From contig JAHQWJ010000062.1 in NCBI GenBank assembly GCA_029856125.1, forward strand, positions 96,001 through 160,000: DNA of 64,000 bases. The letters run 5' to 3'. A program made the position numbers and the translations under genes. Below the pieces are notes generated by a model. It did no database searches, had not been told where the DNA came from, and saw only the letters and a program-made list of their open reading frames with translations. Position 1 is the first letter of the stretch. Every line of letters begins with the position of its first letter. Positions 1 to 64,000 of this stretch are shown here, in pieces. The DNA comes from Promethearchaeia archaeon. Its GTDB lineage: Archaea > Asgardarchaeota > Lokiarchaeia > Sigyniarchaeales > SOKP01.

Positions 1-179
1 CTATTAATTTATCTTCCTGATTTGGGGGGAATCCTCGCTTCATATCTCGTTTATAATTATAAATTGAAAAATCGATAGTTATTTATGATATTGTTATAAC
101 TCAAATCCGAAAAAAATATCAACGAATAAACGCTATTTTTTTTATCATTATTGATTTATCTATTAATTGAGTTTTATTA

Positions 180-839
180 ATGCCAGAAGAAGAGTTATCA
201 AAAATAATTGAGTTAAATGAGGATTTAATTGAAAATAACGATAACTTAGCAGCTCAAAATAAAGAGATGCTCATAAAGTATAATATTCGTTCTTTTGATG
301 TCGTTGGGGCTATAGGAGCTGGAAAAACAGCGCTTTTAGAGTCTATTTCTAAGAGGATTTCTAAAAATAAAAGAGTCTTAGTAATAAACGGAGATGTAAC
401 TACGAGAATTGATGCTGATCGTATTGAAAAACATGGTGTAAAAACCATCCAGATAAACACCGGTAGGGAATGTGCTTTAAATTCTTATCACATTTCTCAA
501 GTGATAAAGAATTCGGATTTAAGTGAATACGATGTAATTTTTATAGAAAATGTAGGAAATCTTATATGTCCTTCAGATTTTATTTTAGGCACTGATAAAA
601 GAATAGTCGTTGTGTCTATTACAGAAGGGCCATGGGTTATTCGAAAGCATCCGATGTTGTTTAAATTTTCAGATGTAGCTATTATTAACAAAGTTGATCT
701 GATCGATGTGATAGATGTAAATATTGAAGATATGATTAGCGATGCATTAGAAATAAATCCGAATATAAAAATATTTACAACCAGTGCAATTACAGAAGAA
801 AACATACCCGAATTAATAAAAGAATTATTCTCCAATTAA
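180..839 (+). CDS. hypB: Hydrogenase nickel incorporation GTPase HypB
   Basis: GAIGAGKT P-loop, GD..T.IDADRI, QINTGRECAL, IENVGNLICP, NKVD. Confidence 0.9.
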   Translation: MPEEELSKIIELNEDLIENNDNLAAQNKEMLIKYNIRSFDVVGAIGAGKTALLESISKRISKNKRVLVINGDVTTRIDADRIEKHGVKTIQINTGRECALNSYHISQVIKNSDLSEYDVIFIENVGNLICPSDFILGTDKRIVVVSITEGPWVIRKHPMLFKFSDVAIINKVDLIDVIDVNIEDMISDALEINPNIKIFTTSAITEENIPELIKELFSN

Positions 840-963
840 TTAATAGAGATTGATAATAGATTGGTTAATTATTAAAAAAAAGTATAATAATAAAACAAAA
901 AATATTTTTTATTGAAGGTGTTGAAATATCAGTCTAAGGCAATATAATACCGAATTAGGTTTA

Positions 964-1347
964 TTGATTGATAAAATTGTTAAAGTTTATCTTGAAAATG
1001 ATAAATTCTTCGTAGGACAACTCAAAGGAGTTTCAGAGGACAGTAATCTTATTCTTACAAATGTTAAAAATGAAAAAGGTAAGGTTTTCCCAAAACTAAT
1101 GATTAGAAATACATATTATCATTATGTAACTGTTGAAGAAGAACCGTTTCCTATGGCCGCATTAGCAGACAGAATTGCAACAATTTTTTCAAAAGGGCAT
1201 GTAAATTACATTGAAGATCAAAACATCATTTCTATTTTAAATGGGAAAATTATCGTAAATGAAGACGGTGTGAGAGGTACTGGCCCTTCTGCCGATCGCG
1301 TAAAAAAAATTTACGACCAATTTAAAATCGATTTAGACAAGGAATAA
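964..1347 (+). CDS. Sm/Lsm-family RNA-binding protein with C-terminal extension (SmAP3-like)
   Basis: Sm1/Sm2-like pattern VKVYL..GQLKGV...NLILTNV...LMIR plus about 65-aa C-terminal domain; TTG start. Confidence 0.7.
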   Translation: MIDKIVKVYLENDKFFVGQLKGVSEDSNLILTNVKNEKGKVFPKLMIRNTYYHYVTVEEEPFPMAALADRIATIFSKGHVNYIEDQNIISILNGKIIVNEDGVRGTGPSADRVKKIYDQFKIDLDKE

Positions 1348-1365
1348 GTAAATCTTTTTTTTTAC

Positions 1366-1890
1366 TTATGCTGTTTCTTTTTTTCTTTTAAAGGCTTCCA
1401 ATAAGCTTTTTAATTCAATATCTTTAATTATATTTTTTAATAGCGCTTTTCCCAATGGCGTTATTTTTAATATATTTAGATCTTCGATTTTCCTTAAATA
1501 ATCGTTTTCGATTAAAAATTTCATATCAGTATTCCATACTTCTTTAAAAATATCTTTTAGGTCATTCAGGTCTAAATTATCATCCAATTCTTTGCTAAGG
1601 GCGAGGATTAGAACGAGAGTTCCGTATTGCGATGGAGTAACTCTATCATCTTTCCCTTCAGAAGTTAAAATGTAATAATTTTGATCTAAGAACTTCGATT
1701 TAATAAATTCAAACCCTACATTCCTTAAACTTGAATAAACAGCGCTTATCACCTGTTCAAAATCCAAGTTCTTAGTTAAAATCAGGAGATCTTTTTCTCT
1801 AATCATTTTTTGGGGGCTTGTTAGAATAATTTTAGCAATATTTTTCACTATTTCTTCAAGGTTTTCAGGTTCCATTTGATCTCTCATCAT
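1366..1890 (-). CDS. Hypothetical protein, probable tandem winged-helix (KITE/ScpB/Nse-like)
   Basis: 174 aa with two WH-like units ending LRNVGFEF..YYIL and LIENDYL..KITPLGK; overlaps the stop of the SMC-like gene. Confidence 0.45.
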   Translation of the reverse strand: MMRDQMEPENLEEIVKNIAKIILTSPQKMIREKDLLILTKNLDFEQVISAVYSSLRNVGFEFIKSKFLDQNYYILTSEGKDDRVTPSQYGTLVLILALSKELDDNLDLNDLKDIFKEVWNTDMKFLIENDYLRKIEDLNILKITPLGKALLKNIIKDIELKSLLEAFKRKKETA

Positions 1891-3512
1891 CTCTCATTTA
1901 CTTCTATAATTTTAAAATTATCGATATCTTTTTTCAACTCTAAGTTTGACATAAGCAATATAATACTCACATCAGATAAATTTTCGTCAGTTTTAAACAA
2001 GGGTATAATTTTCCTGATGGTTCTATAAATTGAACCACCTTTAGTATTATATACGGGGAGAATAAATAAATTTGAAAAAATAATATTTTTTGAATTTAAC
2101 AAAACTTTAAACGAGATAAAAAAACTAATAATGAAAAAAATTTTTTCAGGAGTGGTTAAATTCTCAAAATTTACATTAATTTTTGATTTTCTTGTGAAAT
2201 CCGTCTTTATCAGGAAAGCAGTGTTCATTTGGTTTGTAACGAGGTTAAATTGTACTTGGAGTTGAATTGTTTTTAGAAACTTATTCGTAATATTTTCAAT
2301 GTTTTTAATAAGATTCTCAAAAATATGAAACTGTTCAAAAAATTCTTCGATTTCTTCTTCATTTACGTTAATATTTATTTTTTCATAGTTATTTCTAAGG
2401 GTACCGTCAATTTCTTTAAACTTCTCTATCATTGTGGGCATATTACTTAGAAAGTTTTTCTTATTTAGATTGGGGGGAAACGATAAATTATCCAGTTCAG
2501 ATTCAACATCTCTTATTTCATGTTCAATCTCTAAATATGGTCTAATAGGTTGTGAAAGTAACTCTTCAGTCTTTCCAAATTGAATTTCTTCATTTTTACT
2601 AAGTTCCTTTCCATAATCGTTTTGAGCTTGTCTCAATCTTTTCTCTTCTTTGTTTATGGTTTCTAAAATTTCCTCATAATCATTTCTGTAAATTTCATAA
2701 TTTGGTAATAGCTCTTCGAATTCTGCTTGTGATTGTTTTGCTCTTAACCTAATCTGGTTACTTTCATATTGAGTTTCTTTTGCTTTTTTTTGAAGGGCTC
2801 TAATCTTCTCTGAATTCGTTAAATTTGTTTCAATACCAAACCTTAGAAAAGAATTATCTTCATTTTCTGTTTTTGATCCTTCTAATTGTCTAGTAATTTT
2901 ATTAATTTGATCAAAGCAATTTTTTTTAATTTGAGATTGTTCTTGAATTAGGGTTTTACAAGTTGTCAGATCTTTCTTGATTTTATCAATTTGATTTTTA
3001 CGTTGAAAATAATCTTCTTTGATGTAGGACAATTTCACCTTATTACTATTTATAGATTCGGTCAAACTTTTCATTAAATCTGCAATCGCTAAGATATCGC
3101 TTGAAGATTTACGAATTTTTGATAATTCTAACTCTTTAGACAGGAGTTTCTTTTTTGCTGAGAAATAAATTAACTTAAAGAGGGTATACAAAATTTCCAT
3201 ATTTTTACTAAATTTTAAGTAGATTTCTAGATTATTTTCAACGATCTTACTATAACCTGACAGGAGGTCGAGTATTTTCGTAAAATTTGTTAAGTCAGAT
3301 AAATTATTTGATTCGTTTGAAATTACATTAATAATTTTCTCTACTGGAATTAAATCCAGATTTTCTTGAATCTGAAGATAATCGTCACTATGATATTCGT
3401 GGAATTGATTAAGCTTAAATTTTCCTTGTATTAGAGTGAATCGATCTTCAATAAAAATCTTATTTTCCCCTACTTTAATCTCAGTCCTATTTTTATTAAT
3501 GAGTAGAATCAC
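1887..3512 (-). CDS. Long coiled-coil protein with degenerate SMC/ABC-type C-terminal head
   Basis: About 300 aa of coiled coil, then FENLTTPEKIFFIISF..NIIFSNL at the position of the LSGGEK signature and Walker B; no intact Walker A. Confidence 0.45.
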   Translation of the reverse strand: MILLINKNRTEIKVGENKIFIEDRFTLIQGKFKLNQFHEYHSDDYLQIQENLDLIPVEKIINVISNESNNLSDLTNFTKILDLLSGYSKIVENNLEIYLKFSKNMEILYTLFKLIYFSAKKKLLSKELELSKIRKSSSDILAIADLMKSLTESINSNKVKLSYIKEDYFQRKNQIDKIKKDLTTCKTLIQEQSQIKKNCFDQINKITRQLEGSKTENEDNSFLRFGIETNLTNSEKIRALQKKAKETQYESNQIRLRAKQSQAEFEELLPNYEIYRNDYEEILETINKEEKRLRQAQNDYGKELSKNEEIQFGKTEELLSQPIRPYLEIEHEIRDVESELDNLSFPPNLNKKNFLSNMPTMIEKFKEIDGTLRNNYEKININVNEEEIEEFFEQFHIFENLIKNIENITNKFLKTIQLQVQFNLVTNQMNTAFLIKTDFTRKSKINVNFENLTTPEKIFFIISFFISFKVLLNSKNIIFSNLFILPVYNTKGGSIYRTIRKIIPLFKTDENLSDVSIILLMSNLELKKDIDNFKIIEVNER

Positions 3513-3525
3513 TCCGCTTTAATAT

Positions 3526-4560
3526 TTAATCACTTTCAAAATGATCCTTAAACGTGTCATATTCTTTTTTTCTTTTTCTTTTTCTTTCTCTAATTAATTC
3601 TATTGGGTCTACACTGGAATCATCGAGAGAAACATGATGTTCATCTGATCTTTTATCCATTTGTTTTTTAAACATCTCAATTTTTTGAGAGATTTCTTCT
3701 GTTATTTCAAGTGTTTTCTCGTTTTCCGTATCACTAATGTCAGTCAATTTTTCACGCTTCTGTTTTCGCAATATTCTTTTAAATTCTTTATTTGATAATT
3801 TTAAATAACTATCATAAGATTCTGTTTGCTCTTCTTGTTGTTTTTTTAATTCTTCAATTTCTTGTCTTTTTATGTTTTTTACCAAGAGTTCTTTCTTCGA
3901 TTTTAATTCTTCTTCAGATAGTTTATGTTCAAGCGATTGAGTGAATTTAATATAAGTTATCTCGGGTGTAATATGAAACTGTTTTTTAAAATCTTCGATT
4001 ATGAAAGGTTCTACATTACGGGGTATTTTAGCCAGTTCCTTTTTTAATTTGTTCTGTAAATTTATTTTATAGTGTTCTCTCAGATTGTCAACAGATTTTA
4101 GAAAAAGGGTGTTCTGATTTAAGGAATCTATTAAATCAAGCCATTGTTTAACGCTAACAGAAGGAATGTGGGTAATTCTTTCAATTATTTTACTAATTTT
4201 TTTATTTTCAATAAAAGATAGGCCAATCTGTGTAAGAGAGTCATTGTCCAAATCAATGATTTTCAGTTTATCGTTAATTGATTTCTTGTATTTATTAATC
4301 AAATAGCTTTTTAACTTTAAAAATTTGTTAATGTTGTGCTTTGAGACAGTCTTTAAATTTTCGTTGATTCTCTCTACTAATTTAGTTAATTGTGTGAAAT
4401 CTTTTAAAAATAAATCGTTTCCGTCGTAAAATGAAGCTATCTGGTGCTCAGATTCTAAATTTTTTACTATATTTGATACTTGGTTGACCTTTCCTTGTAA
4501 ATTTTTAATGGGAGCGGTTAACTCCTTTATCTTTTCAAGGTTAAATAGTTCTGTTTCCAT
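3526..4560 (-). CDS. Hypothetical coiled-coil protein
   Basis: 344-aa ORF, K/E-rich heptads, tight operon spacing. Confidence 0.75.
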   Translation of the reverse strand: METELFNLEKIKELTAPIKNLQGKVNQVSNIVKNLESEHQIASFYDGNDLFLKDFTQLTKLVERINENLKTVSKHNINKFLKLKSYLINKYKKSINDKLKIIDLDNDSLTQIGLSFIENKKISKIIERITHIPSVSVKQWLDLIDSLNQNTLFLKSVDNLREHYKINLQNKLKKELAKIPRNVEPFIIEDFKKQFHITPEITYIKFTQSLEHKLSEEELKSKKELLVKNIKRQEIEELKKQQEEQTESYDSYLKLSNKEFKRILRKQKREKLTDISDTENEKTLEITEEISQKIEMFKKQMDKRSDEHHVSLDDSSVDPIELIRERKRKRKKEYDTFKDHFESD

Positions 4561-4607
4561 TTTATCAATTAAATTAAATTTTTTATTTAGTAATTAAAAA
4601 AAATATA

Positions 4608-5726
4608 TTATATCTCTGGAGGTCCTTTCATATTGCGTTTTTCCTGCTTAGTTCTCGAAGAGTTTAAAAAAAATTTCTTTGAATCGCTTAAATTATCTTG
4701 TCTTTCAACATGCATAGCGGTCCCTCCCACTAATTTTAGAGAATTGTAAAATAAATCGTAAGTTAAACGTTCTGTGTTAATAGCTTTTAAGAGTGAAACT
4801 TTTGTTCCTCTTTCAATATCTGAGCCTGAAAATCCTATTGTAAGCTCTAACAATCCCTTGTTTTTATTATTTTTATTGATTTCATCCCAAAGTAGAGTAT
4901 CACTAAATTCGGAAATTTCAAATCCTAGTTTATGCGTAAGATTACTATGTATCTTTTTAATCATCTCGTATTCTTCTGTTAAATTTGAATAAATTGAGTC
5001 ATCAACACCAATTTTCGCAATTTTAACTTTAGCGAGGAAGGATTCTATTATTTTTCTTCTCAGATGATAATCTGGGAATTCAAAACTAAAGTGAAATGTA
5101 AACCGCCTCCAAATTGCTGAATCTAATTGATTTTGATGATTTGTCGCCCCAAATATTGCTAAGGGTACTCCTTCATAATTTATTCTATCAATTACTTGTA
5201 AAAATGAAATAACGGCTCGTTTGATCTCACCTACTTCATGAATGTTTGACCTTTCGGAGCCTATAGAATCTATTTCATCAAAGAATAGGATAAAATTACC
5301 TCGTTCCTTTGCTATTTCTGCCGCAAGATCCACAACATTCCTAATTTGTTTTATAGTATCTCCTAACAAAGGAGAAACTAACCTATCAGTTTCTACTACG
5401 CATAAGGGAATATCATAATGTTTTGCAAACCCTCTTGTAAGAGAGGTTTTACCTGTTCCTGGAGGGCCATACAAGAGAACAGTCAAACTAGGGTTGAGTT
5501 TTGCTCCCTTTAATCGTTTACTAAATTCATAGTATTTCTTCAAAGCTTTAAAGAAGTCGTGTAAAATTTCTTTTTTATTCTCATTACCTAGAATATCATC
5601 GATTGATTCTTGTATTGTGGAAGGAAAATACACCGCGCCATATTTGCCTAACCTATTTTTAATGACATCTTCGGTAAAAGTTATCTCCTTGTCTCCATCT
5701 TCTTTAGAATTACTCATTTTTCTCAT
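4608..5726 (-). CDS. AAA+ ATPase (single AAA module)
   Basis: [27 protein letters not shown] second region of homology, GFSGSDI. Confidence 0.9.
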   Translation of the reverse strand: MRKMSNSKEDGDKEITFTEDVIKNRLGKYGAVYFPSTIQESIDDILGNENKKEILHDFFKALKKYYEFSKRLKGAKLNPSLTVLLYGPPGTGKTSLTRGFAKHYDIPLCVVETDRLVSPLLGDTIKQIRNVVDLAAEIAKERGNFILFFDEIDSIGSERSNIHEVGEIKRAVISFLQVIDRINYEGVPLAIFGATNHQNQLDSAIWRRFTFHFSFEFPDYHLRRKIIESFLAKVKIAKIGVDDSIYSNLTEEYEMIKKIHSNLTHKLGFEISEFSDTLLWDEINKNNKNKGLLELTIGFSGSDIERGTKVSLLKAINTERLTYDLFYNSLKLVGGTAMHVERQDNLSDSKKFFLNSSRTKQEKRNMKGPPEI

Positions 5727-5742
5727 CTCTTTTTATTCTAAT

Positions 5743-7059
5743 TTAGTTATTTTTTCTTTCTTTATCAAACTTTTTACAAAATTCTGCTATTTCTAAGATA
5801 AAATCTTTAAGGTTATCGATTTGAGACCCAATAAAGTTAAAAATTTCTTTTCTGTATTGCGGAGAATCCCGTATTTTCATTTTATCAATACCTAGATAGT
5901 TGGGAAAACAGAGAAGCTTCATCAAATAAGGTAAAATCTTCTCATTTGTTTGTAAATCCTTAAAGATAGGATAGAAAATGTTTTGGTCTGACAATTTCCA
6001 CTTCAATATACCCATATAAATCAAAAAAGCAAAATTCATTGAAATCCAATTTATTAATTCCCTCGATAAAAAACCTCTTCTCTGGGAAGAGAAAGCTAAA
6101 TAATAGAGAAACAAGCTTTCATTGCTTAGTTGAGGTATTAATCGTACTTTTCCATCAGATTGTGAATTTTTTCGGAAAAAATTATTTTCTGTTAGTAAAT
6201 CTACTAAGTCCTCGCTTGGAACAATAAAAATTCCGTCTATTATTCGCAATCCAAATCGTTCAGAAATTTTCTCGATAGCCTCTTCTTCTGCATTTGCTAT
6301 AGAATCAATATATGGTTCGAATACTTCAGATTTTAATATCATAGGCAGTTCTTGATTTTCTCTTTCAGGGAATTCTCCGAAATTTGGATCCAAATTAAAG
6401 AGTGATGTTATATTATTAATGATATTATAAACTTTAGGGGAAATTCCCGGAATTTCAAATAAATCAGAGGATTCTAATTTTTCTCGGTAATAAGTATGTG
6501 GTTGGAGCATATGTCTTTGACAATCGTACAAATCTGAAGAATAACCTAATAATTTACTATAGATAATGCTTAAATTTCTACCTCTCGGGAGGAGCCGTTC
6601 TTCAATGAACTTAACTAAAACATATAAAATGGTGTTTTCTAAATTTGTTTCGTCTGGATTTGTGATGTGTAACAAAACATTCAGAGCCCCGACTGATTCG
6701 TATAAGAATTCAATAATATAATCTTTAATATCAAGAATAGGTATTTGATTCCGATATTTAACTAAGAAATCTTTAATAATTTCATATATATTTGACCTGT
6801 ACATTGCGGAAAATTCTGATAAAGCTCTCACTTTTCTAAAATTTCGTTTTTCTTCTTCTTCTCGGATTTTATCTAGAATTTCTGTATCTAAAAGAAGGTC
6901 CGCATCCAAATCAATTATTATTCTTCTCGTTTCTCTTAGTATTGGACGCATATGAGTTAAAAACGTAAGGTACCTCGGTAAGATATCGGTCCACTTCTCC
7001 CTTTTTCTCCCAGGTCTAACATTCCTTGTCGTTTTTTTTTTATAACTCATAATTCTCAC
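5743..7059 (-). CDS. Hypothetical protein
   Basis: 438-aa ORF in operon; ATG at 7050 is a likely start. Confidence 0.75.
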   Translation of the reverse strand: MRIMSYKKKTTRNVRPGRKREKWTDILPRYLTFLTHMRPILRETRRIIIDLDADLLLDTEILDKIREEEEKRNFRKVRALSEFSAMYRSNIYEIIKDFLVKYRNQIPILDIKDYIIEFLYESVGALNVLLHITNPDETNLENTILYVLVKFIEERLLPRGRNLSIIYSKLLGYSSDLYDCQRHMLQPHTYYREKLESSDLFEIPGISPKVYNIINNITSLFNLDPNFGEFPERENQELPMILKSEVFEPYIDSIANAEEEAIEKISERFGLRIIDGIFIVPSEDLVDLLTENNFFRKNSQSDGKVRLIPQLSNESLFLYYLAFSSQRRGFLSRELINWISMNFAFLIYMGILKWKLSDQNIFYPIFKDLQTNEKILPYLMKLLCFPNYLGIDKMKIRDSPQYRKEIFNFIGSQIDNLKDFILEIAEFCKKFDKERKNN

Positions 7060-7076
7060 TCATTTTATCATTGTTA

Positions 7077-8225
7077 TTAACTTTCGTCGTAACCCACTAA
7101 GATTTCTGTGAAAATATTCGAAATTTCTACGAAAATTGGTATTTCTACTCTTACAAGTTGACCAAGGACCCATTTATTAACATCTTTAATCAAAAATCGT
7201 ATTTGATTATGGATTTTTTTATTTATATCTGAATCAATTATTTTAGACAACCATAGCCCGCCCCCTAATCTGTAAGCAATGATTTTAATTAAAGGTTCGA
7301 ACAACGGTTCTAAAACTTGTCTCATCATCCAAGATTTAGGAATTACACTCATAGTATCTGCATTGTAATTAGGATCGTTAAGGATGGGGTTTGTTTCATC
7401 TACAGATAATTTAGGTAAAAAACTTAACAGCAGTATTAATGCAAAAATGGCCGAAATACCGTTCAATGTATAAGATCCACCAATCTTATCTAAATCATCC
7501 CTATTAGTGGCCACATTCGCTAAGAACATACATATAAATACGTTTCTATCAAATGCTTCAGAAACGTACGTATATCCTAATTTTTCGTCTAGTATCAAAT
7601 ATTTCTCTTCAAGTATTTTAATAATCTTTTCCGGAAAAGTGTAAAAAGTGAATATTTTTTCTTCACTTTTTCTAACATCTTTTTCTATAATTAATTCTTT
7701 TGACACGAGACCAAATAATTTAACCAACTCTTCAAGTTGACTTTTAATATAATGTCGAGGTTTATTTGGGTCGCCAAACATCGCATAAAATTGATAATCA
7801 ACGATATGAAAGTCATTTCTTTTACTAAAAGCTTCAACCATTCTATCAATTACAGGTCCTTGAGTTCCCGTAGCAACAGCTTTAGCTTTTGATGCCACGA
7901 ATCCGTTTAACAGCTCGTTTATGATGAAATCCTGTTCGTGAGTACGAGATTTTATTATCTTTTGAAATGCTTCAGAAAAATCGTTTGTGTTAGGGAAAAA
8001 CGCGTTTTGAATTTTATCGTCAATGGATTTTAAGAAAATTTCACCATTATTTTTAGGAAAATGAAGCCTCATATTCTTTAACCTTTGTTTTAAAGCTTCT
8101 TTTGCACCAGGTATGTTTTCCACGTCTCGTTTTTCGAGCTCATCAATAGCCTTCTCTAAGCCCATCTCAAAGTCTTGAAGCAGTTCGTGCCAAGTGCTTT
8201 CTTGATTTCTTTCCATTTTGTTCAC
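7077..8225 (-). CDS. Hypothetical protein
   Basis: 382-aa ORF; GGTGA SD-like motif precedes ATG at 8216. Confidence 0.75.
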   Translation of the reverse strand: MNKMERNQESTWHELLQDFEMGLEKAIDELEKRDVENIPGAKEALKQRLKNMRLHFPKNNGEIFLKSIDDKIQNAFFPNTNDFSEAFQKIIKSRTHEQDFIINELLNGFVASKAKAVATGTQGPVIDRMVEAFSKRNDFHIVDYQFYAMFGDPNKPRHYIKSQLEELVKLFGLVSKELIIEKDVRKSEEKIFTFYTFPEKIIKILEEKYLILDEKLGYTYVSEAFDRNVFICMFLANVATNRDDLDKIGGSYTLNGISAIFALILLLSFLPKLSVDETNPILNDPNYNADTMSVIPKSWMMRQVLEPLFEPLIKIIAYRLGGGLWLSKIIDSDINKKIHNQIRFLIKDVNKWVLGQLVRVEIPIFVEISNIFTEILVGYDES

Positions 8226-8250
8226 CTTAATGGTATGGTTTTTTTCAGTT

Positions 8251-9207
8251 TCACCAATTTAACTCTTGTTTTATTCTCTTTAATGCATTGATTAATGGCG
8301 TTACAAGTTTTTTATCATAGATATTAGGAGACGCTACCCCCCTTTGGGCTTTCCAGCCCATTTGGATTCCTTCACCTATTTCTCTCTGTCCGTACTTTAA
8401 TAGACTGCTTAAGTCTCGCATCCACCAATAAAATCTTAGCCATCGCTTATTAGGATTATCTTTAGCGTGAATAACTGCTAGTGCTTTCCACTCCCCCATT
8501 AACCATTTCACAGTTATACCGCTTACTGGCAGGTAATAATTGATTGGGAAATTAGTTTGAAAACGTAAATCCAACTCTGAAGATTGTATGTTAAAAATTG
8601 GTTGATTATACCCTTCCAGTATAACTATTTCACCACAATGTTGGCATTCGTAATGAGATTTCTTTTTTGACATTTTTTTTTGACATTTTGGGCAAGTTCG
8701 ATGTTCTAAAATTCTAAATTTGATTAAATCTAAGTATTTTTCCTTCTCTAGAGCATCTTTGGTTTTAGGTTCCTGCTTTACATATTTTCCGCCCCAAGTC
8801 CAAATATCGTCAAAATTATTATTAATTTTTTCTAATGTGACTATAAGGTTATTTAATACCTGTTTTTCATAGATTTTAAACATGCCAGCATGCTGAAAAC
8901 TTTTCCACCATGAGAGTCTCACGTATTTTTCGTCTTTTAAATAAGCACTATGACAGATTAACGCAGCAAACAAACGAGTTTCAGTTTTGCTTATTATAAT
9001 ACCTTGTTCGCACACTTCGTATTTTTTATTTATACTTGCAGTATTATGAAAATATTCTCCTTCTAGAAATTCTCCTTTTTCTACCTTTTTTATATCTTCA
9101 AGTTCAGCTTTTTCGTCTTTTTGCTTTACAATTTTTCGACATTGAGGGCATTGGTAAATTCCAGAAACCAAAGGCTCCATTTCGATGTTACACGCTGAAC
9201 ACTTCAA
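8251..9207 (-). CDS. Duplicated zinc-ribbon plus beta-sheet/helix domain protein
   Basis: CSAC..CPQC and CPKC..CQHC, each followed by a related unit (VRLSWW..KIYEK..L / LRFYWW..NIYDK..L). Confidence 0.7.
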   Translation of the reverse strand: MKCSACNIEMEPLVSGIYQCPQCRKIVKQKDEKAELEDIKKVEKGEFLEGEYFHNTASINKKYEVCEQGIIISKTETRLFAALICHSAYLKDEKYVRLSWWKSFQHAGMFKIYEKQVLNNLIVTLEKINNNFDDIWTWGGKYVKQEPKTKDALEKEKYLDLIKFRILEHRTCPKCQKKMSKKKSHYECQHCGEIVILEGYNQPIFNIQSSELDLRFQTNFPINYYLPVSGITVKWLMGEWKALAVIHAKDNPNKRWLRFYWWMRDLSSLLKYGQREIGEGIQMGWKAQRGVASPNIYDKKLVTPLINALKRIKQELNW

Positions 9208-9209
9208 AT

Positions 9210-10310
9210 TTAATCATCACTTCTTGTAATTAAATACCGTTCATAATCTAAATTTAATAATTTTAATTCTTTCTTCGTTAATACTTCAAGTTCTTTATTA
9301 ATTTTTATTAAATCCTCTCTAAATTTAAGTAGAACATTTTGAATTTTATTTACTATGTTATCTTCGTTAAATGAAACTTTTTCAATAAATTCAAGATAAC
9401 TAAACTTTTTATCTTTTCCAGAATAATATTTTTTGGTTTCTAATATTTTCTCGTCGAGTTGTTCCATCCTAAACCTAGCGTTCAGTATTGTCATCACTCT
9501 GAAATGCCAATCGTTACCAATTTCATTCCTTTCTGTATCTTCATCAAAGTTGAACTTCTCAGGAAGTTCAATTTTTTCATCCCTCAGATATTTAAAGACA
9601 TCTTTCTCACCCTTAATCGCTTCAAAAATTTTTTTTAACACGGGTTTACTCCTTAATTTTGGTTCAAAGATATCTATATACTCGTTAATTTTTTCTTTTA
9701 TATCTAAATATTTCTGGTGAACCCCTTCAATTGTGATCTCAATTTTAATTGCCTGATAAACATTGCCAAATTGATCTAATATGTAGTATACATCATCGGA
9801 TATTGTGTAATCGTTTTCTCCAATTTGAGATATAAATGGATGAATATGGTTACTATTCTGACATTTTACTCCTTTTAATTTAATCAAAGCTAAATTATAA
9901 TTTCTTCTGGTAAGAAACTTAAATTTTTTATTTATCATTAAGAAAAGAGTATGGTCTGGGACCGATATTTTGTCGTTCTCGATGGTAATTGTTTCTTCTC
10001 CTAATCGTATTATAAAATCCCCATCTTTATGATTAAATTCTCTAATACTACGAATATTTTTAAACAAGCCTAAATCGATCGCTATATCGATAAAATTTTC
10101 TTCCCACAAGTTAAGTACGTTATTTTTAAATATTTCGTCTAAGATAATGACTTTCTCATAGGATTCTATAATTTTTGAATCCTTTAAGTCTTTAAACAAG
10201 TCATTTCTGATAATATATAAAAACATAATAATGTATCTCATATTAAGATCGTCCAAAACCCTTTCTATCAAGCTCTTATCATATTCTAGTGACAAATTCG
10301 TATGTTCCAT
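9210..10310 (-). CDS. Hypothetical protein with C-terminal coiled coil
   Basis: 366-aa ORF, first gene of the 8-gene minus-strand run. Confidence 0.75.
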   Translation of the reverse strand: MEHTNLSLEYDKSLIERVLDDLNMRYIIMFLYIIRNDLFKDLKDSKIIESYEKVIILDEIFKNNVLNLWEENFIDIAIDLGLFKNIRSIREFNHKDGDFIIRLGEETITIENDKISVPDHTLFLMINKKFKFLTRRNYNLALIKLKGVKCQNSNHIHPFISQIGENDYTISDDVYYILDQFGNVYQAIKIEITIEGVHQKYLDIKEKINEYIDIFEPKLRSKPVLKKIFEAIKGEKDVFKYLRDEKIELPEKFNFDEDTERNEIGNDWHFRVMTILNARFRMEQLDEKILETKKYYSGKDKKFSYLEFIEKVSFNEDNIVNKIQNVLLKFREDLIKINKELEVLTKKELKLLNLDYERYLITRSDD

Positions 10311-10635
10311 GCCTAAAATCCACTCATTTTTTTTTAACTACTAAGACAATTCAGTGAAAAAGAGTAATTGAGATAAGGTATCATTCCTAAAAAATTTTCC
10401 GTTTTATACTAAAAATCGGCTCTAAATTGTTTCTAAAATTCTTAGAACTCTTTTTTCTTCTAAATAAAAAGGTTTATTACAATAATATAGAAAATAAGTT
10501 AACTAACCGAAAAATAAATTTCAACGATATTAATCCGAATAAAAAACTCATTAAAACAAAAGTATAAATTATTGTAACAAAACTTTTTTGTTATGTTTTT
10601 CTTATTTAGTATATACAATAATTAGTGTTTGAATA

Positions 10636-11247
10636 ATGGGAAGAAGGAAACGTAAACAACAATCATATAAAAGAGTTAAGCGAGTTCCAAAGATTTTCAC
10701 GTGCCCAAATAACTAAATGGATACCCCATTTAATATGGATTGCGGTGAAAAATCTGTCAAGGTTAAGAATATTCGGAAAAGCTTAATTGCCACAGTGAAG
10801 TGTGGTCATTGTGGCTTAACAAAGGATGTTTTAATTAATTCTATATCAGAACCGGTTGATGCCTTTGGAGATTTTATCGATATTCATTACGCTGATCAGG
10901 AACTTCAGAGACTAGAAAAACGCATAGAGAAACTTAAAAAGAAAAATGAATGGGGGGAATTAGTTCTAGTTTATTCTATTTTATCGGATATTTGCAAAGC
11001 TAAAGCTGCAGAGGCCTTAGAAGATGAAGATAATGTCAACCTTGATGTAGTTAATAAATGGAAAATTAGAGCGGAAGAATATAAAAGGTTAGGAAAGGAT
11101 GCATTACTTCAACTAGACTCTCTTGAGTTAGAGAAAGGAATTAAAACAGATGACGAGTCTTTGTTTACAGAGCACGACGAGAGTGACATGAAGAGGGAAA
11201 AAAAAATCGAAGATATTTTTGACGATCCAGGCTTTCTTGAATTCTAA
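10636..11247 (+). CDS. elf1: Transcription elongation factor Elf1 with C-terminal extension; two exons (10636..10710, 10741..11247)
   Basis: MGRRKRK..PKIFTCPN joined to CGEKSV..ATVKCGHCGL..EPVDAFGDFID matches Elf1; interrupted by an in-frame 30-nt insert containing TAA. Confidence 0.85.
10711..10740 (+). other. Putative BHB-type intron in elf1 mRNA (30 nt)
   Basis: AACTAAATGGATACCCCATTTAATATGGAT; internal stem TAAATGG/CCATTTA, bulges ATA and ATT, exon-exon helix; removal restores CPNCG. Confidence 0.75.
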
Positions 11248-11277
11248 TCTCGTTAAAATCGACTCCCACCTGAACAA

Positions 11278-13002
11278 TTAAAATTCTGAGCTCAGTATTA
11301 CCTTTTTAATAGTTTTAGGAATATTTTTCCATATAGGGAGTTTCACTATCAATTTGAAAAACTGTTTCTGATTTAATTTTCGGTTTATTATTAGATAGCT
11401 CCAGTTATTAAACGCTAATTTATTAAAAAGATTCATTAGATTTATTCCGAGGGGGTTAAACCTTGAAGTTAATAGACTAGCAAAATATCCCCCCAACCGT
11501 TTTGTTTGAGGAACTGATTCGGGATAAACTGACTCTGAAAGAACTCTATTAAAAATTTCATAAATTGAAAAAATTGGAATAAGGTTGTTGATGTATTCGT
11601 TTACAACTTTTCTATAACTATAATCATTCAACGATAAAGTAGAAAGATCGTTTAATTTTTTTAAAGCATAATTGAAATGTTTCTCCTTAAAATAAAGCCA
11701 CATAGTCCCCATATTATCTCTAAGTTTAACCAGTTCATTGATGACTTCCATTTCTTTGAAAGAAAACGAGTTTATTTCTTCAAATTTCTTTATATAGAGT
11801 AAAAAAATTGAATCTATCGATATTTTGCTAAAATCAGTCTTAATACCATTTCGTTTCTGTTTTTGAAGATTTAATTCATCGTCGATAGTTTTATGAATAG
11901 TATGGGTATAAAGGGGAGTTGTCCATAGCATCTTCGTAATTATTTCCATAAGTCGAATATGAAGGGAACATTCTTGAATTTTAGAAAATTTTTGAGATAT
12001 TTTCAAACTTGGAACTGAAAATGATTTTGATTGATCAATCCTAAATTTAATTCTATCGGTTCTCTTTAAATTACCAATAAACTCTTTTTTTTGCTGTTTA
12101 AAGTGGATGATCTTTCTTTTTATCAACTTTTCTGTTGCTATTAAATTATTTAAATAGTCGTAAAAATTCACGTTGTATTTACGAACTATAGTTTCATGCG
12201 TAATTAATGGTACGCTAATTATTTTCTTTGATTTTTCGCTTTCAACAGACATAGCGTGATCTCCAACAGAATAAGAAAATGTTACGTTATCAAGTGCATT
12301 TTCTAAACTTGGAAACACACCAAGTGTTTTTGGGTCTTGCGTGTAATAACCGTGTAAAAGGGTGTCAATTCCTTTATAAAGGTTGTTTTTATACTCTGAT
12401 ATTATTACAGATTCAAATTCTCCAGGGTGATGCCTTTTAATTCTATATTTTTTCCCTACAAGAAAAATCGCTTGGTTTGCTCTGTGACAGATAGTATGGC
12501 TCCATTTAAACAAAGGTTCTAATAATTTACCTATAGTTAATATATACCCATAGAATTCTGGACCAAAATATATGGGGAATCCGAATCCTCTAGAAGTTGA
12601 ATACATGAATTGAAAAACATTCCTCGTTTTTTCTCCTTTTAAAAATCCAGGAAATTTGTAATGGATCGCTATTCTAGGAAAGAGCGCTCCAAAACCTAAA
12701 TTCATCCACGCCTCAAATAGGATTATGCTATCAGGAAATCTAAAAGAATCTTTATTGGTGTTTAAATCGCCGCTTGACGAATTTCTAGCGATCGGAACGG
12801 TATGAAGCCAATCTCCGTCACTTTCTATATTTTTTAACTCATCGTTAAATCTTTTTAATGTAAGAGGTTTTAGTTTCTTTTCTATCTTTGCTTTTTGATA
12901 ATAATAATTATTTAAAACCCTAACGAGGGATGTAATTTCTAGGATTTGTCTTTGTAGATCGTGAGCGACCTTTACTCTTTTTACTTTTGATCCATTAACG
13001 AT
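11278..13002 (-). CDS. Hypothetical protein (about 574 aa if started at ATC 13002)
   Basis: Track ORF starts at 12705, but the frame stays open to TGA at 13027-13029; GGTG SD-like motif 8 nt before ATC at 13002. Confidence 0.6.
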   Translation of the reverse strand: MVNGSKVKRVKVAHDLQRQILEITSLVRVLNNYYYQKAKIEKKLKPLTLKRFNDELKNIESDGDWLHTVPIARNSSSGDLNTNKDSFRFPDSIILFEAWMNLGFGALFPRIAIHYKFPGFLKGEKTRNVFQFMYSTSRGFGFPIYFGPEFYGYILTIGKLLEPLFKWSHTICHRANQAIFLVGKKYRIKRHHPGEFESVIISEYKNNLYKGIDTLLHGYYTQDPKTLGVFPSLENALDNVTFSYSVGDHAMSVESEKSKKIISVPLITHETIVRKYNVNFYDYLNNLIATEKLIKRKIIHFKQQKKEFIGNLKRTDRIKFRIDQSKSFSVPSLKISQKFSKIQECSLHIRLMEIITKMLWTTPLYTHTIHKTIDDELNLQKQKRNGIKTDFSKISIDSIFLLYIKKFEEINSFSFKEMEVINELVKLRDNMGTMWLYFKEKHFNYALKKLNDLSTLSLNDYSYRKVVNEYINNLIPIFSIYEIFNRVLSESVYPESVPQTKRLGGYFASLLTSRFNPLGINLMNLFNKLAFNNWSYLIINRKLNQKQFFKLIVKLPIWKNIPKTIKKVILSSEF

Positions 13003-13232
13003 AATTATTACACCAAAGAAATCAAATCAAAATAGAATGCTTCTTATAGTATTATATTTTTTTTTTAGTTTTAATTTTAATTGATTTTAAAAACTCTTAG
13101 GTTAATACTTAAAAGTAAACGACTGAAACTGAATCGTCTTCAAGTTAAAACACATTTAAATGATGCAGAGAACATTTCTTCAATCGCGAAGGTTTGAGTG
13201 AATTTATTTTAGAAAAATAATTTCTAAATTAA

Positions 13233-13676
13233 CTATCCCGATTGATTTCTCTTAGAAAAAAGCTGCTTTAATTCACCCATTATCGCACCTCTTAAGCTCA
13301 CAGGGCTAGCTGGACGCGCAGCTCCTGGGCCTCCGGGTGGTGGACCTCCGGGTGGACCTCCGGGTGGTGGTGGTGGACCTCCGGGTGGACCTCCAGAAGG
13401 TGGTGGTGCGCTGCTTGGAGAAGAAGGTGAAGCGATTACTGGGGATGCCCCACCGCCTTTGGTCCGTAGTGATGATACTTCATTGTTAAACGTATTAAAT
13501 CGTGATTCCAATGTGGATATTTTTTGATTTACAGAAGCTAAAGACTGATCTACTAAATCGGGTATTTTTAGAATTACAGACATCATTCTTTCAACAATGT
13601 CTCCAAATGCGTTTAGTTTTTCTTCTAATGGAGCCTTTTTTGTTTCTTGCATGAAATTTGCGAATTCTTCTGCCAT
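13233..13676 (-). CDS. Coiled-coil, polyproline and C-terminal amphipathic (WH2-like) helix protein
   Basis: Heptads, then (GGPP)n/PPPPP tract, then LRGAIMGELKQLF. Confidence 0.75.
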   Translation of the reverse strand: MAEEFANFMQETKKAPLEEKLNAFGDIVERMMSVILKIPDLVDQSLASVNQKISTLESRFNTFNNEVSSLRTKGGGASPVIASPSSPSSAPPPSGGPPGGPPPPPGGPPGGPPPGGPGAARPASPVSLRGAIMGELKQLFSKRNQSG

Positions 13677-13806
13677 TTTATTCTCTCTAATTTAATAATA
13701 GCTATTTATCCAAGTATTTTTCTAATAATTATATATTTGAACTATTTAATAAAGTTAAGTTCATAGTTGATATTGAATTCAAAAATAAAATAAAAAAAGT
13801 TTAAAG

Positions 13807-14439
13807 TTAGCTTGCTTTGTCAACGCTATTTTTCAAATTAACCCAGAGATCATCTACTTCGTTCTTAACTTGCAAAAATTGGTCTATTTTTTTTAATAAA
13901 ATATCTCGAGCACGATCAAAATCTCTTTGTGAATCATTTAATCCAGACTCTAAGAGTTTCATTTTTTCTCCTTCGATTAAATCGTTTTTTTTTTTCTCAA
14001 CAGATAATGCTTTTTTGATGACTATGCTTCTTTTATTTGCTACTTCGCTTAAAGCCGAAGCAAATTCGTATTTTTTTTCGACTAAGTACTCCTTTTTTAC
14101 TGCGATATCTTTAATCGAATCAATATATTTGTTATTTACTTCTATATATTCATCGTTTTTGTGGATAATATCTTGGAATAATTTCACTTCTTCGTCTTTA
14201 ATATTTGATCTCTTCTCTCGTACTAGAGTCTGCATGTGTTTCAATACGTCTCTAAATGTTCTATTTACCATTTCTCGAGTTAATGTTGCTTTTTTTAAAT
14301 TTTCGGCGTATTTTTTTTGAGAATCAATTAATGTACTCTGGGCTTTTGCTAGTTTCCTTATTTGGGTCATTAATTCTTTTTCTAAACTTGATAATGTAAG
14401 TTCATCTTCATGCGTTATAATTGGACTCATTACAATCAA
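13807..14439 (-). CDS. All-helical protein, possible BAR-domain fold
   Basis: About 207 aa of long helices; LESGLNDSQRDFDRARDILLKKIDQF resembles the third helix of SNX/FAM92-type BAR domains; ATG at 14430 likely. Confidence 0.5.
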   Translation of the reverse strand: MIVMSPIITHEDELTLSSLEKELMTQIRKLAKAQSTLIDSQKKYAENLKKATLTREMVNRTFRDVLKHMQTLVREKRSNIKDEEVKLFQDIIHKNDEYIEVNNKYIDSIKDIAVKKEYLVEKKYEFASALSEVANKRSIVIKKALSVEKKKNDLIEGEKMKLLESGLNDSQRDFDRARDILLKKIDQFLQVKNEVDDLWVNLKNSVDKAS

Positions 14440-14522
14440 ACCGTAAAAATATTGATTAATGTTAAATTGCGATACTATTCTAATATAAATTCGTAATTAT
14501 AATTTTTAGTTTTTTTTTTAAG

Positions 14523-15563
14523 TTACATTTTATGAGGAAATAAGGCAGTAAGTATATTATCTTTATAATTTGCTTTTATTACCTTAGCTTCAATAACTTT
14601 TCCAATTAGATTATCCGAAAAAACTATTGGTTTTTTCAATAATACCTTTATTCCAAGCGAATCATTGATTTTACCGATACACTCGTTTTCCCACCTTCCC
14701 CTCGATACTATTTTTACTTTAATTAAGTCGTCTTTCTGAAGATTCAAGGTTGATATGCGTTTTCTTTTATGAATTCCAAAATCGTTAGGTCCAAGTTTTA
14801 ATTTAATCTTGAATTTTTTTTCCAACCGGGACAAATATAAATAAAAATAATCCCAAGATTTTGGTTGTATTTTTTTTAGGGCTCTACCAGTCTTGTAAAT
14901 TAAATATTTCTGGATACCTATTTGTAATTGACTCTTTGAATATCCCTCATTCCTTACGTTAAGAACAAATTCTATAATTTCTTCAATATCCTTGTCGTTT
15001 TCTCCGGGAAACCATACTGGTGCGATTAATACTTGTATGTTGGAATCCATCAGCGTATAAATATTACTAATAAGCTTGTCGACATCATATTGAGTACAAT
15101 TGCATAGATAACAATCCGTCTCCTCTTTTAGACTATTTAAGCTTATATTAATTCGAGTGAGTTTAGATTTTTTTAATTTTTTAATAACTGGTTTCGAAAG
15201 TAACAAACCATTAGATTGCATTGATCTAATTGAGATTCCTTTGATCTCTGAGAGTCTTTTTAAAAGATTTTCAAGTTCTTTGTAAAGTAATATCTCTCCA
15301 TAAGGAGAAAGATGAAGTTCGAGATCATAGTCACCTTTTATTCTGACAATATCTAAAACTTTTTCAATTAAGTAGTTTGAATCTACGATAAAGTTAGTGT
15401 TGTAATTACCAGAACTTACAAAACAGTACTTGCATTTGAGATTGCAAAGAGTAATTGGTTTAAGTTCGATTACATTTGTCCCTCTATCAATGATCCCTAA
15501 AAAATCTACTCCCATTAGAGGGATTTTTGAGGGTTTATTAACATATTGCATTTTATCGTTCAT
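14523..15563 (-). CDS. Radical SAM protein with C-terminal TRAM-like domain
   Basis: CNLKCKYC, DRGTNVIE, SMQSNG, C-terminal beta-barrel pattern. Confidence 0.85.
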   Translation of the reverse strand: MNDKMQYVNKPSKIPLMGVDFLGIIDRGTNVIELKPITLCNLKCKYCFVSSGNYNTNFIVDSNYLIEKVLDIVRIKGDYDLELHLSPYGEILLYKELENLLKRLSEIKGISIRSMQSNGLLLSKPVIKKLKKSKLTRINISLNSLKEETDCYLCNCTQYDVDKLISNIYTLMDSNIQVLIAPVWFPGENDKDIEEIIEFVLNVRNEGYSKSQLQIGIQKYLIYKTGRALKKIQPKSWDYFYLYLSRLEKKFKIKLKLGPNDFGIHKRKRISTLNLQKDDLIKVKIVSRGRWENECIGKINDSLGIKVLLKKPIVFSDNLIGKVIEAKVIKANYKDNILTALFPHKM

Positions 15564-15593
15564 GGTAGAATAAATAGTAAGCTTTTATAGTTC

Positions 15594-16667
15594 TTAAATT
15601 TTAAATCTTAAAATAGCAACAATAGATCCCAAATCAATTATTTGTTTCCCTGTTGGGTGTTCGCTGCTTAAAATATGAATTTCTCCACCCAGAGATTCTA
15701 CACCGTTTAATAATTGTTCTATTCTTAATTTCTGTTTTTTTGATGCACCCCTTATAAGAATATCTGCACAAAAAAGCTCTTTTACTGCTCTTTTTTCAAT
15801 AGCATTCGAGATTTCATCGAACCCAATTGCAATTAAATCTGAATTGGTGCTAAATAACTGAAAAATTTCCTCAATTTTCTCAGTTTCAAGGAAAATTTTA
15901 ACGTTTTTCTGTAGGAGTTTGAGTTCTTTTGATTTAAGAATTTCTAGGATAGCACTTTCAGTTCCGGAGCCAGCTTGAATGCTCACGATTTTCGGTAACT
16001 TCGTTATTTGGGCTTTTTCTTTAATAAATTGTTTTAAGTGATCCTTTGTACTCCCTGGACCACATAATATTATGATTTTTAAGTCTACGCGTTCTGTTTT
16101 TTCTTTAATTATACTGCTAATATCACTATAAAATTCTTCGTACGCTTTATTTCGATGTGATTGTTCGTATCTTTTGCCCGGGATATTTTTTTTTACCGTA
16201 GCTATTCTATTATGACTGTAATTTGTAATGAGAGCGATTGTTGCCAACCCAGATTCGATCGCTACTATTAGCATGACAAAATCAGTTTGAAATCGGGGTG
16301 ATTTCCCGAGGCGCTTAATCTCGCTTTTTAACCACTTAGGTTTTTCAATTGTTAATTTTTGTCCTGGTTCTATATTAAATGTATGATATGTCCCATACGA
16401 AACAAAATCTTCTGGGCCTTCTAAGATGGTTCCTTTCACTCTTAGTCGGTTTGAAAACTCGTGGAATGCGATAGAATCGACGTTAAGTTTCAATTTCATC
16501 TGTTTTCTTTCTCCTTTAGAACCTTCTTTTAAAACGATTCTACGGTTTGTTCGTGAAGTAACATGGTCGTTTTTGGCAATGGTATTATAAAGCGTCCATA
16601 GATCGTTTAAATCTTCGATTCTTAATGAAATGGTTTCCTCCTTCTTATCAATATCCAGAATTTTCAT
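15594..16667 (-). CDS. pelA: mRNA surveillance protein Pelota
   Basis: DLWTLYN, LRVKGTI, YHTFNI, IPGKRY, GPG, SSEHPTGKQI..LGSIVAILRF; ATG start MKILD. Confidence 0.93.
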   Translation of the reverse strand: MKILDIDKKEETISLRIEDLNDLWTLYNTIAKNDHVTSRTNRRIVLKEGSKGERKQMKLKLNVDSIAFHEFSNRLRVKGTILEGPEDFVSYGTYHTFNIEPGQKLTIEKPKWLKSEIKRLGKSPRFQTDFVMLIVAIESGLATIALITNYSHNRIATVKKNIPGKRYEQSHRNKAYEEFYSDISSIIKEKTERVDLKIIILCGPGSTKDHLKQFIKEKAQITKLPKIVSIQAGSGTESAILEILKSKELKLLQKNVKIFLETEKIEEIFQLFSTNSDLIAIGFDEISNAIEKRAVKELFCADILIRGASKKQKLRIEQLLNGVESLGGEIHILSSEHPTGKQIIDLGSIVAILRFKI

Positions 16668-16813
16668 TGGGCACTTCAAACTCAAAATTCCTAAATTTTT
16701 ATAATTAATCCTAACAATTAAGTTTAACACACTTAAATTGCATCTTGCTTGGGGAATTGTGAGTTAACTAAGAATAAAGAAAAAAAATATAAAAATACAA
16801 AAACACCTAAAAT

Positions 16814-16966
16814 TTAATCTGTTGCTCCTAAGGCTTGTTTAACTTTTTCTAATTCTTCCATTCGTTTCTTTTTCTCTTCTTCGCGTTTTTTCATGTCTTC
16901 CTCGTCAACCTTTTGGAGAGCAACACCTTTTTTAATTTCGTCTTTCAATTCGTTTCCTAACGACAT
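16814..16966 (-). CDS. Small 50-aa WH2-like protein (below the ORF track cutoff)
   Basis: MSLGNELKDEIKKGVALQKVDEEDMKKREEEKKKRMEELEKVKQALGATD; ATG..TAA; L..EIKKGV.LQKV motif. Confidence 0.7.
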   Translation of the reverse strand: MSLGNELKDEIKKGVALQKVDEEDMKKREEEKKKRMEELEKVKQALGATD

Positions 16967-17075
16967 AATAACTCAAACCTTTTAGTTTAGTTTCCTTTTA
17001 TGAGCACATTATCAATGCGTTCTATACACAATTTATGATAGAATTTATTTATAAGTCTTGGTTTTTAGAAAATGA

Positions 17076-17522
17076 TCAAATGTTCAATATCATTAAGTAA
17101 GCGCTTTGTTTGTCCCGATAATAATTTTCTATTCTTTGTGCGATTCGAAAATTAAATTTTTGATACAAGCTTATAGCAGCTTTATTTTTAGAGTTCACAT
17201 TCAATACAATTGTTTTTATCTCATCCGATGTTTTTACTTTATTCAGGGTGTATCTTAAGAGAAAACTCCCATAACCTCTTTTTCTTTCCCCTTTTCTGAT
17301 TAAAAAGTTAATCAAGTTTACTCTCTTATCTCGATCTTGAATAATAATGATGAACCCTATAATATTATTCGATAATTCGTCATCGATGAGCTTAAAAAAA
17401 TATGTGTTCTTCATTATCAAATTAAGAATTAATTCTTTAGAAAATGAGTCCTTCTTAAAAGATTTTCTTTCTAAATTGTATATTTCATCTAAATCCTTAA
17501 GAGTGACTGTATCAATAATCAT
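17076..17522 (-). CDS. rimI: GNAT N-acetyltransferase (RimI/Ard1-like)
   Basis: RKRGYGSFLL, LNV...NKAAISLYQKFNF, NYY.D..AYLM. Confidence 0.8.
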   Translation of the reverse strand: MIIDTVTLKDLDEIYNLERKSFKKDSFSKELILNLIMKNTYFFKLIDDELSNNIIGFIIIIQDRDKRVNLINFLIRKGERKRGYGSFLLRYTLNKVKTSDEIKTIVLNVNSKNKAAISLYQKFNFRIAQRIENYYRDKQSAYLMILNI

Positions 17523-18663
17523 TTAGTCCCATCTCTTCTTTGAATAACATGATAGGTGTTTTTTCCGTTATTTGTTGATATTTATCTTCTCGAAACGGTG
17601 TCATTTCTATTACAAATCCTTGTAATTTATGCTGAATTAGTAAATCCATAAAAATTTCTTCCATCGCAAACTTTATGGGTAATTTAATAGTAGTAGCTTC
17701 GCAAGAAAAGAAGTTTTGAGGGATTTTTAGTTTATTTAATAAAAGATTACAAAACTCATCAATTTTCTTCTCCTCGCCTTCAATTAGAGCGTATAATAGC
17801 AACCCCTCTCTCGTGATTTCTTCGTATTGTAATTTAATAGTTTTTGCGCGTCTTAAGTACCTTTCTCTCAATTGCCAATAATCCTTAGCTATAATCGTGC
17901 AAAAATGAATTTTTATTGGAACTTTTGGAACGATATCACGCATGAGCTTCATTGCACATTCTTTACTATTCTTTACAGATGCTATTGTACCTGCTTCCAA
18001 CTTAAAATTTCGGTCTTTAAGGTTTTGACTATTTGGTAAACTATACTCAAATTCATTCAAATTGATAAAATCTGCGCCTATTTTGTTCAAATAAAAAATG
18101 AATTTTTTCAAATTATCTATATATTCCTCTTCTGGAATCACAGGTACTTCAGCACCTACAGACATACCCTTGTTTAATGCGTATTTAATCACGTTCCAAT
18201 TTTCTTTTGATGGGTTGAATCTAATTTCGTCTAACCCTGCTCGAGCGAGCTTTGTCGCAATTTCTTTGCTAAAATTAAGACCGTTGGTATAAAGGTGGAT
18301 ATGAAACTTTTTTCCTTTAATTTCTTTGATGAATTTGATATATTCAAGCGTTTTTTTTAAGTTGGGTTCATATAATGGGTCTCCGCCCGTAATACTCATT
18401 CCTTTCGCATTAATAGCTTTAAGTTCGAGGAGTATTTGTTCTTTAGAAGATATTTGAATCTCATTTATATAGGTATCTTTCTTACCTTTTCGTTTTTCAG
18501 AAATCGGACAATACCACCAGCAATGTTTTGGATTCTGACAGATTCCATTAAGAAATAACACTGCTTTAGTACCCTTTAAACATTGTTGACATCCTTTAGG
18601 AATTCCTTCTTTTTTTACGTAAAATGTCTGTGCCTTAGATTCTAAAATTACTGGATTTCTCAT
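17512..18663 (-). CDS. Radical SAM protein (archaeal uncharacterised type)
   Basis: PKGCQQC, GICQNPKHCWWYCP, SITGGDP, HIHLYTNG, GLDEIRF. Confidence 0.85.
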   Translation of the reverse strand: MRNPVILESKAQTFYVKKEGIPKGCQQCLKGTKAVLFLNGICQNPKHCWWYCPISEKRKGKKDTYINEIQISSKEQILLELKAINAKGMSITGGDPLYEPNLKKTLEYIKFIKEIKGKKFHIHLYTNGLNFSKEIATKLARAGLDEIRFNPSKENWNVIKYALNKGMSVGAEVPVIPEEEYIDNLKKFIFYLNKIGADFINLNEFEYSLPNSQNLKDRNFKLEAGTIASVKNSKECAMKLMRDIVPKVPIKIHFCTIIAKDYWQLRERYLRRAKTIKLQYEEITREGLLLYALIEGEEKKIDEFCNLLLNKLKIPQNFFSCEATTIKLPIKFAMEEIFMDLLIQHKLQGFVIEMTPFREDKYQQITEKTPIMLFKEEMGLNDY

Positions 18664-19367
18664 CTTTGTAACAGTTTTTTTCTCACAATTGATTTTTCAT
18701 TGGCTAATTTTTTTAACACATCTTCGGTAGTCTCGTTCATTTCAATTGATCTCTTTAGAAATACGCCTGTTTTTCCAAATTTTTCTCTCTTTAAAAGAAC
18801 TCTTTTTCTTTCATTAATCAAATCAATACTAACATTCAACTGCTTTGCAGCTAAATTTTCATTTCCAATAATCGAATATTCTTCATGACCATAAGAAATT
18901 GGTTGAATTAAAACTAACCTTTTATCGATTCCAGGGACTCTAATACTATTTTTTACTTGGTTTAGATTAATTTTTCCTCCAAAATCGTAAAATTCGCTTG
19001 ATTTTTTATTGAACTTAGATATTGGAATTGTTATGCTCTCTAACTCATCTAAGTAAATGTAGAGTTTCAATGTGTCAGCGGGAGTTGCCATAATGATTTC
19101 TCGGAAGTAATTATTAAAACCGTTCTTGTCGAGTATTATTTCTATTTGATATGGAGCGATTGATTGGGTTAAAACCATGTCGATATCGCTATCGTTATGG
19201 ATGTCGCCTCGGGCAATACTACCATATACATATAGATTCAAACCTTCTTTAGCGAACATCTCCAACAGCGTTTTAGTTCGTTCTCTTTTTTGTTGTAATA
19301 GTTGTAAATGGTTTTCAGAGTATGTAACCTTATTAAAATGATCTCTTAGAATTTTATGTCCTTTCAT
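18660..19367 (-). CDS. Predicted nucleotidyltransferase
   Basis: YGSIARGD...SDID, EFYDFGG, RVPGIDKRL, GKTGVF. Confidence 0.85.
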   Translation of the reverse strand: MKGHKILRDHFNKVTYSENHLQLLQQKRERTKTLLEMFAKEGLNLYVYGSIARGDIHNDSDIDMVLTQSIAPYQIEIILDKNGFNNYFREIIMATPADTLKLYIYLDELESITIPISKFNKKSSEFYDFGGKINLNQVKNSIRVPGIDKRLVLIQPISYGHEEYSIIGNENLAAKQLNVSIDLINERKRVLLKREKFGKTGVFLKRSIEMNETTEDVLKKLANEKSIVRKKLLQR

Positions 19368-19392
19368 TAGAATTTAATCGCTTCTATCTTTT

Positions 19393-20205
19393 TTACTGTT
19401 TCTCAATATATCCAATTATTACGCTTAAAAGTAATGTTTCGTAATACTTGAATGTGCTTTTAGTTTTTTTGATAATAGTATATTTGGTGTATTTAAATAT
19501 TTCTTTATTATGTAGTATCTTTTTTACTTTCTTGTTTTTAAAAAATGGATTTAATTTCTCACTAAGTATCGTAACTAATTTAGATTTTGTGTTTGAATCA
19601 GTTAGTAAAGTTAAATATACTTTCAGATTGTAAGAATTTAAGCGTGGGTTAATCAAAATTATGTTGCTACAATGGTAGTCTTTCAAAAGAAGATTCAAAG
19701 GTAAAACTTTTTTGGTAAAATCAATAACCTTATAATTCTGACTTAACAAGTTAAGATCTTGATTGTAAAACATTATAATAGTAGGAAAAGTTTGTTGCAA
19801 CTCTTTTTCAATATCAGATATCAATCGTTCCGTCAAGTTTTTATTTGATATTTTAAGCCGTAAGCTTATTACGTTATATCCAGACGTACAAAATGCTTCT
19901 GTGAGCGCTTTCAACATCATTAGTTTTCGATACCTTTTTATTAAGATTATTGTCGGTTTTATTAAATCTTCTTGCTGAAAAACGCTAGAAGTAGTCAGAT
20001 TGCACTTTTTTATAGATATAGACGAAAACTGATTGTTAATATCCAGCAGGTTATCAACTTCCCTAATCGTAGAAACATTTGAAAAAAAAAATCTCCATCT
20101 ATAAATTTCTTTAAATATCTTTACACAGATTAAAAGCAGGATTAACAATATGATTATGATAATATCAACTGTAATCCAATCAACTTGAAAGATGTCAAAT
20201 GTCAT
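19393..20205 (-). CDS. Membrane-anchored hypothetical protein
   Basis: N-terminal TM helix; soluble part weakly resembles an alpha/beta hydrolase without a nucleophile motif. Confidence 0.6.
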   Translation of the reverse strand: MTFDIFQVDWITVDIIIIILLILLLICVKIFKEIYRWRFFFSNVSTIREVDNLLDINNQFSSISIKKCNLTTSSVFQQEDLIKPTIILIKRYRKLMMLKALTEAFCTSGYNVISLRLKISNKNLTERLISDIEKELQQTFPTIIMFYNQDLNLLSQNYKVIDFTKKVLPLNLLLKDYHCSNIILINPRLNSYNLKVYLTLLTDSNTKSKLVTILSEKLNPFFKNKKVKKILHNKEIFKYTKYTIIKKTKSTFKYYETLLLSVIIGYIEKQ

Positions 20206-20229
20206 AATATTTACAACGCAGCACTTATT

Positions 20230-20544
20230 TTAATCTACAACTTCTTCAATCCAATCCAAATATTTCTCAGGTCCTTTCTCGATTTTGAAAGCAACACATT
20301 CGGGGTTTGAATAACTGTGAACTTCTCCGATTTTTTGAATTATTAAATCGCAATTTTTTTCAGTGGTTTTAATTATTAGAAGTAACTCGTTATCTCTTTC
20401 TATTTTTCCTTCCCACCAATATATGGAAAGTAAATTAGGTATGATATTTACGCAGGCTGCTAATTTATTTTCTATTAATAAGTTAGCAATTTTTTTACCT
20501 TCTTCAAAATTAGGTACAGTTACGAAAAATGTGTAATAATCCAT
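20230..20544 (-). CDS. cutA: Divalent-cation tolerance protein CutA
   Basis: LAACVNI, SIYWWEG, E.LLIIKT, HSY..PE, YLDW. Confidence 0.93.
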   Translation of the reverse strand: MDYYTFFVTVPNFEEGKKIANLLIENKLAACVNIIPNLLSIYWWEGKIERDNELLLIIKTTEKNCDLIIQKIGEVHSYSNPECVAFKIEKGPEKYLDWIEEVVD

Positions 20545-20820
20545 CTTTTTCCCTTAGGTATGATATCTGATTCTAATAATGTACAAATCAATTTCAATCT
20601 AATTGCGATATTAACAATTCATAAACAAAAAGAATTAAGCTAATAGGAAATCATTTATAAATTATTTTTGTATAAGGGAGAAAAAATAGATTTTAATTTT
20701 AGATTGCTTCTATGATATTTAATGTAGGAAATGCTATTTTTACTTAAATGAAATTATAAATAGGAGAACTTATATTATTAATAAAAAAAAATATAATTTT
20801 ATTATAAGGAGTGGATTGTA

Positions 20821-21546
20821 ATCCTTCACAATGTTTACCTGATATCAAATTATACGGGCATTTGTTTAATCCATAGGAAGTATGGGACAATAGAGTTTAA
20901 TCAAGATTTAGTATCTGGTTTTTTAACGGCATTAAAAGATTTTTCAGTGGAGTTCTCGAAAGGATCGGGTGAATTAAAAATCATTGATATGCAAATATTT
21001 TATCTCCTTCTTGTTTTTAAGGAAGGAATATTGTGCACAGCAGCAGCTGACAAGAATGACGATGCCAAAATAACGCACAAAATTTTAAGTGATATTATCG
21101 ACAAATTTCTGAATAAGTATGGAAACCTAATGAAGGATTGGTCAGGAGATGTTAGGTTGTTCACAGGATTTGAAAATGTTATGGATGACATGTTAAAAAA
21201 CGGTCATGTGGCAGAAATTCAAATAAAGATTCCTATTTTAAAAATCTATGAAAAAGACTTTGTAAAATCTCAGAAACTTCTAACTAAAAAGGGCATGGTG
21301 CTTTCGGAGGAAGATTTACGGAAAGTTCAAGACCAGAAGCCCACATGGACTTCAAAACGTCTTCCTTCCCAAGTAATCATTCAGGGTTTTTTAAACAAGG
21401 AACAGTATAAGATTGCTCATTTAGCAGATGGTTTTCACACTGTAGCAGATATAGCAGAGGAGGCTGGCGTTCCAAAGGCAGAGATTGATGTAATGATCGA
21501 TGATTTAGACGATCTTGGCTTGCTCAAGTTTATTGAAATAAAATAA
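20821..21546 (+). CDS. Longin-like N-terminal domain plus C-terminal winged-helix protein
   Basis: Frame open upstream of track start 20947: (M)LHNVYLISNYTGICL..DLVSGFLTALKDF; C-terminal HTH TVADIAEEAGV..LDDLGLL. Confidence 0.65.
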   Translation: MLHNVYLISNYTGICLIHRKYGTIEFNQDLVSGFLTALKDFSVEFSKGSGELKIIDMQIFYLLLVFKEGILCTAAADKNDDAKITHKILSDIIDKFLNKYGNLMKDWSGDVRLFTGFENVMDDMLKNGHVAEIQIKIPILKIYEKDFVKSQKLLTKKGMVLSEEDLRKVQDQKPTWTSKRLPSQVIIQGFLNKEQYKIAHLADGFHTVADIAEEAGVPKAEIDVMIDDLDDLGLLKFIEIK

Positions 21547-21703
21547 CGTAAATTTTTTCATATAGCCTATATATAACCCACATTTTCTAATTTCTTGAAT
21601 CTGATTTGGCTAATTTTACTATTTTTATTAAATTAAATATGCTTGTCCTATTAAAATTGGTAAACATAAAATTTATGAAAAAAATATCACTAATCTAATT
21701 AGT

Positions 21704-23176
21704 ATGAATGTGAATAAAATAGATGAAAACATCTACGAAATCCCTCAAAAAACTTTAATGGCTCGAGTAGAAGGAAAGATCGCAAAATTTCAAATGAGAG
21801 TACCTGTCCATATTTATGCTAACGATTACATTTTAGAAAAAATTAAAAACGATAGAACTTTGGATCAAATTTGTAATGTAGCTTGTCTCCCCGGTATACA
21901 AAAACATGCTATTGTTCTCTCTGATGCACACCAAGGTTATGGGTTTTGTATTGGGGGTGTAGCAGGAACAGACGCTTATTCTGGAATGATTTCCCCAGGT
22001 GGTGTAGGATACGATATAAACTGTGGTGTGAGAATTCTAAGAACAAATCTTCACCTTAAAGATATTGAAAGTTCAATTCCTAAATTACTAGACACTATTT
22101 TTAAGAATATACCATCCGGATTAGGAAGTAAAGGAAAATTAAGCATCAATTCCTCTCAATTAGATGAGGTTTTAGATAATGGCTTAAATTGGGCATTAGA
22201 TAATGATTATGCTATAAAAGAGGATTTAGAGCATTGCGAAGAAAACGGTTTTTTGAAAAACGCTGATTCAAAATTAGTATCTCAAAAAGCAAAGCAAAGA
22301 GGAATAAAACAACTCGGCTCTTTAGGGAGCGGTAACCATTTTCTCGAAATACAAAAGGTTGATGAGATTTATAACGAGTCAGTGGCAAAGAAATTGGGAA
22401 TCATTAATAAAGATCAAATAGCAATCATGGTTCATACTGGTTCCCGGGCTCTTGGTCATCAAGTGTGCACGGATTCGCTTAGAAATGTCGAGCAAGCAAT
22501 GAGAAAATACAAGATAAAAGTACCAGACCGCGAGTTAGCTTGTGTACCAGCCGATACTCCGGAGGCAATACAATACTTGAAAAACATGGCTTGCGCTGCA
22601 AATTTTGGGTTTACTAATCGCCAGTTAATAACGCATTGGCTAAGAGAATCTTTCCAAAATCATTTTAAAAGGAGTTTAGACGATCTGGATTTTAAATTGA
22701 TTTATGGTGTTTGTCATAATATCTTAAAGATAGAAGAACATGATGTTGATGGGAAAAAAATGAAATTAAACATCCACAGAAAAGGCGCAACTAGAGCCTT
22801 CCCCCCAGAGCATCCAGATATACCCCGTGATTATAAAAGTATAGGTCAACCAGTTTTAATTCCTGGAACTATGGGAACTGCTTCGTACTTATGTGTTGGG
22901 AGACCAAAAGCAATGGATCTCTCTTTTGGTTCGACAGCTCATGGATCTGGGCGTGTGATGTCAAGATCTAAAGCAACGAAACAATATTGGGGCACTAAAA
23001 TAAAGGAAGATCTAAGGAATAAAGGAATTACCGTAAAAGCCGCCTCTCCTAAAATAATTGCGGAAGAAGCTCCTGGAGCATATAAAGACATAGATCAGGT
23101 TGTCCAAGTGAGCCAAGATCTCGGCATTGTAGAAAAAATTGTAAGATTAGTTCCAATTGGCGTTGTAAAAGGATAA
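21704..23176 (+). CDS. rtcB: RNA-splicing ligase RtcB
   Basis: DAHQGYGF, GVGYDINCG, GSLGSGNHFLE, HTGSR, HRKGAT, HGSGR, EEAPGAYK; no intein. Confidence 0.97.
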   Translation: MNVNKIDENIYEIPQKTLMARVEGKIAKFQMRVPVHIYANDYILEKIKNDRTLDQICNVACLPGIQKHAIVLSDAHQGYGFCIGGVAGTDAYSGMISPGGVGYDINCGVRILRTNLHLKDIESSIPKLLDTIFKNIPSGLGSKGKLSINSSQLDEVLDNGLNWALDNDYAIKEDLEHCEENGFLKNADSKLVSQKAKQRGIKQLGSLGSGNHFLEIQKVDEIYNESVAKKLGIINKDQIAIMVHTGSRALGHQVCTDSLRNVEQAMRKYKIKVPDRELACVPADTPEAIQYLKNMACAANFGFTNRQLITHWLRESFQNHFKRSLDDLDFKLIYGVCHNILKIEEHDVDGKKMKLNIHRKGATRAFPPEHPDIPRDYKSIGQPVLIPGTMGTASYLCVGRPKAMDLSFGSTAHGSGRVMSRSKATKQYWGTKIKEDLRNKGITVKAASPKIIAEEAPGAYKDIDQVVQVSQDLGIVEKIVRLVPIGVVKG

Positions 23177-23288
23177 ATAATTACTTCTTCTTATGTTTCA
23201 AATTGAATCTTCTAAAAAAAGAAATTTTTTTTTTATTATTTCATGATAAAATTTTAAATGATATCGTTATCCAAAAAATATTTCGAAG

Positions 23289-23726
23289 TTAAATATCAAA
23301 TACTATATCTATTATGGTGCTTTCGTGTTTTTCTTCTATATTTAAGAAAGAATAAGTTATGGCCTTAACTTCGATTCCTATTTCGTGCTTACCTAAGTCG
23401 AACTTTTCACCTTTTAGAGTAGCACGCAACTTATAATTATCGTTAAATTTTTCAATTGAATGGACACAGATTTGATTAAAAACAAGCTCATCAACATCAA
23501 AAATATATAAAAATTCAGAAAGAAAATCAAATAATAGGGCTTCTTTATCCTCAGCCTCAACGATTATTTCTCTTTCGACTATAGGAGTTATTTTTTTTAA
23601 GTTTGGGGTTATGGTCGACATTAAACTATAAGCTGTTTGCGAAAAGGCTTCTTTTAATGATGATCCCCAACTTCTTACCTGAACATCGGCAGTATGATCT
23701 CTAAACTCAAATCCTGCTTTTTTCAT
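23289..23726 (-). CDS. Archease (RtcB cofactor)
   Basis: DHTADV, LFDFLSE, EVKAITY, C-terminal FDI; convergent with rtcB. Confidence 0.92.
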   Translation of the reverse strand: MKKAGFEFRDHTADVQVRSWGSSLKEAFSQTAYSLMSTITPNLKKITPIVEREIIVEAEDKEALLFDFLSEFLYIFDVDELVFNQICVHSIEKFNDNYKLRATLKGEKFDLGKHEIGIEVKAITYSFLNIEEKHESTIIDIVFDI

Positions 23727-23846
23727 GTGAAACTTAATTATTTTCAATATAGATTTACTATAAATAGGCTCTTTTAAAATTAAATCTTTGTTGTTCAATT
23801 TATTTTTTCTAGGAGTTTAAAATAATAGGTTTGAAAATGTAATTAT

Positions 23847-24362
23847 ATGTTGAGTACAGTTTCTAACTCATTTATCACTAATCTGCTTTTTTATCAAAAG
23901 TTAATTATAAAAAAGATTTTTTCAAATGAAGAACTTTTGCTTTTTCACTTTTTTCATGAAACTACCAAAAGCCCCCCCCAAAATGTGATTATAGTAAAGG
24001 AATTTGTATTTTTTTTCCTAAAAAATGAAAATTATTTCAATGCAAAGTCCAAACTACCCTATCTTAGGAAGAAATTTGCGCATAGGAAAATCGTGATTGT
24101 ACGGGAAGAGGACGTACTAGTTAACTTAGTTTATGGGTTTTTTCCAGATCCTTATATTCATACAGTTAGAATCGAAAGAAATGTTTATACCGGAAAAACG
24201 AATATAATGGTAGGTTTTCTTTCGTACGAGGAACGAGGAATAGCTATAGGAGGTAACGGTAATTACATTAAAGCAGTTAACGAGATTTTCGAAAGATATG
24301 TTATTTTTGTTAATAGCGAAGCATTTCAAGTCAGAATTAAGTGTGATGTAGTTAAAATATAA
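23847..24362 (+). CDS. Divergent NusA-like KH-domain protein
   Basis: RGIAIGGNGNYIK KH motif; layout similar to archaeal NusA. Confidence 0.6.
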   Translation: MLSTVSNSFITNLLFYQKLIIKKIFSNEELLLFHFFHETTKSPPQNVIIVKEFVFFFLKNENYFNAKSKLPYLRKKFAHRKIVIVREEDVLVNLVYGFFPDPYIHTVRIERNVYTGKTNIMVGFLSYEERGIAIGGNGNYIKAVNEIFERYVIFVNSEAFQVRIKCDVVKI

Positions 24363-25166
24363 TTACCAAGGCACATCTTTTAATTTTATTAGATACGCTA
24401 TAGTATTAGATATAAGGCTTACAGAAGGTGTTAAAATGAGAAGAAATATAACAATGTTTAGATCTGGGATCAAGTATAATCCAGGAAAAAAAATAGCTGG
24501 AATTAAAGCAAAAATCAGAGCTCCTATCGCAAAATCTAATTGATCTACGATCCAAAAAGGCGCTCCACTTTTAATATTGACCCTTCTTTTCAGAAAAGAT
24601 CCAGCTAAATCTCCAATAGCTGCACCATAGGAACAAAAGACAATCCTCAAAAGTATAATAACTATTCCTATTGGAAATGAACCTCCAACAAAATAATACT
24701 GATAATAAAACAATTCAGAATATAAATTGTAAACTCCAAGAGAAGCACCCTCAATTGGAATCTGTTGTATTGCGGGCCATAAAATAAAAAACAGCAAGAA
24801 TAATGCACTACTTAAGGGTATCCCTATGTATAAAGGTCCCTTGACAAATCCGGATATTGTTTTGTGATCTCCTAAAATTCTACGACCGTCTCGCCAAAGT
24901 TTACTTTTATCTAACGGTTTGCCGCCTCCGACAATAACCATTCCTGCGTTTGAAAAATATGCGGGGACGATAAAAAGTACACTAAAAATTAATATCGCTA
25001 ACCAATCAGCCCATGTAAAGATGATAGAGATAATCAGAAAGTTAAAAAAAAGCAAACTGATAAACGTAATTGTCAATATTATAGCGAATCTTACGTTTTT
25101 TTTATCGATATCTCCCTTATTATTTCTAGACATAAATTTTCCAGTAATATTAATGAATGTATTCAC
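24363..25166 (-). CDS. carS: CDP-archaeol synthase
   Basis: PAYFSNA, GGGKPLD..DGRRILGDHKT..G, GDLAGSFLKRR, DQLDF, LKDVPW. Confidence 0.9.
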   Translation of the reverse strand: MNTFINITGKFMSRNNKGDIDKKNVRFAIILTITFISLLFFNFLIISIIFTWADWLAILIFSVLFIVPAYFSNAGMVIVGGGKPLDKSKLWRDGRRILGDHKTISGFVKGPLYIGIPLSSALFLLFFILWPAIQQIPIEGASLGVYNLYSELFYYQYYFVGGSFPIGIVIILLRIVFCSYGAAIGDLAGSFLKRRVNIKSGAPFWIVDQLDFAIGALIFALIPAIFFPGLYLIPDLNIVIFLLILTPSVSLISNTIAYLIKLKDVPW

Positions 25167-25400
25167 TAATTTTTAATTAAAATTAAATTTTGGCAAATAT
25201 AACTAATTATACTAAACCCTTAATAATATTGCTTCCTAAATAATTATCTTTTAAAGTTCCGACAATAATATTATAAACTATCGATTTAATCGCTGCAAAT
25301 CAAAAAATTAGCATATTAAAGCTTTAATATATTATTCTTACTTTTTCGATTAATAAATAAATTTAAATAGCGCGGAATCGAAATAACAACTATTGGTATT

Positions 25401-25414
25401 ATTTCAAGTGGAAA
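25401..25414 (+). promoter_or_regulatory. Candidate ORB/mini-ORB-like Orc1/Cdc6 binding site
   Basis: ATTTCAAGTGGAAA resembles the ORB core TTCCAGTGGAAA, immediately upstream of cdc6. Confidence 0.35.
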
Positions 25415-25435
25415 ATATTTACATGGTGGAAATGA

Positions 25436-26755
25436 GTGTTGACTAATCATAATGAAAAAGGAATGTATTCATTCAATATCGATAAATTTTATCAGAACTA
25501 CTTAAAAGGACCGAAGCTTTTTAAAAATCGAGAAGCTCTCGAACCATCGTTTATCCCTGACGTTTTACCTCACAGAAATTCGGAGATCGAGAAGATAGCT
25601 GGTATAACTGCTTGTGCCTTAAAAGGTGACGTTCCTCCTAATTTCTTGTGTTATGGGATGACTGGTACGGGTAAAACGGCTACTGTAAGGTATATTTCAC
25701 AAAAACTTGCCCAACACTCTACCAAACCTCCTTGGTGGGTATATATTAATTGTACAGTAGTATCTACACCTTATAGAATCTTAGCTCATATCTACAATAC
25801 GATAGTTGGTAAAGAAATAATTCCATCAACGGGCTTACCTAAAGATGTAATTCTCAAGAAGTTATTAGGTTTATTAGACCAATATATCAAAGATAGTATC
25901 TGTTTTCTTGTATTAGATGAAATAGATATTCTGATTGAAAAAAAAGGAGGAAATGAAATCTTGTATAACTTAACAAGGTTAAATGAGAGCTTAGATCACT
26001 GTAGAACGAGTGTTATCGGCATATCTAATAAGCTAAAATTCACGGAATTCCTCGATGCGAGAGTTAACTCTAATCTTGAGGAAGAAGAACCAATTGTCTT
26101 TAAACCATATAACGCTAACCAACTCTACGACATTCTAAAACTAAGAGCTGAAATAGCTTTTAAGGAAGGCGTTATTGACGACGGAGTTATAAAGCTTTGT
26201 GCAGGTCTAGCAGCAAAAGAAAATGGTGATGCGAGAAAAGCTCTTCAGTTGTTAAGAAAGGCGGGAGAAATTGCAGAACGAAACCAAACTAAAAAAATAT
26301 TGGAAAATCATGTAGAAAAAGCTCAAAAAGATATTGATAAAGATTACATTGTTGAATATATCTTTTCGATGCCTCTTCAAGCAAAACTAACGTTGACGGC
26401 CATCTTTTTATTGTCAAAAAATACCAAAGAACACATAATTACTTCAGGAGATATTTATGAAGCTCATTCAGAATTAGCACAAATCATTCCAAATGTGAAA
26501 CAATTGACGCACAGAAGGATTAGTGATTACATTAATGAATTAGCGTTGTCAGGATTAATAACTGCTACAACAAAATCGATGGGTCATTATGGTCGAACGA
26601 AAATTGTAAAACTTGACATCGAGTTTAACCTAATAGAACGAATTTTGTCTCAGATTAATAAAGTAAAAGAATATCGATTACTAGATTATAAACCGATAAT
26701 ACTCCAAACCGATAAAGTTAAGATAAAGAATGTAGTATTTAAAAAGCTAATTTAA
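25436..26755 (+). CDS. cdc6: Orc1/Cdc6 replication initiator
   Basis: LPHR, YGMTGTGKT, YINC, VLDEID, FKPYNA.QL, GDARKAL, C-terminal WH; start may be ATG 25463. Confidence 0.95.
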   Translation: MLTNHNEKGMYSFNIDKFYQNYLKGPKLFKNREALEPSFIPDVLPHRNSEIEKIAGITACALKGDVPPNFLCYGMTGTGKTATVRYISQKLAQHSTKPPWWVYINCTVVSTPYRILAHIYNTIVGKEIIPSTGLPKDVILKKLLGLLDQYIKDSICFLVLDEIDILIEKKGGNEILYNLTRLNESLDHCRTSVIGISNKLKFTEFLDARVNSNLEEEEPIVFKPYNANQLYDILKLRAEIAFKEGVIDDGVIKLCAGLAAKENGDARKALQLLRKAGEIAERNQTKKILENHVEKAQKDIDKDYIVEYIFSMPLQAKLTLTAIFLLSKNTKEHIITSGDIYEAHSELAQIIPNVKQLTHRRISDYINELALSGLITATTKSMGHYGRTKIVKLDIEFNLIERILSQINKVKEYRLLDYKPIILQTDKVKIKNVVFKKLI

Positions 26756-27435
26756 GATAGGAACTTCCAATTATTAATATCTTTGGTAATACTCTCAAGA
26801 AAGTACGATGCTAAATCCGCGTTTTTTATTTTTAATAGGAGAAATAATTTCGCTAAGTGTTTACAGAATTTCTTATTTTCTGCTCTTTTAGTCTGAAAAT
26901 CAAGGCAATTATGTTTTATCACTTTTTCACTTATGTTTATATCAATGTTATACGGAATCTTTTGAGAACCTTGAACTTCAGCTTTAATTATTTTTTGTTT
27001 AGGATCGATAGATCTAAATTTGTATGCGCTATCAGACTCTGCTACTGCTCTATTTATAGTTCCTTTATCAAGTAAAGCTTTTAATAAAATTTTGAACTTA
27101 TTTACATCTTTATTTTTAGATTCATTGCTGAACTCGTTGAAATCGTTGACATCTTTTATCTTTTCTGAAATGTGCGTTTTCCTTTTCTCATGCCATTTGT
27201 TTAACTTAAGAGCTAAAGATTTGGATAATTTAATTCGCTCATCGCCTTCTAGTATTAAATAATCTTCATGAATGGCTGTATTTATGAATTCTTTTGCCTC
27301 TTTAGGAGAAAACAGAAACAGTTCAAAAGAAATTACGTGCAAGAAATCATCTTGTTGTATACTAGGAAGTTCTATAATTTTCCAAATATGTAAAACCATC
27401 TCTGAGGTATTGCCACGTGGAATCGCAAAATTCAC
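26752..27435 (-). CDS. DUF2240-like N-terminal domain plus SWIM zinc finger
   Basis: SFEL..FSPKEAK..I..AI; HNCLDF....KKFCKHL. Confidence 0.6.
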   Translation of the reverse strand: MNFAIPRGNTSEMVLHIWKIIELPSIQQDDFLHVISFELFLFSPKEAKEFINTAIHEDYLILEGDERIKLSKSLALKLNKWHEKRKTHISEKIKDVNDFNEFSNESKNKDVNKFKILLKALLDKGTINRAVAESDSAYKFRSIDPKQKIIKAEVQGSQKIPYNIDINISEKVIKHNCLDFQTKRAENKKFCKHLAKLFLLLKIKNADLASYFLESITKDINNWKFLS

Positions 27436-27469
27436 TTAAAGCACCTAATACAATTAAAAGTAGAAGAAT

Positions 27470-29248
27470 TTAATTAATTTTTTTAAAATCGAGTGATAAA
27501 AAATCTAAAGAATCCAATTCAATTACTGGTACTATACCTGGAGTAGGTACTATCCCAAAGCTTTTCATAAAGTCAGTTTGAGCTTGAAAACATCCCGAAT
27601 TTACGAGAGTTACATTCCTGTATTTTCCTATCCCGTTTATATGTATGTGTCCGGTATGAAAGATATCAGGGATCTTTTCTACTATTAGATGATCAGTGTC
27701 TATAGGAGCAATTTGCGTTTTTCCCCCAAATATTGGAGCAAGATGTCTACATATTAGAAATTCTTTCATGGTCTCGATCGGTTTATTTATGTCTAAATCG
27801 TGAATTAATCTATTAATATCGTGCATACTCTCTCCATGATATATAAGTGTGTTGACATTATGAGTTTTAATTAAAGAAGGGTTGCCCAGACATTTGATTC
27901 CCATGTCAACTAAATCTTCGCAATATTTCTTTGGTACTGCGGGTCGAGGTATTGCGTTTCTTACTGGTTCGTGATTTCCAGATACAAAAAATATTTTAAT
28001 ATAGTCCGGAATTTCTAAAAGAAGATCTGAAGCTTTTTTAAATTGTTTATAAATGTCTGAAATGACGAGATCTTCTTGTTGGTTGGGATATATTCCTATT
28101 CCATCAATTAGATCGCCATTGATGACTAAGTACTTTATCTTCCCAGCCTTTTCTCTCAGGAGTTTATTTTTACTTTTACCGTTTAAAAAATTAATAAATT
28201 TAGTAAATAAGCCTTCTTCAAACTCTTTACTTCCAATGTGAATATCGGAAATTAAAGCGATTGAGAGAGGATCGGGTGATAGGTTAGGCTGAAAATTTGT
28301 CGGAATATCTATTTTTGAGATGTAGGAGGCAAAAATTATTCCTTTTCTCCCATGTTCACCAGGATTATACAAACCCTTAACGAACACCATCTGATCGTTA
28401 AGAGTTCTTTCTATAATTTTGACGGAATCTAAGTTCTCCGAATTATTTTGAATCAGTACGCTAATTTTGCCTGTTAAGTCCTCCAATGTAAAAAGAAAAT
28501 TCCCCTTTTTTGTTTTATGAATTTTATCTACTAAACCTAATGTCGATATTTCAATACTATTAGAAATCCTAAATATGTTATTGATATTAGTAGTCGAACT
28601 TACTTCCGGTCTTTTTCTGATGAGGTTCTTAAGCTTATTAAATTTGTCAAGCGTTAATTCGTAAAAATCATCGTACTTTCCGTCAGTAAATAATTTATTG
28701 GTAGGATCTTGAATAATTTCGTAGTTAGATTTATATTCTTTAGCAATAGGTTTAAATGTAAAAATAGATTTGGTGGATTCGAATCTTGGAGTTTTTTTCG
28801 TGTTTTTCATTTTGGTAATTTGCTTGGGCAAGATATTTGTGTTAGAAGTTTCTTGGCTTTTGTATTCTGTTTTAGATTTTTCATTAATGGGTGGAAATTC
28901 TGATGGGAGATTTTTATCCATTAAGGAGCTCGTAACTGCTTCTTGTTGAAGATTGGAATATTCGGATATTTTGTTGGTTTTTTCATGTAATAGCAGAGAA
29001 TTGGTTTTAGATATGTTGCGTTTCAGCACTCTTTGAAGTTTTTCGTCTGAAATGTCTTTTATTACAGTTTCCGTTAAGTGGCTCTTAAACGAGGGAATAA
29101 AACTTGTTTCCCTAATAAGGAGATTTAAGTTCTTCAACGGATTATTTATGTTCATAACATTGTCTAGCATCGTAGGAGATATATTTATACCCGAATTTAT
29201 TAGTCTATTTAGAATAACCTTTTTCTGCTCTGTGATTTTGGTTTCCAA
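27470..29248 (-). CDS. polB: DNA polymerase D small (proofreading) subunit DP1
   Basis: LEDLTG OB fold, ISDIHIGS, GDLIDGIGIYP.Q, GNHE, HG, RHLAP, HTGHIH, NSGCFQAQT. Confidence 0.95.
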   Translation of the reverse strand: METKITEQKKVILNRLINSGINISPTMLDNVMNINNPLKNLNLLIRETSFIPSFKSHLTETVIKDISDEKLQRVLKRNISKTNSLLLHEKTNKISEYSNLQQEAVTSSLMDKNLPSEFPPINEKSKTEYKSQETSNTNILPKQITKMKNTKKTPRFESTKSIFTFKPIAKEYKSNYEIIQDPTNKLFTDGKYDDFYELTLDKFNKLKNLIRKRPEVSSTTNINNIFRISNSIEISTLGLVDKIHKTKKGNFLFTLEDLTGKISVLIQNNSENLDSVKIIERTLNDQMVFVKGLYNPGEHGRKGIIFASYISKIDIPTNFQPNLSPDPLSIALISDIHIGSKEFEEGLFTKFINFLNGKSKNKLLREKAGKIKYLVINGDLIDGIGIYPNQQEDLVISDIYKQFKKASDLLLEIPDYIKIFFVSGNHEPVRNAIPRPAVPKKYCEDLVDMGIKCLGNPSLIKTHNVNTLIYHGESMHDINRLIHDLDINKPIETMKEFLICRHLAPIFGGKTQIAPIDTDHLIVEKIPDIFHTGHIHINGIGKYRNVTLVNSGCFQAQTDFMKSFGIVPTPGIVPVIELDSLDFLSLDFKKIN

Positions 29249-29516
29249 ATTTGATTCTCCCGTGATTGAATTATTATGTTTATTAAAAGATAAAGATAAA
29301 TTGTTTATTATTAAAGAATAAACAATGTTTATAATTATTAGGAGGGCATGCTAATTCTCATACTTTTATCAAAAACTTTAAATCTCCTCAAATTCAAATA
29401 GTTCGATTCAACTAACCTATTAATAAAATATTTTATTTTGAACCAAGAAATTTAACATTATGTAACCTAATTTTCAACAATAGGATTAATTATCTTATCA
29501 ATGTGCGGACACTATT

Positions 29517-32500
29517 ATGGTAGAAATGAGTAAAAAAGTGGAAGACTACTTTTCTCTGTTGCAAAGAGATGTTGATAGATGCTACGAAATTGCAGAAAAG
29601 GCACGCCAAAAAGGACTTGATCCCGAAATGTTTGTAGAATCTCCTCAAGCGAAAGATTTAGCTGGAAGAGTAGAAAAACTTGTAGGACCAAAGGGCGTCG
29701 CGGATGTGATAAGAGTTTTAAAAAATCAAGGAAAAAACGATGATGAGATTGTGTTTCAAGTAGTTTCTGACATTCTCAACCAAAAAATCGTAAAAATTGA
29801 CTCTTTAGAGGAAAGGGTTGAAAGGGCTATCCGGGTAGGTCTTGCTATAAAAACTATGGGTGTCGTTAGTGCCCCTCTTGAAGGCATATCAAAAATATTA
29901 ATACGAGAAGATCGGCACAACAATAAATATTTATCTTTATATTTTGCAGGTCCGATTAGGGCTGCTGGAGGTACAACAGCCGCTTTATGCGTTCTGATTG
30001 CGGATTATGTTAGGAAACGATCAAATATTCCAAAATATGAAGCAACTGAGGGTGAGATAGGAAGATTCGTTGAAGAAGTAAAATTATACGATCGGAGAGT
30101 TCACTTGCAATATCCCTCATCTAACGATGAAATTCGATACGCCGTAGAACATCTACCTGTTGAGATAAACGGAGACTCTACTGAAGACGAAGAAGTATCA
30201 GCGTTTAGGGAATTACCTAGAATCAAAACGAATAAAATTCGAGGAGGTGCTTGTTTAGTATTAAACGATGGGATATTGCTTAAAGCTCCAAAACTTCTTA
30301 AGATTGCTCAAAATATGAAATTAGAAGGTTGGGATTGGCTAGGAAAACTAAAAGATATCGCACAAAAGGAAGAGAAAGAAAACAAAAGGGATGGTTTAGA
30401 GAGCAAGTCTACTAATAAAATCATACCTAACTCTAAATATGTTTCTGATATTATCGCTGGTAGGCCGGTTTTTAGCCATCCTTCCAAAATTGGTGGACAC
30501 AGAATGCGTTATGGAAGATCACGTAATACCGGATTAGCTGCGGCAGGATTGCATCCTGCAACTATGACTATTTTGGACAGTTTTATAGCAATTGGAACAC
30601 AATTGAGAATTGAAAGACCTGGAAAAAGCACAAGTATTTGTCCTGTGGACTCGATAGAACCACCGATAGTAAAACTCAAAAATGGGAGCGTAGTAAGGGT
30701 TTCGAGCGCAAAAAAAGGAAAAGAACTCTTTCCAGACATCAAAGAAATTCTTTTTCTGGGAGATATTCTCTTTGGATTTGGGGAGTTTTCTGAAAATAAC
30801 CACAAACTGGTCCCATCTGGGTATGTTGAAGAATGGTGGGCTTTAGAGTTAGAGGAAGCATTAAAAACAGAACTAGGATCAAACAACGAATCACATAAAT
30901 TTATCGAGGATCCCTTTAATAACATTCCCTCGGCAAAGGAAGCTATCAATTTAGCAAAAAAATTTGCTGTACCCTTGCATCCTAAATACACCGATTATTG
31001 GGGAAACATTTCCGTAAGTGATTTAAGTACTTTAAGAGAAGCTTTGACTACTGGCTTTGATGATAAGACTAAGAAAATAAATTTAAAAAATAGAACTTCT
31101 ATAAAAGAAATTCTAGAAAGAGCTTTTATTCCTCATATAGTTGATGAAAATTGCTTAATTCTTGATGATGCAACAGTAGAAATATACGAAACTATATTCA
31201 ATTTAAACCATAAGGAATTTATTGATATGAAAAAAGAAGACAATGTCTTCGATTATTTTTCGAGCATTTCTCCCATCAAAATTAGAAATAAAGCTCCTTA
31301 TTTTATGGGAACTCGCATGGGACGCCCTGAGAAGTCTGAAAGAAAAAGCATGAAAGGCGTTCAAAGCTTATTTCCTCTCAGTGTAAAAGTTGGGAATACA
31401 AGATTGGTACGGAAGGCGATTGAGCTGGGAAGAATAAAAATTGATATATGTAGAAAAAAATGTCCGAAATGTTCCTCAATTACTCCATTTAACCTATGCC
31501 CTAAATGCGGATCTCATACTGAATTTCAGAAAATGTGCCTAAAATGTAATAAATATTACACTAAAAACGAAAATAAGTGCCAGCAATGCGGAGGTTTATT
31601 AGCCTTCTCTAAGGAAGCTTCTTTTAATATACAAAACTATTCAAAAACAATACTCAGCTCATTAAATATGTCTCTCCCGGACAAATTTAAAGGAATTCTA
31701 GGATTGACAAATAAATTTAAAGTACCAGAACCGCTACTGAAGGGAATTCTTAGAGCCAAAAATGGGTTATTGGTGTATAAAACCGCAGAAATTCGATACG
31801 ACGCTACAGATATTCCATTAACTCATTTCAAACCTAAAGAAATTGCCACACCTGTGAGTAGGTTAATTGAATTGGGATATGAATTTGACTATAAAACTAA
31901 CGAATTAAATAACGAAAATCAGATCTTAGAGCTTCAAGTACAGGATGTCATCCTTTCAGACGATTGTGCTAAGTACTTTATAAAACTTGCTAACTTTATA
32001 GACGACGAATTAGAATTGTTTTATAATCTAGACAAATTTTACAGTATCACTAAGAGAGAAGATTTAATTGGTCATTTAGTTGTAGGACTTGCTCCTCATA
32101 CAAGCGCGGGAATTATAGGTAGAATCATTGGTTTTTCGCCCGCACGATCGATTTACGCCCACCCCTTTTGGCACGCAGCGAAACGTAGAAACTGCGATGG
32201 AGATGAAGATGGAATTATGCTTCTTTTAGATCCACTTTTAAATTTCTCGAGGTATTATTTACCAAACAAAATAGGAGGTAGAATGGACGCTACCTTAGTG
32301 ATATCCTCTTTATTAGACCCTAATGAAATCGATAGTGAAGCTCATAATATCGACACATTGTTTAAGTATCCCCTCGAGTTTTATGAGGCAACACAGGAAT
32401 ATTTTATGCCATTTGAGATAGAAAAGAAAATGGGTTTAGTGAAAAACCGGTTAGGAACATCAGCGCAATACGAAAACCTGGGTTTCAACATACCAACTAA

Positions 32501-32951
32501 CGATATTAACAACGGTCCTATAACTACAGCATATAAGACCTATGCAAGTATGGAAGATAAAATAGATGCGCAACTGCACCTAGCTAAAATTATAAAAGCC
32601 GTCAACGATAAAAAGGTTGCTGAGAAGATTTTGACAACACACTTTAATCCCGATATAATGGGAAACCTAAGAAAATATGCTTTACAGACTTTCAGGTGCG
32701 TGAAATGTAACGAGAAATATAGACGCCCACCTCTCTCTAATGCGGGAAAATGTACAAAATGTGGAGGTAATGTTATATTGACCGTTAATCGCGGTGGAAT
32801 TGAAAAATATATTCCCAAAGCTTTAAAACTTAGCAGAGATTTTGATTTGGACGATTATACTATACAACGGATGGAACTAATAAAAGAATATGTTGAAAGT
32901 CTAACAAATAATCCCAAGATTAAGCAACAAAAGCTAGCCGACTTTTTTTAA
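29517..32951 (+). CDS. polC: DNA polymerase D large subunit DP2
   Basis: YFAGPIRAAGGT, RYGRSRNTG, RMGRPEK, GLAPHTS, HAAKRRNCDGDED, Zn fingers, C-terminal PIP box QQKLADFF; no intein. Confidence 0.97.
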   Translation: MVEMSKKVEDYFSLLQRDVDRCYEIAEKARQKGLDPEMFVESPQAKDLAGRVEKLVGPKGVADVIRVLKNQGKNDDEIVFQVVSDILNQKIVKIDSLEERVERAIRVGLAIKTMGVVSAPLEGISKILIREDRHNNKYLSLYFAGPIRAAGGTTAALCVLIADYVRKRSNIPKYEATEGEIGRFVEEVKLYDRRVHLQYPSSNDEIRYAVEHLPVEINGDSTEDEEVSAFRELPRIKTNKIRGGACLVLNDGILLKAPKLLKIAQNMKLEGWDWLGKLKDIAQKEEKENKRDGLESKSTNKIIPNSKYVSDIIAGRPVFSHPSKIGGHRMRYGRSRNTGLAAAGLHPATMTILDSFIAIGTQLRIERPGKSTSICPVDSIEPPIVKLKNGSVVRVSSAKKGKELFPDIKEILFLGDILFGFGEFSENNHKLVPSGYVEEWWALELEEALKTELGSNNESHKFIEDPFNNIPSAKEAINLAKKFAVPLHPKYTDYWGNISVSDLSTLREALTTGFDDKTKKINLKNRTSIKEILERAFIPHIVDENCLILDDATVEIYETIFNLNHKEFIDMKKEDNVFDYFSSISPIKIRNKAPYFMGTRMGRPEKSERKSMKGVQSLFPLSVKVGNTRLVRKAIELGRIKIDICRKKCPKCSSITPFNLCPKCGSHTEFQKMCLKCNKYYTKNENKCQQCGGLLAFSKEASFNIQNYSKTILSSLNMSLPDKFKGILGLTNKFKVPEPLLKGILRAKNGLLVYKTAEIRYDATDIPLTHFKPKEIATPVSRLIELGYEFDYKTNELNNENQILELQVQDVILSDDCAKYFIKLANFIDDELELFYNLDKFYSITKREDLIGHLVVGLAPHTSAGIIGRIIGFSPARSIYAHPFWHAAKRRNCDGDEDGIMLLLDPLLNFSRYYLPNKIGGRMDATLVISSLLDPNEIDSEAHNIDTLFKYPLEFYEATQEYFMPFEIEKKMGLVKNRLGTSAQYENLGFNIPTNDINNGPITTAYKTYASMEDKIDAQLHLAKIIKAVNDKKVAEKILTTHFNPDIMGNLRKYALQTFRCVKCNEKYRRPPLSNAGKCTKCGGNVILTVNRGGIEKYIPKALKLSRDFDLDDYTIQRMELIKEYVESLTNNPKIKQQKLADFF

Positions 32952-33086
32952 GAATTTGGTATCGTGACAAATATCTAAACAGCCGTTCAAATTTACACTT
33001 TTTACTTTCTGAAATTATCTTAAAACTAAGTCTATAATTAAACTAAAAAATCTTTTTTTTTTAATTACTCTTATAATTAATATTGA

Positions 33087-33171
33087 TGCAGGAGGAGGGA
33101 TTCGAACCCTCGAACTCCTATGAGACTAGAGCCTCGGTCTAGCACCGTTGACCAGGCTTGGCAACTCCTGC
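33087..33171 (-). tRNA. tRNA-Leu(GAG)
   Basis: GCAGGAG acceptor stem, long variable arm, TTCGAAT T loop, anticodon arm CTAGA-CCGAGGC-TCTAG, A discriminator. Confidence 0.92.
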
Positions 33172-33319
33172 TTGATATTACGAGTAAAAAATGTTTTAAT
33201 TCTTTAAAGATTAAACTACAAATAAAACTTATTTTAATCGAATTAAATTAATGAAAAGTTAAAAATTTTATTTGTTTAGATTCTTTTATCATTTAAGTAT
33301 TATTTTAGAACTGATTTAT

Positions 33320-34117
33320 ATGTTTAAGTACGAAAAAATTAAAGTTGAGTTAAACGAATCCAATGGGATCGTAACCCTTTATTTTAACAGACCAAAATCA
33401 AGAAATGCTTTTAATTTTAACCTAGTAAGTGAATTCTGCTTAGCTATGAATGATTTGAAATCTTTAAAATCGTTAAAATGCCTTATTATCACGGGAATGG
33501 GGAAAATTTTTTCCGTAGGGGGCGATATAAAAGAATTTAAAGAAGCTAAAGACCCCCAAGAGTATATGGGTAAACTAGCAGATAAACTCCACGAAGGAAT
33601 AAAATTATTGAAGGATTTGCGAGTGCCGTCTTTAGCGGCGATAAATGGTCCATGTTTTGGTGCGTCTCTTGGATACGCTTGTAGTTGTGATATAAGAATC
33701 TGCCGCGATAGTGCAAATTTTGGAGCTGCCTTCGCAGGGATTGGATTGTCACCTGATTCTTCAACATCTTATTACTTGCCAAAATTAGTAGGGTTATCCC
33801 TTGCAACAGAAATGATTCTCTTAAATCGAACAATAACAGCAAAGGAAGCTAAGAATTTTGGGTTGGTATCGATGACTATTTCAGATGAAAAAGATTTCTT
33901 AAGTGAAGTAAAGAAAATTGCGTTAAAAGTAAGCCAAGGTCCTACAATCGCTTATCAAAATATAAAAGATCTTTTAAATAATTCCTACAAAAACGATCTT
34001 ATATCGCATTTAGAAAATGAATCTGAAAAAATAAAAATTTGTGCTGGGACTAAAGATTTTCAAGAAGGCATTAATGCGTTCTTAGAGAAGAGAAAACCAA
34101 TTTTTAAGGGTGAGTGA
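33320..34117 (+). CDS. Enoyl-CoA hydratase/isomerase family protein
   Basis: NRPKSRNA, FSVGGDI, AAING, IGLSPD, EGINAFLEKRKP.F.G. Confidence 0.9.
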   Translation: MFKYEKIKVELNESNGIVTLYFNRPKSRNAFNFNLVSEFCLAMNDLKSLKSLKCLIITGMGKIFSVGGDIKEFKEAKDPQEYMGKLADKLHEGIKLLKDLRVPSLAAINGPCFGASLGYACSCDIRICRDSANFGAAFAGIGLSPDSSTSYYLPKLVGLSLATEMILLNRTITAKEAKNFGLVSMTISDEKDFLSEVKKIALKVSQGPTIAYQNIKDLLNNSYKNDLISHLENESEKIKICAGTKDFQEGINAFLEKRKPIFKGE

Positions 34118-34258
34118 CCTTCCCGGCGTTTAATTGTTGATGCAATCGTCTAACTAGTTACTTCCTACTTTTTTATATTAAATAAATTTTTATGCAAGAA
34201 TATTTACATATTAATATCATAGTGCTATTTAATTCCTAAAAAAAGATGTTATAAGAGA

Positions 34259-35275
34259 TTGTCGGTCGATACAAAAAAATTAGCAGCGTTATTAGAGTGG
34301 TACAAGCAAAGTCTGGGTGACAATTTAGTTGCTGCCCTTGTAGTAAATAGAGACGGATTGATCATGGATTCTTTAGTAGGGGATTTGGAAAAATCGCTTA
34401 GCGAAGAAATAATTAGTGGATTAAGTGCTTTAGTAGAACCAGTTTTAACTAGAATTACGGAAGAATTTAGTTCAGGATCCTTTGGAACGGGAACCTTCGA
34501 TACAGAAGATTATAGGTTCATATTTTGCGAATCTGGGCCAGAAGCAGTTTTAGTTACTGTTCTGGAGGCTATAGCAGGTGTTGATTCTGTTTTCCCTTAT
34601 GCTTATTTAGCTGCTGAAAAGATCGCGAGGATTTTTGACGGTAGAACTGTAAGCCCCGTAATACCTAAATTAGTTGCAGACAGTGGTGCTAACAATGTTC
34701 AGCGAAAACTGGAAAAACTTCAAAAGGTTAATATCAAATCGGGAGAATATGCCTTTAAGTTAATTCTAGGAGGTGACGGAGCAGTAGGTAAAACGAGTAT
34801 GGTGCATAGGTATGTTGAAAATAAGTTTGAGACCGATTATAAATCTACTATTGGGACTTCTATTATGAAGAAGGAATGTACGTTTAAAGAACTTAAAAGC
34901 AAGGTAAGGTTTGTAATATGGGATTTAGCAGGTCAAGCTCAGTTTAAACGCGTTAGACAGTCGTATTTAGCTAACGCCGAAGCGGGTCTTCTAGTCTACG
35001 ACGTAACTAATCGATCTAGTTTCGAAAATATTGATAAAAATTGGTACCGTGAGATTAAAAAAGCGTCCCCTAATATTGTACTCATTTTAGTGGGAAATAA
35101 AATAGACCTAGAGTCTAATAGAGTAGTGTCTCGCGACGAAGGAGAGACATTAGCACAAAAATTGACATTGACTTATGTCGAAACCTCTGCTAAAACAGGA
35201 GAAAATGTAAATGATGCCTTCAAAATGCTTGCTTTACAAATAATTAAAAAATTTATTGAAACTCAAGACTTTTAA
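34259..35275 (+). CDS. Roadblock/LC7 domain fused to Rab-like small GTPase
   Basis: N-terminal AALVVNRDGL roadblock pattern; GDGAVGKT, WDLAGQ, NKID, ETSAK. Confidence 0.88.
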   Translation: MSVDTKKLAALLEWYKQSLGDNLVAALVVNRDGLIMDSLVGDLEKSLSEEIISGLSALVEPVLTRITEEFSSGSFGTGTFDTEDYRFIFCESGPEAVLVTVLEAIAGVDSVFPYAYLAAEKIARIFDGRTVSPVIPKLVADSGANNVQRKLEKLQKVNIKSGEYAFKLILGGDGAVGKTSMVHRYVENKFETDYKSTIGTSIMKKECTFKELKSKVRFVIWDLAGQAQFKRVRQSYLANAEAGLLVYDVTNRSSFENIDKNWYREIKKASPNIVLILVGNKIDLESNRVVSRDEGETLAQKLTLTYVETSAKTGENVNDAFKMLALQIIKKFIETQDF

Positions 35276-35279
35276 GAAG

Positions 35280-35369
35280 AGCCTTTGGGGGGAGTTGAAC
35301 CCCCGATCTACTGATGATTCGAATCGAACATTTTACGAATCAGTTGCTCTACGACTAAGCCACAAAGGC
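35280..35369 (-). tRNA. tRNA-Thr(CGT) with 18-nt intron at 37/38 (35316..35333)
   Basis: GCCTTTG acceptor stem, ACTGA-TTCGTA|A-TCAGT anticodon arm, TTCG/CGAA central helix with 3-nt bulge, U73. Confidence 0.9.
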
Positions 35370-35421
35370 AAACGAATTATTATAAAAATTATAAATTTTA
35401 GAAAACTATAAAATTTTACTA

Positions 35422-36438
35422 ATGAAACAAAACGAAATTATTAGTTTTTACGGTGAATCTAGACTAATAGATTTGATAGATGAGGTAATTTATGGCAAAA
35501 CAGGCAAAAGGTTACGAAGAGACGATTCTTTTTTTTTTAAATATAAATACGAAAAAGAAGGAAAATGTCTTGTTCTTAACTCAGACATGTTTAACGCTAC
35601 AACTGATGCTCCAAAACAAATGAATTTCTATCAAATGGGACTTAAGTCTGTTCTCATGAATCTTAGCGACCTCGTCGTTAAGGGTGTAAAACCAGAAGGT
35701 ATAATAGTTTCGTTAGGGCTTCCTAATGATTTACCGATAGTAAGTTTTAAACGATTAATAGAGGGTATTGTCGACTACTCGAAAAAATGGAATCTTAACT
35801 ATCTGGGTGGCGATCTTAACACTTCAAAAGAGATTATCATAAGTCCAACTGTGTTTGGTTTTAAAAATCCTAAGGAGATAATCTATCGGAAAGGTATAAA
35901 ACCAGGGGATGTGCTAGCAATAAACAACAAATTTGGTTTAACTGGTGTTGGTTTTGATATTCTCTTACACAAAGGTGCGAATGTTAAAGATTTCTCTAAA
36001 TATCGCGTGGCAATAAATAGTGTTTTGGAACCAAACGATTTGGGAAAAGAAGCGTATATATTGGCAAATAATAATTTAGCTACGGCTAGTATAGACTCTT
36101 CTGATGGCTTATCAAAAACTTTGAAAGACCTAACTTTATCTAATCCTAATTTGGGCTTTGAAATTGATTTCGATGATAATTTAATTCACGAAAAAGCTAT
36201 GGAATACTCAAAAGAATTTTCTATATCGTTAGAAAAATTGATTTTTGAAGGGGGAGAGGAATTCATTCATCTATTTGCAATTGAATCCAACGATTTTGTT
36301 AAAGCTCAAAGGTTAGTTAAATCTAAAGGAGGGAGGTTATTTAAAGTGGGAAAAGCAATTTCTGACGAGAATATCTATTTTTTAAAGAAGGGTAAAAGGT
36401 GTGTATTAAAAAATCAAGGCTATGAACATTTCAAGTAG
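35422..36438 (+). CDS. thiL: Thiamine-monophosphate kinase
   Basis: DDS, NLSDL..KG..P, GGDL, IDSSDGL, GGEEF. Confidence 0.88.
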   Translation: MKQNEIISFYGESRLIDLIDEVIYGKTGKRLRRDDSFFFKYKYEKEGKCLVLNSDMFNATTDAPKQMNFYQMGLKSVLMNLSDLVVKGVKPEGIIVSLGLPNDLPIVSFKRLIEGIVDYSKKWNLNYLGGDLNTSKEIIISPTVFGFKNPKEIIYRKGIKPGDVLAINNKFGLTGVGFDILLHKGANVKDFSKYRVAINSVLEPNDLGKEAYILANNNLATASIDSSDGLSKTLKDLTLSNPNLGFEIDFDDNLIHEKAMEYSKEFSISLEKLIFEGGEEFIHLFAIESNDFVKAQRLVKSKGGRLFKVGKAISDENIYFLKKGKRCVLKNQGYEHFK

Positions 36439-36585
36439 CTTAACATAGGGGAATCATTCACGGAAGGTACTACATAGATGATTACAGAAAAAGTTATAAA
36501 TTATTATAGATTTACTCTATTGCATTTTCTTTTAATAGCATTTTTTCAAGTTTTATATTTTATCTCGATGCTAGTCTTAAGAATT

Positions 36586-36689
36586 GGGCCATTAGCGCAG
36601 GCAGGTAGCGCAGCAGGCTTTTAACCTGAAGGTCGTGGGTTCGATATGTTTGTTCGTGTAGTACAAATGCGAAATTCCCACATGGCCCG
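36586..36689 (+). tRNA. tRNA-Lys(TTT) with 30-nt intron at T-loop position 59/60 (36646..36675)
   Basis: GGGCCAT/ATGGCCC acceptor stem, CAGG-CTTTTAA-CCTG, GTGGG-TTCGAT[intron]T-CCCAC with BHB. Confidence 0.92.
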
Positions 36690-36836
36690 CAATTCTCTAT
36701 AAATCCGTACTACAATAAAATTTAAATCAAAAATATGTGTTCGTTTTTCATTTTCTAGTTTGAATCCAACAATCGATAAACATTAATTTCACCAAGAATT
36801 ACTATTTGTAATATTATCCCTTTACAGTTAATCCGT

Positions 36837-37847
36837 ATGCAAAATTCAGAATTTAGATTACCTTCTGATGAATCAGAACAATTACTCGTAAAATCCCAAG
36901 ATGTTACTAATGAAGATTATGGATGTGAACCTTACAAAAGAAAGATAGAGGACTTATTAAAATATGGTGTTATAAATTTAGATAAACCAAGTGGTCCCAC
37001 AAGTCATGAAGTAGTTTCGTGGGCTCGTAAAATTATAGAAATTGATAACGCAGGACATGGGGGGACCTTAGATCCAAAAGTTACTGGAGTATTACCATGT
37101 GCACTTGGAAAAGCTACCAGGGTTCTATCGGCTTTATTGTATGCTGGGAAAGAATACGTAGGAGTTATGCTATTACATGGACCAGAAAATGTAAAAAAAA
37201 TTGAAAAAGCGTTCAAAATTTTTACGGGTAAAATTTATCAAACTCCTCCAATTAAATCCTCAGTTGTGAGAAGATTAAGAGTAAGAGAGATTTACTACTC
37301 GAAAGTCCTAGAAATAAATAATAACCACATCTTGTTTAAAGTTGGATGTGAAGCGGGTACGTACATTCGAAAACTTTGTTTTGATATCGGTGAAGCTTTA
37401 TGCTCGGGAGCTCATATGTTGGAGTTAAGGCGAACGAGGGTAGGTCATTTCAGAGAAGACGAGAGTTTAATAACTCTGCAAAATCTAAAAGATGCTTACA
37501 CCATTTACAGAAACGAAGATGACGATTCTTATTTAAGGAAAATAGTTTTTCCTATGGAGAAGATCGTATCACATATTCCCAAAATTTACGTAAGAGATAC
37601 TGCTGTTGATGCGTTATGCCACGGAGCAGACTTAGCTTCTGCTGGAGTGTGTTATATTGATGCGAGAATTCAACCTGACATGCAAATTGTCTATATGACA
37701 CTCAAAAAAGAATTAATAGGTTTTGGCACATCTAAAATGGAAGCCATGAAAATCTACAAAGCAAAATCAGGAATTATTGCTAATACGAATAAAATTTTTA
37801 TGGAACGAGGTGTCTATCCAAGGTGGAACGAAATTAAAACCAAATAG
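36837..37847 (+). CDS. cbf5: H/ACA pseudouridine synthase Cbf5
   Basis: DKPSGPTSH, GHGGTLDPKVTG, GTYIR, LRRTR, PUA domain; uninterrupted. Confidence 0.95.
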   Translation: MQNSEFRLPSDESEQLLVKSQDVTNEDYGCEPYKRKIEDLLKYGVINLDKPSGPTSHEVVSWARKIIEIDNAGHGGTLDPKVTGVLPCALGKATRVLSALLYAGKEYVGVMLLHGPENVKKIEKAFKIFTGKIYQTPPIKSSVVRRLRVREIYYSKVLEINNNHILFKVGCEAGTYIRKLCFDIGEALCSGAHMLELRRTRVGHFREDESLITLQNLKDAYTIYRNEDDDSYLRKIVFPMEKIVSHIPKIYVRDTAVDALCHGADLASAGVCYIDARIQPDMQIVYMTLKKELIGFGTSKMEAMKIYKAKSGIIANTNKIFMERGVYPRWNEIKTK

Positions 37848-37863
37848 GAAAAGATTGACGGCC

Positions 37864-38502
37864 ATGGAGAGAAAAAACCAACATTATTCGTCACAATTTC
37901 CTGATGTTAGAGTTAAAGTCTTTACAGTTCCAGTTAGCTTATGTCGCCATTTGTACTTATTTAAAACAATTACGGGGATTTTTTCCTACAAAAAATTGGA
38001 CTTGGGTACAAAAGTGTTTATTGAACATATGACTATCCCTAAAAAAGGGGGTAACTTACTTGATTTAGGATGTGGTTATGGGGCTATAGGAATAGTTCTA
38101 GCGTACTTGAGTCCGCAAAGCTCTGTTTATTTAATTGATACAAATAAAAGAGCACTCTGGTGCACTAAGGAGAACATAAAATATAATGTATCCGAAAGAT
38201 CAGGTAAAGTAATAGTTTTGCATGGTAGTTATTTTAAACCTTTACAAGACAAAAACATCAAATTTGACGCCATCTATATGAACCCTCCACTAAGAAATGG
38301 CAGAAAAGAATTTCTTGCATTGTGCAAAGATATACCATTGTTTCTGAAAAGAAATGGACAATTTCAATTTGTAATAAAAAAAAAATTGGGAGCAAATTAT
38401 ATTTACAATTATTTAATCCAAAATCTTTCAGATTTATATGAAAATATAAGCGTGACTTTTAAAAGATCTGGATATTGGATTTTCAGTTTAGTGTCAATTT
38501 AG
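37864..38502 (+). CDS. Class I SAM methyltransferase (RsmC/MTS-like)
   Basis: GIFS..LDLGT, LDLGCGYG, NPP, GYW. Confidence 0.85.
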   Translation: MERKNQHYSSQFPDVRVKVFTVPVSLCRHLYLFKTITGIFSYKKLDLGTKVFIEHMTIPKKGGNLLDLGCGYGAIGIVLAYLSPQSSVYLIDTNKRALWCTKENIKYNVSERSGKVIVLHGSYFKPLQDKNIKFDAIYMNPPLRNGRKEFLALCKDIPLFLKRNGQFQFVIKKKLGANYIYNYLIQNLSDLYENISVTFKRSGYWIFSLVSI

Positions 38503-38647
38503 ACGAAGTATTGAAATTTTCATCTTTAAAAACACCGATATCACGGTTAGCATTTGTAAAAATTTAAGAGAATAATAGTAAAAATAGAAAAATTTTTTAG
38601 AAATAGAATATTTTTTGAAACAATTCGCGAGGAAAGAGGATTTTTTT

Positions 38648-38905
38648 TTGACAAAGAAAAGAAAAATAGATGTTCTGCTTCATGAACTAGTTCCAAAACA
38701 TTACCTTTTAACGAAAGAAGAATCACAGAATTTATTAGAAAAATACCAAATCACTATGTCTGATTTACCCCAAATGTTTGATAACGACCCGGTTTCAATG
38801 GCAATTGGCGCAAAAGAAGGGGACATCATAAAGATTGTTAGAGATTCTCATACAACAGTAAAAAAGATAAATTATTATCGATATGTCAGGAAAGAAAAAG
38901 TTTAA
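38648..38905 (+). CDS. rpoH: RNA polymerase subunit H (Rpo5)
   Basis: HELVPKH, LP....DP, GDIIKI.R.S.T, YYRYV; TTG start after GAGGA. Confidence 0.93.
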   Translation: MTKKRKIDVLLHELVPKHYLLTKEESQNLLEKYQITMSDLPQMFDNDPVSMAIGAKEGDIIKIVRDSHTTVKKINYYRYVRKEKV

Positions 38906-38950
38906 AAAAACTTTTTATTTAAAACTAATATTTTAACAGGTTAATCAAAA

Positions 38951-41900
38951 TTGAGTTCTGAAAAAATATCCAATAACGACAAGTGGGTCGTATTAAAAAG
39001 CTTATTTGACGAAAAAGGTTTAGTTCGCCAGCACCTCGATTCTTACAATAGTTTTATTGAAGACGAAATGCAAGGCATCGTTAGTGAATCTGGCGAGGTT
39101 ATACCAGATATCCCAGGATTCAAAATCACTTTCGGGAAGATCAAGGTAGGAATACCAAAAGTTAGAGAGGCAGATGGTGCTACTATGGAAATCACGCCCA
39201 TTGAGGCTAGGATACGAGAGTTAAGTTATGCGGCAGATATTATCCTAGAAATGACTCCTATAACTATAGACGAACGAACTCAAAGGGAGGAAGCAGAAGA
39301 AACTTTAGATATTTACATTGGTAAGATTCCTATAATGCTAAAGAGTTGTCGATGCCCTTTGGAAAATTTGACTGAACAAGAATTAGTTAATCGAGGAGAA
39401 GATCCACTTGATCCAGGAGGATATTTTATCATAAATGGAACAGAGCGCGTACTGGTGACTCAAGAAGATTTAGCCCCTAATAGAATTTTGGCCGAAGAGG
39501 CAAGTCGAAGCTCGAGCGCCACGCACCAAGCAAAGGTTTTTTCGACGAGAAGTGGATTTCGAGCACCAGTAACCATTGAGAGAAAAAAAGATGGTAATTT
39601 AAGAGTTTCTTTTCCTTCGGTTCCTGGGAAGATTCCACTTGCGATATTAATGCGTGCTTTAGGATTACACTCGGATAGAGAAATTTTTGAAGCCATCTCG
39701 GAAAATGAAGATATCCAAAAAGAATTAATTCCAGTTATAGATGTTGCTTCCGAAATCCAGGTTTTAAAAGACTCTGAAAAATCCCAACAAAATTCATTAG
39801 ACTACATTGGAAAGAGAGTCGCAATTGGCCAAACAAAAGACTACCGTATTCGGAGAGCGCTTCAAGTTTTGGATCGGTATCTTTTACCTCACATTGGAAA
39901 TGCCGAAGAGGACCGTATCAAAAAAGCATATTACTTGGGACAAATGGCTCAAAAAGTTATGGAACTTAACTTAGGGCTTCGAGAAGCTGATGATAAAGAC
40001 CATTACGCTAACAAAAGGTTGAAATTAGCTGGAGAATTGTTCACTTCTCTTTTTAGAGTTGCGTTTCTAAACCTAGTAAAAGATATTAAATATCAATTAG
40101 AACGTACCGCGGTACGAGGAAGAGCGCCTAATATTAAAACTGCTGTGAGAGCAGACGTAATTACTGAAAGAATTAGGCACGCCTTAGCAACGGGTAACTG
40201 GGTTGGAGGAAAAGCTGGAGTTAGTCAATTATTAAACCGAACAAATCATGTAGGAACTTTAAGCCATTTAAGGAGAGTTATCTCTCCATTAAGCAGAAGT
40301 CAACCCCATTTTGAGGCGAGAGATTTGCATCCTACGCAGTGGGGGAAAATTTGTCCTGCAGAAACGCCAGAAGGACCAAATTGTGGGCTAGTTAAAAATC
40401 TTGGGCTTGCTTCAATAATTTCCGTTGGTGCTGACGAAAGAATTATAGAAAATATACTGTTTGATCTCGGAGTAATTCCAATAAGTGAAGTAAAAAGCAT
40501 AAAAGGAGAAAAAGTAAACATTTTTCTAAACGGAAAACTGGTTGGGATTCATCAAAAATATAATCCATTCACAAACCAACTTCGAGAAAAGAGGCGGAAA
40601 AGTGAAATTGGTGTACACGTTAATATTGGATATTATCACGATTCTAAAGAGGTGCAAATTAATTGTGACGCTGGACGAGCCACGCGACCCCTATTTATCA
40701 TAAAAAATAATGAATTGCTGATTACAAAGGAAGATATTGAAAAAATTAAGCAAGGTAAGTATAATTGGTCAGACTTAATTCAGAAAGGCGTTATAGAATA
40801 TTTAGACGCAGAAGAAGAAGAGAACGCCTATATTGCGATGTTTGAAGAAGATATTACCGCCGAACACACGCATTTAGAAATCTCCCCGGCTGCTATATTA
40901 GGAATTTGCGCGTCTATTATTCCATTTCCAGAACACAACCAGTCTCCCCGAAATACTTACGAAGCAGGAATGGTTAAACAAGCTTTAGGGCTATTCACGG
41001 CAAACATGCATCTTCGGCTTGATACGCGGGGCCATACGCTTCATTACCCACAAACACCGCTCGTTATAACTAGTCCAATGAAAATAATAGGCATAAATCG
41101 TAGACCTGCTGGACAAAATTTTATAATCGGGATGATGAGTTTTGAGGGATACAACATTGAAGACGCTATAGTAATTAACAAAGCCTCTATCGAGCGGGGA
41201 TTAGCTCGGAGTCATTTCTTTAGAACTTACGACGCCGAAGAAAGAAAATATCCGGGAGGAGAATTAGATAAATTTGAGATACCAGAGAGAGGCGTAAGAG
41301 GTTTTAAATCTGCTGAATCGTATAGATTACTATCTGAAGAAGATGGCATTATAGAACCTGAAACTACAGTTAATGGCGGTGATGTCCTTATCGGGAGAAC
41401 TTCACCTCCCCGGTTCATTAAATCCTACGAAGAATTTGAATTGATGCAGCCTAACAGACGGGAAACATCAAAAAACATGCGCCATAACGAAAAAGGCATT
41501 GTTGACACGGTTATAATTTCTGAAACCGTTGATGGAAACAAACTGGTAAAAATTAAAGTCAGAGATTTGCGCATTCCGGAGTTAGGAGATAAATTTTCTT
41601 CCAGACATGGACAGAAAGGAGTACTTGGATTAGTTCAACCAGCTGAAGATATGCCCTTCACATCTAGTGGTGTGATTCCAGATATTATTGTAAATCCTCA
41701 CGCAATGCCTTCACGAATGACGCTTGGACAACTTTTTGAAGGTATTAGTGGTAAAATAGCATGTTCAACCGGTAAATTAGGTGACGCAACTGCTTTCGAA
41801 TGGAAAGATATCACAAAACTCCAAGAACAATTGGTTGAAGCGGGATTTGAATTTAACGGTAGAGAAGTAATGTATAACGGTATTACGGGTAAAAAATATG

Positions 41901-42322
41901 AAGCTGGGATCTACTGCACCCCGATTTATTATCAGAAATTATATCACCTTGTTGCAGACAAACTCCACGCTAGGGCGAGAGGACCCGTTCAAATCTTAAC
42001 AAGACAACCAACAGAAGGTAGGGCAAGAGAAGGTGGGTTAAGATTTGGCGAAATGGAAAGAGATTGTTTAGTAGGGCACGGATCTGCTTTATTGCTAAAG
42101 GAGAGGCTTCTTGATGAATCCGATAGAACTGTTGTCTTAGTTTGCGAGAAGTGTGGGCTTCTTGCTGTTTACGATAGAAACAGAGATAAGAGATATTGTC
42201 CTGTGTGTGGGGAAGGGACTGTTATATCTAAGGTTGTATGCTCTTATGCCTTCAAACTACTTCTCCAAGAAATGATGTCTCTTGGATTAGCTCCTAGGCT
42301 CAAGTTGAAAGAAAAAATTTAA
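38951..42322 (+). CDS. rpoB: RNA polymerase subunit B (Rpo2, unsplit)
   Basis: GGYFIING, ETPEG.NCGL, GDKFSSRHGQKG, GGLRFGEMERD, Zn finger. Confidence 0.98.
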   Translation: MSSEKISNNDKWVVLKSLFDEKGLVRQHLDSYNSFIEDEMQGIVSESGEVIPDIPGFKITFGKIKVGIPKVREADGATMEITPIEARIRELSYAADIILEMTPITIDERTQREEAEETLDIYIGKIPIMLKSCRCPLENLTEQELVNRGEDPLDPGGYFIINGTERVLVTQEDLAPNRILAEEASRSSSATHQAKVFSTRSGFRAPVTIERKKDGNLRVSFPSVPGKIPLAILMRALGLHSDREIFEAISENEDIQKELIPVIDVASEIQVLKDSEKSQQNSLDYIGKRVAIGQTKDYRIRRALQVLDRYLLPHIGNAEEDRIKKAYYLGQMAQKVMELNLGLREADDKDHYANKRLKLAGELFTSLFRVAFLNLVKDIKYQLERTAVRGRAPNIKTAVRADVITERIRHALATGNWVGGKAGVSQLLNRTNHVGTLSHLRRVISPLSRSQPHFEARDLHPTQWGKICPAETPEGPNCGLVKNLGLASIISVGADERIIENILFDLGVIPISEVKSIKGEKVNIFLNGKLVGIHQKYNPFTNQLREKRRKSEIGVHVNIGYYHDSKEVQINCDAGRATRPLFIIKNNELLITKEDIEKIKQGKYNWSDLIQKGVIEYLDAEEEENAYIAMFEEDITAEHTHLEISPAAILGICASIIPFPEHNQSPRNTYEAGMVKQALGLFTANMHLRLDTRGHTLHYPQTPLVITSPMKIIGINRRPAGQNFIIGMMSFEGYNIEDAIVINKASIERGLARSHFFRTYDAEERKYPGGELDKFEIPERGVRGFKSAESYRLLSEEDGIIEPETTVNGGDVLIGRTSPPRFIKSYEEFELMQPNRRETSKNMRHNEKGIVDTVIISETVDGNKLVKIKVRDLRIPELGDKFSSRHGQKGVLGLVQPAEDMPFTSSGVIPDIIVNPHAMPSRMTLGQLFEGISGKIACSTGKLGDATAFEWKDITKLQEQLVEAGFEFNGREVMYNGITGKKYEAGIYCTPIYYQKLYHLVADKLHARARGPVQILTRQPTEGRAREGGLRFGEMERDCLVGHGSALLLKERLLDESDRTVVLVCEKCGLLAVYDRNRDKRYCPVCGEGTVISKVVCSYAFKLLLQEMMSLGLAPRLKLKEKI

Positions 42323-42416
42323 GTAAATCATCTTTTTTATACTCTATTTTATTGGTTGAAAAAAGAAGCTTTAATTACTATTGTATAGCTAAAATTTAAA
42401 AAAAAAAATAAGATAA

Positions 42417-42836
42417 TTAAAGTCCAAACCCTAAGAAATTATAAAGCTCTGGTATCATAGTATAGAGTAGAAACAGGAAAAACAGTGTCAATAGGGATAT
42501 CCACACAGACTGATCCCAAGGTATACTGATGAAAAATTTAGTTAAAACTAAAATTATTAGAAATCCGATGATTGGTGTTAACTGAGTTAAATAGTTTGAA
42601 CCACTAAAAGCTACTAAGTTACCTATTACTCCGAGCACTTGATTGATAGCTCCCAGAATTATTGGAATTATCAAAACAAAGATAAAAGCTAAGATTACTA
42701 TTACAAATTTTTTATCAGAAGCTTTAGTTTTTGATGCTATAAGTAATACCGATATGTATAGGATTAATGCGACAATGACAGTTGCTAAAATTAACCAAAG
42801 AATAAACATTAAAGTACTGTCTAGTTGAAATAACAT
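42417..42836 (-). CDS. Membrane protein (about 4 TM)
   Basis: Hydrophobic 139-aa ORF. Confidence 0.7.
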   Translation of the reverse strand: MLFQLDSTLMFILWLILATVIVALILYISVLLIASKTKASDKKFVIVILAFIFVLIIPIILGAINQVLGVIGNLVAFSGSNYLTQLTPIIGFLIILVLTKFFISIPWDQSVWISLLTLFFLFLLYTMIPELYNFLGFGL

Positions 42837-43018
42837 TTTTACGCTCCAATTAAATATTTGAGTATGTTTATTTTTAAATTAAGAAAAACATATTCTCCTT
42901 CTTTTATAAATATTTATTAAATAAAATATTGATTTTTAAGAGATAGCAACTAACTCTTAACAAGATTTAAGCCTTTTTGTATTAAAAGAAGGACAATCCG
43001 CAATTGCATCAAGCAGAA

Positions 43019-43246
43019 TTATATCCCAAACGTAATTAGGAAGAAGTGGAAAGAAAAACCCAACAATACCGCAGAAATACTGATTGAAATAATAGAGAGT
43101 TTAATGGATATTTCTCTGCCGTATCTTGTATAAACCACTAAAGTAGTCAAAGCTACTAATCCAAATATGAGAAAAATCCACGCTAATATCCATATTGGTA
43201 ACGAGGGAACTTGAAATCCGCCGACTTGCAGTAATATAAGTAACAT
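43019..43246 (-). CDS. Small membrane protein (2 TM)
   Basis: 75-aa hydrophobic ORF. Confidence 0.6.
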   Translation of the reverse strand: MLLILLQVGGFQVPSLPIWILAWIFLIFGLVALTTLVVYTRYGREISIKLSIISISISAVLLGFSFHFFLITFGI

Positions 43247-43356
43247 TAAAAATCGTATTTTATTTTTGTAGGTTGAATAAGATCTTATAATTTATTTTTT
43301 TTTAAGTTTATCAATCTGAATTTAAACTTATTAAAAAAGGGAAGATAAAAAGATAA

Positions 43357-44244
43357 TTATTCTGGTTTAGTAGAATAAAATACATTTTTTGCTTTCTTAA
43401 GGTAACTAATAAGGTAAGGCATGCCATTAAACTTATTTTTGAGAAATGTCAGCAACTCTTGAAATTCATACTTTCTGTGAAGAATTCCACTTCTGAGTAG
43501 AGAAAGTGTAAATAACACATAATTTTTTCTTAGGATTTCGAATTTTTTAGAAAATTTATTTGTTCTCCTATAACTTATGGATTCACTCATGAAATTAAGC
43601 ATGATTTTTTGTATATTATTATCTAATAACAATTTACTAAGTTGTAACGAAACGCTATGAACTGAAGTAAGATAGTATCTTTTGTTGAAGAAAAGGCATA
43701 TATAGAATCCAAATTTAAATACCGCTTTCGTAAATTCTATCATAGCTTTTGTAGAATCCTCCCTAATTTTGCTCTCTTTTAGACTTCTATCCAAATGATA
43801 AAGGCATCTAGCTAAAATATCGTTATAATCAAAATCAAAACTAAAAGGATCTGGAATTTGCTCTCTAATATCTTTTCCGTATAAAAGCTGAGAATTTTCT
43901 TTAAATTTTAAATCTATTAGGCTCCATTCATAATTTGCGAAGGATTCCTGAACGAAAAGCTTTTTTGTTTTTAGCCCTTGAATAGTGTTATATCCTATCC
44001 ATACGTTATGGTTATCAAATTTTCTAACTTCGTAACGAACATCAGTCCAATCGAGTTTCGTAATTTTATCCAAAGTAGATACTATTACAATTACATCAAT
44101 ATCAGTATTTCTCCAATCGGATGGAAGATTTTTATCAAAATAACTACCAATACCAAAGATGCTAATAATTTCGCCTTTTAAATTTGTCTGTAAATATTTA
44201 ATAATGCTTGTAGTTATGTTGTCTACTGCTTTGATTTTATTCAC
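43357..44244 (-). CDS. Nucleotidyltransferase-domain protein
   Basis: IFGIGSY...TDIDVIV Pol-beta NTase motif followed by a helical domain. Confidence 0.65.
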   Translation of the reverse strand: MNKIKAVDNITTSIIKYLQTNLKGEIISIFGIGSYFDKNLPSDWRNTDIDVIVIVSTLDKITKLDWTDVRYEVRKFDNHNVWIGYNTIQGLKTKKLFVQESFANYEWSLIDLKFKENSQLLYGKDIREQIPDPFSFDFDYNDILARCLYHLDRSLKESKIREDSTKAMIEFTKAVFKFGFYICLFFNKRYYLTSVHSVSLQLSKLLLDNNIQKIMLNFMSESISYRRTNKFSKKFEILRKNYVLFTLSLLRSGILHRKYEFQELLTFLKNKFNGMPYLISYLKKAKNVFYSTKPE

Positions 44245-44311
44245 TACTTATTGTATAAATTAAAATTTAAAGATATATTATCATAATAGATCTATATTAA
44301 CAAAAAAATAA

Positions 44312-45109
44312 ATGGTTCATTTAAAAATGCATTTTTTGAGCGAATTAGTTAAAAAACCCATTTTAGAAAATCCTTTTGAGCAACACTTAAACATCCATCG
44401 TCATTTTTACCGGTATTCTAAGGGAGTGTTTATTGGCCCTGCTTTAAAAATCTCCAAAACTAAAGCAAAAATTACTATGAAAGGTGCTCATGAATACGAA
44501 GATTTAATTTTAGAAGCAGTTACTACATCAATTTCTAATTCTCAGGAGAATTTCGAGATTAATGGAAAATTGATAAGTAGTAGCGATATAGCAAATGTTA
44601 TATCAGAATTGGGTTTAAACTGGGTTTTGAAAAAATCCACAGGTAAAACAAAAAATTATAAAGCAGAAATTGTCGATGAAATAAATAAGGATTTGTTGCT
44701 CCAAATTATTGATGTATTTCGAGAAAATTGCTATTTACTTTTATCGTATAACAGAAATGCAACTTGCAAAGTTACGACGAAAAAAAATATACCTCAGCCG
44801 TCGAAAAAAAAGGTAGAAGAAGACGATGTAAGCAAAAGAATACAGTTTTGCACTGGAGTGATCAATAATACAGACGCTAATCTCGAAATGCTAATAGATT
44901 TAGCAGCCCCTGATTTTAAATCAGAACTTCCGAATAATTGGAAATCAATTACAATACTTAACAATTATACCATAAACCAAATCGAGATTCCAGCAAACAT
45001 AAAAGATACTCGATTGTTAAGGATCATGGCAATAAGGAAAGGCAAGATGATTCGGTCACTTGATGTTGACGGCGACCTTATCGAAAAACAGTATTCTCTT
45101 GTAGTATAA
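44312..45109 (+). CDS. Hypothetical protein
   Basis: 265-aa ORF upstream of tfe. Confidence 0.7.
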   Translation: MVHLKMHFLSELVKKPILENPFEQHLNIHRHFYRYSKGVFIGPALKISKTKAKITMKGAHEYEDLILEAVTTSISNSQENFEINGKLISSSDIANVISELGLNWVLKKSTGKTKNYKAEIVDEINKDLLLQIIDVFRENCYLLLSYNRNATCKVTTKKNIPQPSKKKVEEDDVSKRIQFCTGVINNTDANLEMLIDLAAPDFKSELPNNWKSITILNNYTINQIEIPANIKDTRLLRIMAIRKGKMIRSLDVDGDLIEKQYSLVV

Positions 45110-45212
45110 TGAAATGAACCTTTTGGTTCTTTTTAATACAATTCATAAAATTTAACTTTTATAATGGACTAAAATTTGTAATAAATAGTGAAATCATAGG
45201 AGATAGAACAAA

Positions 45213-45794
45213 ATGAAGGATTTAAGCCCATTATTAAGGACCTTTTTATTCGTTATAGCTGGAGACATCGCTATCGAGGTCGGTATAGAATTATTGAATT
45301 CTGAAGAAGAAGATATCACAGATGAGGGAATAACGGAAAATATTAAAGCACGCATAAAAGAGTTAAATCCTGAAATAGTTTTTGAAGAAAACGGTGTTGA
45401 AGTTTTAAAATTAAATACGGTTCGTAAAACGCTCTACAAGTTGTATAGTGGGAAATTAGCTCAATTTAGGAGAATACGAGATAAATCTACGGGCTGGTTT
45501 ATATATTATTGGTGGCATGAATTTGACTTATTCGATGAAATTCTAAATGATAAAAAGAGACTGGTTGAGACAAAACTAAGGGAACGGTTAAAGTTCGAGG
45601 AAACTAATTACTTTTTTGTATGTAAGAATTGTCAAGATTCGACCTTAAAATATAACTTTGACTCGGCTTTTGAATTAAATTTTAAATGCCCTGATTGTAG
45701 TGGTCCATTAGAAGCTCAAGATAATCAAGAAGTGATTCAATTTCTAAAAGAAAAAATTGTTTTAATTGAACACCTTGATTTATCAGTTAATTAG
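45213..45794 (+). CDS. tfe: Transcription factor E alpha
   Basis: TDE..LNTVRKTLYKL, RD..TGWFIYYW, CKNC..F..A.E.NFKCPDC. Confidence 0.92.
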   Translation: MKDLSPLLRTFLFVIAGDIAIEVGIELLNSEEEDITDEGITENIKARIKELNPEIVFEENGVEVLKLNTVRKTLYKLYSGKLAQFRRIRDKSTGWFIYYWWHEFDLFDEILNDKKRLVETKLRERLKFEETNYFFVCKNCQDSTLKYNFDSAFELNFKCPDCSGPLEAQDNQEVIQFLKEKIVLIEHLDLSVN

Positions 45795-45913
45795 ATAGAG
45801 TTAGATTTTTCTTAGAACCCTAGATTTAATCTATCCATCATAAAACGGTATGCTAAGCTTAAGATATTTAACAATTTACTTCTGATTTCTAAAAATTTAA
45901 TATTGTTAGATTA

Positions 45914-46450
45914 TCACTTCTTTCTTCTCTTCACAATAGCAATATCCCCTAAAGAAGAACTACTAGATTTCTTCATATACTTATTCTGCGTGGTACTAGG
46001 ATCAATTTCGTCTACTTTTTTGACTAAAGTAATTTCATACACTTGTTCAATTTTCTTGGCTAATTTAATAGTGGGTTCAACTTTTCCTGCTTCGATTCTC
46101 CGAAGTAATGATGGTTTTTCATTTAATTTTTGAGCAAATTGATCTTGATTTAATCCACGAGAGTTGCGAGCTTTTCTGATCCTAGTAACATAGTCAGTCA
46201 CTATTTCTAAACCATCGTCAATTTGTCTATTATACGCTTTTTTCTTGGTAGGGAAATTAGGTTTAGCATAGTTTTGTTTGACCATGTCGTTAGTTCTAGA
46301 AACTTTTTTGATTTTAACACCGTACTGGGCACAACTTTGACATACAGTGATTTTCGCTCCTTCTATTAAGACTTTTTGCCCGCGCCCCCATATTTTTCCA
46401 CCGCAAATAGGGCATTCCTTCTCAAATTGATTCGACATTTTTTTCGACAT
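45914..46450 (-). CDS. mbf1: Multiprotein bridging factor aMBF1
   Basis: CPICG..IEGA..VCQSC Zn ribbon, HTH IRKAR..QDQFAQKL..IEAG, SLGD. Confidence 0.92.
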   Translation of the reverse strand: MSKKMSNQFEKECPICGGKIWGRGQKVLIEGAKITVCQSCAQYGVKIKKVSRTNDMVKQNYAKPNFPTKKKAYNRQIDDGLEIVTDYVTRIRKARNSRGLNQDQFAQKLNEKPSLLRRIEAGKVEPTIKLAKKIEQVYEITLVKKVDEIDPSTTQNKYMKKSSSSSLGDIAIVKRRKK

Positions 46451-46691
46451 AAACCTACATTACATTCATTAGTTTTCAAGGAACGGAACTACATATTATG
46501 ATTGGGAAAAAGAACTCTTATATTTTTTGATTTTTAGACAAAGCTCGTTATAATTTATAATCCAAAAATTTTTTAAAACTCATGTTCTTTCTGATATTAG
46601 CGTATTACCTTAAGTTTAAATGACTACATTGTTATTATTATTTTAGGTAATACTTTCAAAATAATTATGTTAAAGATGGGGATTTAATTAC

Positions 46692-47903
46692 TTGACAAAG
46701 GCCACAGAGAGCAGAAAAAAAAAGGAAGAAACAAAAGATGAAGAATATTTAATTACCTATACCAGACATCTAGAAAAAAGGCTAAGAAATTTAGAAACTG
46801 AAAAACAGTTACTAGATGCTGAGCGCTTAAGGTTAGAACAGGAGTTAAGCAGTTTACGAAATGAGATAGATAGGTTAAGAGAACCACCTTTAGTATCAGC
46901 TACTGTAATAGATATGCTAGAAGATTCCGGGAAAGTAATCGTGAAAAGTTCTACCGGCCCTAGCTTTGTCGTCAACCCGAGTAGGAAAGTAAAAAACGAG
47001 AATTTAACTCCTGGGATGAGAGTAGCATTAAATCAGAGAACATTTGCTATTATGGAAATCTTACCAACAAAATTAGACCCCTTTGTTAAAGGAATGGAAG
47101 TTATTGATGAAATCCCAGATATATCGTACGAGGACGTAGGCGGACTGGACGATCAAATTTTGGAAGTTCGTGAAACCGTTGAGTTACCGCTATTAAAACC
47201 AGAGCTGTTTAAAAAGGTAGGAATTGATCCCCCTAAAGGAGTTTTACTTTACGGTCCACCGGGAACTGGCAAAACTCTAGTAGCAAAAGCCGTTGCACAC
47301 GAAACAGAGGCAACATTCATTAGAATTATAGGTTCGGAACTAGTACAAAAATTTATAGGAGAAGGTGCTCGTTTAGTAAGAGAAATTTTTAATTTAGCGA
47401 AACAGAAAGCCCCGACAATTTTATTTATAGACGAATTAGACGCCATCGGGTCTCAGAGATTAAAGATCGCAACATCTGGGGATCGGGAAGTACAGCGAAC
47501 ATTAATGCAACTATTAAGCGAGTTAGACGGATTTGGAGAACGCGGAGATATCAAAATAATTGGCGCTACAAATCGAATTGATATCTTAGATCCCGCTTTA
47601 TTAAGACCAGGAAGGTTTGATCGCATGATCGATTTTCCCGTGCCTGATGAGAAAGCAAGAGAATCGATTTTTAATATACACTCAAGAAATCTAAACATTG
47701 AAGGTGAGGTTAAATTTAAGAATTTAGTCAATTTAACTGAAGGTGCTACTGGAGCAGATATTAAAGCTATTTGTACTGAAGCTGGAATGTTCGCGATTAG
47801 AAAAAACAAAGAAGTAATCGTGAAGGACGATTTTATAGAAGCGGTAAATAAAGTTATGAGTAAGATGAGAGACAATGCGGTTCAGTCGAGGCTATACACC
47901 TAG
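46692..47903 (+). CDS. pan: Proteasome-activating nucleotidase
   Basis: Coiled coil, OB fold, [32 protein letters not shown]-terminal HbYX motif LYT. Confidence 0.96.
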
Positions 47904-47973
47904 CTATATTTAGCCAAACATATTTATTACCGCCAACTTTATTTTTCATTAAATCTTTTGTAAGTCAATCAAT

Positions 47974-48471
47974 ATGGATATTAAATTCATTTTGGCTTTA
48001 AGAAAAGTTAAAGCTATTTGCGATTACCAATTTGGGCAAGCGATAACTGATATTTTGTTCGAAGACGAAAGCGAGATTCATTTTATTTTTTCCAGAAACA
48101 CAGGAAAAATAAAACATATTTACCGCGAGAATAATTTATTGCTTAATTTAAGACCTACGAATGGATTTTTCACACTTAGTCTTTTTTCAGCAGAAAGAAT
48201 AATCAATAGCACTCCCTCACCTAAACATAGGGCAGTTGTTATGAGTGAAATCTCAGAATTCATTAGAAAAGGTCGAAATGTCTTTTGTAAGCACATAGTT
48301 GATATCGATATTACATTAAGACCCAACGATGAGGTCATCGTAGTTGATCAAAGCAACGATTTATTAGCAATTGGTAGATTAGTGATTCCAGTCCCATACG
48401 TTAAGAGTTTTCAAACAGGAATTGCACTAAAAATAAGGAAAGGAATAGGTAAATCTAAATTTTTATCTTAA
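47974..48471 (+). CDS. PUA-domain RNA-binding protein
   Basis: DYQFG, GRNVFCKH, RPNDEV.VV..LLAIG. Confidence 0.85.
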   Translation: MDIKFILALRKVKAICDYQFGQAITDILFEDESEIHFIFSRNTGKIKHIYRENNLLLNLRPTNGFFTLSLFSAERIINSTPSPKHRAVVMSEISEFIRKGRNVFCKHIVDIDITLRPNDEVIVVDQSNDLLAIGRLVIPVPYVKSFQTGIALKIRKGIGKSKFLS

Positions 48472-48495
48472 TTATATTAGTATAAGATATAACAT

Positions 48496-48993
48496 TTGGA
48501 GATGTTGAAAATAATGGTAAAATTGCCAAAAGAAATGCAAAAAAAAGAAAAAAGCAAACCAACTCGCCCCCAAGCAACTAAGAAGAGAGAGGGTCAGCAA
48601 TTTGCTTCCAGACAAATGCGTCGCCGAATGCAGCAACAAGGGATTAACATGGATCAGATCGATGCAACGCGAGTTATAATCGAAAGTCATGATAAAACCT
48701 TGGTGATCGATCAGCCAGAGGTAATCTTAATGAAACAGATGGGTCAGGAGATGTATCAAATCATTGGCGATGCAGAAGAATATGCCTCAGGAGAATTTAC
48801 AATTGAAGATAGAGAAGAAGTAGAGAGTGTTGAACCAACGGAAGAGAGCATTTCTAAACCTGTTATTACCGAAAATGATATCATGCTAGTAGCCGCTCAA
48901 GCAAAGGTGGATAAAAAAGAGGCTAATGCGGCGTTAATTGATAGTGACGGAGATATTGCTAAAGCTATTATATATCTAAAAAACAAACCATAA
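48496..48993 (+). CDS. nac: Nascent polypeptide-associated complex protein
   Basis: MRRRMQQQGI, YQIIG, C-terminal UBA (DI.LV..Q..A..AL..DGDIAKAI). Confidence 0.92.
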   Translation: MEMLKIMVKLPKEMQKKEKSKPTRPQATKKREGQQFASRQMRRRMQQQGINMDQIDATRVIIESHDKTLVIDQPEVILMKQMGQEMYQIIGDAEEYASGEFTIEDREEVESVEPTEESISKPVITENDIMLVAAQAKVDKKEANAALIDSDGDIAKAIIYLKNKP

Positions 48994-49079
48994 AATTCGC
49001 AACACATACCTTTGGAAAAAAAAAAGTATTAAGAATCATAAACCATTCCATTTTTTATAACTACTATGGTATAAACATC

Positions 49080-49433
49080 ATGTCAAAAGTAAAGAAAAAA
49101 TCAACTAGATTAGATGGAGGCTTATCACAAGAAGATCTAATATTTGAAAAAATTATTTATTTTTCGGGGTGGATTTTTTTACTAATCTTACTTGTATATC
49201 TCGGAGCGTTTTTGGTTTTTGACTTTATGTTTGGGTTTATTGAATTGGAGCTAAACGCATCAAATTTTAGCGTGATCATTTTCACGGGAACTAATACTGC
49301 AATAAGTTTTGCTCTCGCAACTAGAATTAAAAAAAATAGAGATCAAAAAAAGAAATTGTTTGTTGATTGGTTGAAGGGCGAATTTCTGTTTTGCGTGATC
49401 GCGATTCTAGTTGTTGCTGCTTACCAATGGTAG
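49080..49433 (+). CDS. Membrane protein (about 3 TM)
   Basis: 117-aa hydrophobic ORF. Confidence 0.65.
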   Translation: MSKVKKKSTRLDGGLSQEDLIFEKIIYFSGWIFLLILLVYLGAFLVFDFMFGFIELELNASNFSVIIFTGTNTAISFALATRIKKNRDQKKKLFVDWLKGEFLFCVIAILVVAAYQW

Positions 49434-49458
49434 ATCCCTATTACTATTGATTGAATGA

Positions 49459-49797
49459 CTACTTATAATCATCTCTTGAAGGACTAAATACATCTATAAC
49501 CTCTGAATTTTCTAAGATTGTAGCTCCATGTTTTTCATTTGATTCAAAAACGTAACTATCGCCGGCTCCTACGACAAAATTTCCTTTTTCAGTTTCGAAT
49601 TGTAACTTTCCTGTTATCACGTAACCTATTTGATGCTCTTTATGAGAGTGTAAAGGTACGTACGAATTTTTATCTAACGAAAAATAACATAGCATCATGT
49701 TGTTATTATACACTAAAGTTTTCCTGTAAATTCCAGGTAGCATTTCAATAGCATTAACAGAATTTTTACTTACTGGTTTTTTGCTCATATTAAACAC
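49459..49797 (-). CDS. Cupin-domain protein
   Basis: PLHSHKEHQ.GYV..G, GDS......H, DVFSP.R.DY. Confidence 0.88.
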   Translation of the reverse strand: MFNMSKKPVSKNSVNAIEMLPGIYRKTLVYNNNMMLCYFSLDKNSYVPLHSHKEHQIGYVITGKLQFETEKGNFVVGAGDSYVFESNEKHGATILENSEVIDVFSPSRDDYK

Positions 49798-50205
49798 ATT
49801 TTATTTTTGATTACTTCGACTTTTTCTGTATTTGTAATCGTAGTTAATCGTTATTAAATCTAGTAGAGATCAATTAAAAATTACAAAATCGGGAAAGACG
49901 ACTATTTTAATAGATTGCGTGAAATATCGAGGATAATAATTACCCGAATGAAATTTTCGAAAGGAATAGAGATTGTTCTGTGAATGTTCTTGCTGGGTAT
50001 TTAAGTTTTGAGTAAAATATTAATAGAGTAACTTTATAACGGAAAAAAAAATACATTTTTATATCAAAAGAGGCAAAGTATAAACGATAAGAAATATTCG
50101 TTAAGGGTATTGTTTCGGTTCAGAGCGCCGACAAAAATTTTAGACTTTAAATCTAATCATATACCTTTATCACTTTATTTAGGAATACTAAACTAAAAAA
50201 AAATA

Positions 50206-52344
50206 ATGATTATTATGATATTGACTCCAGAATCTGATGCAAGGAAAGAAGAAAAAGGTCTTGAAAGGGGATTTCTAAAAAATTTACTACCAAACGTATC
50301 ACGAACGGAAGGCGATGTCGTGCCTTTTGACCCATTAAAGATTAAACAAAGTATTATGAAAGAAACCGGTTTAGATCAAAAATCTGCAGATCAAATTACT
50401 GAATTAGTGGTTAGAAGGATAATATCTTCCAGCATTAGTTTTCTCTCAGGTCCACATATAAGAGAGATTGTATGTTCAATTTTATCTGAACAGCACTACG
50501 AAGACGAAAGGAAGTTATATACGCGAATAGGAATGCCACTAATGGATTACGAAGCTATATTAGAAAAGGGCGTTAACGAAAATGCTAATCAAGACATGAA
50601 TCCTGAATCCATTCACCATTGGGCTGCCAATAGAATCTCTGAGGAGTATGCCCTTTTAAGAATATTAGACTCAAAGGAGGCTCACGCTCACTTGTATGGC
50701 AATTTACACGTCCACATGCTAAGGTATTTTGATTTGCGCCCATTTTGCATGGAATGGGATCCTCGCATGATTCTCGAACACGGGCTTCCTCCTGTTAATA
50801 GTTGGGTGCATTGTAGCAAGTCTGGTCCCGCTGGTAGTTTGAGAGTGGCAGTAACTCACTTGGCAAAGTGGTTAGGGACGATTCAGGGTGAATTTAGTGG
50901 TGGTCAGGGGTATGATTATATAACGACGTTTCTTGCCCCCTATGCAAAAGGAGTCTCACAAAGAGAAATCGAGCAATCGATGCAATGTTTGATATTTGAA
51001 ACTAACCAAATTTTTGCAGCAAGAGGTGGTCAAGTACCTTTCACATCTATTTCGTGTACTCCGACCGTACCTGAAGGTTTATTAGACATACCTGCGGTTG
51101 GCCCACATGGAAAGCTTAATGGACGGTATGGAGATTATAAGAACGAATGCCTTACACTTTTTGACGCCCTTACAGATGTGTATATCCATGGAGACTGCAA
51201 CGGAAAGCTATTTGCGTTCCCAAAACACGAGGTGAAAATCAAAAAAGCGTGGCTTAAAGAATTTGAACCGTCGTACATAAAATTAATGGAAGAAGTCGTC
51301 AAAATGGGTACTCCTTATTTTCTTAATATGTGCCCTGAGTGGATGCCAGACGAAATTCATAGCCAATGTTGTCGGAAATTTCTTAGCGGAAACCAAATTA
51401 TAGAGAAGTGCGTGTTAGACCCTGAAGAGAGAAAAACTGCTAATGTATGGGAAAATTACGTATCCATCGGCTCACTGCAAAGCGTTAGTCTAAATTTACC
51501 TCGCTATGCTTATATTTCTAAGGATGAAGGCGATTACTTAAGGGTTTTAGAAGAAAACATGGAACTTTCGGCTAGAATTTTGCGTAAAAAATGGAAATTA
51601 ATGGAAAAACGTCTAAAATCGGGCCACTTGCCTTTATGTAGTGGAGAAATTAATGGTCGGCCGATTTTTAACTTAAAAAACCAAAACCTCTCCATAGGCT
51701 TCACGGGTCTAAACGAAGCGGTAAAAAGTCTTATAGGTTTTGAGCTGCACGAAAATACTACCGCATACGATTTTGGGAGGAGAATATTAGAATATATGGT
51801 CGCTAAGTGTAACTCCATGACAGAAAGAGACGGAATTTTATATTCTTTATGGGAACAGCCCTCCGAATCGTCGAGTAATCGTTTTGCTAGGTTAGATTTA
51901 AAGCATTTCCCCAAAAAAGCCATACCTCAATCGAGTGGGATATCTGCTTATTACACAAATTCAGATCATATCCGCTACGACGCTGATATCCCATTATCAA
52001 AAAGAATTAAATTGCAGGCAGATTACCATCCTATTGTCGAAGGTGGCGTTATAACCCATATATGGCTTGGAGAGCAAAAACCGGATGTTTTAGGCCTTTG
52101 GGAGCTTACAAAAAACATTTGTCTTAATACAAATACTGCTTACTTTGCTTATACACCAGATTTTACCTATTGTCCTCACTGTAGGAAAATGTTCAGGGGT
52201 GGTAGTTTCACATGTCCTCAATGCCATTCCACCGATGTAAAAGTATACTCTAGAGTTACGGGGTATTATAGCGAAGTAGATAGATATAACCCTGGTAAAA
52301 AAGCCGAATGGAAAGCGAGAAAACGAGAACATCTTATTAAATAA
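50206..52344 (+). CDS. nrdD: Anaerobic (class III) ribonucleoside-triphosphate reductase with ATP cone
   Basis: ATP cone, SGGQG, QCCR, SLNLPR, Zn finger CPHC..CPQC, glycyl-radical motif SRVTGYY. Confidence 0.93.
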   Translation: MIIMILTPESDARKEEKGLERGFLKNLLPNVSRTEGDVVPFDPLKIKQSIMKETGLDQKSADQITELVVRRIISSSISFLSGPHIREIVCSILSEQHYEDERKLYTRIGMPLMDYEAILEKGVNENANQDMNPESIHHWAANRISEEYALLRILDSKEAHAHLYGNLHVHMLRYFDLRPFCMEWDPRMILEHGLPPVNSWVHCSKSGPAGSLRVAVTHLAKWLGTIQGEFSGGQGYDYITTFLAPYAKGVSQREIEQSMQCLIFETNQIFAARGGQVPFTSISCTPTVPEGLLDIPAVGPHGKLNGRYGDYKNECLTLFDALTDVYIHGDCNGKLFAFPKHEVKIKKAWLKEFEPSYIKLMEEVVKMGTPYFLNMCPEWMPDEIHSQCCRKFLSGNQIIEKCVLDPEERKTANVWENYVSIGSLQSVSLNLPRYAYISKDEGDYLRVLEENMELSARILRKKWKLMEKRLKSGHLPLCSGEINGRPIFNLKNQNLSIGFTGLNEAVKSLIGFELHENTTAYDFGRRILEYMVAKCNSMTERDGILYSLWEQPSESSSNRFARLDLKHFPKKAIPQSSGISAYYTNSDHIRYDADIPLSKRIKLQADYHPIVEGGVITHIWLGEQKPDVLGLWELTKNICLNTNTAYFAYTPDFTYCPHCRKMFRGGSFTCPQCHSTDVKVYSRVTGYYSEVDRYNPGKKAEWKARKREHLIK

Positions 52345-52387
52345 TTTATTTTGTTTTTTTTATATACTTTTAAACGTTATTCTAATT

Positions 52388-52705
52388 ATGAGTAAAGATG
52401 TATCACTAAAAGAATTTCAAAAGAAAATAGATAATTGGATCGCTCATCACGGAGGATATTGGCCTCCTCTTTCTATGCTTAGTGCAATTGTAGAAGAAAT
52501 TGGGGAACTCGCAAAAGAAATAAATCATTTAGAAGGGTTTAAACCTAAAAAACCTGATAAAATTTCAGCCAATTTGGGCGAGGAGCTCGCAGATGTCATA
52601 TTTGCTCTAATTTGTCTCGCTAATTCCTATAAAATTGACATTAGCTACGAATTAGAAGCCGTAATGAAAAAATATACAATAAGAGATTCTAATAGGTTCA
52701 AGTAA
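52388..52705 (+). CDS. MazG-like nucleotide pyrophosphohydrolase
   Basis: EEIGELAKEIN, EELADV, RD..RF. Confidence 0.88.
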   Translation: MSKDVSLKEFQKKIDNWIAHHGGYWPPLSMLSAIVEEIGELAKEINHLEGFKPKKPDKISANLGEELADVIFALICLANSYKIDISYELEAVMKKYTIRDSNRFK

Positions 52706-52839
52706 ATTAAATTATTTTATTTAAACCTCATCTCATTTATCGTATCATATTTTGAAAAATTTTAATTCTTTTCAGCTTTTTATTTTTTAGATATAGATAG
52801 TAAAAATATTTAATAAAAATTGTTTTATAACGATATAAA

Positions 52840-54015
52840 ATGCAGAAAGAAGGTATAGAGAAACAAAAAATCCTTGAGCTACTTGAAAAAAAGCTAAAAA
52901 AGGATTTATCCTACGATTCCGGCTCAATTTTAGGTTCTATGTGCTCAGAACCTTTAAACATCGCTAAAGAAATACATAATAAGTATATATCAAAAAATTT
53001 GGGAGATCCGGGATTATTTTTAGGCACCGCTGAATTAGAAGATGAAGTTATACGCGAAATTGGTGAATTATTTGGTAACAGTAGTATTTATGGTACGTTT
53101 ACAACTGGGGGATCAGAGGCAAATTTAATAGCAATGCGGATTGCTAGAAATTTACGACCTCATATTAAGAAACCAGAGGTTGTACTCCCGTGCTCTGCTC
53201 ATATATCCTTTGATAAAGCAGCAGATTTATTAAATATTAAGTTGAAAAAGGTAAATCTTCTTAATAATTTTCAATTAGATTTAAATCATTTAGAATCTCT
53301 CGTTAATGATAACACATGCGCTGTTGTTGGAGTTGCGGGTACAACATCCTTAGGTTTAATTGATCCTATTGAAGAAATAGGGAAACTTATTGGAGGACGA
53401 GACATATTTTTTCACGTAGATGCTGCCTTTGGTGGATTTGTGTTACCTTTTTTAAAGGAGTTAGGGTATCCTATTCCAGCTTGGGATTTTTCAGTGAAAA
53501 GCGTGGATTCAATTACAGCAGATCCTCACAAAATGGGTTTAGGAATTATACCTTCAGGTGGATATTTCATTAGAGACGCTTCGATTTTAAAAAAAACAGG
53601 ATTTGAAATTCCCTATTTAGCAGGTGGAAATTTTCAGCATTTTCACATTGTAGGTACTAGACCAGGAAGTCCGATTATAGCGTTTTGGGCAATTTTAAAG
53701 CTTTTAGGGATTAATGGTTTTAAGGAGATTGTGAAAAAATGTATGGAAAATACAAAGTTCCTAGCCCAAAGAATATCAGAAATTGATGGTGTAAAATTAG
53801 CGGTTGACCCAGTTATGAACGTAGTAGGAATCACCACCGAAAGTGGAAAAAGTATATGTGAAGTTGAAAAATCTTTACGTGACAGCAAATGGATGTTAGG
53901 AAAATTTCTGGATTTCAATTTAGTGAGAGTGGTGATTATGCCTCACGTAAAAAGAGAGCATTTAATCGAATTTAGTTCTGATTTAGAAAAAATCGTAAAA
54001 AAACTAAAATTATAA
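52840..54015 (+). CDS. mfnA: PLP-dependent tyrosine/aspartate decarboxylase
   Basis: ILGSMC, NLGDPGLF, GGSEAN, HVDAAFGG, DPHKMG, GTRPG. Confidence 0.9.
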   Translation: MQKEGIEKQKILELLEKKLKKDLSYDSGSILGSMCSEPLNIAKEIHNKYISKNLGDPGLFLGTAELEDEVIREIGELFGNSSIYGTFTTGGSEANLIAMRIARNLRPHIKKPEVVLPCSAHISFDKAADLLNIKLKKVNLLNNFQLDLNHLESLVNDNTCAVVGVAGTTSLGLIDPIEEIGKLIGGRDIFFHVDAAFGGFVLPFLKELGYPIPAWDFSVKSVDSITADPHKMGLGIIPSGGYFIRDASILKKTGFEIPYLAGGNFQHFHIVGTRPGSPIIAFWAILKLLGINGFKEIVKKCMENTKFLAQRISEIDGVKLAVDPVMNVVGITTESGKSICEVEKSLRDSKWMLGKFLDFNLVRVVIMPHVKREHLIEFSSDLEKIVKKLKL

Positions 54016-54131
54016 AAAGTAATGATAGAGAATTTTATAATATACGTCAATTATATATCATAAGTCAAACAATAGTAAAATAACATTTTAAATTTAAGTA
54101 GGGTTAAAATCCTTTAGAAATGAGTTAGAGA

Positions 54132-54938
54132 ATGGCAAAAGATAAAAAAAAAAAGATTGGAATAAAAACAACGAGGTATTATACGAAAACATGTACCAGT
54201 TGTAATTACGAATACCCTAATTGGTTTACTAATTGTCCTAAATGCGGTGCCGCTTGGGACTCTAATAAGGCAGCCTTGAGTGTCGGAAAAAAGGAAGTAC
54301 CGAGAAAAACGATTAAAATTGTCGTAAAAATAACGGAAGAAGATTTTGACGACGCTTTTGAAAGAGTACAATTAATTTTTAGCGCTGATCAGGGTGTGTC
54401 GTGGTATAGCTTGAGGATGGAAAACAAGTTAGATTATTTTATTGCCGAAATAGTTGAAGTTCCGTTGGGTGCTGTTGTTATTTATTACATTGAAGTGTTC
54501 TTAGCACACGGAGAAAAAATCGTTGAAAATAACGACGGTAAGTACTTTCATTACAAAGTTGGCTTACCTGTGGAAAATTTAGAAAACGAAGAGGATCAAT
54601 CCACAGAAAGTATTCCTCATTCCTCAGAATATAAACCTTTCAAGGTAACGAATCAATCCGTTGGAAAAGCAGAAAGTATCGAAAATTCCAAGGTCGAGCT
54701 TGAGGACGAATTGGATAAAATAATTTTTAACGATTCAATCCAACTCTCTGAACTTCATGTAAGCAAACAAATCGATGTACCACCCCCTCAGCCAAAAAAA
54801 TATCATGTTGACGATACTAAAACGATTTTTGGAACTCTTCAAACTCAGATAGATCCAGAGTTGAAATTCTGTCCTTTTTGTAATTCAAAAATCAAAAAAA
54901 TGTGGAGTACGTGCCCCATTTGCGGTAAAAACCTTTAG
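54132..54938 (+). CDS. Protein with N- and C-terminal zinc ribbons and a central beta-rich domain
   Basis: CTSC..CPKCG; YYIEV..ENNDGKYF; CPFC..CPICG. Confidence 0.75.
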   Translation: MAKDKKKKIGIKTTRYYTKTCTSCNYEYPNWFTNCPKCGAAWDSNKAALSVGKKEVPRKTIKIVVKITEEDFDDAFERVQLIFSADQGVSWYSLRMENKLDYFIAEIVEVPLGAVVIYYIEVFLAHGEKIVENNDGKYFHYKVGLPVENLENEEDQSTESIPHSSEYKPFKVTNQSVGKAESIENSKVELEDELDKIIFNDSIQLSELHVSKQIDVPPPQPKKYHVDDTKTIFGTLQTQIDPELKFCPFCNSKIKKMWSTCPICGKNL

Positions 54939-54979
54939 AGAATATTATTAAATTTAGTTTTTTAGTTTGGTTCTCGTTC

Positions 54980-56713
54980 TTAGAGTTTACTACCACATTT
55001 ATTACAGTAAGCGTAATCGGAAGATAATGTTGTTCCGCATTGTTCGCAAATTAGGAGATCATTTTTCTTCTCTTTTTGGTTTTCTTCTTGAACTGATTGA
55101 GAGGATGTAATTGCTGTGAATGATGTGAAATTTCTATCTATGTCTGCTACGTTAGGAATTATTCGCAATTTAGATTTCTCTTCTTTGTCACCCTTTATTG
55201 TAGCGGTAAAAGGAATAAAAGACGCGCTACTTTCCTCTGGAATTCCTTCCGTTCTTTGAGTTAAAGTCTGGAACAATGAACTTGGTTTGGAACTCGGTGA
55301 TACTTGAGACGATGTCTGTTCGGGTGTCACACCTTCAACAGAAGATTTTTTTTCCTTTTTACTTTTTTTTGATGTCTTCATCCCTTCAAATAATTCCCCT
55401 TGTTTCGCTCGTTGTTCAGAAATTTTCTTTTCTTTTTCGATTTTAGACTTTTCTTTATCTTGTTTCTTTTTCTCTTTAGCTAATCTTTTTTGTTCTTTTT
55501 TAGGTATTATTGTTTGCGGCATATAATCGACTAACGACTCCGAAGATGCAGGTTGGGAAACTGGCTCGTCGTCTACTTCTTGTTTTGGTTGGGGGGTTGG
55601 TTCAAATGTCATAGAAGCAGGTAATGGTTTAGGTGCCTCTTCTCTTTTCGTGACGCGAAATGGAGTTTGGAAAGAGGTGCTCTCCGGGGGATTTTCTGTT
55701 TTAGGTAGTTGAAATTCTTTGGGTGTAGGTGCAGGGATTGGAACATTTGATGTAAAAGGAATAGTTTTTGGCTTATATGTTTCTTTATCGTTTGTTGTAG
55801 TTGCTTGTTCTGACGGTTGAGATTTCTCAGCCATAATCTGATCGGGCGTTTTAAATTCTATGTCTGTTGGTTCGGGCGTAAAAATTTCTGGATTAGGGTG
55901 AGGTTGAGAAACGGGAGTAGGTTCGGGTACTGGTGGAGCTTCATATTCAAGTTCGGGTTCTGGTTCAAAAATGGGTGTGGGTTCTTTAGAGTATGTTATT
56001 TTCGGTTCGGGTACTGGTGGAGCTTCATATTCAAGTTCAGGTTCGGGTTCCGGAACAGGTGGTGCTAAATACTCAGTTTTAGGTATTGTAGGTTGAACAA
56101 TTGTCTTTTCGATGGGTTCGCTTCCTTTGATAATTTCTCCTGGAGCGTAAACGGTTTCGTTAGAGATTAATTGGTCAGGAACCCCTTGTCCTATCATCAA
56201 ACAAGCGAGAATGTGAAAGCAATCTCCGACACCGTCACCCGTTTTAGCAGAAGTCTCCATATAATACAAGTTGAAATCTCTCGTAAAATTGTTAATTTCT
56301 TCAACTGAAACAGCTCTAATGTCAGTTAAATCGCTTTTATTGCCAACAAGTAATACAGGTATATCAACTTTTATGTTAGCCCTAACTTCTTCAATCCACT
56401 GTGGTAAATGTTCAAAACTTGCAGAGTTCGTAAGATCAAAGACGAGGATTGTACCGAGCGATCCTCTATAATACATTGGTCTGATTGAGCTAAATCGTTC
56501 TTGGCCGCCGGTATCCCAGAGTTGGAGCTTACATTTGATCGGTCCTTCAAAAGTATCAATCGAGATCGTTTTTACATGAAAATCAACACCGATTGTCATC
56601 TTATAATCTTCAGTAAAGAACCCTTTCGAGAATCGGAGTGTAAGTGCGGTTTTACCGACACCACCATCTCCTACCACGATTGATTTAAAAAGGTAATCAT
56701 ATTCTTCAACCAT
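54980..56713 (-). CDS. Rab-like small GTPase with long Pro-rich tail and C-terminal zinc ribbon
   Basis: YDYLFK, GDGGVGKT, TIGVDF, WDTGGQERF, NKSD, ETSAK; about 390-aa tail ending CEQC..CNKC. Confidence 0.9.
   Translation of the reverse strand: MVEEYDYLFKSIVVGDGGVGKTALTLRFSKGFFTEDYKMTIGVDFHVKTISIDTFEGPIKCKLQLWDTGGQERFSSIRPMYYRGSLGTILVFDLTNSASFEHLPQWIEEVRANIKVDIPVLLVGNKSDLTDIRAVSVEEINNFTRDFNLYYMETSAKTGDGVGDCFHILACLMIGQGVPDQLISNETVYAPGEIIKGSEPIEKTIVQPTIPKTEYLAPPVPEPEPELEYEAPPVPEPKITYSKEPTPIFEPEPELEYEAPPVPEPTPVSQPHPNPEIFTPEPTDIEFKTPDQIMAEKSQPSEQATTTNDKETYKPKTIPFTSNVPIPAPTPKEFQLPKTENPPESTSFQTPFRVTKREEAPKPLPASMTFEPTPQPKQEVDDEPVSQPASSESLVDYMPQTIIPKKEQKRLAKEKKKQDKEKSKIEKEKKISEQRAKQGELFEGMKTSKKSKKEKKSSVEGVTPEQTSSQVSPSSKPSSLFQTLTQRTEGIPEESSASFIPFTATIKGDKEEKSKLRIIPNVADIDRNFTSFTAITSSQSVQEENQKEKKNDLLICEQCGTTLSSDYAYCNKCGSKL
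55920..56038. repeat. 35-nt exact direct repeat within the GTPase tail
   Basis: GGTTCGGGTACTGGTGGAGCTTCATATTCAAGTTC at 55920..55954 and 56004..56038; encodes ELEYEAPPVPEP. Confidence 0.85.
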
Positions 56714-56926
56714 TTCAATTCTTCCATTACTTTATTCAGTTTTTGTATTAGAATTTTTAATAATAATCTAAGTTGTTCTATTATTATTATTAATAAAAAT
56801 TTATTTAATTATACTTTTGGATATTTTACATCAGATTTTCTAGTTTATGTGTTGGCAACTGCTGTTGTACGGCACTTTTTAAAAGAATTTTAGAAACCTT
56901 TACCAATTAAATACGTATAATTTTTT

Positions 56927-56961
56927 AAGTCCCCTTTAAAAAACGATTTTAAGGGGGACTT
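56927..56961. other. 15-bp inverted repeat (hairpin)
   Basis: AAGTCCCCTTTAAAA-aacga-TTTTAAGGGGGACTT with one G-T pair. Confidence 0.7.
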
Positions 56962-56986
56962 TTTAGATTAACGGGAAATCATTGTA

Positions 56987-57874
56987 TTACACTTTTCTGT
57001 TGTTAAACTCTTCTTCGATATCTACATTTTCAAACCAATCGTTAAGTTTTTCTAAGCTTTCTTGTGGAAATTCATACGAGTGCTCCCTATCTGGATATAA
57101 TCCTTTTTCTACTTCGCTTTTATAGCTAAATAATGCATTTCGGACGGATTTTCCCACATCTCCAAAATATTTAAGAAATTTAGGTTTGAAGTCGGTAAAA
57201 AGCCCTAACATATCGTTAATAACTAAAATTTGGCCGTCACAGTAAGAACCGGCTCCAATTCCTATGGTTGGAATGTCAATCGATTTAGTAATTAATTTAG
57301 CTATTTGCCAAGGAATACTTTCCAGGACGATTGAAAACACCCCTGATTTTTCCAGATTTTTTGCGTCTAAAATCAGCTTTTTTGCGGCTTCTATCGTTTT
57401 CCCTTGAACTAAAAATCCTCCAAACTCATATACAGCCTGAGGTGTAAGTCCTATGTGCCCCATGACTTGAATATCAGCATCAATCATAGCCTCTATTGTG
57501 GGACAAATTTTTGTGCCCCCCTCAACTTTCACGGCTTCAGCTCCACCTTCCTGAATGAATCTTCCTGCATTCCTAACGGCTTCGTTGATATTGATTTTAT
57601 ACGATAAAAATGGCATATCCCCAACTATCATTGCATTTGAAACTCCACTAGACACTGCTTTTGTATGGTGAATCATATCGTCCATTGTAACTGCTAATGT
57701 ATTTTTGTATCCAAGAATTACCATAGAAAGAGAATCACCTACGAGAATTAAATCAATTCCACATTCGTCAACGATCTTCGCAAACGAATAGTCGTAAGAA
57801 GTGATAGTAACTATTTTTTCTCCGTTTTTTTTCTTCTCAATTATTTTTTGAGCAGTCATTTTTTGTAAGGCCAT
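56987..57874 (-). CDS. panB: Ketopantoate hydroxymethyltransferase
   Basis: TSYD, ILVGDSL, DMPF, AVKVEGG, MGHIGLTPQ, IGIGAG..CDGQILV. Confidence 0.96.
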   Translation of the reverse strand: MALQKMTAQKIIEKKKNGEKIVTITSYDYSFAKIVDECGIDLILVGDSLSMVILGYKNTLAVTMDDMIHHTKAVSSGVSNAMIVGDMPFLSYKININEAVRNAGRFIQEGGAEAVKVEGGTKICPTIEAMIDADIQVMGHIGLTPQAVYEFGGFLVQGKTIEAAKKLILDAKNLEKSGVFSIVLESIPWQIAKLITKSIDIPTIGIGAGSYCDGQILVINDMLGLFTDFKPKFLKYFGDVGKSVRNALFSYKSEVEKGLYPDREHSYEFPQESLEKLNDWFENVDIEEEFNNRKV

Positions 57875-58094
57875 ACATGAAGTAACGCTATACCTCAGAA
57901 AAATGTTTTGTTTGTTTAAATAGACCTAAAATTCTCGGTAGCAAAATTAATTTTCACCCTTACAGATCTTTAATATATTGCTTTAATTTGTTCAATGAGT
58001 TGCGAAAGTTAGGGATATAAAAGCTGTTGTAACTTACCTAACGCTCATTTTCTTTATCGAAAACGAATGTCACGATTTCTATTATCTATCCTTT

Positions 58095-59039
58095 TTAGGC
58101 TAAGTTTCTTAGCAATAAGCTCTGAAAATCGTTTAATTCGTTCTTTATTTCGCTGAATTTATTATGGAGAGCGATTATCCCTACATAGAAGATATTTTCT
58201 ACGTTCTCAATTTCTATTAAAAATTTTCGTACGTAATAAGTTTTAGCGTCAGAAAATGCCGTTCGGTCGATTATTTCTACTTTTTCGTCTTTTATCCTTT
58301 GAAAAAACTCAAGATCTTCGTTAATTTTATTACTTATTTTCTCTTCGAACTCCCGGGTATCCATGGTATCCATGTAATGATCAGAGATTATAAGACCCGT
58401 GTCAGTATATAGTATTGCATAACTACACTTATAATAATTAACGAATCTGTTTAGAACGGCGTCAATTTCTTTTAAACGTAACACTGTATTAAGAGAGTAA
58501 GAAAATGCTTGAGAGATCGAGGATATATCGTAATAAGAGGTGTTAAAGAATTTAAATTTGATATCGTGATTTTGCGACAATATCAGGTTTTTTATCATTT
58601 TGGCCCGATCTATATAATCTTCGTCGTTTTTGAACTTTGGATCGAATTTATTGAAACATACTATTACTTCGTTTTCGTAATTAAGATTTCTATAAATATC
58701 TAATAACTCGTGGAGATATTCTACCGAATCTTCAAATTTAAGCTCATCTTGAATGTCAATTAGGTAGTAAATGTAATCTGTTTCAAAAAAATATACTGGA
58801 TTGGTTACATAGATTTTTCTGAACTTCTTTTGTCCACCCATATCCCAAAGATTAATTCGATAGGTGTTGAGGAATTTAAAAGAACTGTAATCGATTTTTA
58901 TCGTTGGTTTTAGGTTTTTAACTCGCTCATAAAAGTTGTATTTCTGCCTAAGAGCTATCAAAGCGCTCGTTTTACCGGCATTATCTAGTCCCGCAATAAC
59001 AAGTTTAAATTCCTTAGATTGGTGAGGATTAGTTGTCAT
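58095..59039 (-). CDS. Arf/Rag-like small GTPase with C-terminal roadblock-like domain
   Basis: GLDNAGKT, PT, WDMGGQ, NKFD; C-terminal AILYTDTGLII. Confidence 0.8.
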   Translation of the reverse strand: MTTNPHQSKEFKLVIAGLDNAGKTSALIALRQKYNFYERVKNLKPTIKIDYSSFKFLNTYRINLWDMGGQKKFRKIYVTNPVYFFETDYIYYLIDIQDELKFEDSVEYLHELLDIYRNLNYENEVIVCFNKFDPKFKNDEDYIDRAKMIKNLILSQNHDIKFKFFNTSYYDISSISQAFSYSLNTVLRLKEIDAVLNRFVNYYKCSYAILYTDTGLIISDHYMDTMDTREFEEKISNKINEDLEFFQRIKDEKVEIIDRTAFSDAKTYYVRKFLIEIENVENIFYVGIIALHNKFSEIKNELNDFQSLLLRNLA

Positions 59040-59240
59040 TATTAATTATAAAATTACTTTTATCTCGAAAATATTATGTAAAATTAAATTATAAATCTCA
59101 ATTAATTTATTTATTTTTATTGATTTTTTTGATTTTTACGCGTAAACCAACAAATAAAGATGATTAAGTTTTATCAATAAGATTTTTTAGGAAACAAATC
59201 ATTAAATAATTCTAATAAAATTAACTAAGATAAGATTATT

Positions 59241-60266
59241 ATGGATGCTAAAGATATAGATTACTACGCTCTAGGGTTCGAATTTATTGAAACGAAAACT
59301 ATGTTTGTTTCAAACTACAAAGACGGTAGATGGGACGAGGGTACGTTAGTACCGTTTGGTAACTTCGAGATTTCACCTGCAGCGTGCATATTAAACTATG
59401 GACAAGGAATTTTCGAAGGGATGAAAGCATTAAAGACTAAAAAGGGCGATCATGTTCTCTTTAGACCAGAGGAGAACGCAAAGAGATTCAACGATAGTGC
59501 TAGTAGAATGCTCATACCCAATTATAATGTAGATAAATTTGTTTCTGCCGTAAAAAAAGTAGTAAAGGCTAATGAGGATTATATACCACCCTATGATAGT
59601 GGTGGAGCTCTTTACATTCGCCCTATAATGATTGGAACAGGTCCTACAGTCGGAGTAAAACCTGCTAATGAGTATAAAATGATAATGTTTACCGTCCCAG
59701 TAGGACCCTATTTTCCGGAAGGATTTACAGGTATAGATTTAGAAATCACGAAGAAATACACAAGGGCGGCCCCAGGAGGAACGGGCTCGAGCAAAACGTG
59801 TTGTAATTACGCAGGTTCTATGCTACCCGGCAAAGAAGCTAAGGAAAGAGGTTTTGCGCAGGTTATTTTTTTGGATGCGGTTCATAAAGAATATATCGAT
59901 GAGGTCGGAGCTGCGAACTTCTTTGCTGTGATTGACGGAGTCTTAGTAACGCCGAAAACTGCTGGCACAATTTTACCCGGAATCACACGAAAATCGATTT
60001 TAGAGCTAGCTTCAAAAAAAATTGGAATGCTAACAGAAGAAAGAGATATTTCTTACAAAGAGCTTTTTGAAGTATCGTGCACCGAAGCTTTTTGCTCGGG
60101 GACTGCTGCTGTTATTACTCCAATTAAATCGGTTGTTCTCGAGGAAAAAAAGCGAATTTTTAGCGAAGGGGAACCGGGAGAAATTACTCGAAAAGCTTAC
60201 GAAATGCTCACTGGCATTCAGCGTTTAGATATTGGTGACGAATTTGGATGGGTTGAGAAAATTTAG
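59241..60266 (+). CDS. ilvE: Branched-chain amino acid aminotransferase
   Basis: LNYGQGIFEGMK, LYIRP, K...NYA, E.GAAN.F, ILPGITR, GTAAVITPI. Confidence 0.95.
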   Translation: MDAKDIDYYALGFEFIETKTMFVSNYKDGRWDEGTLVPFGNFEISPAACILNYGQGIFEGMKALKTKKGDHVLFRPEENAKRFNDSASRMLIPNYNVDKFVSAVKKVVKANEDYIPPYDSGGALYIRPIMIGTGPTVGVKPANEYKMIMFTVPVGPYFPEGFTGIDLEITKKYTRAAPGGTGSSKTCCNYAGSMLPGKEAKERGFAQVIFLDAVHKEYIDEVGAANFFAVIDGVLVTPKTAGTILPGITRKSILELASKKIGMLTEERDISYKELFEVSCTEAFCSGTAAVITPIKSVVLEEKKRIFSEGEPGEITRKAYEMLTGIQRLDIGDEFGWVEKI

Positions 60267-60291
60267 AGAATAGAAATGGTTTTACTTCTAA

Positions 60292-60807
60292 TTAAAGGCA
60301 TAGACTTCCAATTAAAATTTCAAAAGCGTTTTTTATGTTTTCTCCAGTCTTTGAAGATATTTTAAGGTAAGAAATAATATTTTCGTTCTCATTTACAATA
60401 TCAAGGATGTAATTGTCTATCGCTTGGGTATCAGATGGTGAAATAAGATCTCTTTTTGTTCCTATTAATAATATAGGAAGATTTCCAAAAGGTTCTAATG
60501 TTTTTATCCAATCGTATACGTTTTCAATGGTATTAATCCGAGTTAGATCAAAAAGGATAACGGCTGCGATAGAACCGTCAACAAAACCATTTAGAAGCGT
60601 TTTAAACTGAGTTTGACCAGCAAAGTCCCACATTATAAAATTTAATTCAATCCCATTGACCGTGATGTTTTTCGAATAAAAATCAACACCTCGGGTTAAT
60701 TTACTATCGTCGTAAAAGCAATCGTGGACGAGTCGGTCTAAAAACGAGGTTTTTCCTACTCCTCCATCTCCAGACACAATAACTTTTACTGTTTTCATCT
60801 TAATCAA
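60292..60807 (-). CDS. Rab-like small GTPase
   Basis: GDGGVGKT, TRGVDF, WDFAGQ, TKRD, SSKTG. Confidence 0.9.
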   Translation of the reverse strand: MIKMKTVKVIVSGDGGVGKTSFLDRLVHDCFYDDSKLTRGVDFYSKNITVNGIELNFIMWDFAGQTQFKTLLNGFVDGSIAAVILFDLTRINTIENVYDWIKTLEPFGNLPILLIGTKRDLISPSDTQAIDNYILDIVNENENIISYLKISSKTGENIKNAFEILIGSLCL

Positions 60808-61030
60808 TGGTAATTGTGCAAATAATAATTAAAAACATAACTTACGAAACTAAATTGTGTAATATTTGCATGTAAAAAAATTTTCCTACTCTCAAACGCT
60901 CTATAGAGATTTACAAAAAAGTCGAATAACTTGTACTTTTTGCATTATATATTCCTAAAAAGCGATCTAAAATCTGTTAGGAGTATTTGAAAAGAAATTA
61001 AATAAGAACTCTTCTTTCCGAAAAGCAAAT

Positions 61031-62407
61031 TTATATTTCTTCTCTGAGTTTTTGGATTTTTTTTTTTAATTTTTTTATTCTGGGATCCGCGACACTGTAC
61101 ACTTTGAATTCGTCGAGAATTTTTAACGCATGCTGATAATAATTGATGCTATTGAAAACATCGCCGTCTTTCTCAGCGGTTTCTGCTTTTTCTAGATTAA
61201 AATCAAGCTCGATGTATTTGGATTTACTCTCGATGTTAAAAATCTTAAGTGATATCTTCGCTATCTCACCTTTAAAGTTTAGTTCTTTAGCAATTAATAA
61301 TGCTCTATTGTATTCATTTAAGGTTATCTGAAATTTAGAATCTTTTGCTGCAGCTCGAGCTTTTTTCTTAGTCTCTTTTATCCATCTACGTGCTGAAAAT
61401 TCGTCCATAGTTTTTAACTGTTCTTTTAAATCCTCCAAATCAATATTATTATTAATGATTGGTGAAATTAAACTCGATTTTATCATTTTATCGTGATCTG
61501 CGGTCTGACCTGATTCGATGGTATTTGCAATTGTTTCTATAGACGTTGGAGATATGATTTTACGCTCTAGTAGCTGATAAATTTCATAAAGAATAACTTC
61601 ATCCTCAATATCAGCAATATTTTTTAGTCTGATGAGCATGTTATTTATGAAAAAAAAGGTTTTTATGGTTAGCATTTCTTTTGCGAGGTTGTATATAGCC
61701 TTCTGAACTAAATTTCCTTTTACTTTATCTAATTCATATGGGGGTATCGAGCGAGCTAACGTCATTGGAAACATAAGGTAAATGTTAAAAAACTCAACGA
61801 TGTAATCGATCTTATCTTGAAAACCAAAATGAACACCTTTCTCTTGAAACTTTATAAGTTCCTCTTTAAATTGTGGTTCAAAACTTTCTAAGAACTGAAA
61901 CACTTGATTTCTTAGTTTAATGGATGCTTTATGATCTAGAATTAAACAAACTCTGATAATATCTCCATCTTTGAGTAAAATATTAAACTTCTTATACTGA
62001 AATTCGTAGAATTGATACTCGAACGAAGGGACGACGTTTTTATTCGATACTTCGCTAGATTCTGAAAAAGTTATGTTAGCTTGAATAAATCCGCTCAGTA
62101 AATTCTCATCAATATCGACACCTGAGACTGCGTAATTTAATAAAGTTAGCCCTGAACCCTTATCCATTAAGAGAATATGTTTGATATTTAAAACATCCAA
62201 AAATTTCTTCCAAATGGTTTCTCTTTCTAATTTAAGCTGTTTATCGACAGAATCAATTTTAATAACCTCTGCTGTTGCGTCAAATTCGAAACCTAAATCC
62301 ATTAATCGCCTTTTAATACATTCACTACAAGATTGCGCTTTCTGTGGGCAATTATCCTTAGTTTGTCCGCAATTATATCCTAAACCATTAATCTTGAAAT
62401 ATACCAT
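61031..62407 (-). CDS. Cys-rich N-terminus, longin-like domain and helical-repeat C-terminus protein
   Basis: C..C..CSEC; LLMDKGSGLTL..DENLLSGFIQA..F; TPR-like YQHALKI. Confidence 0.6.
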   Translation of the reverse strand: MVYFKINGLGYNCGQTKDNCPQKAQSCSECIKRRLMDLGFEFDATAEVIKIDSVDKQLKLERETIWKKFLDVLNIKHILLMDKGSGLTLLNYAVSGVDIDENLLSGFIQANITFSESSEVSNKNVVPSFEYQFYEFQYKKFNILLKDGDIIRVCLILDHKASIKLRNQVFQFLESFEPQFKEELIKFQEKGVHFGFQDKIDYIVEFFNIYLMFPMTLARSIPPYELDKVKGNLVQKAIYNLAKEMLTIKTFFFINNMLIRLKNIADIEDEVILYEIYQLLERKIISPTSIETIANTIESGQTADHDKMIKSSLISPIINNNIDLEDLKEQLKTMDEFSARRWIKETKKKARAAAKDSKFQITLNEYNRALLIAKELNFKGEIAKISLKIFNIESKSKYIELDFNLEKAETAEKDGDVFNSINYYQHALKILDEFKVYSVADPRIKKLKKKIQKLREEI

Positions 62408-62605
62408 AAAAAATTAGATCCTAAACGAGTATTTGAATTACAGAATAGTTTTTTGCATAGAAAAAACTTCTTGTTTCATAAATAATGCAAATTCTTGTTC
62501 TTAAAATTAAGTTTTAAATTAATTAAAAAAGAAAAGGGTTTATAAAATCAATTTACAAAATAGTTTAGATTAAATTGTTATTTTAAAATACATTGAAAAT
62601 GTGAT

Positions 62606-63424
62606 TTGAAGATGGAAGTTAAAAGGAAAAAATTTCTATACAGCATTCTTACAGTAAATCTTGCTTTAGTCGCTGTGTTCGTATTGTTGTTTTCATTCTA
62701 TGGTCCAATTTTGGCTGCCACTATATTTGAAAACGAGATTGGTTTAATTGCGATAACGAGTAGAATTTTAATTTTGGGCATTATGTCATTCTTTCTCTTT
62801 CGTAAGTGGTTAAGACAGGAAGCCGTTTATATTTCAGATGCTTACTTTTTATTTGGATCGTTTTTTGGAATGTTAACCTGGGCAAAAGTTTACGATATTT
62901 TCTATAATCCTGCAATAGTTTCAGGCGCGTTTGAAACGGGATTCATTTTATTGTTGGTAAAAATTAGGTTTTTTATTATAATCGCAAATTTAATGCCAAT
63001 ATTGTATATTGGTTTAGATGCGATTCTCGTATACGTTAATATGAACATGAATAAAGAGATGAAGAAGAAGCAATTCAATAAGCTGAGGATAAGGATTATT
63101 CTAATCTTTGTGTTGATAACCATATCGGTAATAATTTTAGCTCCAACCTTAGATTTCCTTATTCTAGTTTTTCCATTCATAACAATTGCTACTTATGTTG
63201 GCATTGCGTTTATGTTTTTATTTATGTACAAAAATAAACGACTCTCTCAAGCAAACGGGTTAATAATTGGAATTGCGTTTATCTGCTTTATAGCTTCAAG
63301 TTTAATCAGGACGATTCTCACATCTACTAATCTTTATTATGGCACAATCGCTGAAATTATCGATATAGGAGTAAACTTGCTTATGTTTATAGGATTCATA
63401 ACGAAACCTAAATATGCGAGATGA
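62606..63424 (+). CDS. Multi-pass membrane protein
   Basis: About 8 hydrophobic segments. Confidence 0.7.
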   Translation: MKMEVKRKKFLYSILTVNLALVAVFVLLFSFYGPILAATIFENEIGLIAITSRILILGIMSFFLFRKWLRQEAVYISDAYFLFGSFFGMLTWAKVYDIFYNPAIVSGAFETGFILLLVKIRFFIIIANLMPILYIGLDAILVYVNMNMNKEMKKKQFNKLRIRIILIFVLITISVIILAPTLDFLILVFPFITIATYVGIAFMFLFMYKNKRLSQANGLIIGIAFICFIASSLIRTILTSTNLYYGTIAEIIDIGVNLLMFIGFITKPKYAR

Positions 63425-63576
63425 CTGTGTTTTTTACTATCTAAAGAGAAGTATCCCTAAATGCTTTTTTATAACTAAATTTTTTTTCTTGATTTTTATT
63501 AGAATTTTTGAATAATTTTCGAGCTTTAAAAAGATTAAATTAGAAATATAAGTAGTTAAACCATTTGGTGGTGTTA

Positions 63577-64000
63577 ATGAAAATATATAAAAATTGGAAA
63601 ATATTTGCTTCACTGTTCATAATATTCGGTCCCGCTCAATATATTATTTTGACCGCAGTAGCTATGCTGTTTTACGCCGGGGGAACCCTTATCAATCCTT
63701 TTAGTCCAGGGTACTATTTTTGGGGTAATTTTTTTAGCGATTTAGGTCGAATCATCGCACTTTCAGGTGCTCCGAACAATATTTCTTTCGTAATATTTAC
63801 GATTACTGCCTTAATTCTAAGTATCTCGTTTATACCTTTCGCTTTTGCAATAACTTCGTTTTTCAAGGGTGATAGAAAGTTATATCTAATAGTAAGAGTT
63901 GGCTCGTTAGTTTGTCTTAGTTCAATAATTTTTCTGATCGGTACGATACTTACTCCATGGGATATATTTGCAAATACTCATTTAATTTTCGCCAATTTGT
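63577..64000 (+). CDS. Membrane protein, DUF998-like (3' truncated by the window edge)
   Basis: ATG 63577; MLFYAGG...GY.FWGNFFSDLGR; open to the window end. Confidence 0.6.
   Translation, partial: MKIYKNWKIFASLFIIFGPAQYIILTAVAMLFYAGGTLINPFSPGYYFWGNFFSDLGRIIALSGAPNNISFVIFTITALILSISFIPFAFAITSFFKGDRKLYLIVRVGSLVCLSSIIFLIGTILTPWDIFANTHLIFANL

What the first reader, a model, noticed from the sequence alone, without database searches (positions are those of the whole stretch)
10636..11247. Candidate tRNA-type (BHB) intron in a protein-coding gene, elf1
Seen: the Elf1 frame reads ...FT-TGC CCA AAT | 30 nt containing TAA | TGC GGT..., so removing 10711..10740 restores the CPNCG knuckle in frame and gives a 193-aa protein. 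The RNA can fold as an exon-exon helix (AGATTTTCAC-G-TGC with GCG-GTG-A-AAAATCT), a central helix CCAA/ATGG (3 of 4 pairs), 3-nt bulges ATA and ATT, and an intron stem ACTAAATGG/CCATTTAAT (one mismatch). Cutting after the second base of each bulge gives exactly the frame-restoring junction. Known: EndA cuts BHB motifs this way, RtcB ligates the ends, and crenarchaeal cbf5 is the classic archaeal mRNA example. Inference: mRNA splicing of a transcription elongation factor in an Asgard archaeon. I do not know of a prior report for elf1.
Basis: partly seen in the sequence, partly recalled or inferred. Interest (0 to 1): 0.95.

Follow-up and report, generated by a model that had tools for sequence, protein, structure and literature searches.

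The report
tRNA-type intron in Asgard elf1 gene
A 30-base insert breaks the only gene for the transcription factor Elf1 in a Loki-type Asgard archaeon; its shape and its relatives indicate that the tRNA-splicing enzymes cut it out of the messenger RNA, which the papers I could search confirm for only one other archaeal coding region (cbf5).

Summary
Confirmed. A 30-nt stop-containing insert (10711-10740) splits the first CxxC of the genome's only elf1; removing it gives a 193-aa protein like those of insert-free relatives. The same codon junction carries a 28-32-nt insert in 23 other genomes of three genera (absent in 21 congeners), often frame-shifting. All 24 fold as bulge-helix-bulge (BHB) motifs whose predicted EndA cuts give the restoring junction, and the intron side of the central helix changes along with the exon side. 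Exon 1 stays under purifying selection (dN/dS 0.05). The genome has a catalytic EndA with a broad-specificity-type loop, a second EndA subunit and RtcB. Two more single-locus genes are broken the same way: aIF2-gamma and uL11 (four sites, up to three inserts per gene in relatives). Best reading (0.93): a pre-mRNA intron removed by EndA/RtcB, as in crenarchaeal cbf5. No spliced RNA was seen; here the central helix has one A-A mismatch. I found no paper on elf1 or Asgard mRNA introns. This scan had already noted the elf1 intron and many similar ones on other DNA.

The parts
10636..10710 (+). elf1 exon 1 (25 codons: basic N-terminal tail, first zinc ligand Cys23, Pro24, Asn25)
   Evidence: dN/dS 0.05 among 16 insert-bearing congeners; aligns to the N-terminus of yeast Elf1 through an insert-free relative
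10711..10740 (+). 30-nt BHB-type intron with in-frame TAA (10714-16)
10741..11247 (+). elf1 exon 2 (Cys26 to the stop; rest of the zinc ribbon plus a ~110-aa helical and acidic extension)
10691..10704 (+). 5' arm of the exon-exon helix (pairs with 10742-10755; G10701 bulged)
10705..10711 (+). central helix 5' strand CCAA plus first 3-nt bulge ATA; predicted cut between 10710 and 10711
10712..10734 (+). intron hairpin: 9-bp stem (one C-A mismatch), 5-nt loop 10721-10725
10735..10741 (+). central helix 3' strand ATGG plus second 3-nt bulge ATT; predicted cut between 10740 and 10741
10742..10755 (+). 3' arm of the exon-exon helix
21704..23176 (+). RtcB RNA ligase gene (490 aa), the likely ligase; 11 kb away, not in an operon with elf1
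   Evidence: PF01139 full length, E 2.6e-170, no stops, only match in the genome

Best explanation
The insert is a tRNA-type (BHB) intron in the elf1 pre-mRNA. Shown from sequence: the two exons pair over about 13 bp around the insert, which completes a 4-bp central helix flanked by two 3-nt bulges. Inferred from established EndA chemistry: the genome's two-subunit EndA cuts after the second base of each bulge (10710/10711 and 10740/10741), RtcB joins the exons, and the mRNA then encodes the full 193-aa Elf1 with four zinc ligands. Unspliced RNA stops after 26 codons. The insert is one of a scattered set of such mRNA introns in this Lokiarchaeia family (uL11 and aIF2-gamma in the same genome), tolerated because EndA removes them, and gained or lost repeatedly, in at least one case by recombination with an insert-free allele. 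No regulatory role is needed to explain the data.
For: Only elf1 locus in a 99%-complete genome. Insert at the same codon 25/26 junction in 16 of 37 scorable congeners and 8 genomes of two further genera, lengths 28, 30, 31, 32 nt; removal restores a 192-194-aa protein in all. In 24 of 24: central helix at least 3/4 paired (4/4 in the six 28- and 32-nt congeners), first three exon pairs formed; no sequence-equivalent shifted junction gives the motif. The intron-encoded helix strand follows the exon strand: CCAA/ATGG or TTGG, CCGA/ACGG or TCGG, CCAC/GAGG, CCGG/CCTG, CCGT/GCGG. Four pairs with two-sided changes, 0/500 shuffles reach the covariation score, slid controls 34-51% paired against 91%. 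In G043 only the BHB cut keeps both Asn25 and Cys26; in G011 aIF2-gamma only the BHB register restores the P-loop lysine. Exon 1 dN/dS 0.05, also among frame-shifting alleles. EndA alpha keeps the Tyr-His-Lys triad and residues matching K44/R46 of the Aeropyrum loop that confers broad specificity; a second EndA gene lacks the His and Lys; RtcB intact. uL11 carries BHB-shaped inserts at four sites, three in one gene, each removal restoring the protein.
Against: No spliced transcript, circular intron or cleavage assay seen; insert-free contigs that I traced look like genomic alleles. The central helix here has an A-A mismatch in the pair next to the first bulge, conserved in ten congeners, and the minimum-energy fold does not show both bulges. 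Related genomes are not independent: the link between the insert and a purine at Pro24 position 3 (24/24 against 11/28) rests on 5 independent pairs and is not significant.
Confidence: 0.93

Rival explanations
1. No splicing: the gene is read as two coupled ORFs (26-aa peptide, TAA, restart at ATG 10717 for a 176-aa protein), used as a two-piece or three-cysteine Elf1.
For: TAA is directly followed by an in-frame ATG; all 16 insert-bearing congeners have some start codon in the exon-2 frame inside the insert; gene callers annotate the 176-aa form; it would also explain selection on exon 1.
Against: Six of eight insert-bearing genomes of the other two genera have no ATG/GTG/TTG between the last stop and Cys26. 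The start two codons before Cys26 is forced by pairing with the Pro codon (NTGG); the one eight codons before is out of frame in the 28- and 31-nt alleles. In the would-be leader peptide, third codon positions are mostly fixed while first and second positions vary, the opposite of protein selection. It cannot explain covariation, nor three inserts in one uL11 gene or a P-loop split at its lysine.
Confidence: 0.03
2. Recoding on unspliced RNA (stop readthrough, frameshifting or ribosomal bypass of the hairpin) gives full-length protein.
For: The 30-nt insert is in frame and forms a hairpin; I have no RNA data to exclude a bypass.
Against: Lengths of 28, 31 and 32 nt and stops TAA, TAG and TGA at different places; readthrough would put ten residues inside the CxxC; no matched take-off and landing codons; the boundaries sit at BHB cut positions in three different genes.
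Confidence: 0.02
3. Dead gene: the insert inactivated elf1 in these lineages.
For: Elf1 was not found in some Asgard families in the phylum draw, so it may be dispensable.
Against: Both exons keep dN/dS 0.05-0.10, as in insert-free genes; no other stop or frameshift in any of 24 alleles; the insert is itself conserved (identical in L269 and this genome, whose exons differ at 75 of 579 nt).
Confidence: 0.01
4. Assembly or sequencing artefact.
For: Raw reads could not be inspected.
Against: Variant copies at the same site in 23 other genomes and in independent metagenome contigs.
Confidence: 0.003

Closest known systems
cbf5 pre-mRNA intron of Crenarchaeota (Desulfurococcales, Sulfolobales; Yokobori et al. 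2009, PMC2738675)
   Same: Short (cbf5: 16-44 nt; here 28-32 nt), no ORF, BHB-like and often relaxed motif, cut after the second bulge base, interrupts a key functional motif, hetero-oligomeric EndA in the host, lineage-specific loss.
   Different: Other gene and other phylum; not alone in its genome (uL11, aIF2-gamma); present or absent between alleles that are 95-98% identical; splicing shown by cDNA for cbf5, not yet here.
BHB intron in the 5' UTR of Haloferax volcanii HVO_1309 (Schwarz et al. 2020, PMC7714728)
   Same: mRNA substrate of the archaeal splicing endonuclease.
   Different: Outside the coding region, so not needed to make the protein; 46 nt; shown by circRNA-seq and in vitro.
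Non-canonical tRNA introns of Asgard archaea (bioRxiv 10.64898/2026.10.13.758758; PMC11291895)
   Same: Same motif, same size range, repeated gains, alpha/beta EndA background, also not yet shown spliced in an Asgard cell.
   Different: Those papers treat tRNA genes only; the preprint's main text has no occurrence of 'mRNA' or 'cbf5'.
Eukaryotic HAC1/XBP1 unconventional splicing (from own knowledge)
   Same: Short non-spliceosomal intron in a transcription regulator's mRNA, ends joined by a tRNA ligase (RtcB in animals).
   Different: Cut by IRE1 at two stem-loops, signal-regulated; here a BHB for EndA, with no evidence of regulation. An analogy, not homology.

Membership tests
Archaeal BHB (EndA-type) pre-mRNA intron, cbf5 kind | [quoted passage not shown] | tested here: inconclusive
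   3 of 4 pairs in this genome (A-A mismatch), so strict form not met here; 4 of 4 in six congeners and two further contigs. Relaxed motifs are the rule for cbf5.
Archaeal BHB (EndA-type) pre-mRNA intron, cbf5 kind | Outer exon-exon helix and inner intron helix flank the bulges | tested here: met
   13-bp exon helix, 9-bp intron stem; 92% of cells paired in each across 15 alleles, three two-sided changes in the stem
Archaeal BHB (EndA-type) pre-mRNA intron, cbf5 kind | Cuts after the second bulge base coincide with the junction defined by intron-free homologues | tested here: met
   24 of 24 elf1 alleles; junction pinned independently in G043
Archaeal BHB (EndA-type) pre-mRNA intron, cbf5 kind | Removal restores a conserved reading frame under purifying selection | tested here: met
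Archaeal BHB (EndA-type) pre-mRNA intron, cbf5 kind | Host encodes a hetero-oligomeric EndA able to cut relaxed motifs, and an RNA ligase | tested here: met
   Genes present: catalytic subunit with triad and CSL-like loop, second subunit, RtcB. Activity not tested.
Archaeal BHB (EndA-type) pre-mRNA intron, cbf5 kind | Spliced mRNA or excised intron detected; cleavage by EndA in vitro | not testable with these tools
   No read-level RNA data; the insert-free contigs checked are best read as genomic alleles
Group I / group II self-splicing intron, or homing-endonuclease rRNA intron | Ribozyme core of hundreds of nt, or an encoded endonuclease or maturase | tested here: not met
   30 nt, no ORF, no Rfam match at the site
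Elf1/ELOF1 (PF05129) | Basic N-terminus, CxxC...CxxC zinc ribbon, SEPVD helix | tested here: met
   PF05129 47 bits read through; insert-free relative matches Elf1 chains in PDB at E 4e-9; four invariant Cys in 28 homologues; top fold matches are Elf1 chains, E 0.04-0.16

The most novel reading that the evidence does not exclude
EndA/RtcB splicing of mRNA is a routine step in this Asgard family (I put that part at about 0.85), and beyond that the conserved imperfect BHB of elf1 is a tuned, regulated switch: unspliced RNA gives a 26-aa basic peptide and perhaps a restarted zinc-deficient 176-aa form, spliced RNA the full factor, an archaeal counterpart of HAC1/XBP1-type control. Nothing here shows regulation, and the repeated clean loss of the insert argues that it is dispensable.
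Probability: 0.08. Interest if true: 0.95.

Novelty: new variant of a known kind. Interest (0 to 1): 0.8.

Why it matters
Papers up to 2020 name cbf5 as the only archaeal coding region with a spliced intron. Here the only copies of a transcription elongation factor, initiation factor aIF2-gamma and ribosomal protein uL11 are all broken by tRNA-type introns in a close prokaryotic relative of eukaryotes, with multi-intron genes in congeners. If spliced, mRNA splicing by the tRNA machinery is ordinary in this lineage, which bears on how split genes could be tolerated before the spliceosome and nucleus. It gives direct tests (30-nt junction RT-PCR, EndA assay) and natural plus/minus allele pairs for studying intron gain and loss. 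In practice, these genes are mis-annotated as truncated in public databases (over a hundred 170-176-aa 'Elf1' entries in my samples), which can distort gene-content and marker-gene studies.

Tried and rejected
First search for copies of the insert timed out; the repeat found no second copy in the genome (best other match 22/30), so no donor was identified. De novo genome-wide BHB scan with a coding filter: noisy, missed elf1 itself (probably through the coding filter), but found uL11 and aIF2-gamma; it gives no reliable count. Motif-free comparison with 372 kb of two relatives (212 ORF comparisons, some on shadow frames) found only elf1 as a BHB insert inside a gene of this genome, so such introns are sparse. 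Search for a spliced transcript through 193-aa proteins whose exon 2 equals that of a 176-aa entry: the pairs differ by clustered substitutions around the site, so they are alleles, not cDNA. Low elf1 scores in genus g14 are due to an in-frame extra zinc ribbon, not an intron. No reverse transcriptase (PF00078) found in the genome. Codon-bias test with independent pairs not significant. Sigma-70 promoter scan uninformative for an archaeon. Fold of the C-terminal extension gave no clear match. The single-gene tree is affected by recombination, so I do not count gains against losses from it.

Full report
Observation. The frame from ATG 10636 reads a basic tail and FTCPN, then stops at TAA 10714-10716; removing 10711-10740 gives a 193-aa protein with CPNCG. 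The read-through scores 47 bits on Pfam Elf1 over residues 2-83, the downstream ORF alone only from model position 27. It is the only elf1 locus in a genome of 99% completeness by tblastn and by a family profile. Homologues are labelled Lokiarchaeota or Promethearchaeota by their sources, which supports the Asgard assignment. Two limits: the junction can slide 2 nt left without changing the product, and the region's folding energy alone is not unusual (z -1.79). The specific geometry is: none of 20,000 shuffles of the insert equalled it.

Relatives. Of 42 genomes of the genus, 37 have a readable 5' end of elf1; 16 carry an insert at the codon 25/26 junction and 21 do not. Lengths are 30 (nine), 32 (five), 28 and 31 nt, so seven shift the frame. 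Eight genomes of two other genera of the family carry different 30-32-nt inserts at the same junction, after a Gln or Glu codon instead of Asn. Outside this family no interrupted elf1 was seen among those searched (14 genomes of the order read directly or by match, and a draw of 251 from the phylum judged by scores). Removal restores a 192-194-aa protein in all 24.

RNA motif. At that junction all 24 have at least 3 of 4 central pairs and three exon-exon pairs, and no equivalent shifted junction does. The 28- and 32-nt congeners and two further contigs have 4 of 4. The 3' strand of the central helix is intron-encoded and free of coding constraint, yet it follows the exon strand as codons 24-25 change: CCAA with ATGG or TTGG, CCGA with ACGG or TCGG, CCAC with GAGG, CCGG with CCTG, CCGT with GCGG. 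On 15 congeneric alleles 91% of cells pair, four pairs change on both sides, and slid controls fall to 34-51% (related sequences inflate the shuffle test, so I weigh the slid control and the cross-genus pattern more). In G043 the cut cannot slide without changing Asn25 or Cys26, and it falls where the BHB rule puts it. The A-A mismatch of this genome is shared by ten congeners, so it is tolerated or kept.

Selection. Exon 1 has dN/dS 0.052 among the 16 insert-bearing genes and 0.050 among the seven frame-shifting ones, against 0.035 in insert-free genes; exon 2 has 0.07-0.10. The genes are alive. The TAA-ATG arrangement suggests a restart, but six genomes of the other genera have no start codon between the last stop and Cys26, and within the would-be leader peptide the variable sites are mostly first and second codon positions in the hairpin loop and 3' arm. 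A restart on unspliced RNA may happen as a by-product; it is not what is conserved.

Machinery. Two EndA genes are present. One aligns to the Aeropyrum catalytic subunit at E 1.7e-33 with the Tyr, His and Lys of the active site and with Lys and Arg at the places of K44 and R46 of the Crenarchaea-specific loop, the loop shown to give broad substrate range (PMC3241643). The other lacks the His and Lys and is read as the structural subunit. RtcB is intact and lies in this window. A tRNA-Thr with an 18-nt anticodon-loop intron lies at 35279-35369, so the pathway is needed anyway. That EndA cuts after the second bulge base is from PMC2738675; ligation by RtcB is established knowledge, not tested here.

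Not an isolated case. A motif scan of the genome independently returned a 28-nt insert in uL11 (C72:4371-4398) and a 29-nt insert in aIF2-gamma (C136:18999-19027). uL11 is intact in at least 11 congeners and carries 28-38-nt inserts at four different sites in others, two in G009 and G045 and three in G057; the central helices are 4 of 4 where my automatic register choice found the right cut, and each removal restores the protein. aIF2-gamma is single-copy and split inside GHVDHGKT here and in G011, intact in four others; in G011 only the BHB register gives the lysine. A motif-free comparison of 212 ORFs found only elf1, so the density is low, of the order of one per few hundred genes; I did not obtain a genome count.

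Gain and loss. On the exon tree, with the junction codons left out, the insert needs at least 5 changes on well supported branches and one clade is rejected (p-AU 1e-6). Insert-free alleles sit next to insert-bearing ones at 93-96% identity (G004, G250, L258) with clean junctions. In L271 and L272, from two independent samples, the insert-free allele differs from insert-bearing L274 at 16-17 of the first 180 nt and 0-2 of the next 399, while L273, L274, G013 and G014 agree in that first part: the insert was lost by import of a short patch from an insert-free donor (the pairs were chosen for identical exon-2 proteins, which favours a similar far part). G004 and L258 show no such patch. No reverse transcriptase was found in this genome and no second copy of the insert. 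Whether the three genera share one origin or reuse a ready-made exon hairpin is open; the exon-exon helix is also encoded by insert-free genes.

Comparison with print. Searches of open full texts gave cbf5 as the one coding-region case (PMC2738675, which also says introns in other protein genes had been predicted but not confirmed), the Haloferax 5' UTR intron, whose authors call cbf5 the only earlier example (PMC7714728), and two reports of heavy tRNA intron loads in Asgard archaea that do not treat mRNA. Subscription journals were not searched. It works like the cbf5 intron and meets every membership feature testable here except the strict 4-bp helix; direct splicing is untested.

Earlier notes of this scan. 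The same elf1 intron was noted on other DNA, and many BHB inserts in other Asgard protein genes. These are unchecked notes and are not counted as support; the aIF2-gamma claim I confirmed myself, and the restart idea I tested and found unsupported.

Verdict. Real feature; spliced BHB mRNA intron at 0.93. New gene and new phylum for a known mechanism, with a multi-gene, multi-intron extent not in the papers I could search: new variant of a known kind, interest 0.8.

Noticed in passing
G000 C72:4371-4398 (L224) and L212-L229: uL11 gene with a 28-nt BHB insert; congeners carry inserts at four sites in the first 35 codons, up to three per gene (G057).
   Followed up: yes
G000 C136:18999-19027 (L280); G011 (L279): aIF2-gamma split in the P-loop by a 29-nt BHB insert; intact in four other genomes.
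   Followed up: yes
L271, L272 against L273, L274; L268 against L269: Near-identical elf1 alleles with and without the insert differ in a patch of about 170 nt around the site: allele exchange by recombination. Upstream regions also look shuffled among lineages.
   Followed up: partly
window 10860-11247: Elf1 of this order has a ~110-aa extension (three long helices by AlphaFold, pLDDT 80-90, then an acidic tail ending in a conserved DPGFLEF motif); no fold match found.
   Followed up: partly
L245, L248-L250 (genus g14): Elf1 with an in-frame insertion of about 50 aa holding two extra CxxC pairs inside the zinc ribbon.
   Followed up: no
window 35279-35369 (-): tRNA-Thr(CGT) with an 18-nt intron at 37/38; ARAGORN finds only 30 tRNA genes in the genome, many with introns, so more are probably hidden by introns.
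   Followed up: partly
L268:105-110: Insert-free low-coverage contig with Lys instead of Asn at codon 25; could be a point change, an error or an imprecise loss.
   Followed up: no
window 13233-13676 (-): 147-aa ORF with a coiled-coil-like start, proline/glycine-rich repeats and a short C-terminal helix resembling a WH2-like actin-binding arrangement (by eye only; no Pfam hit).
   Followed up: no
No Elf1 match in several Asgard families of the draw (for example 1 of 26 in f8, 0 of 8 in f17); loss or divergence not examined.
   Followed up: no
G000 C56 25179-25206 (-): Weak de novo candidate of 28 nt upstream of a Sir2-like motif; not verified.
   Followed up: no
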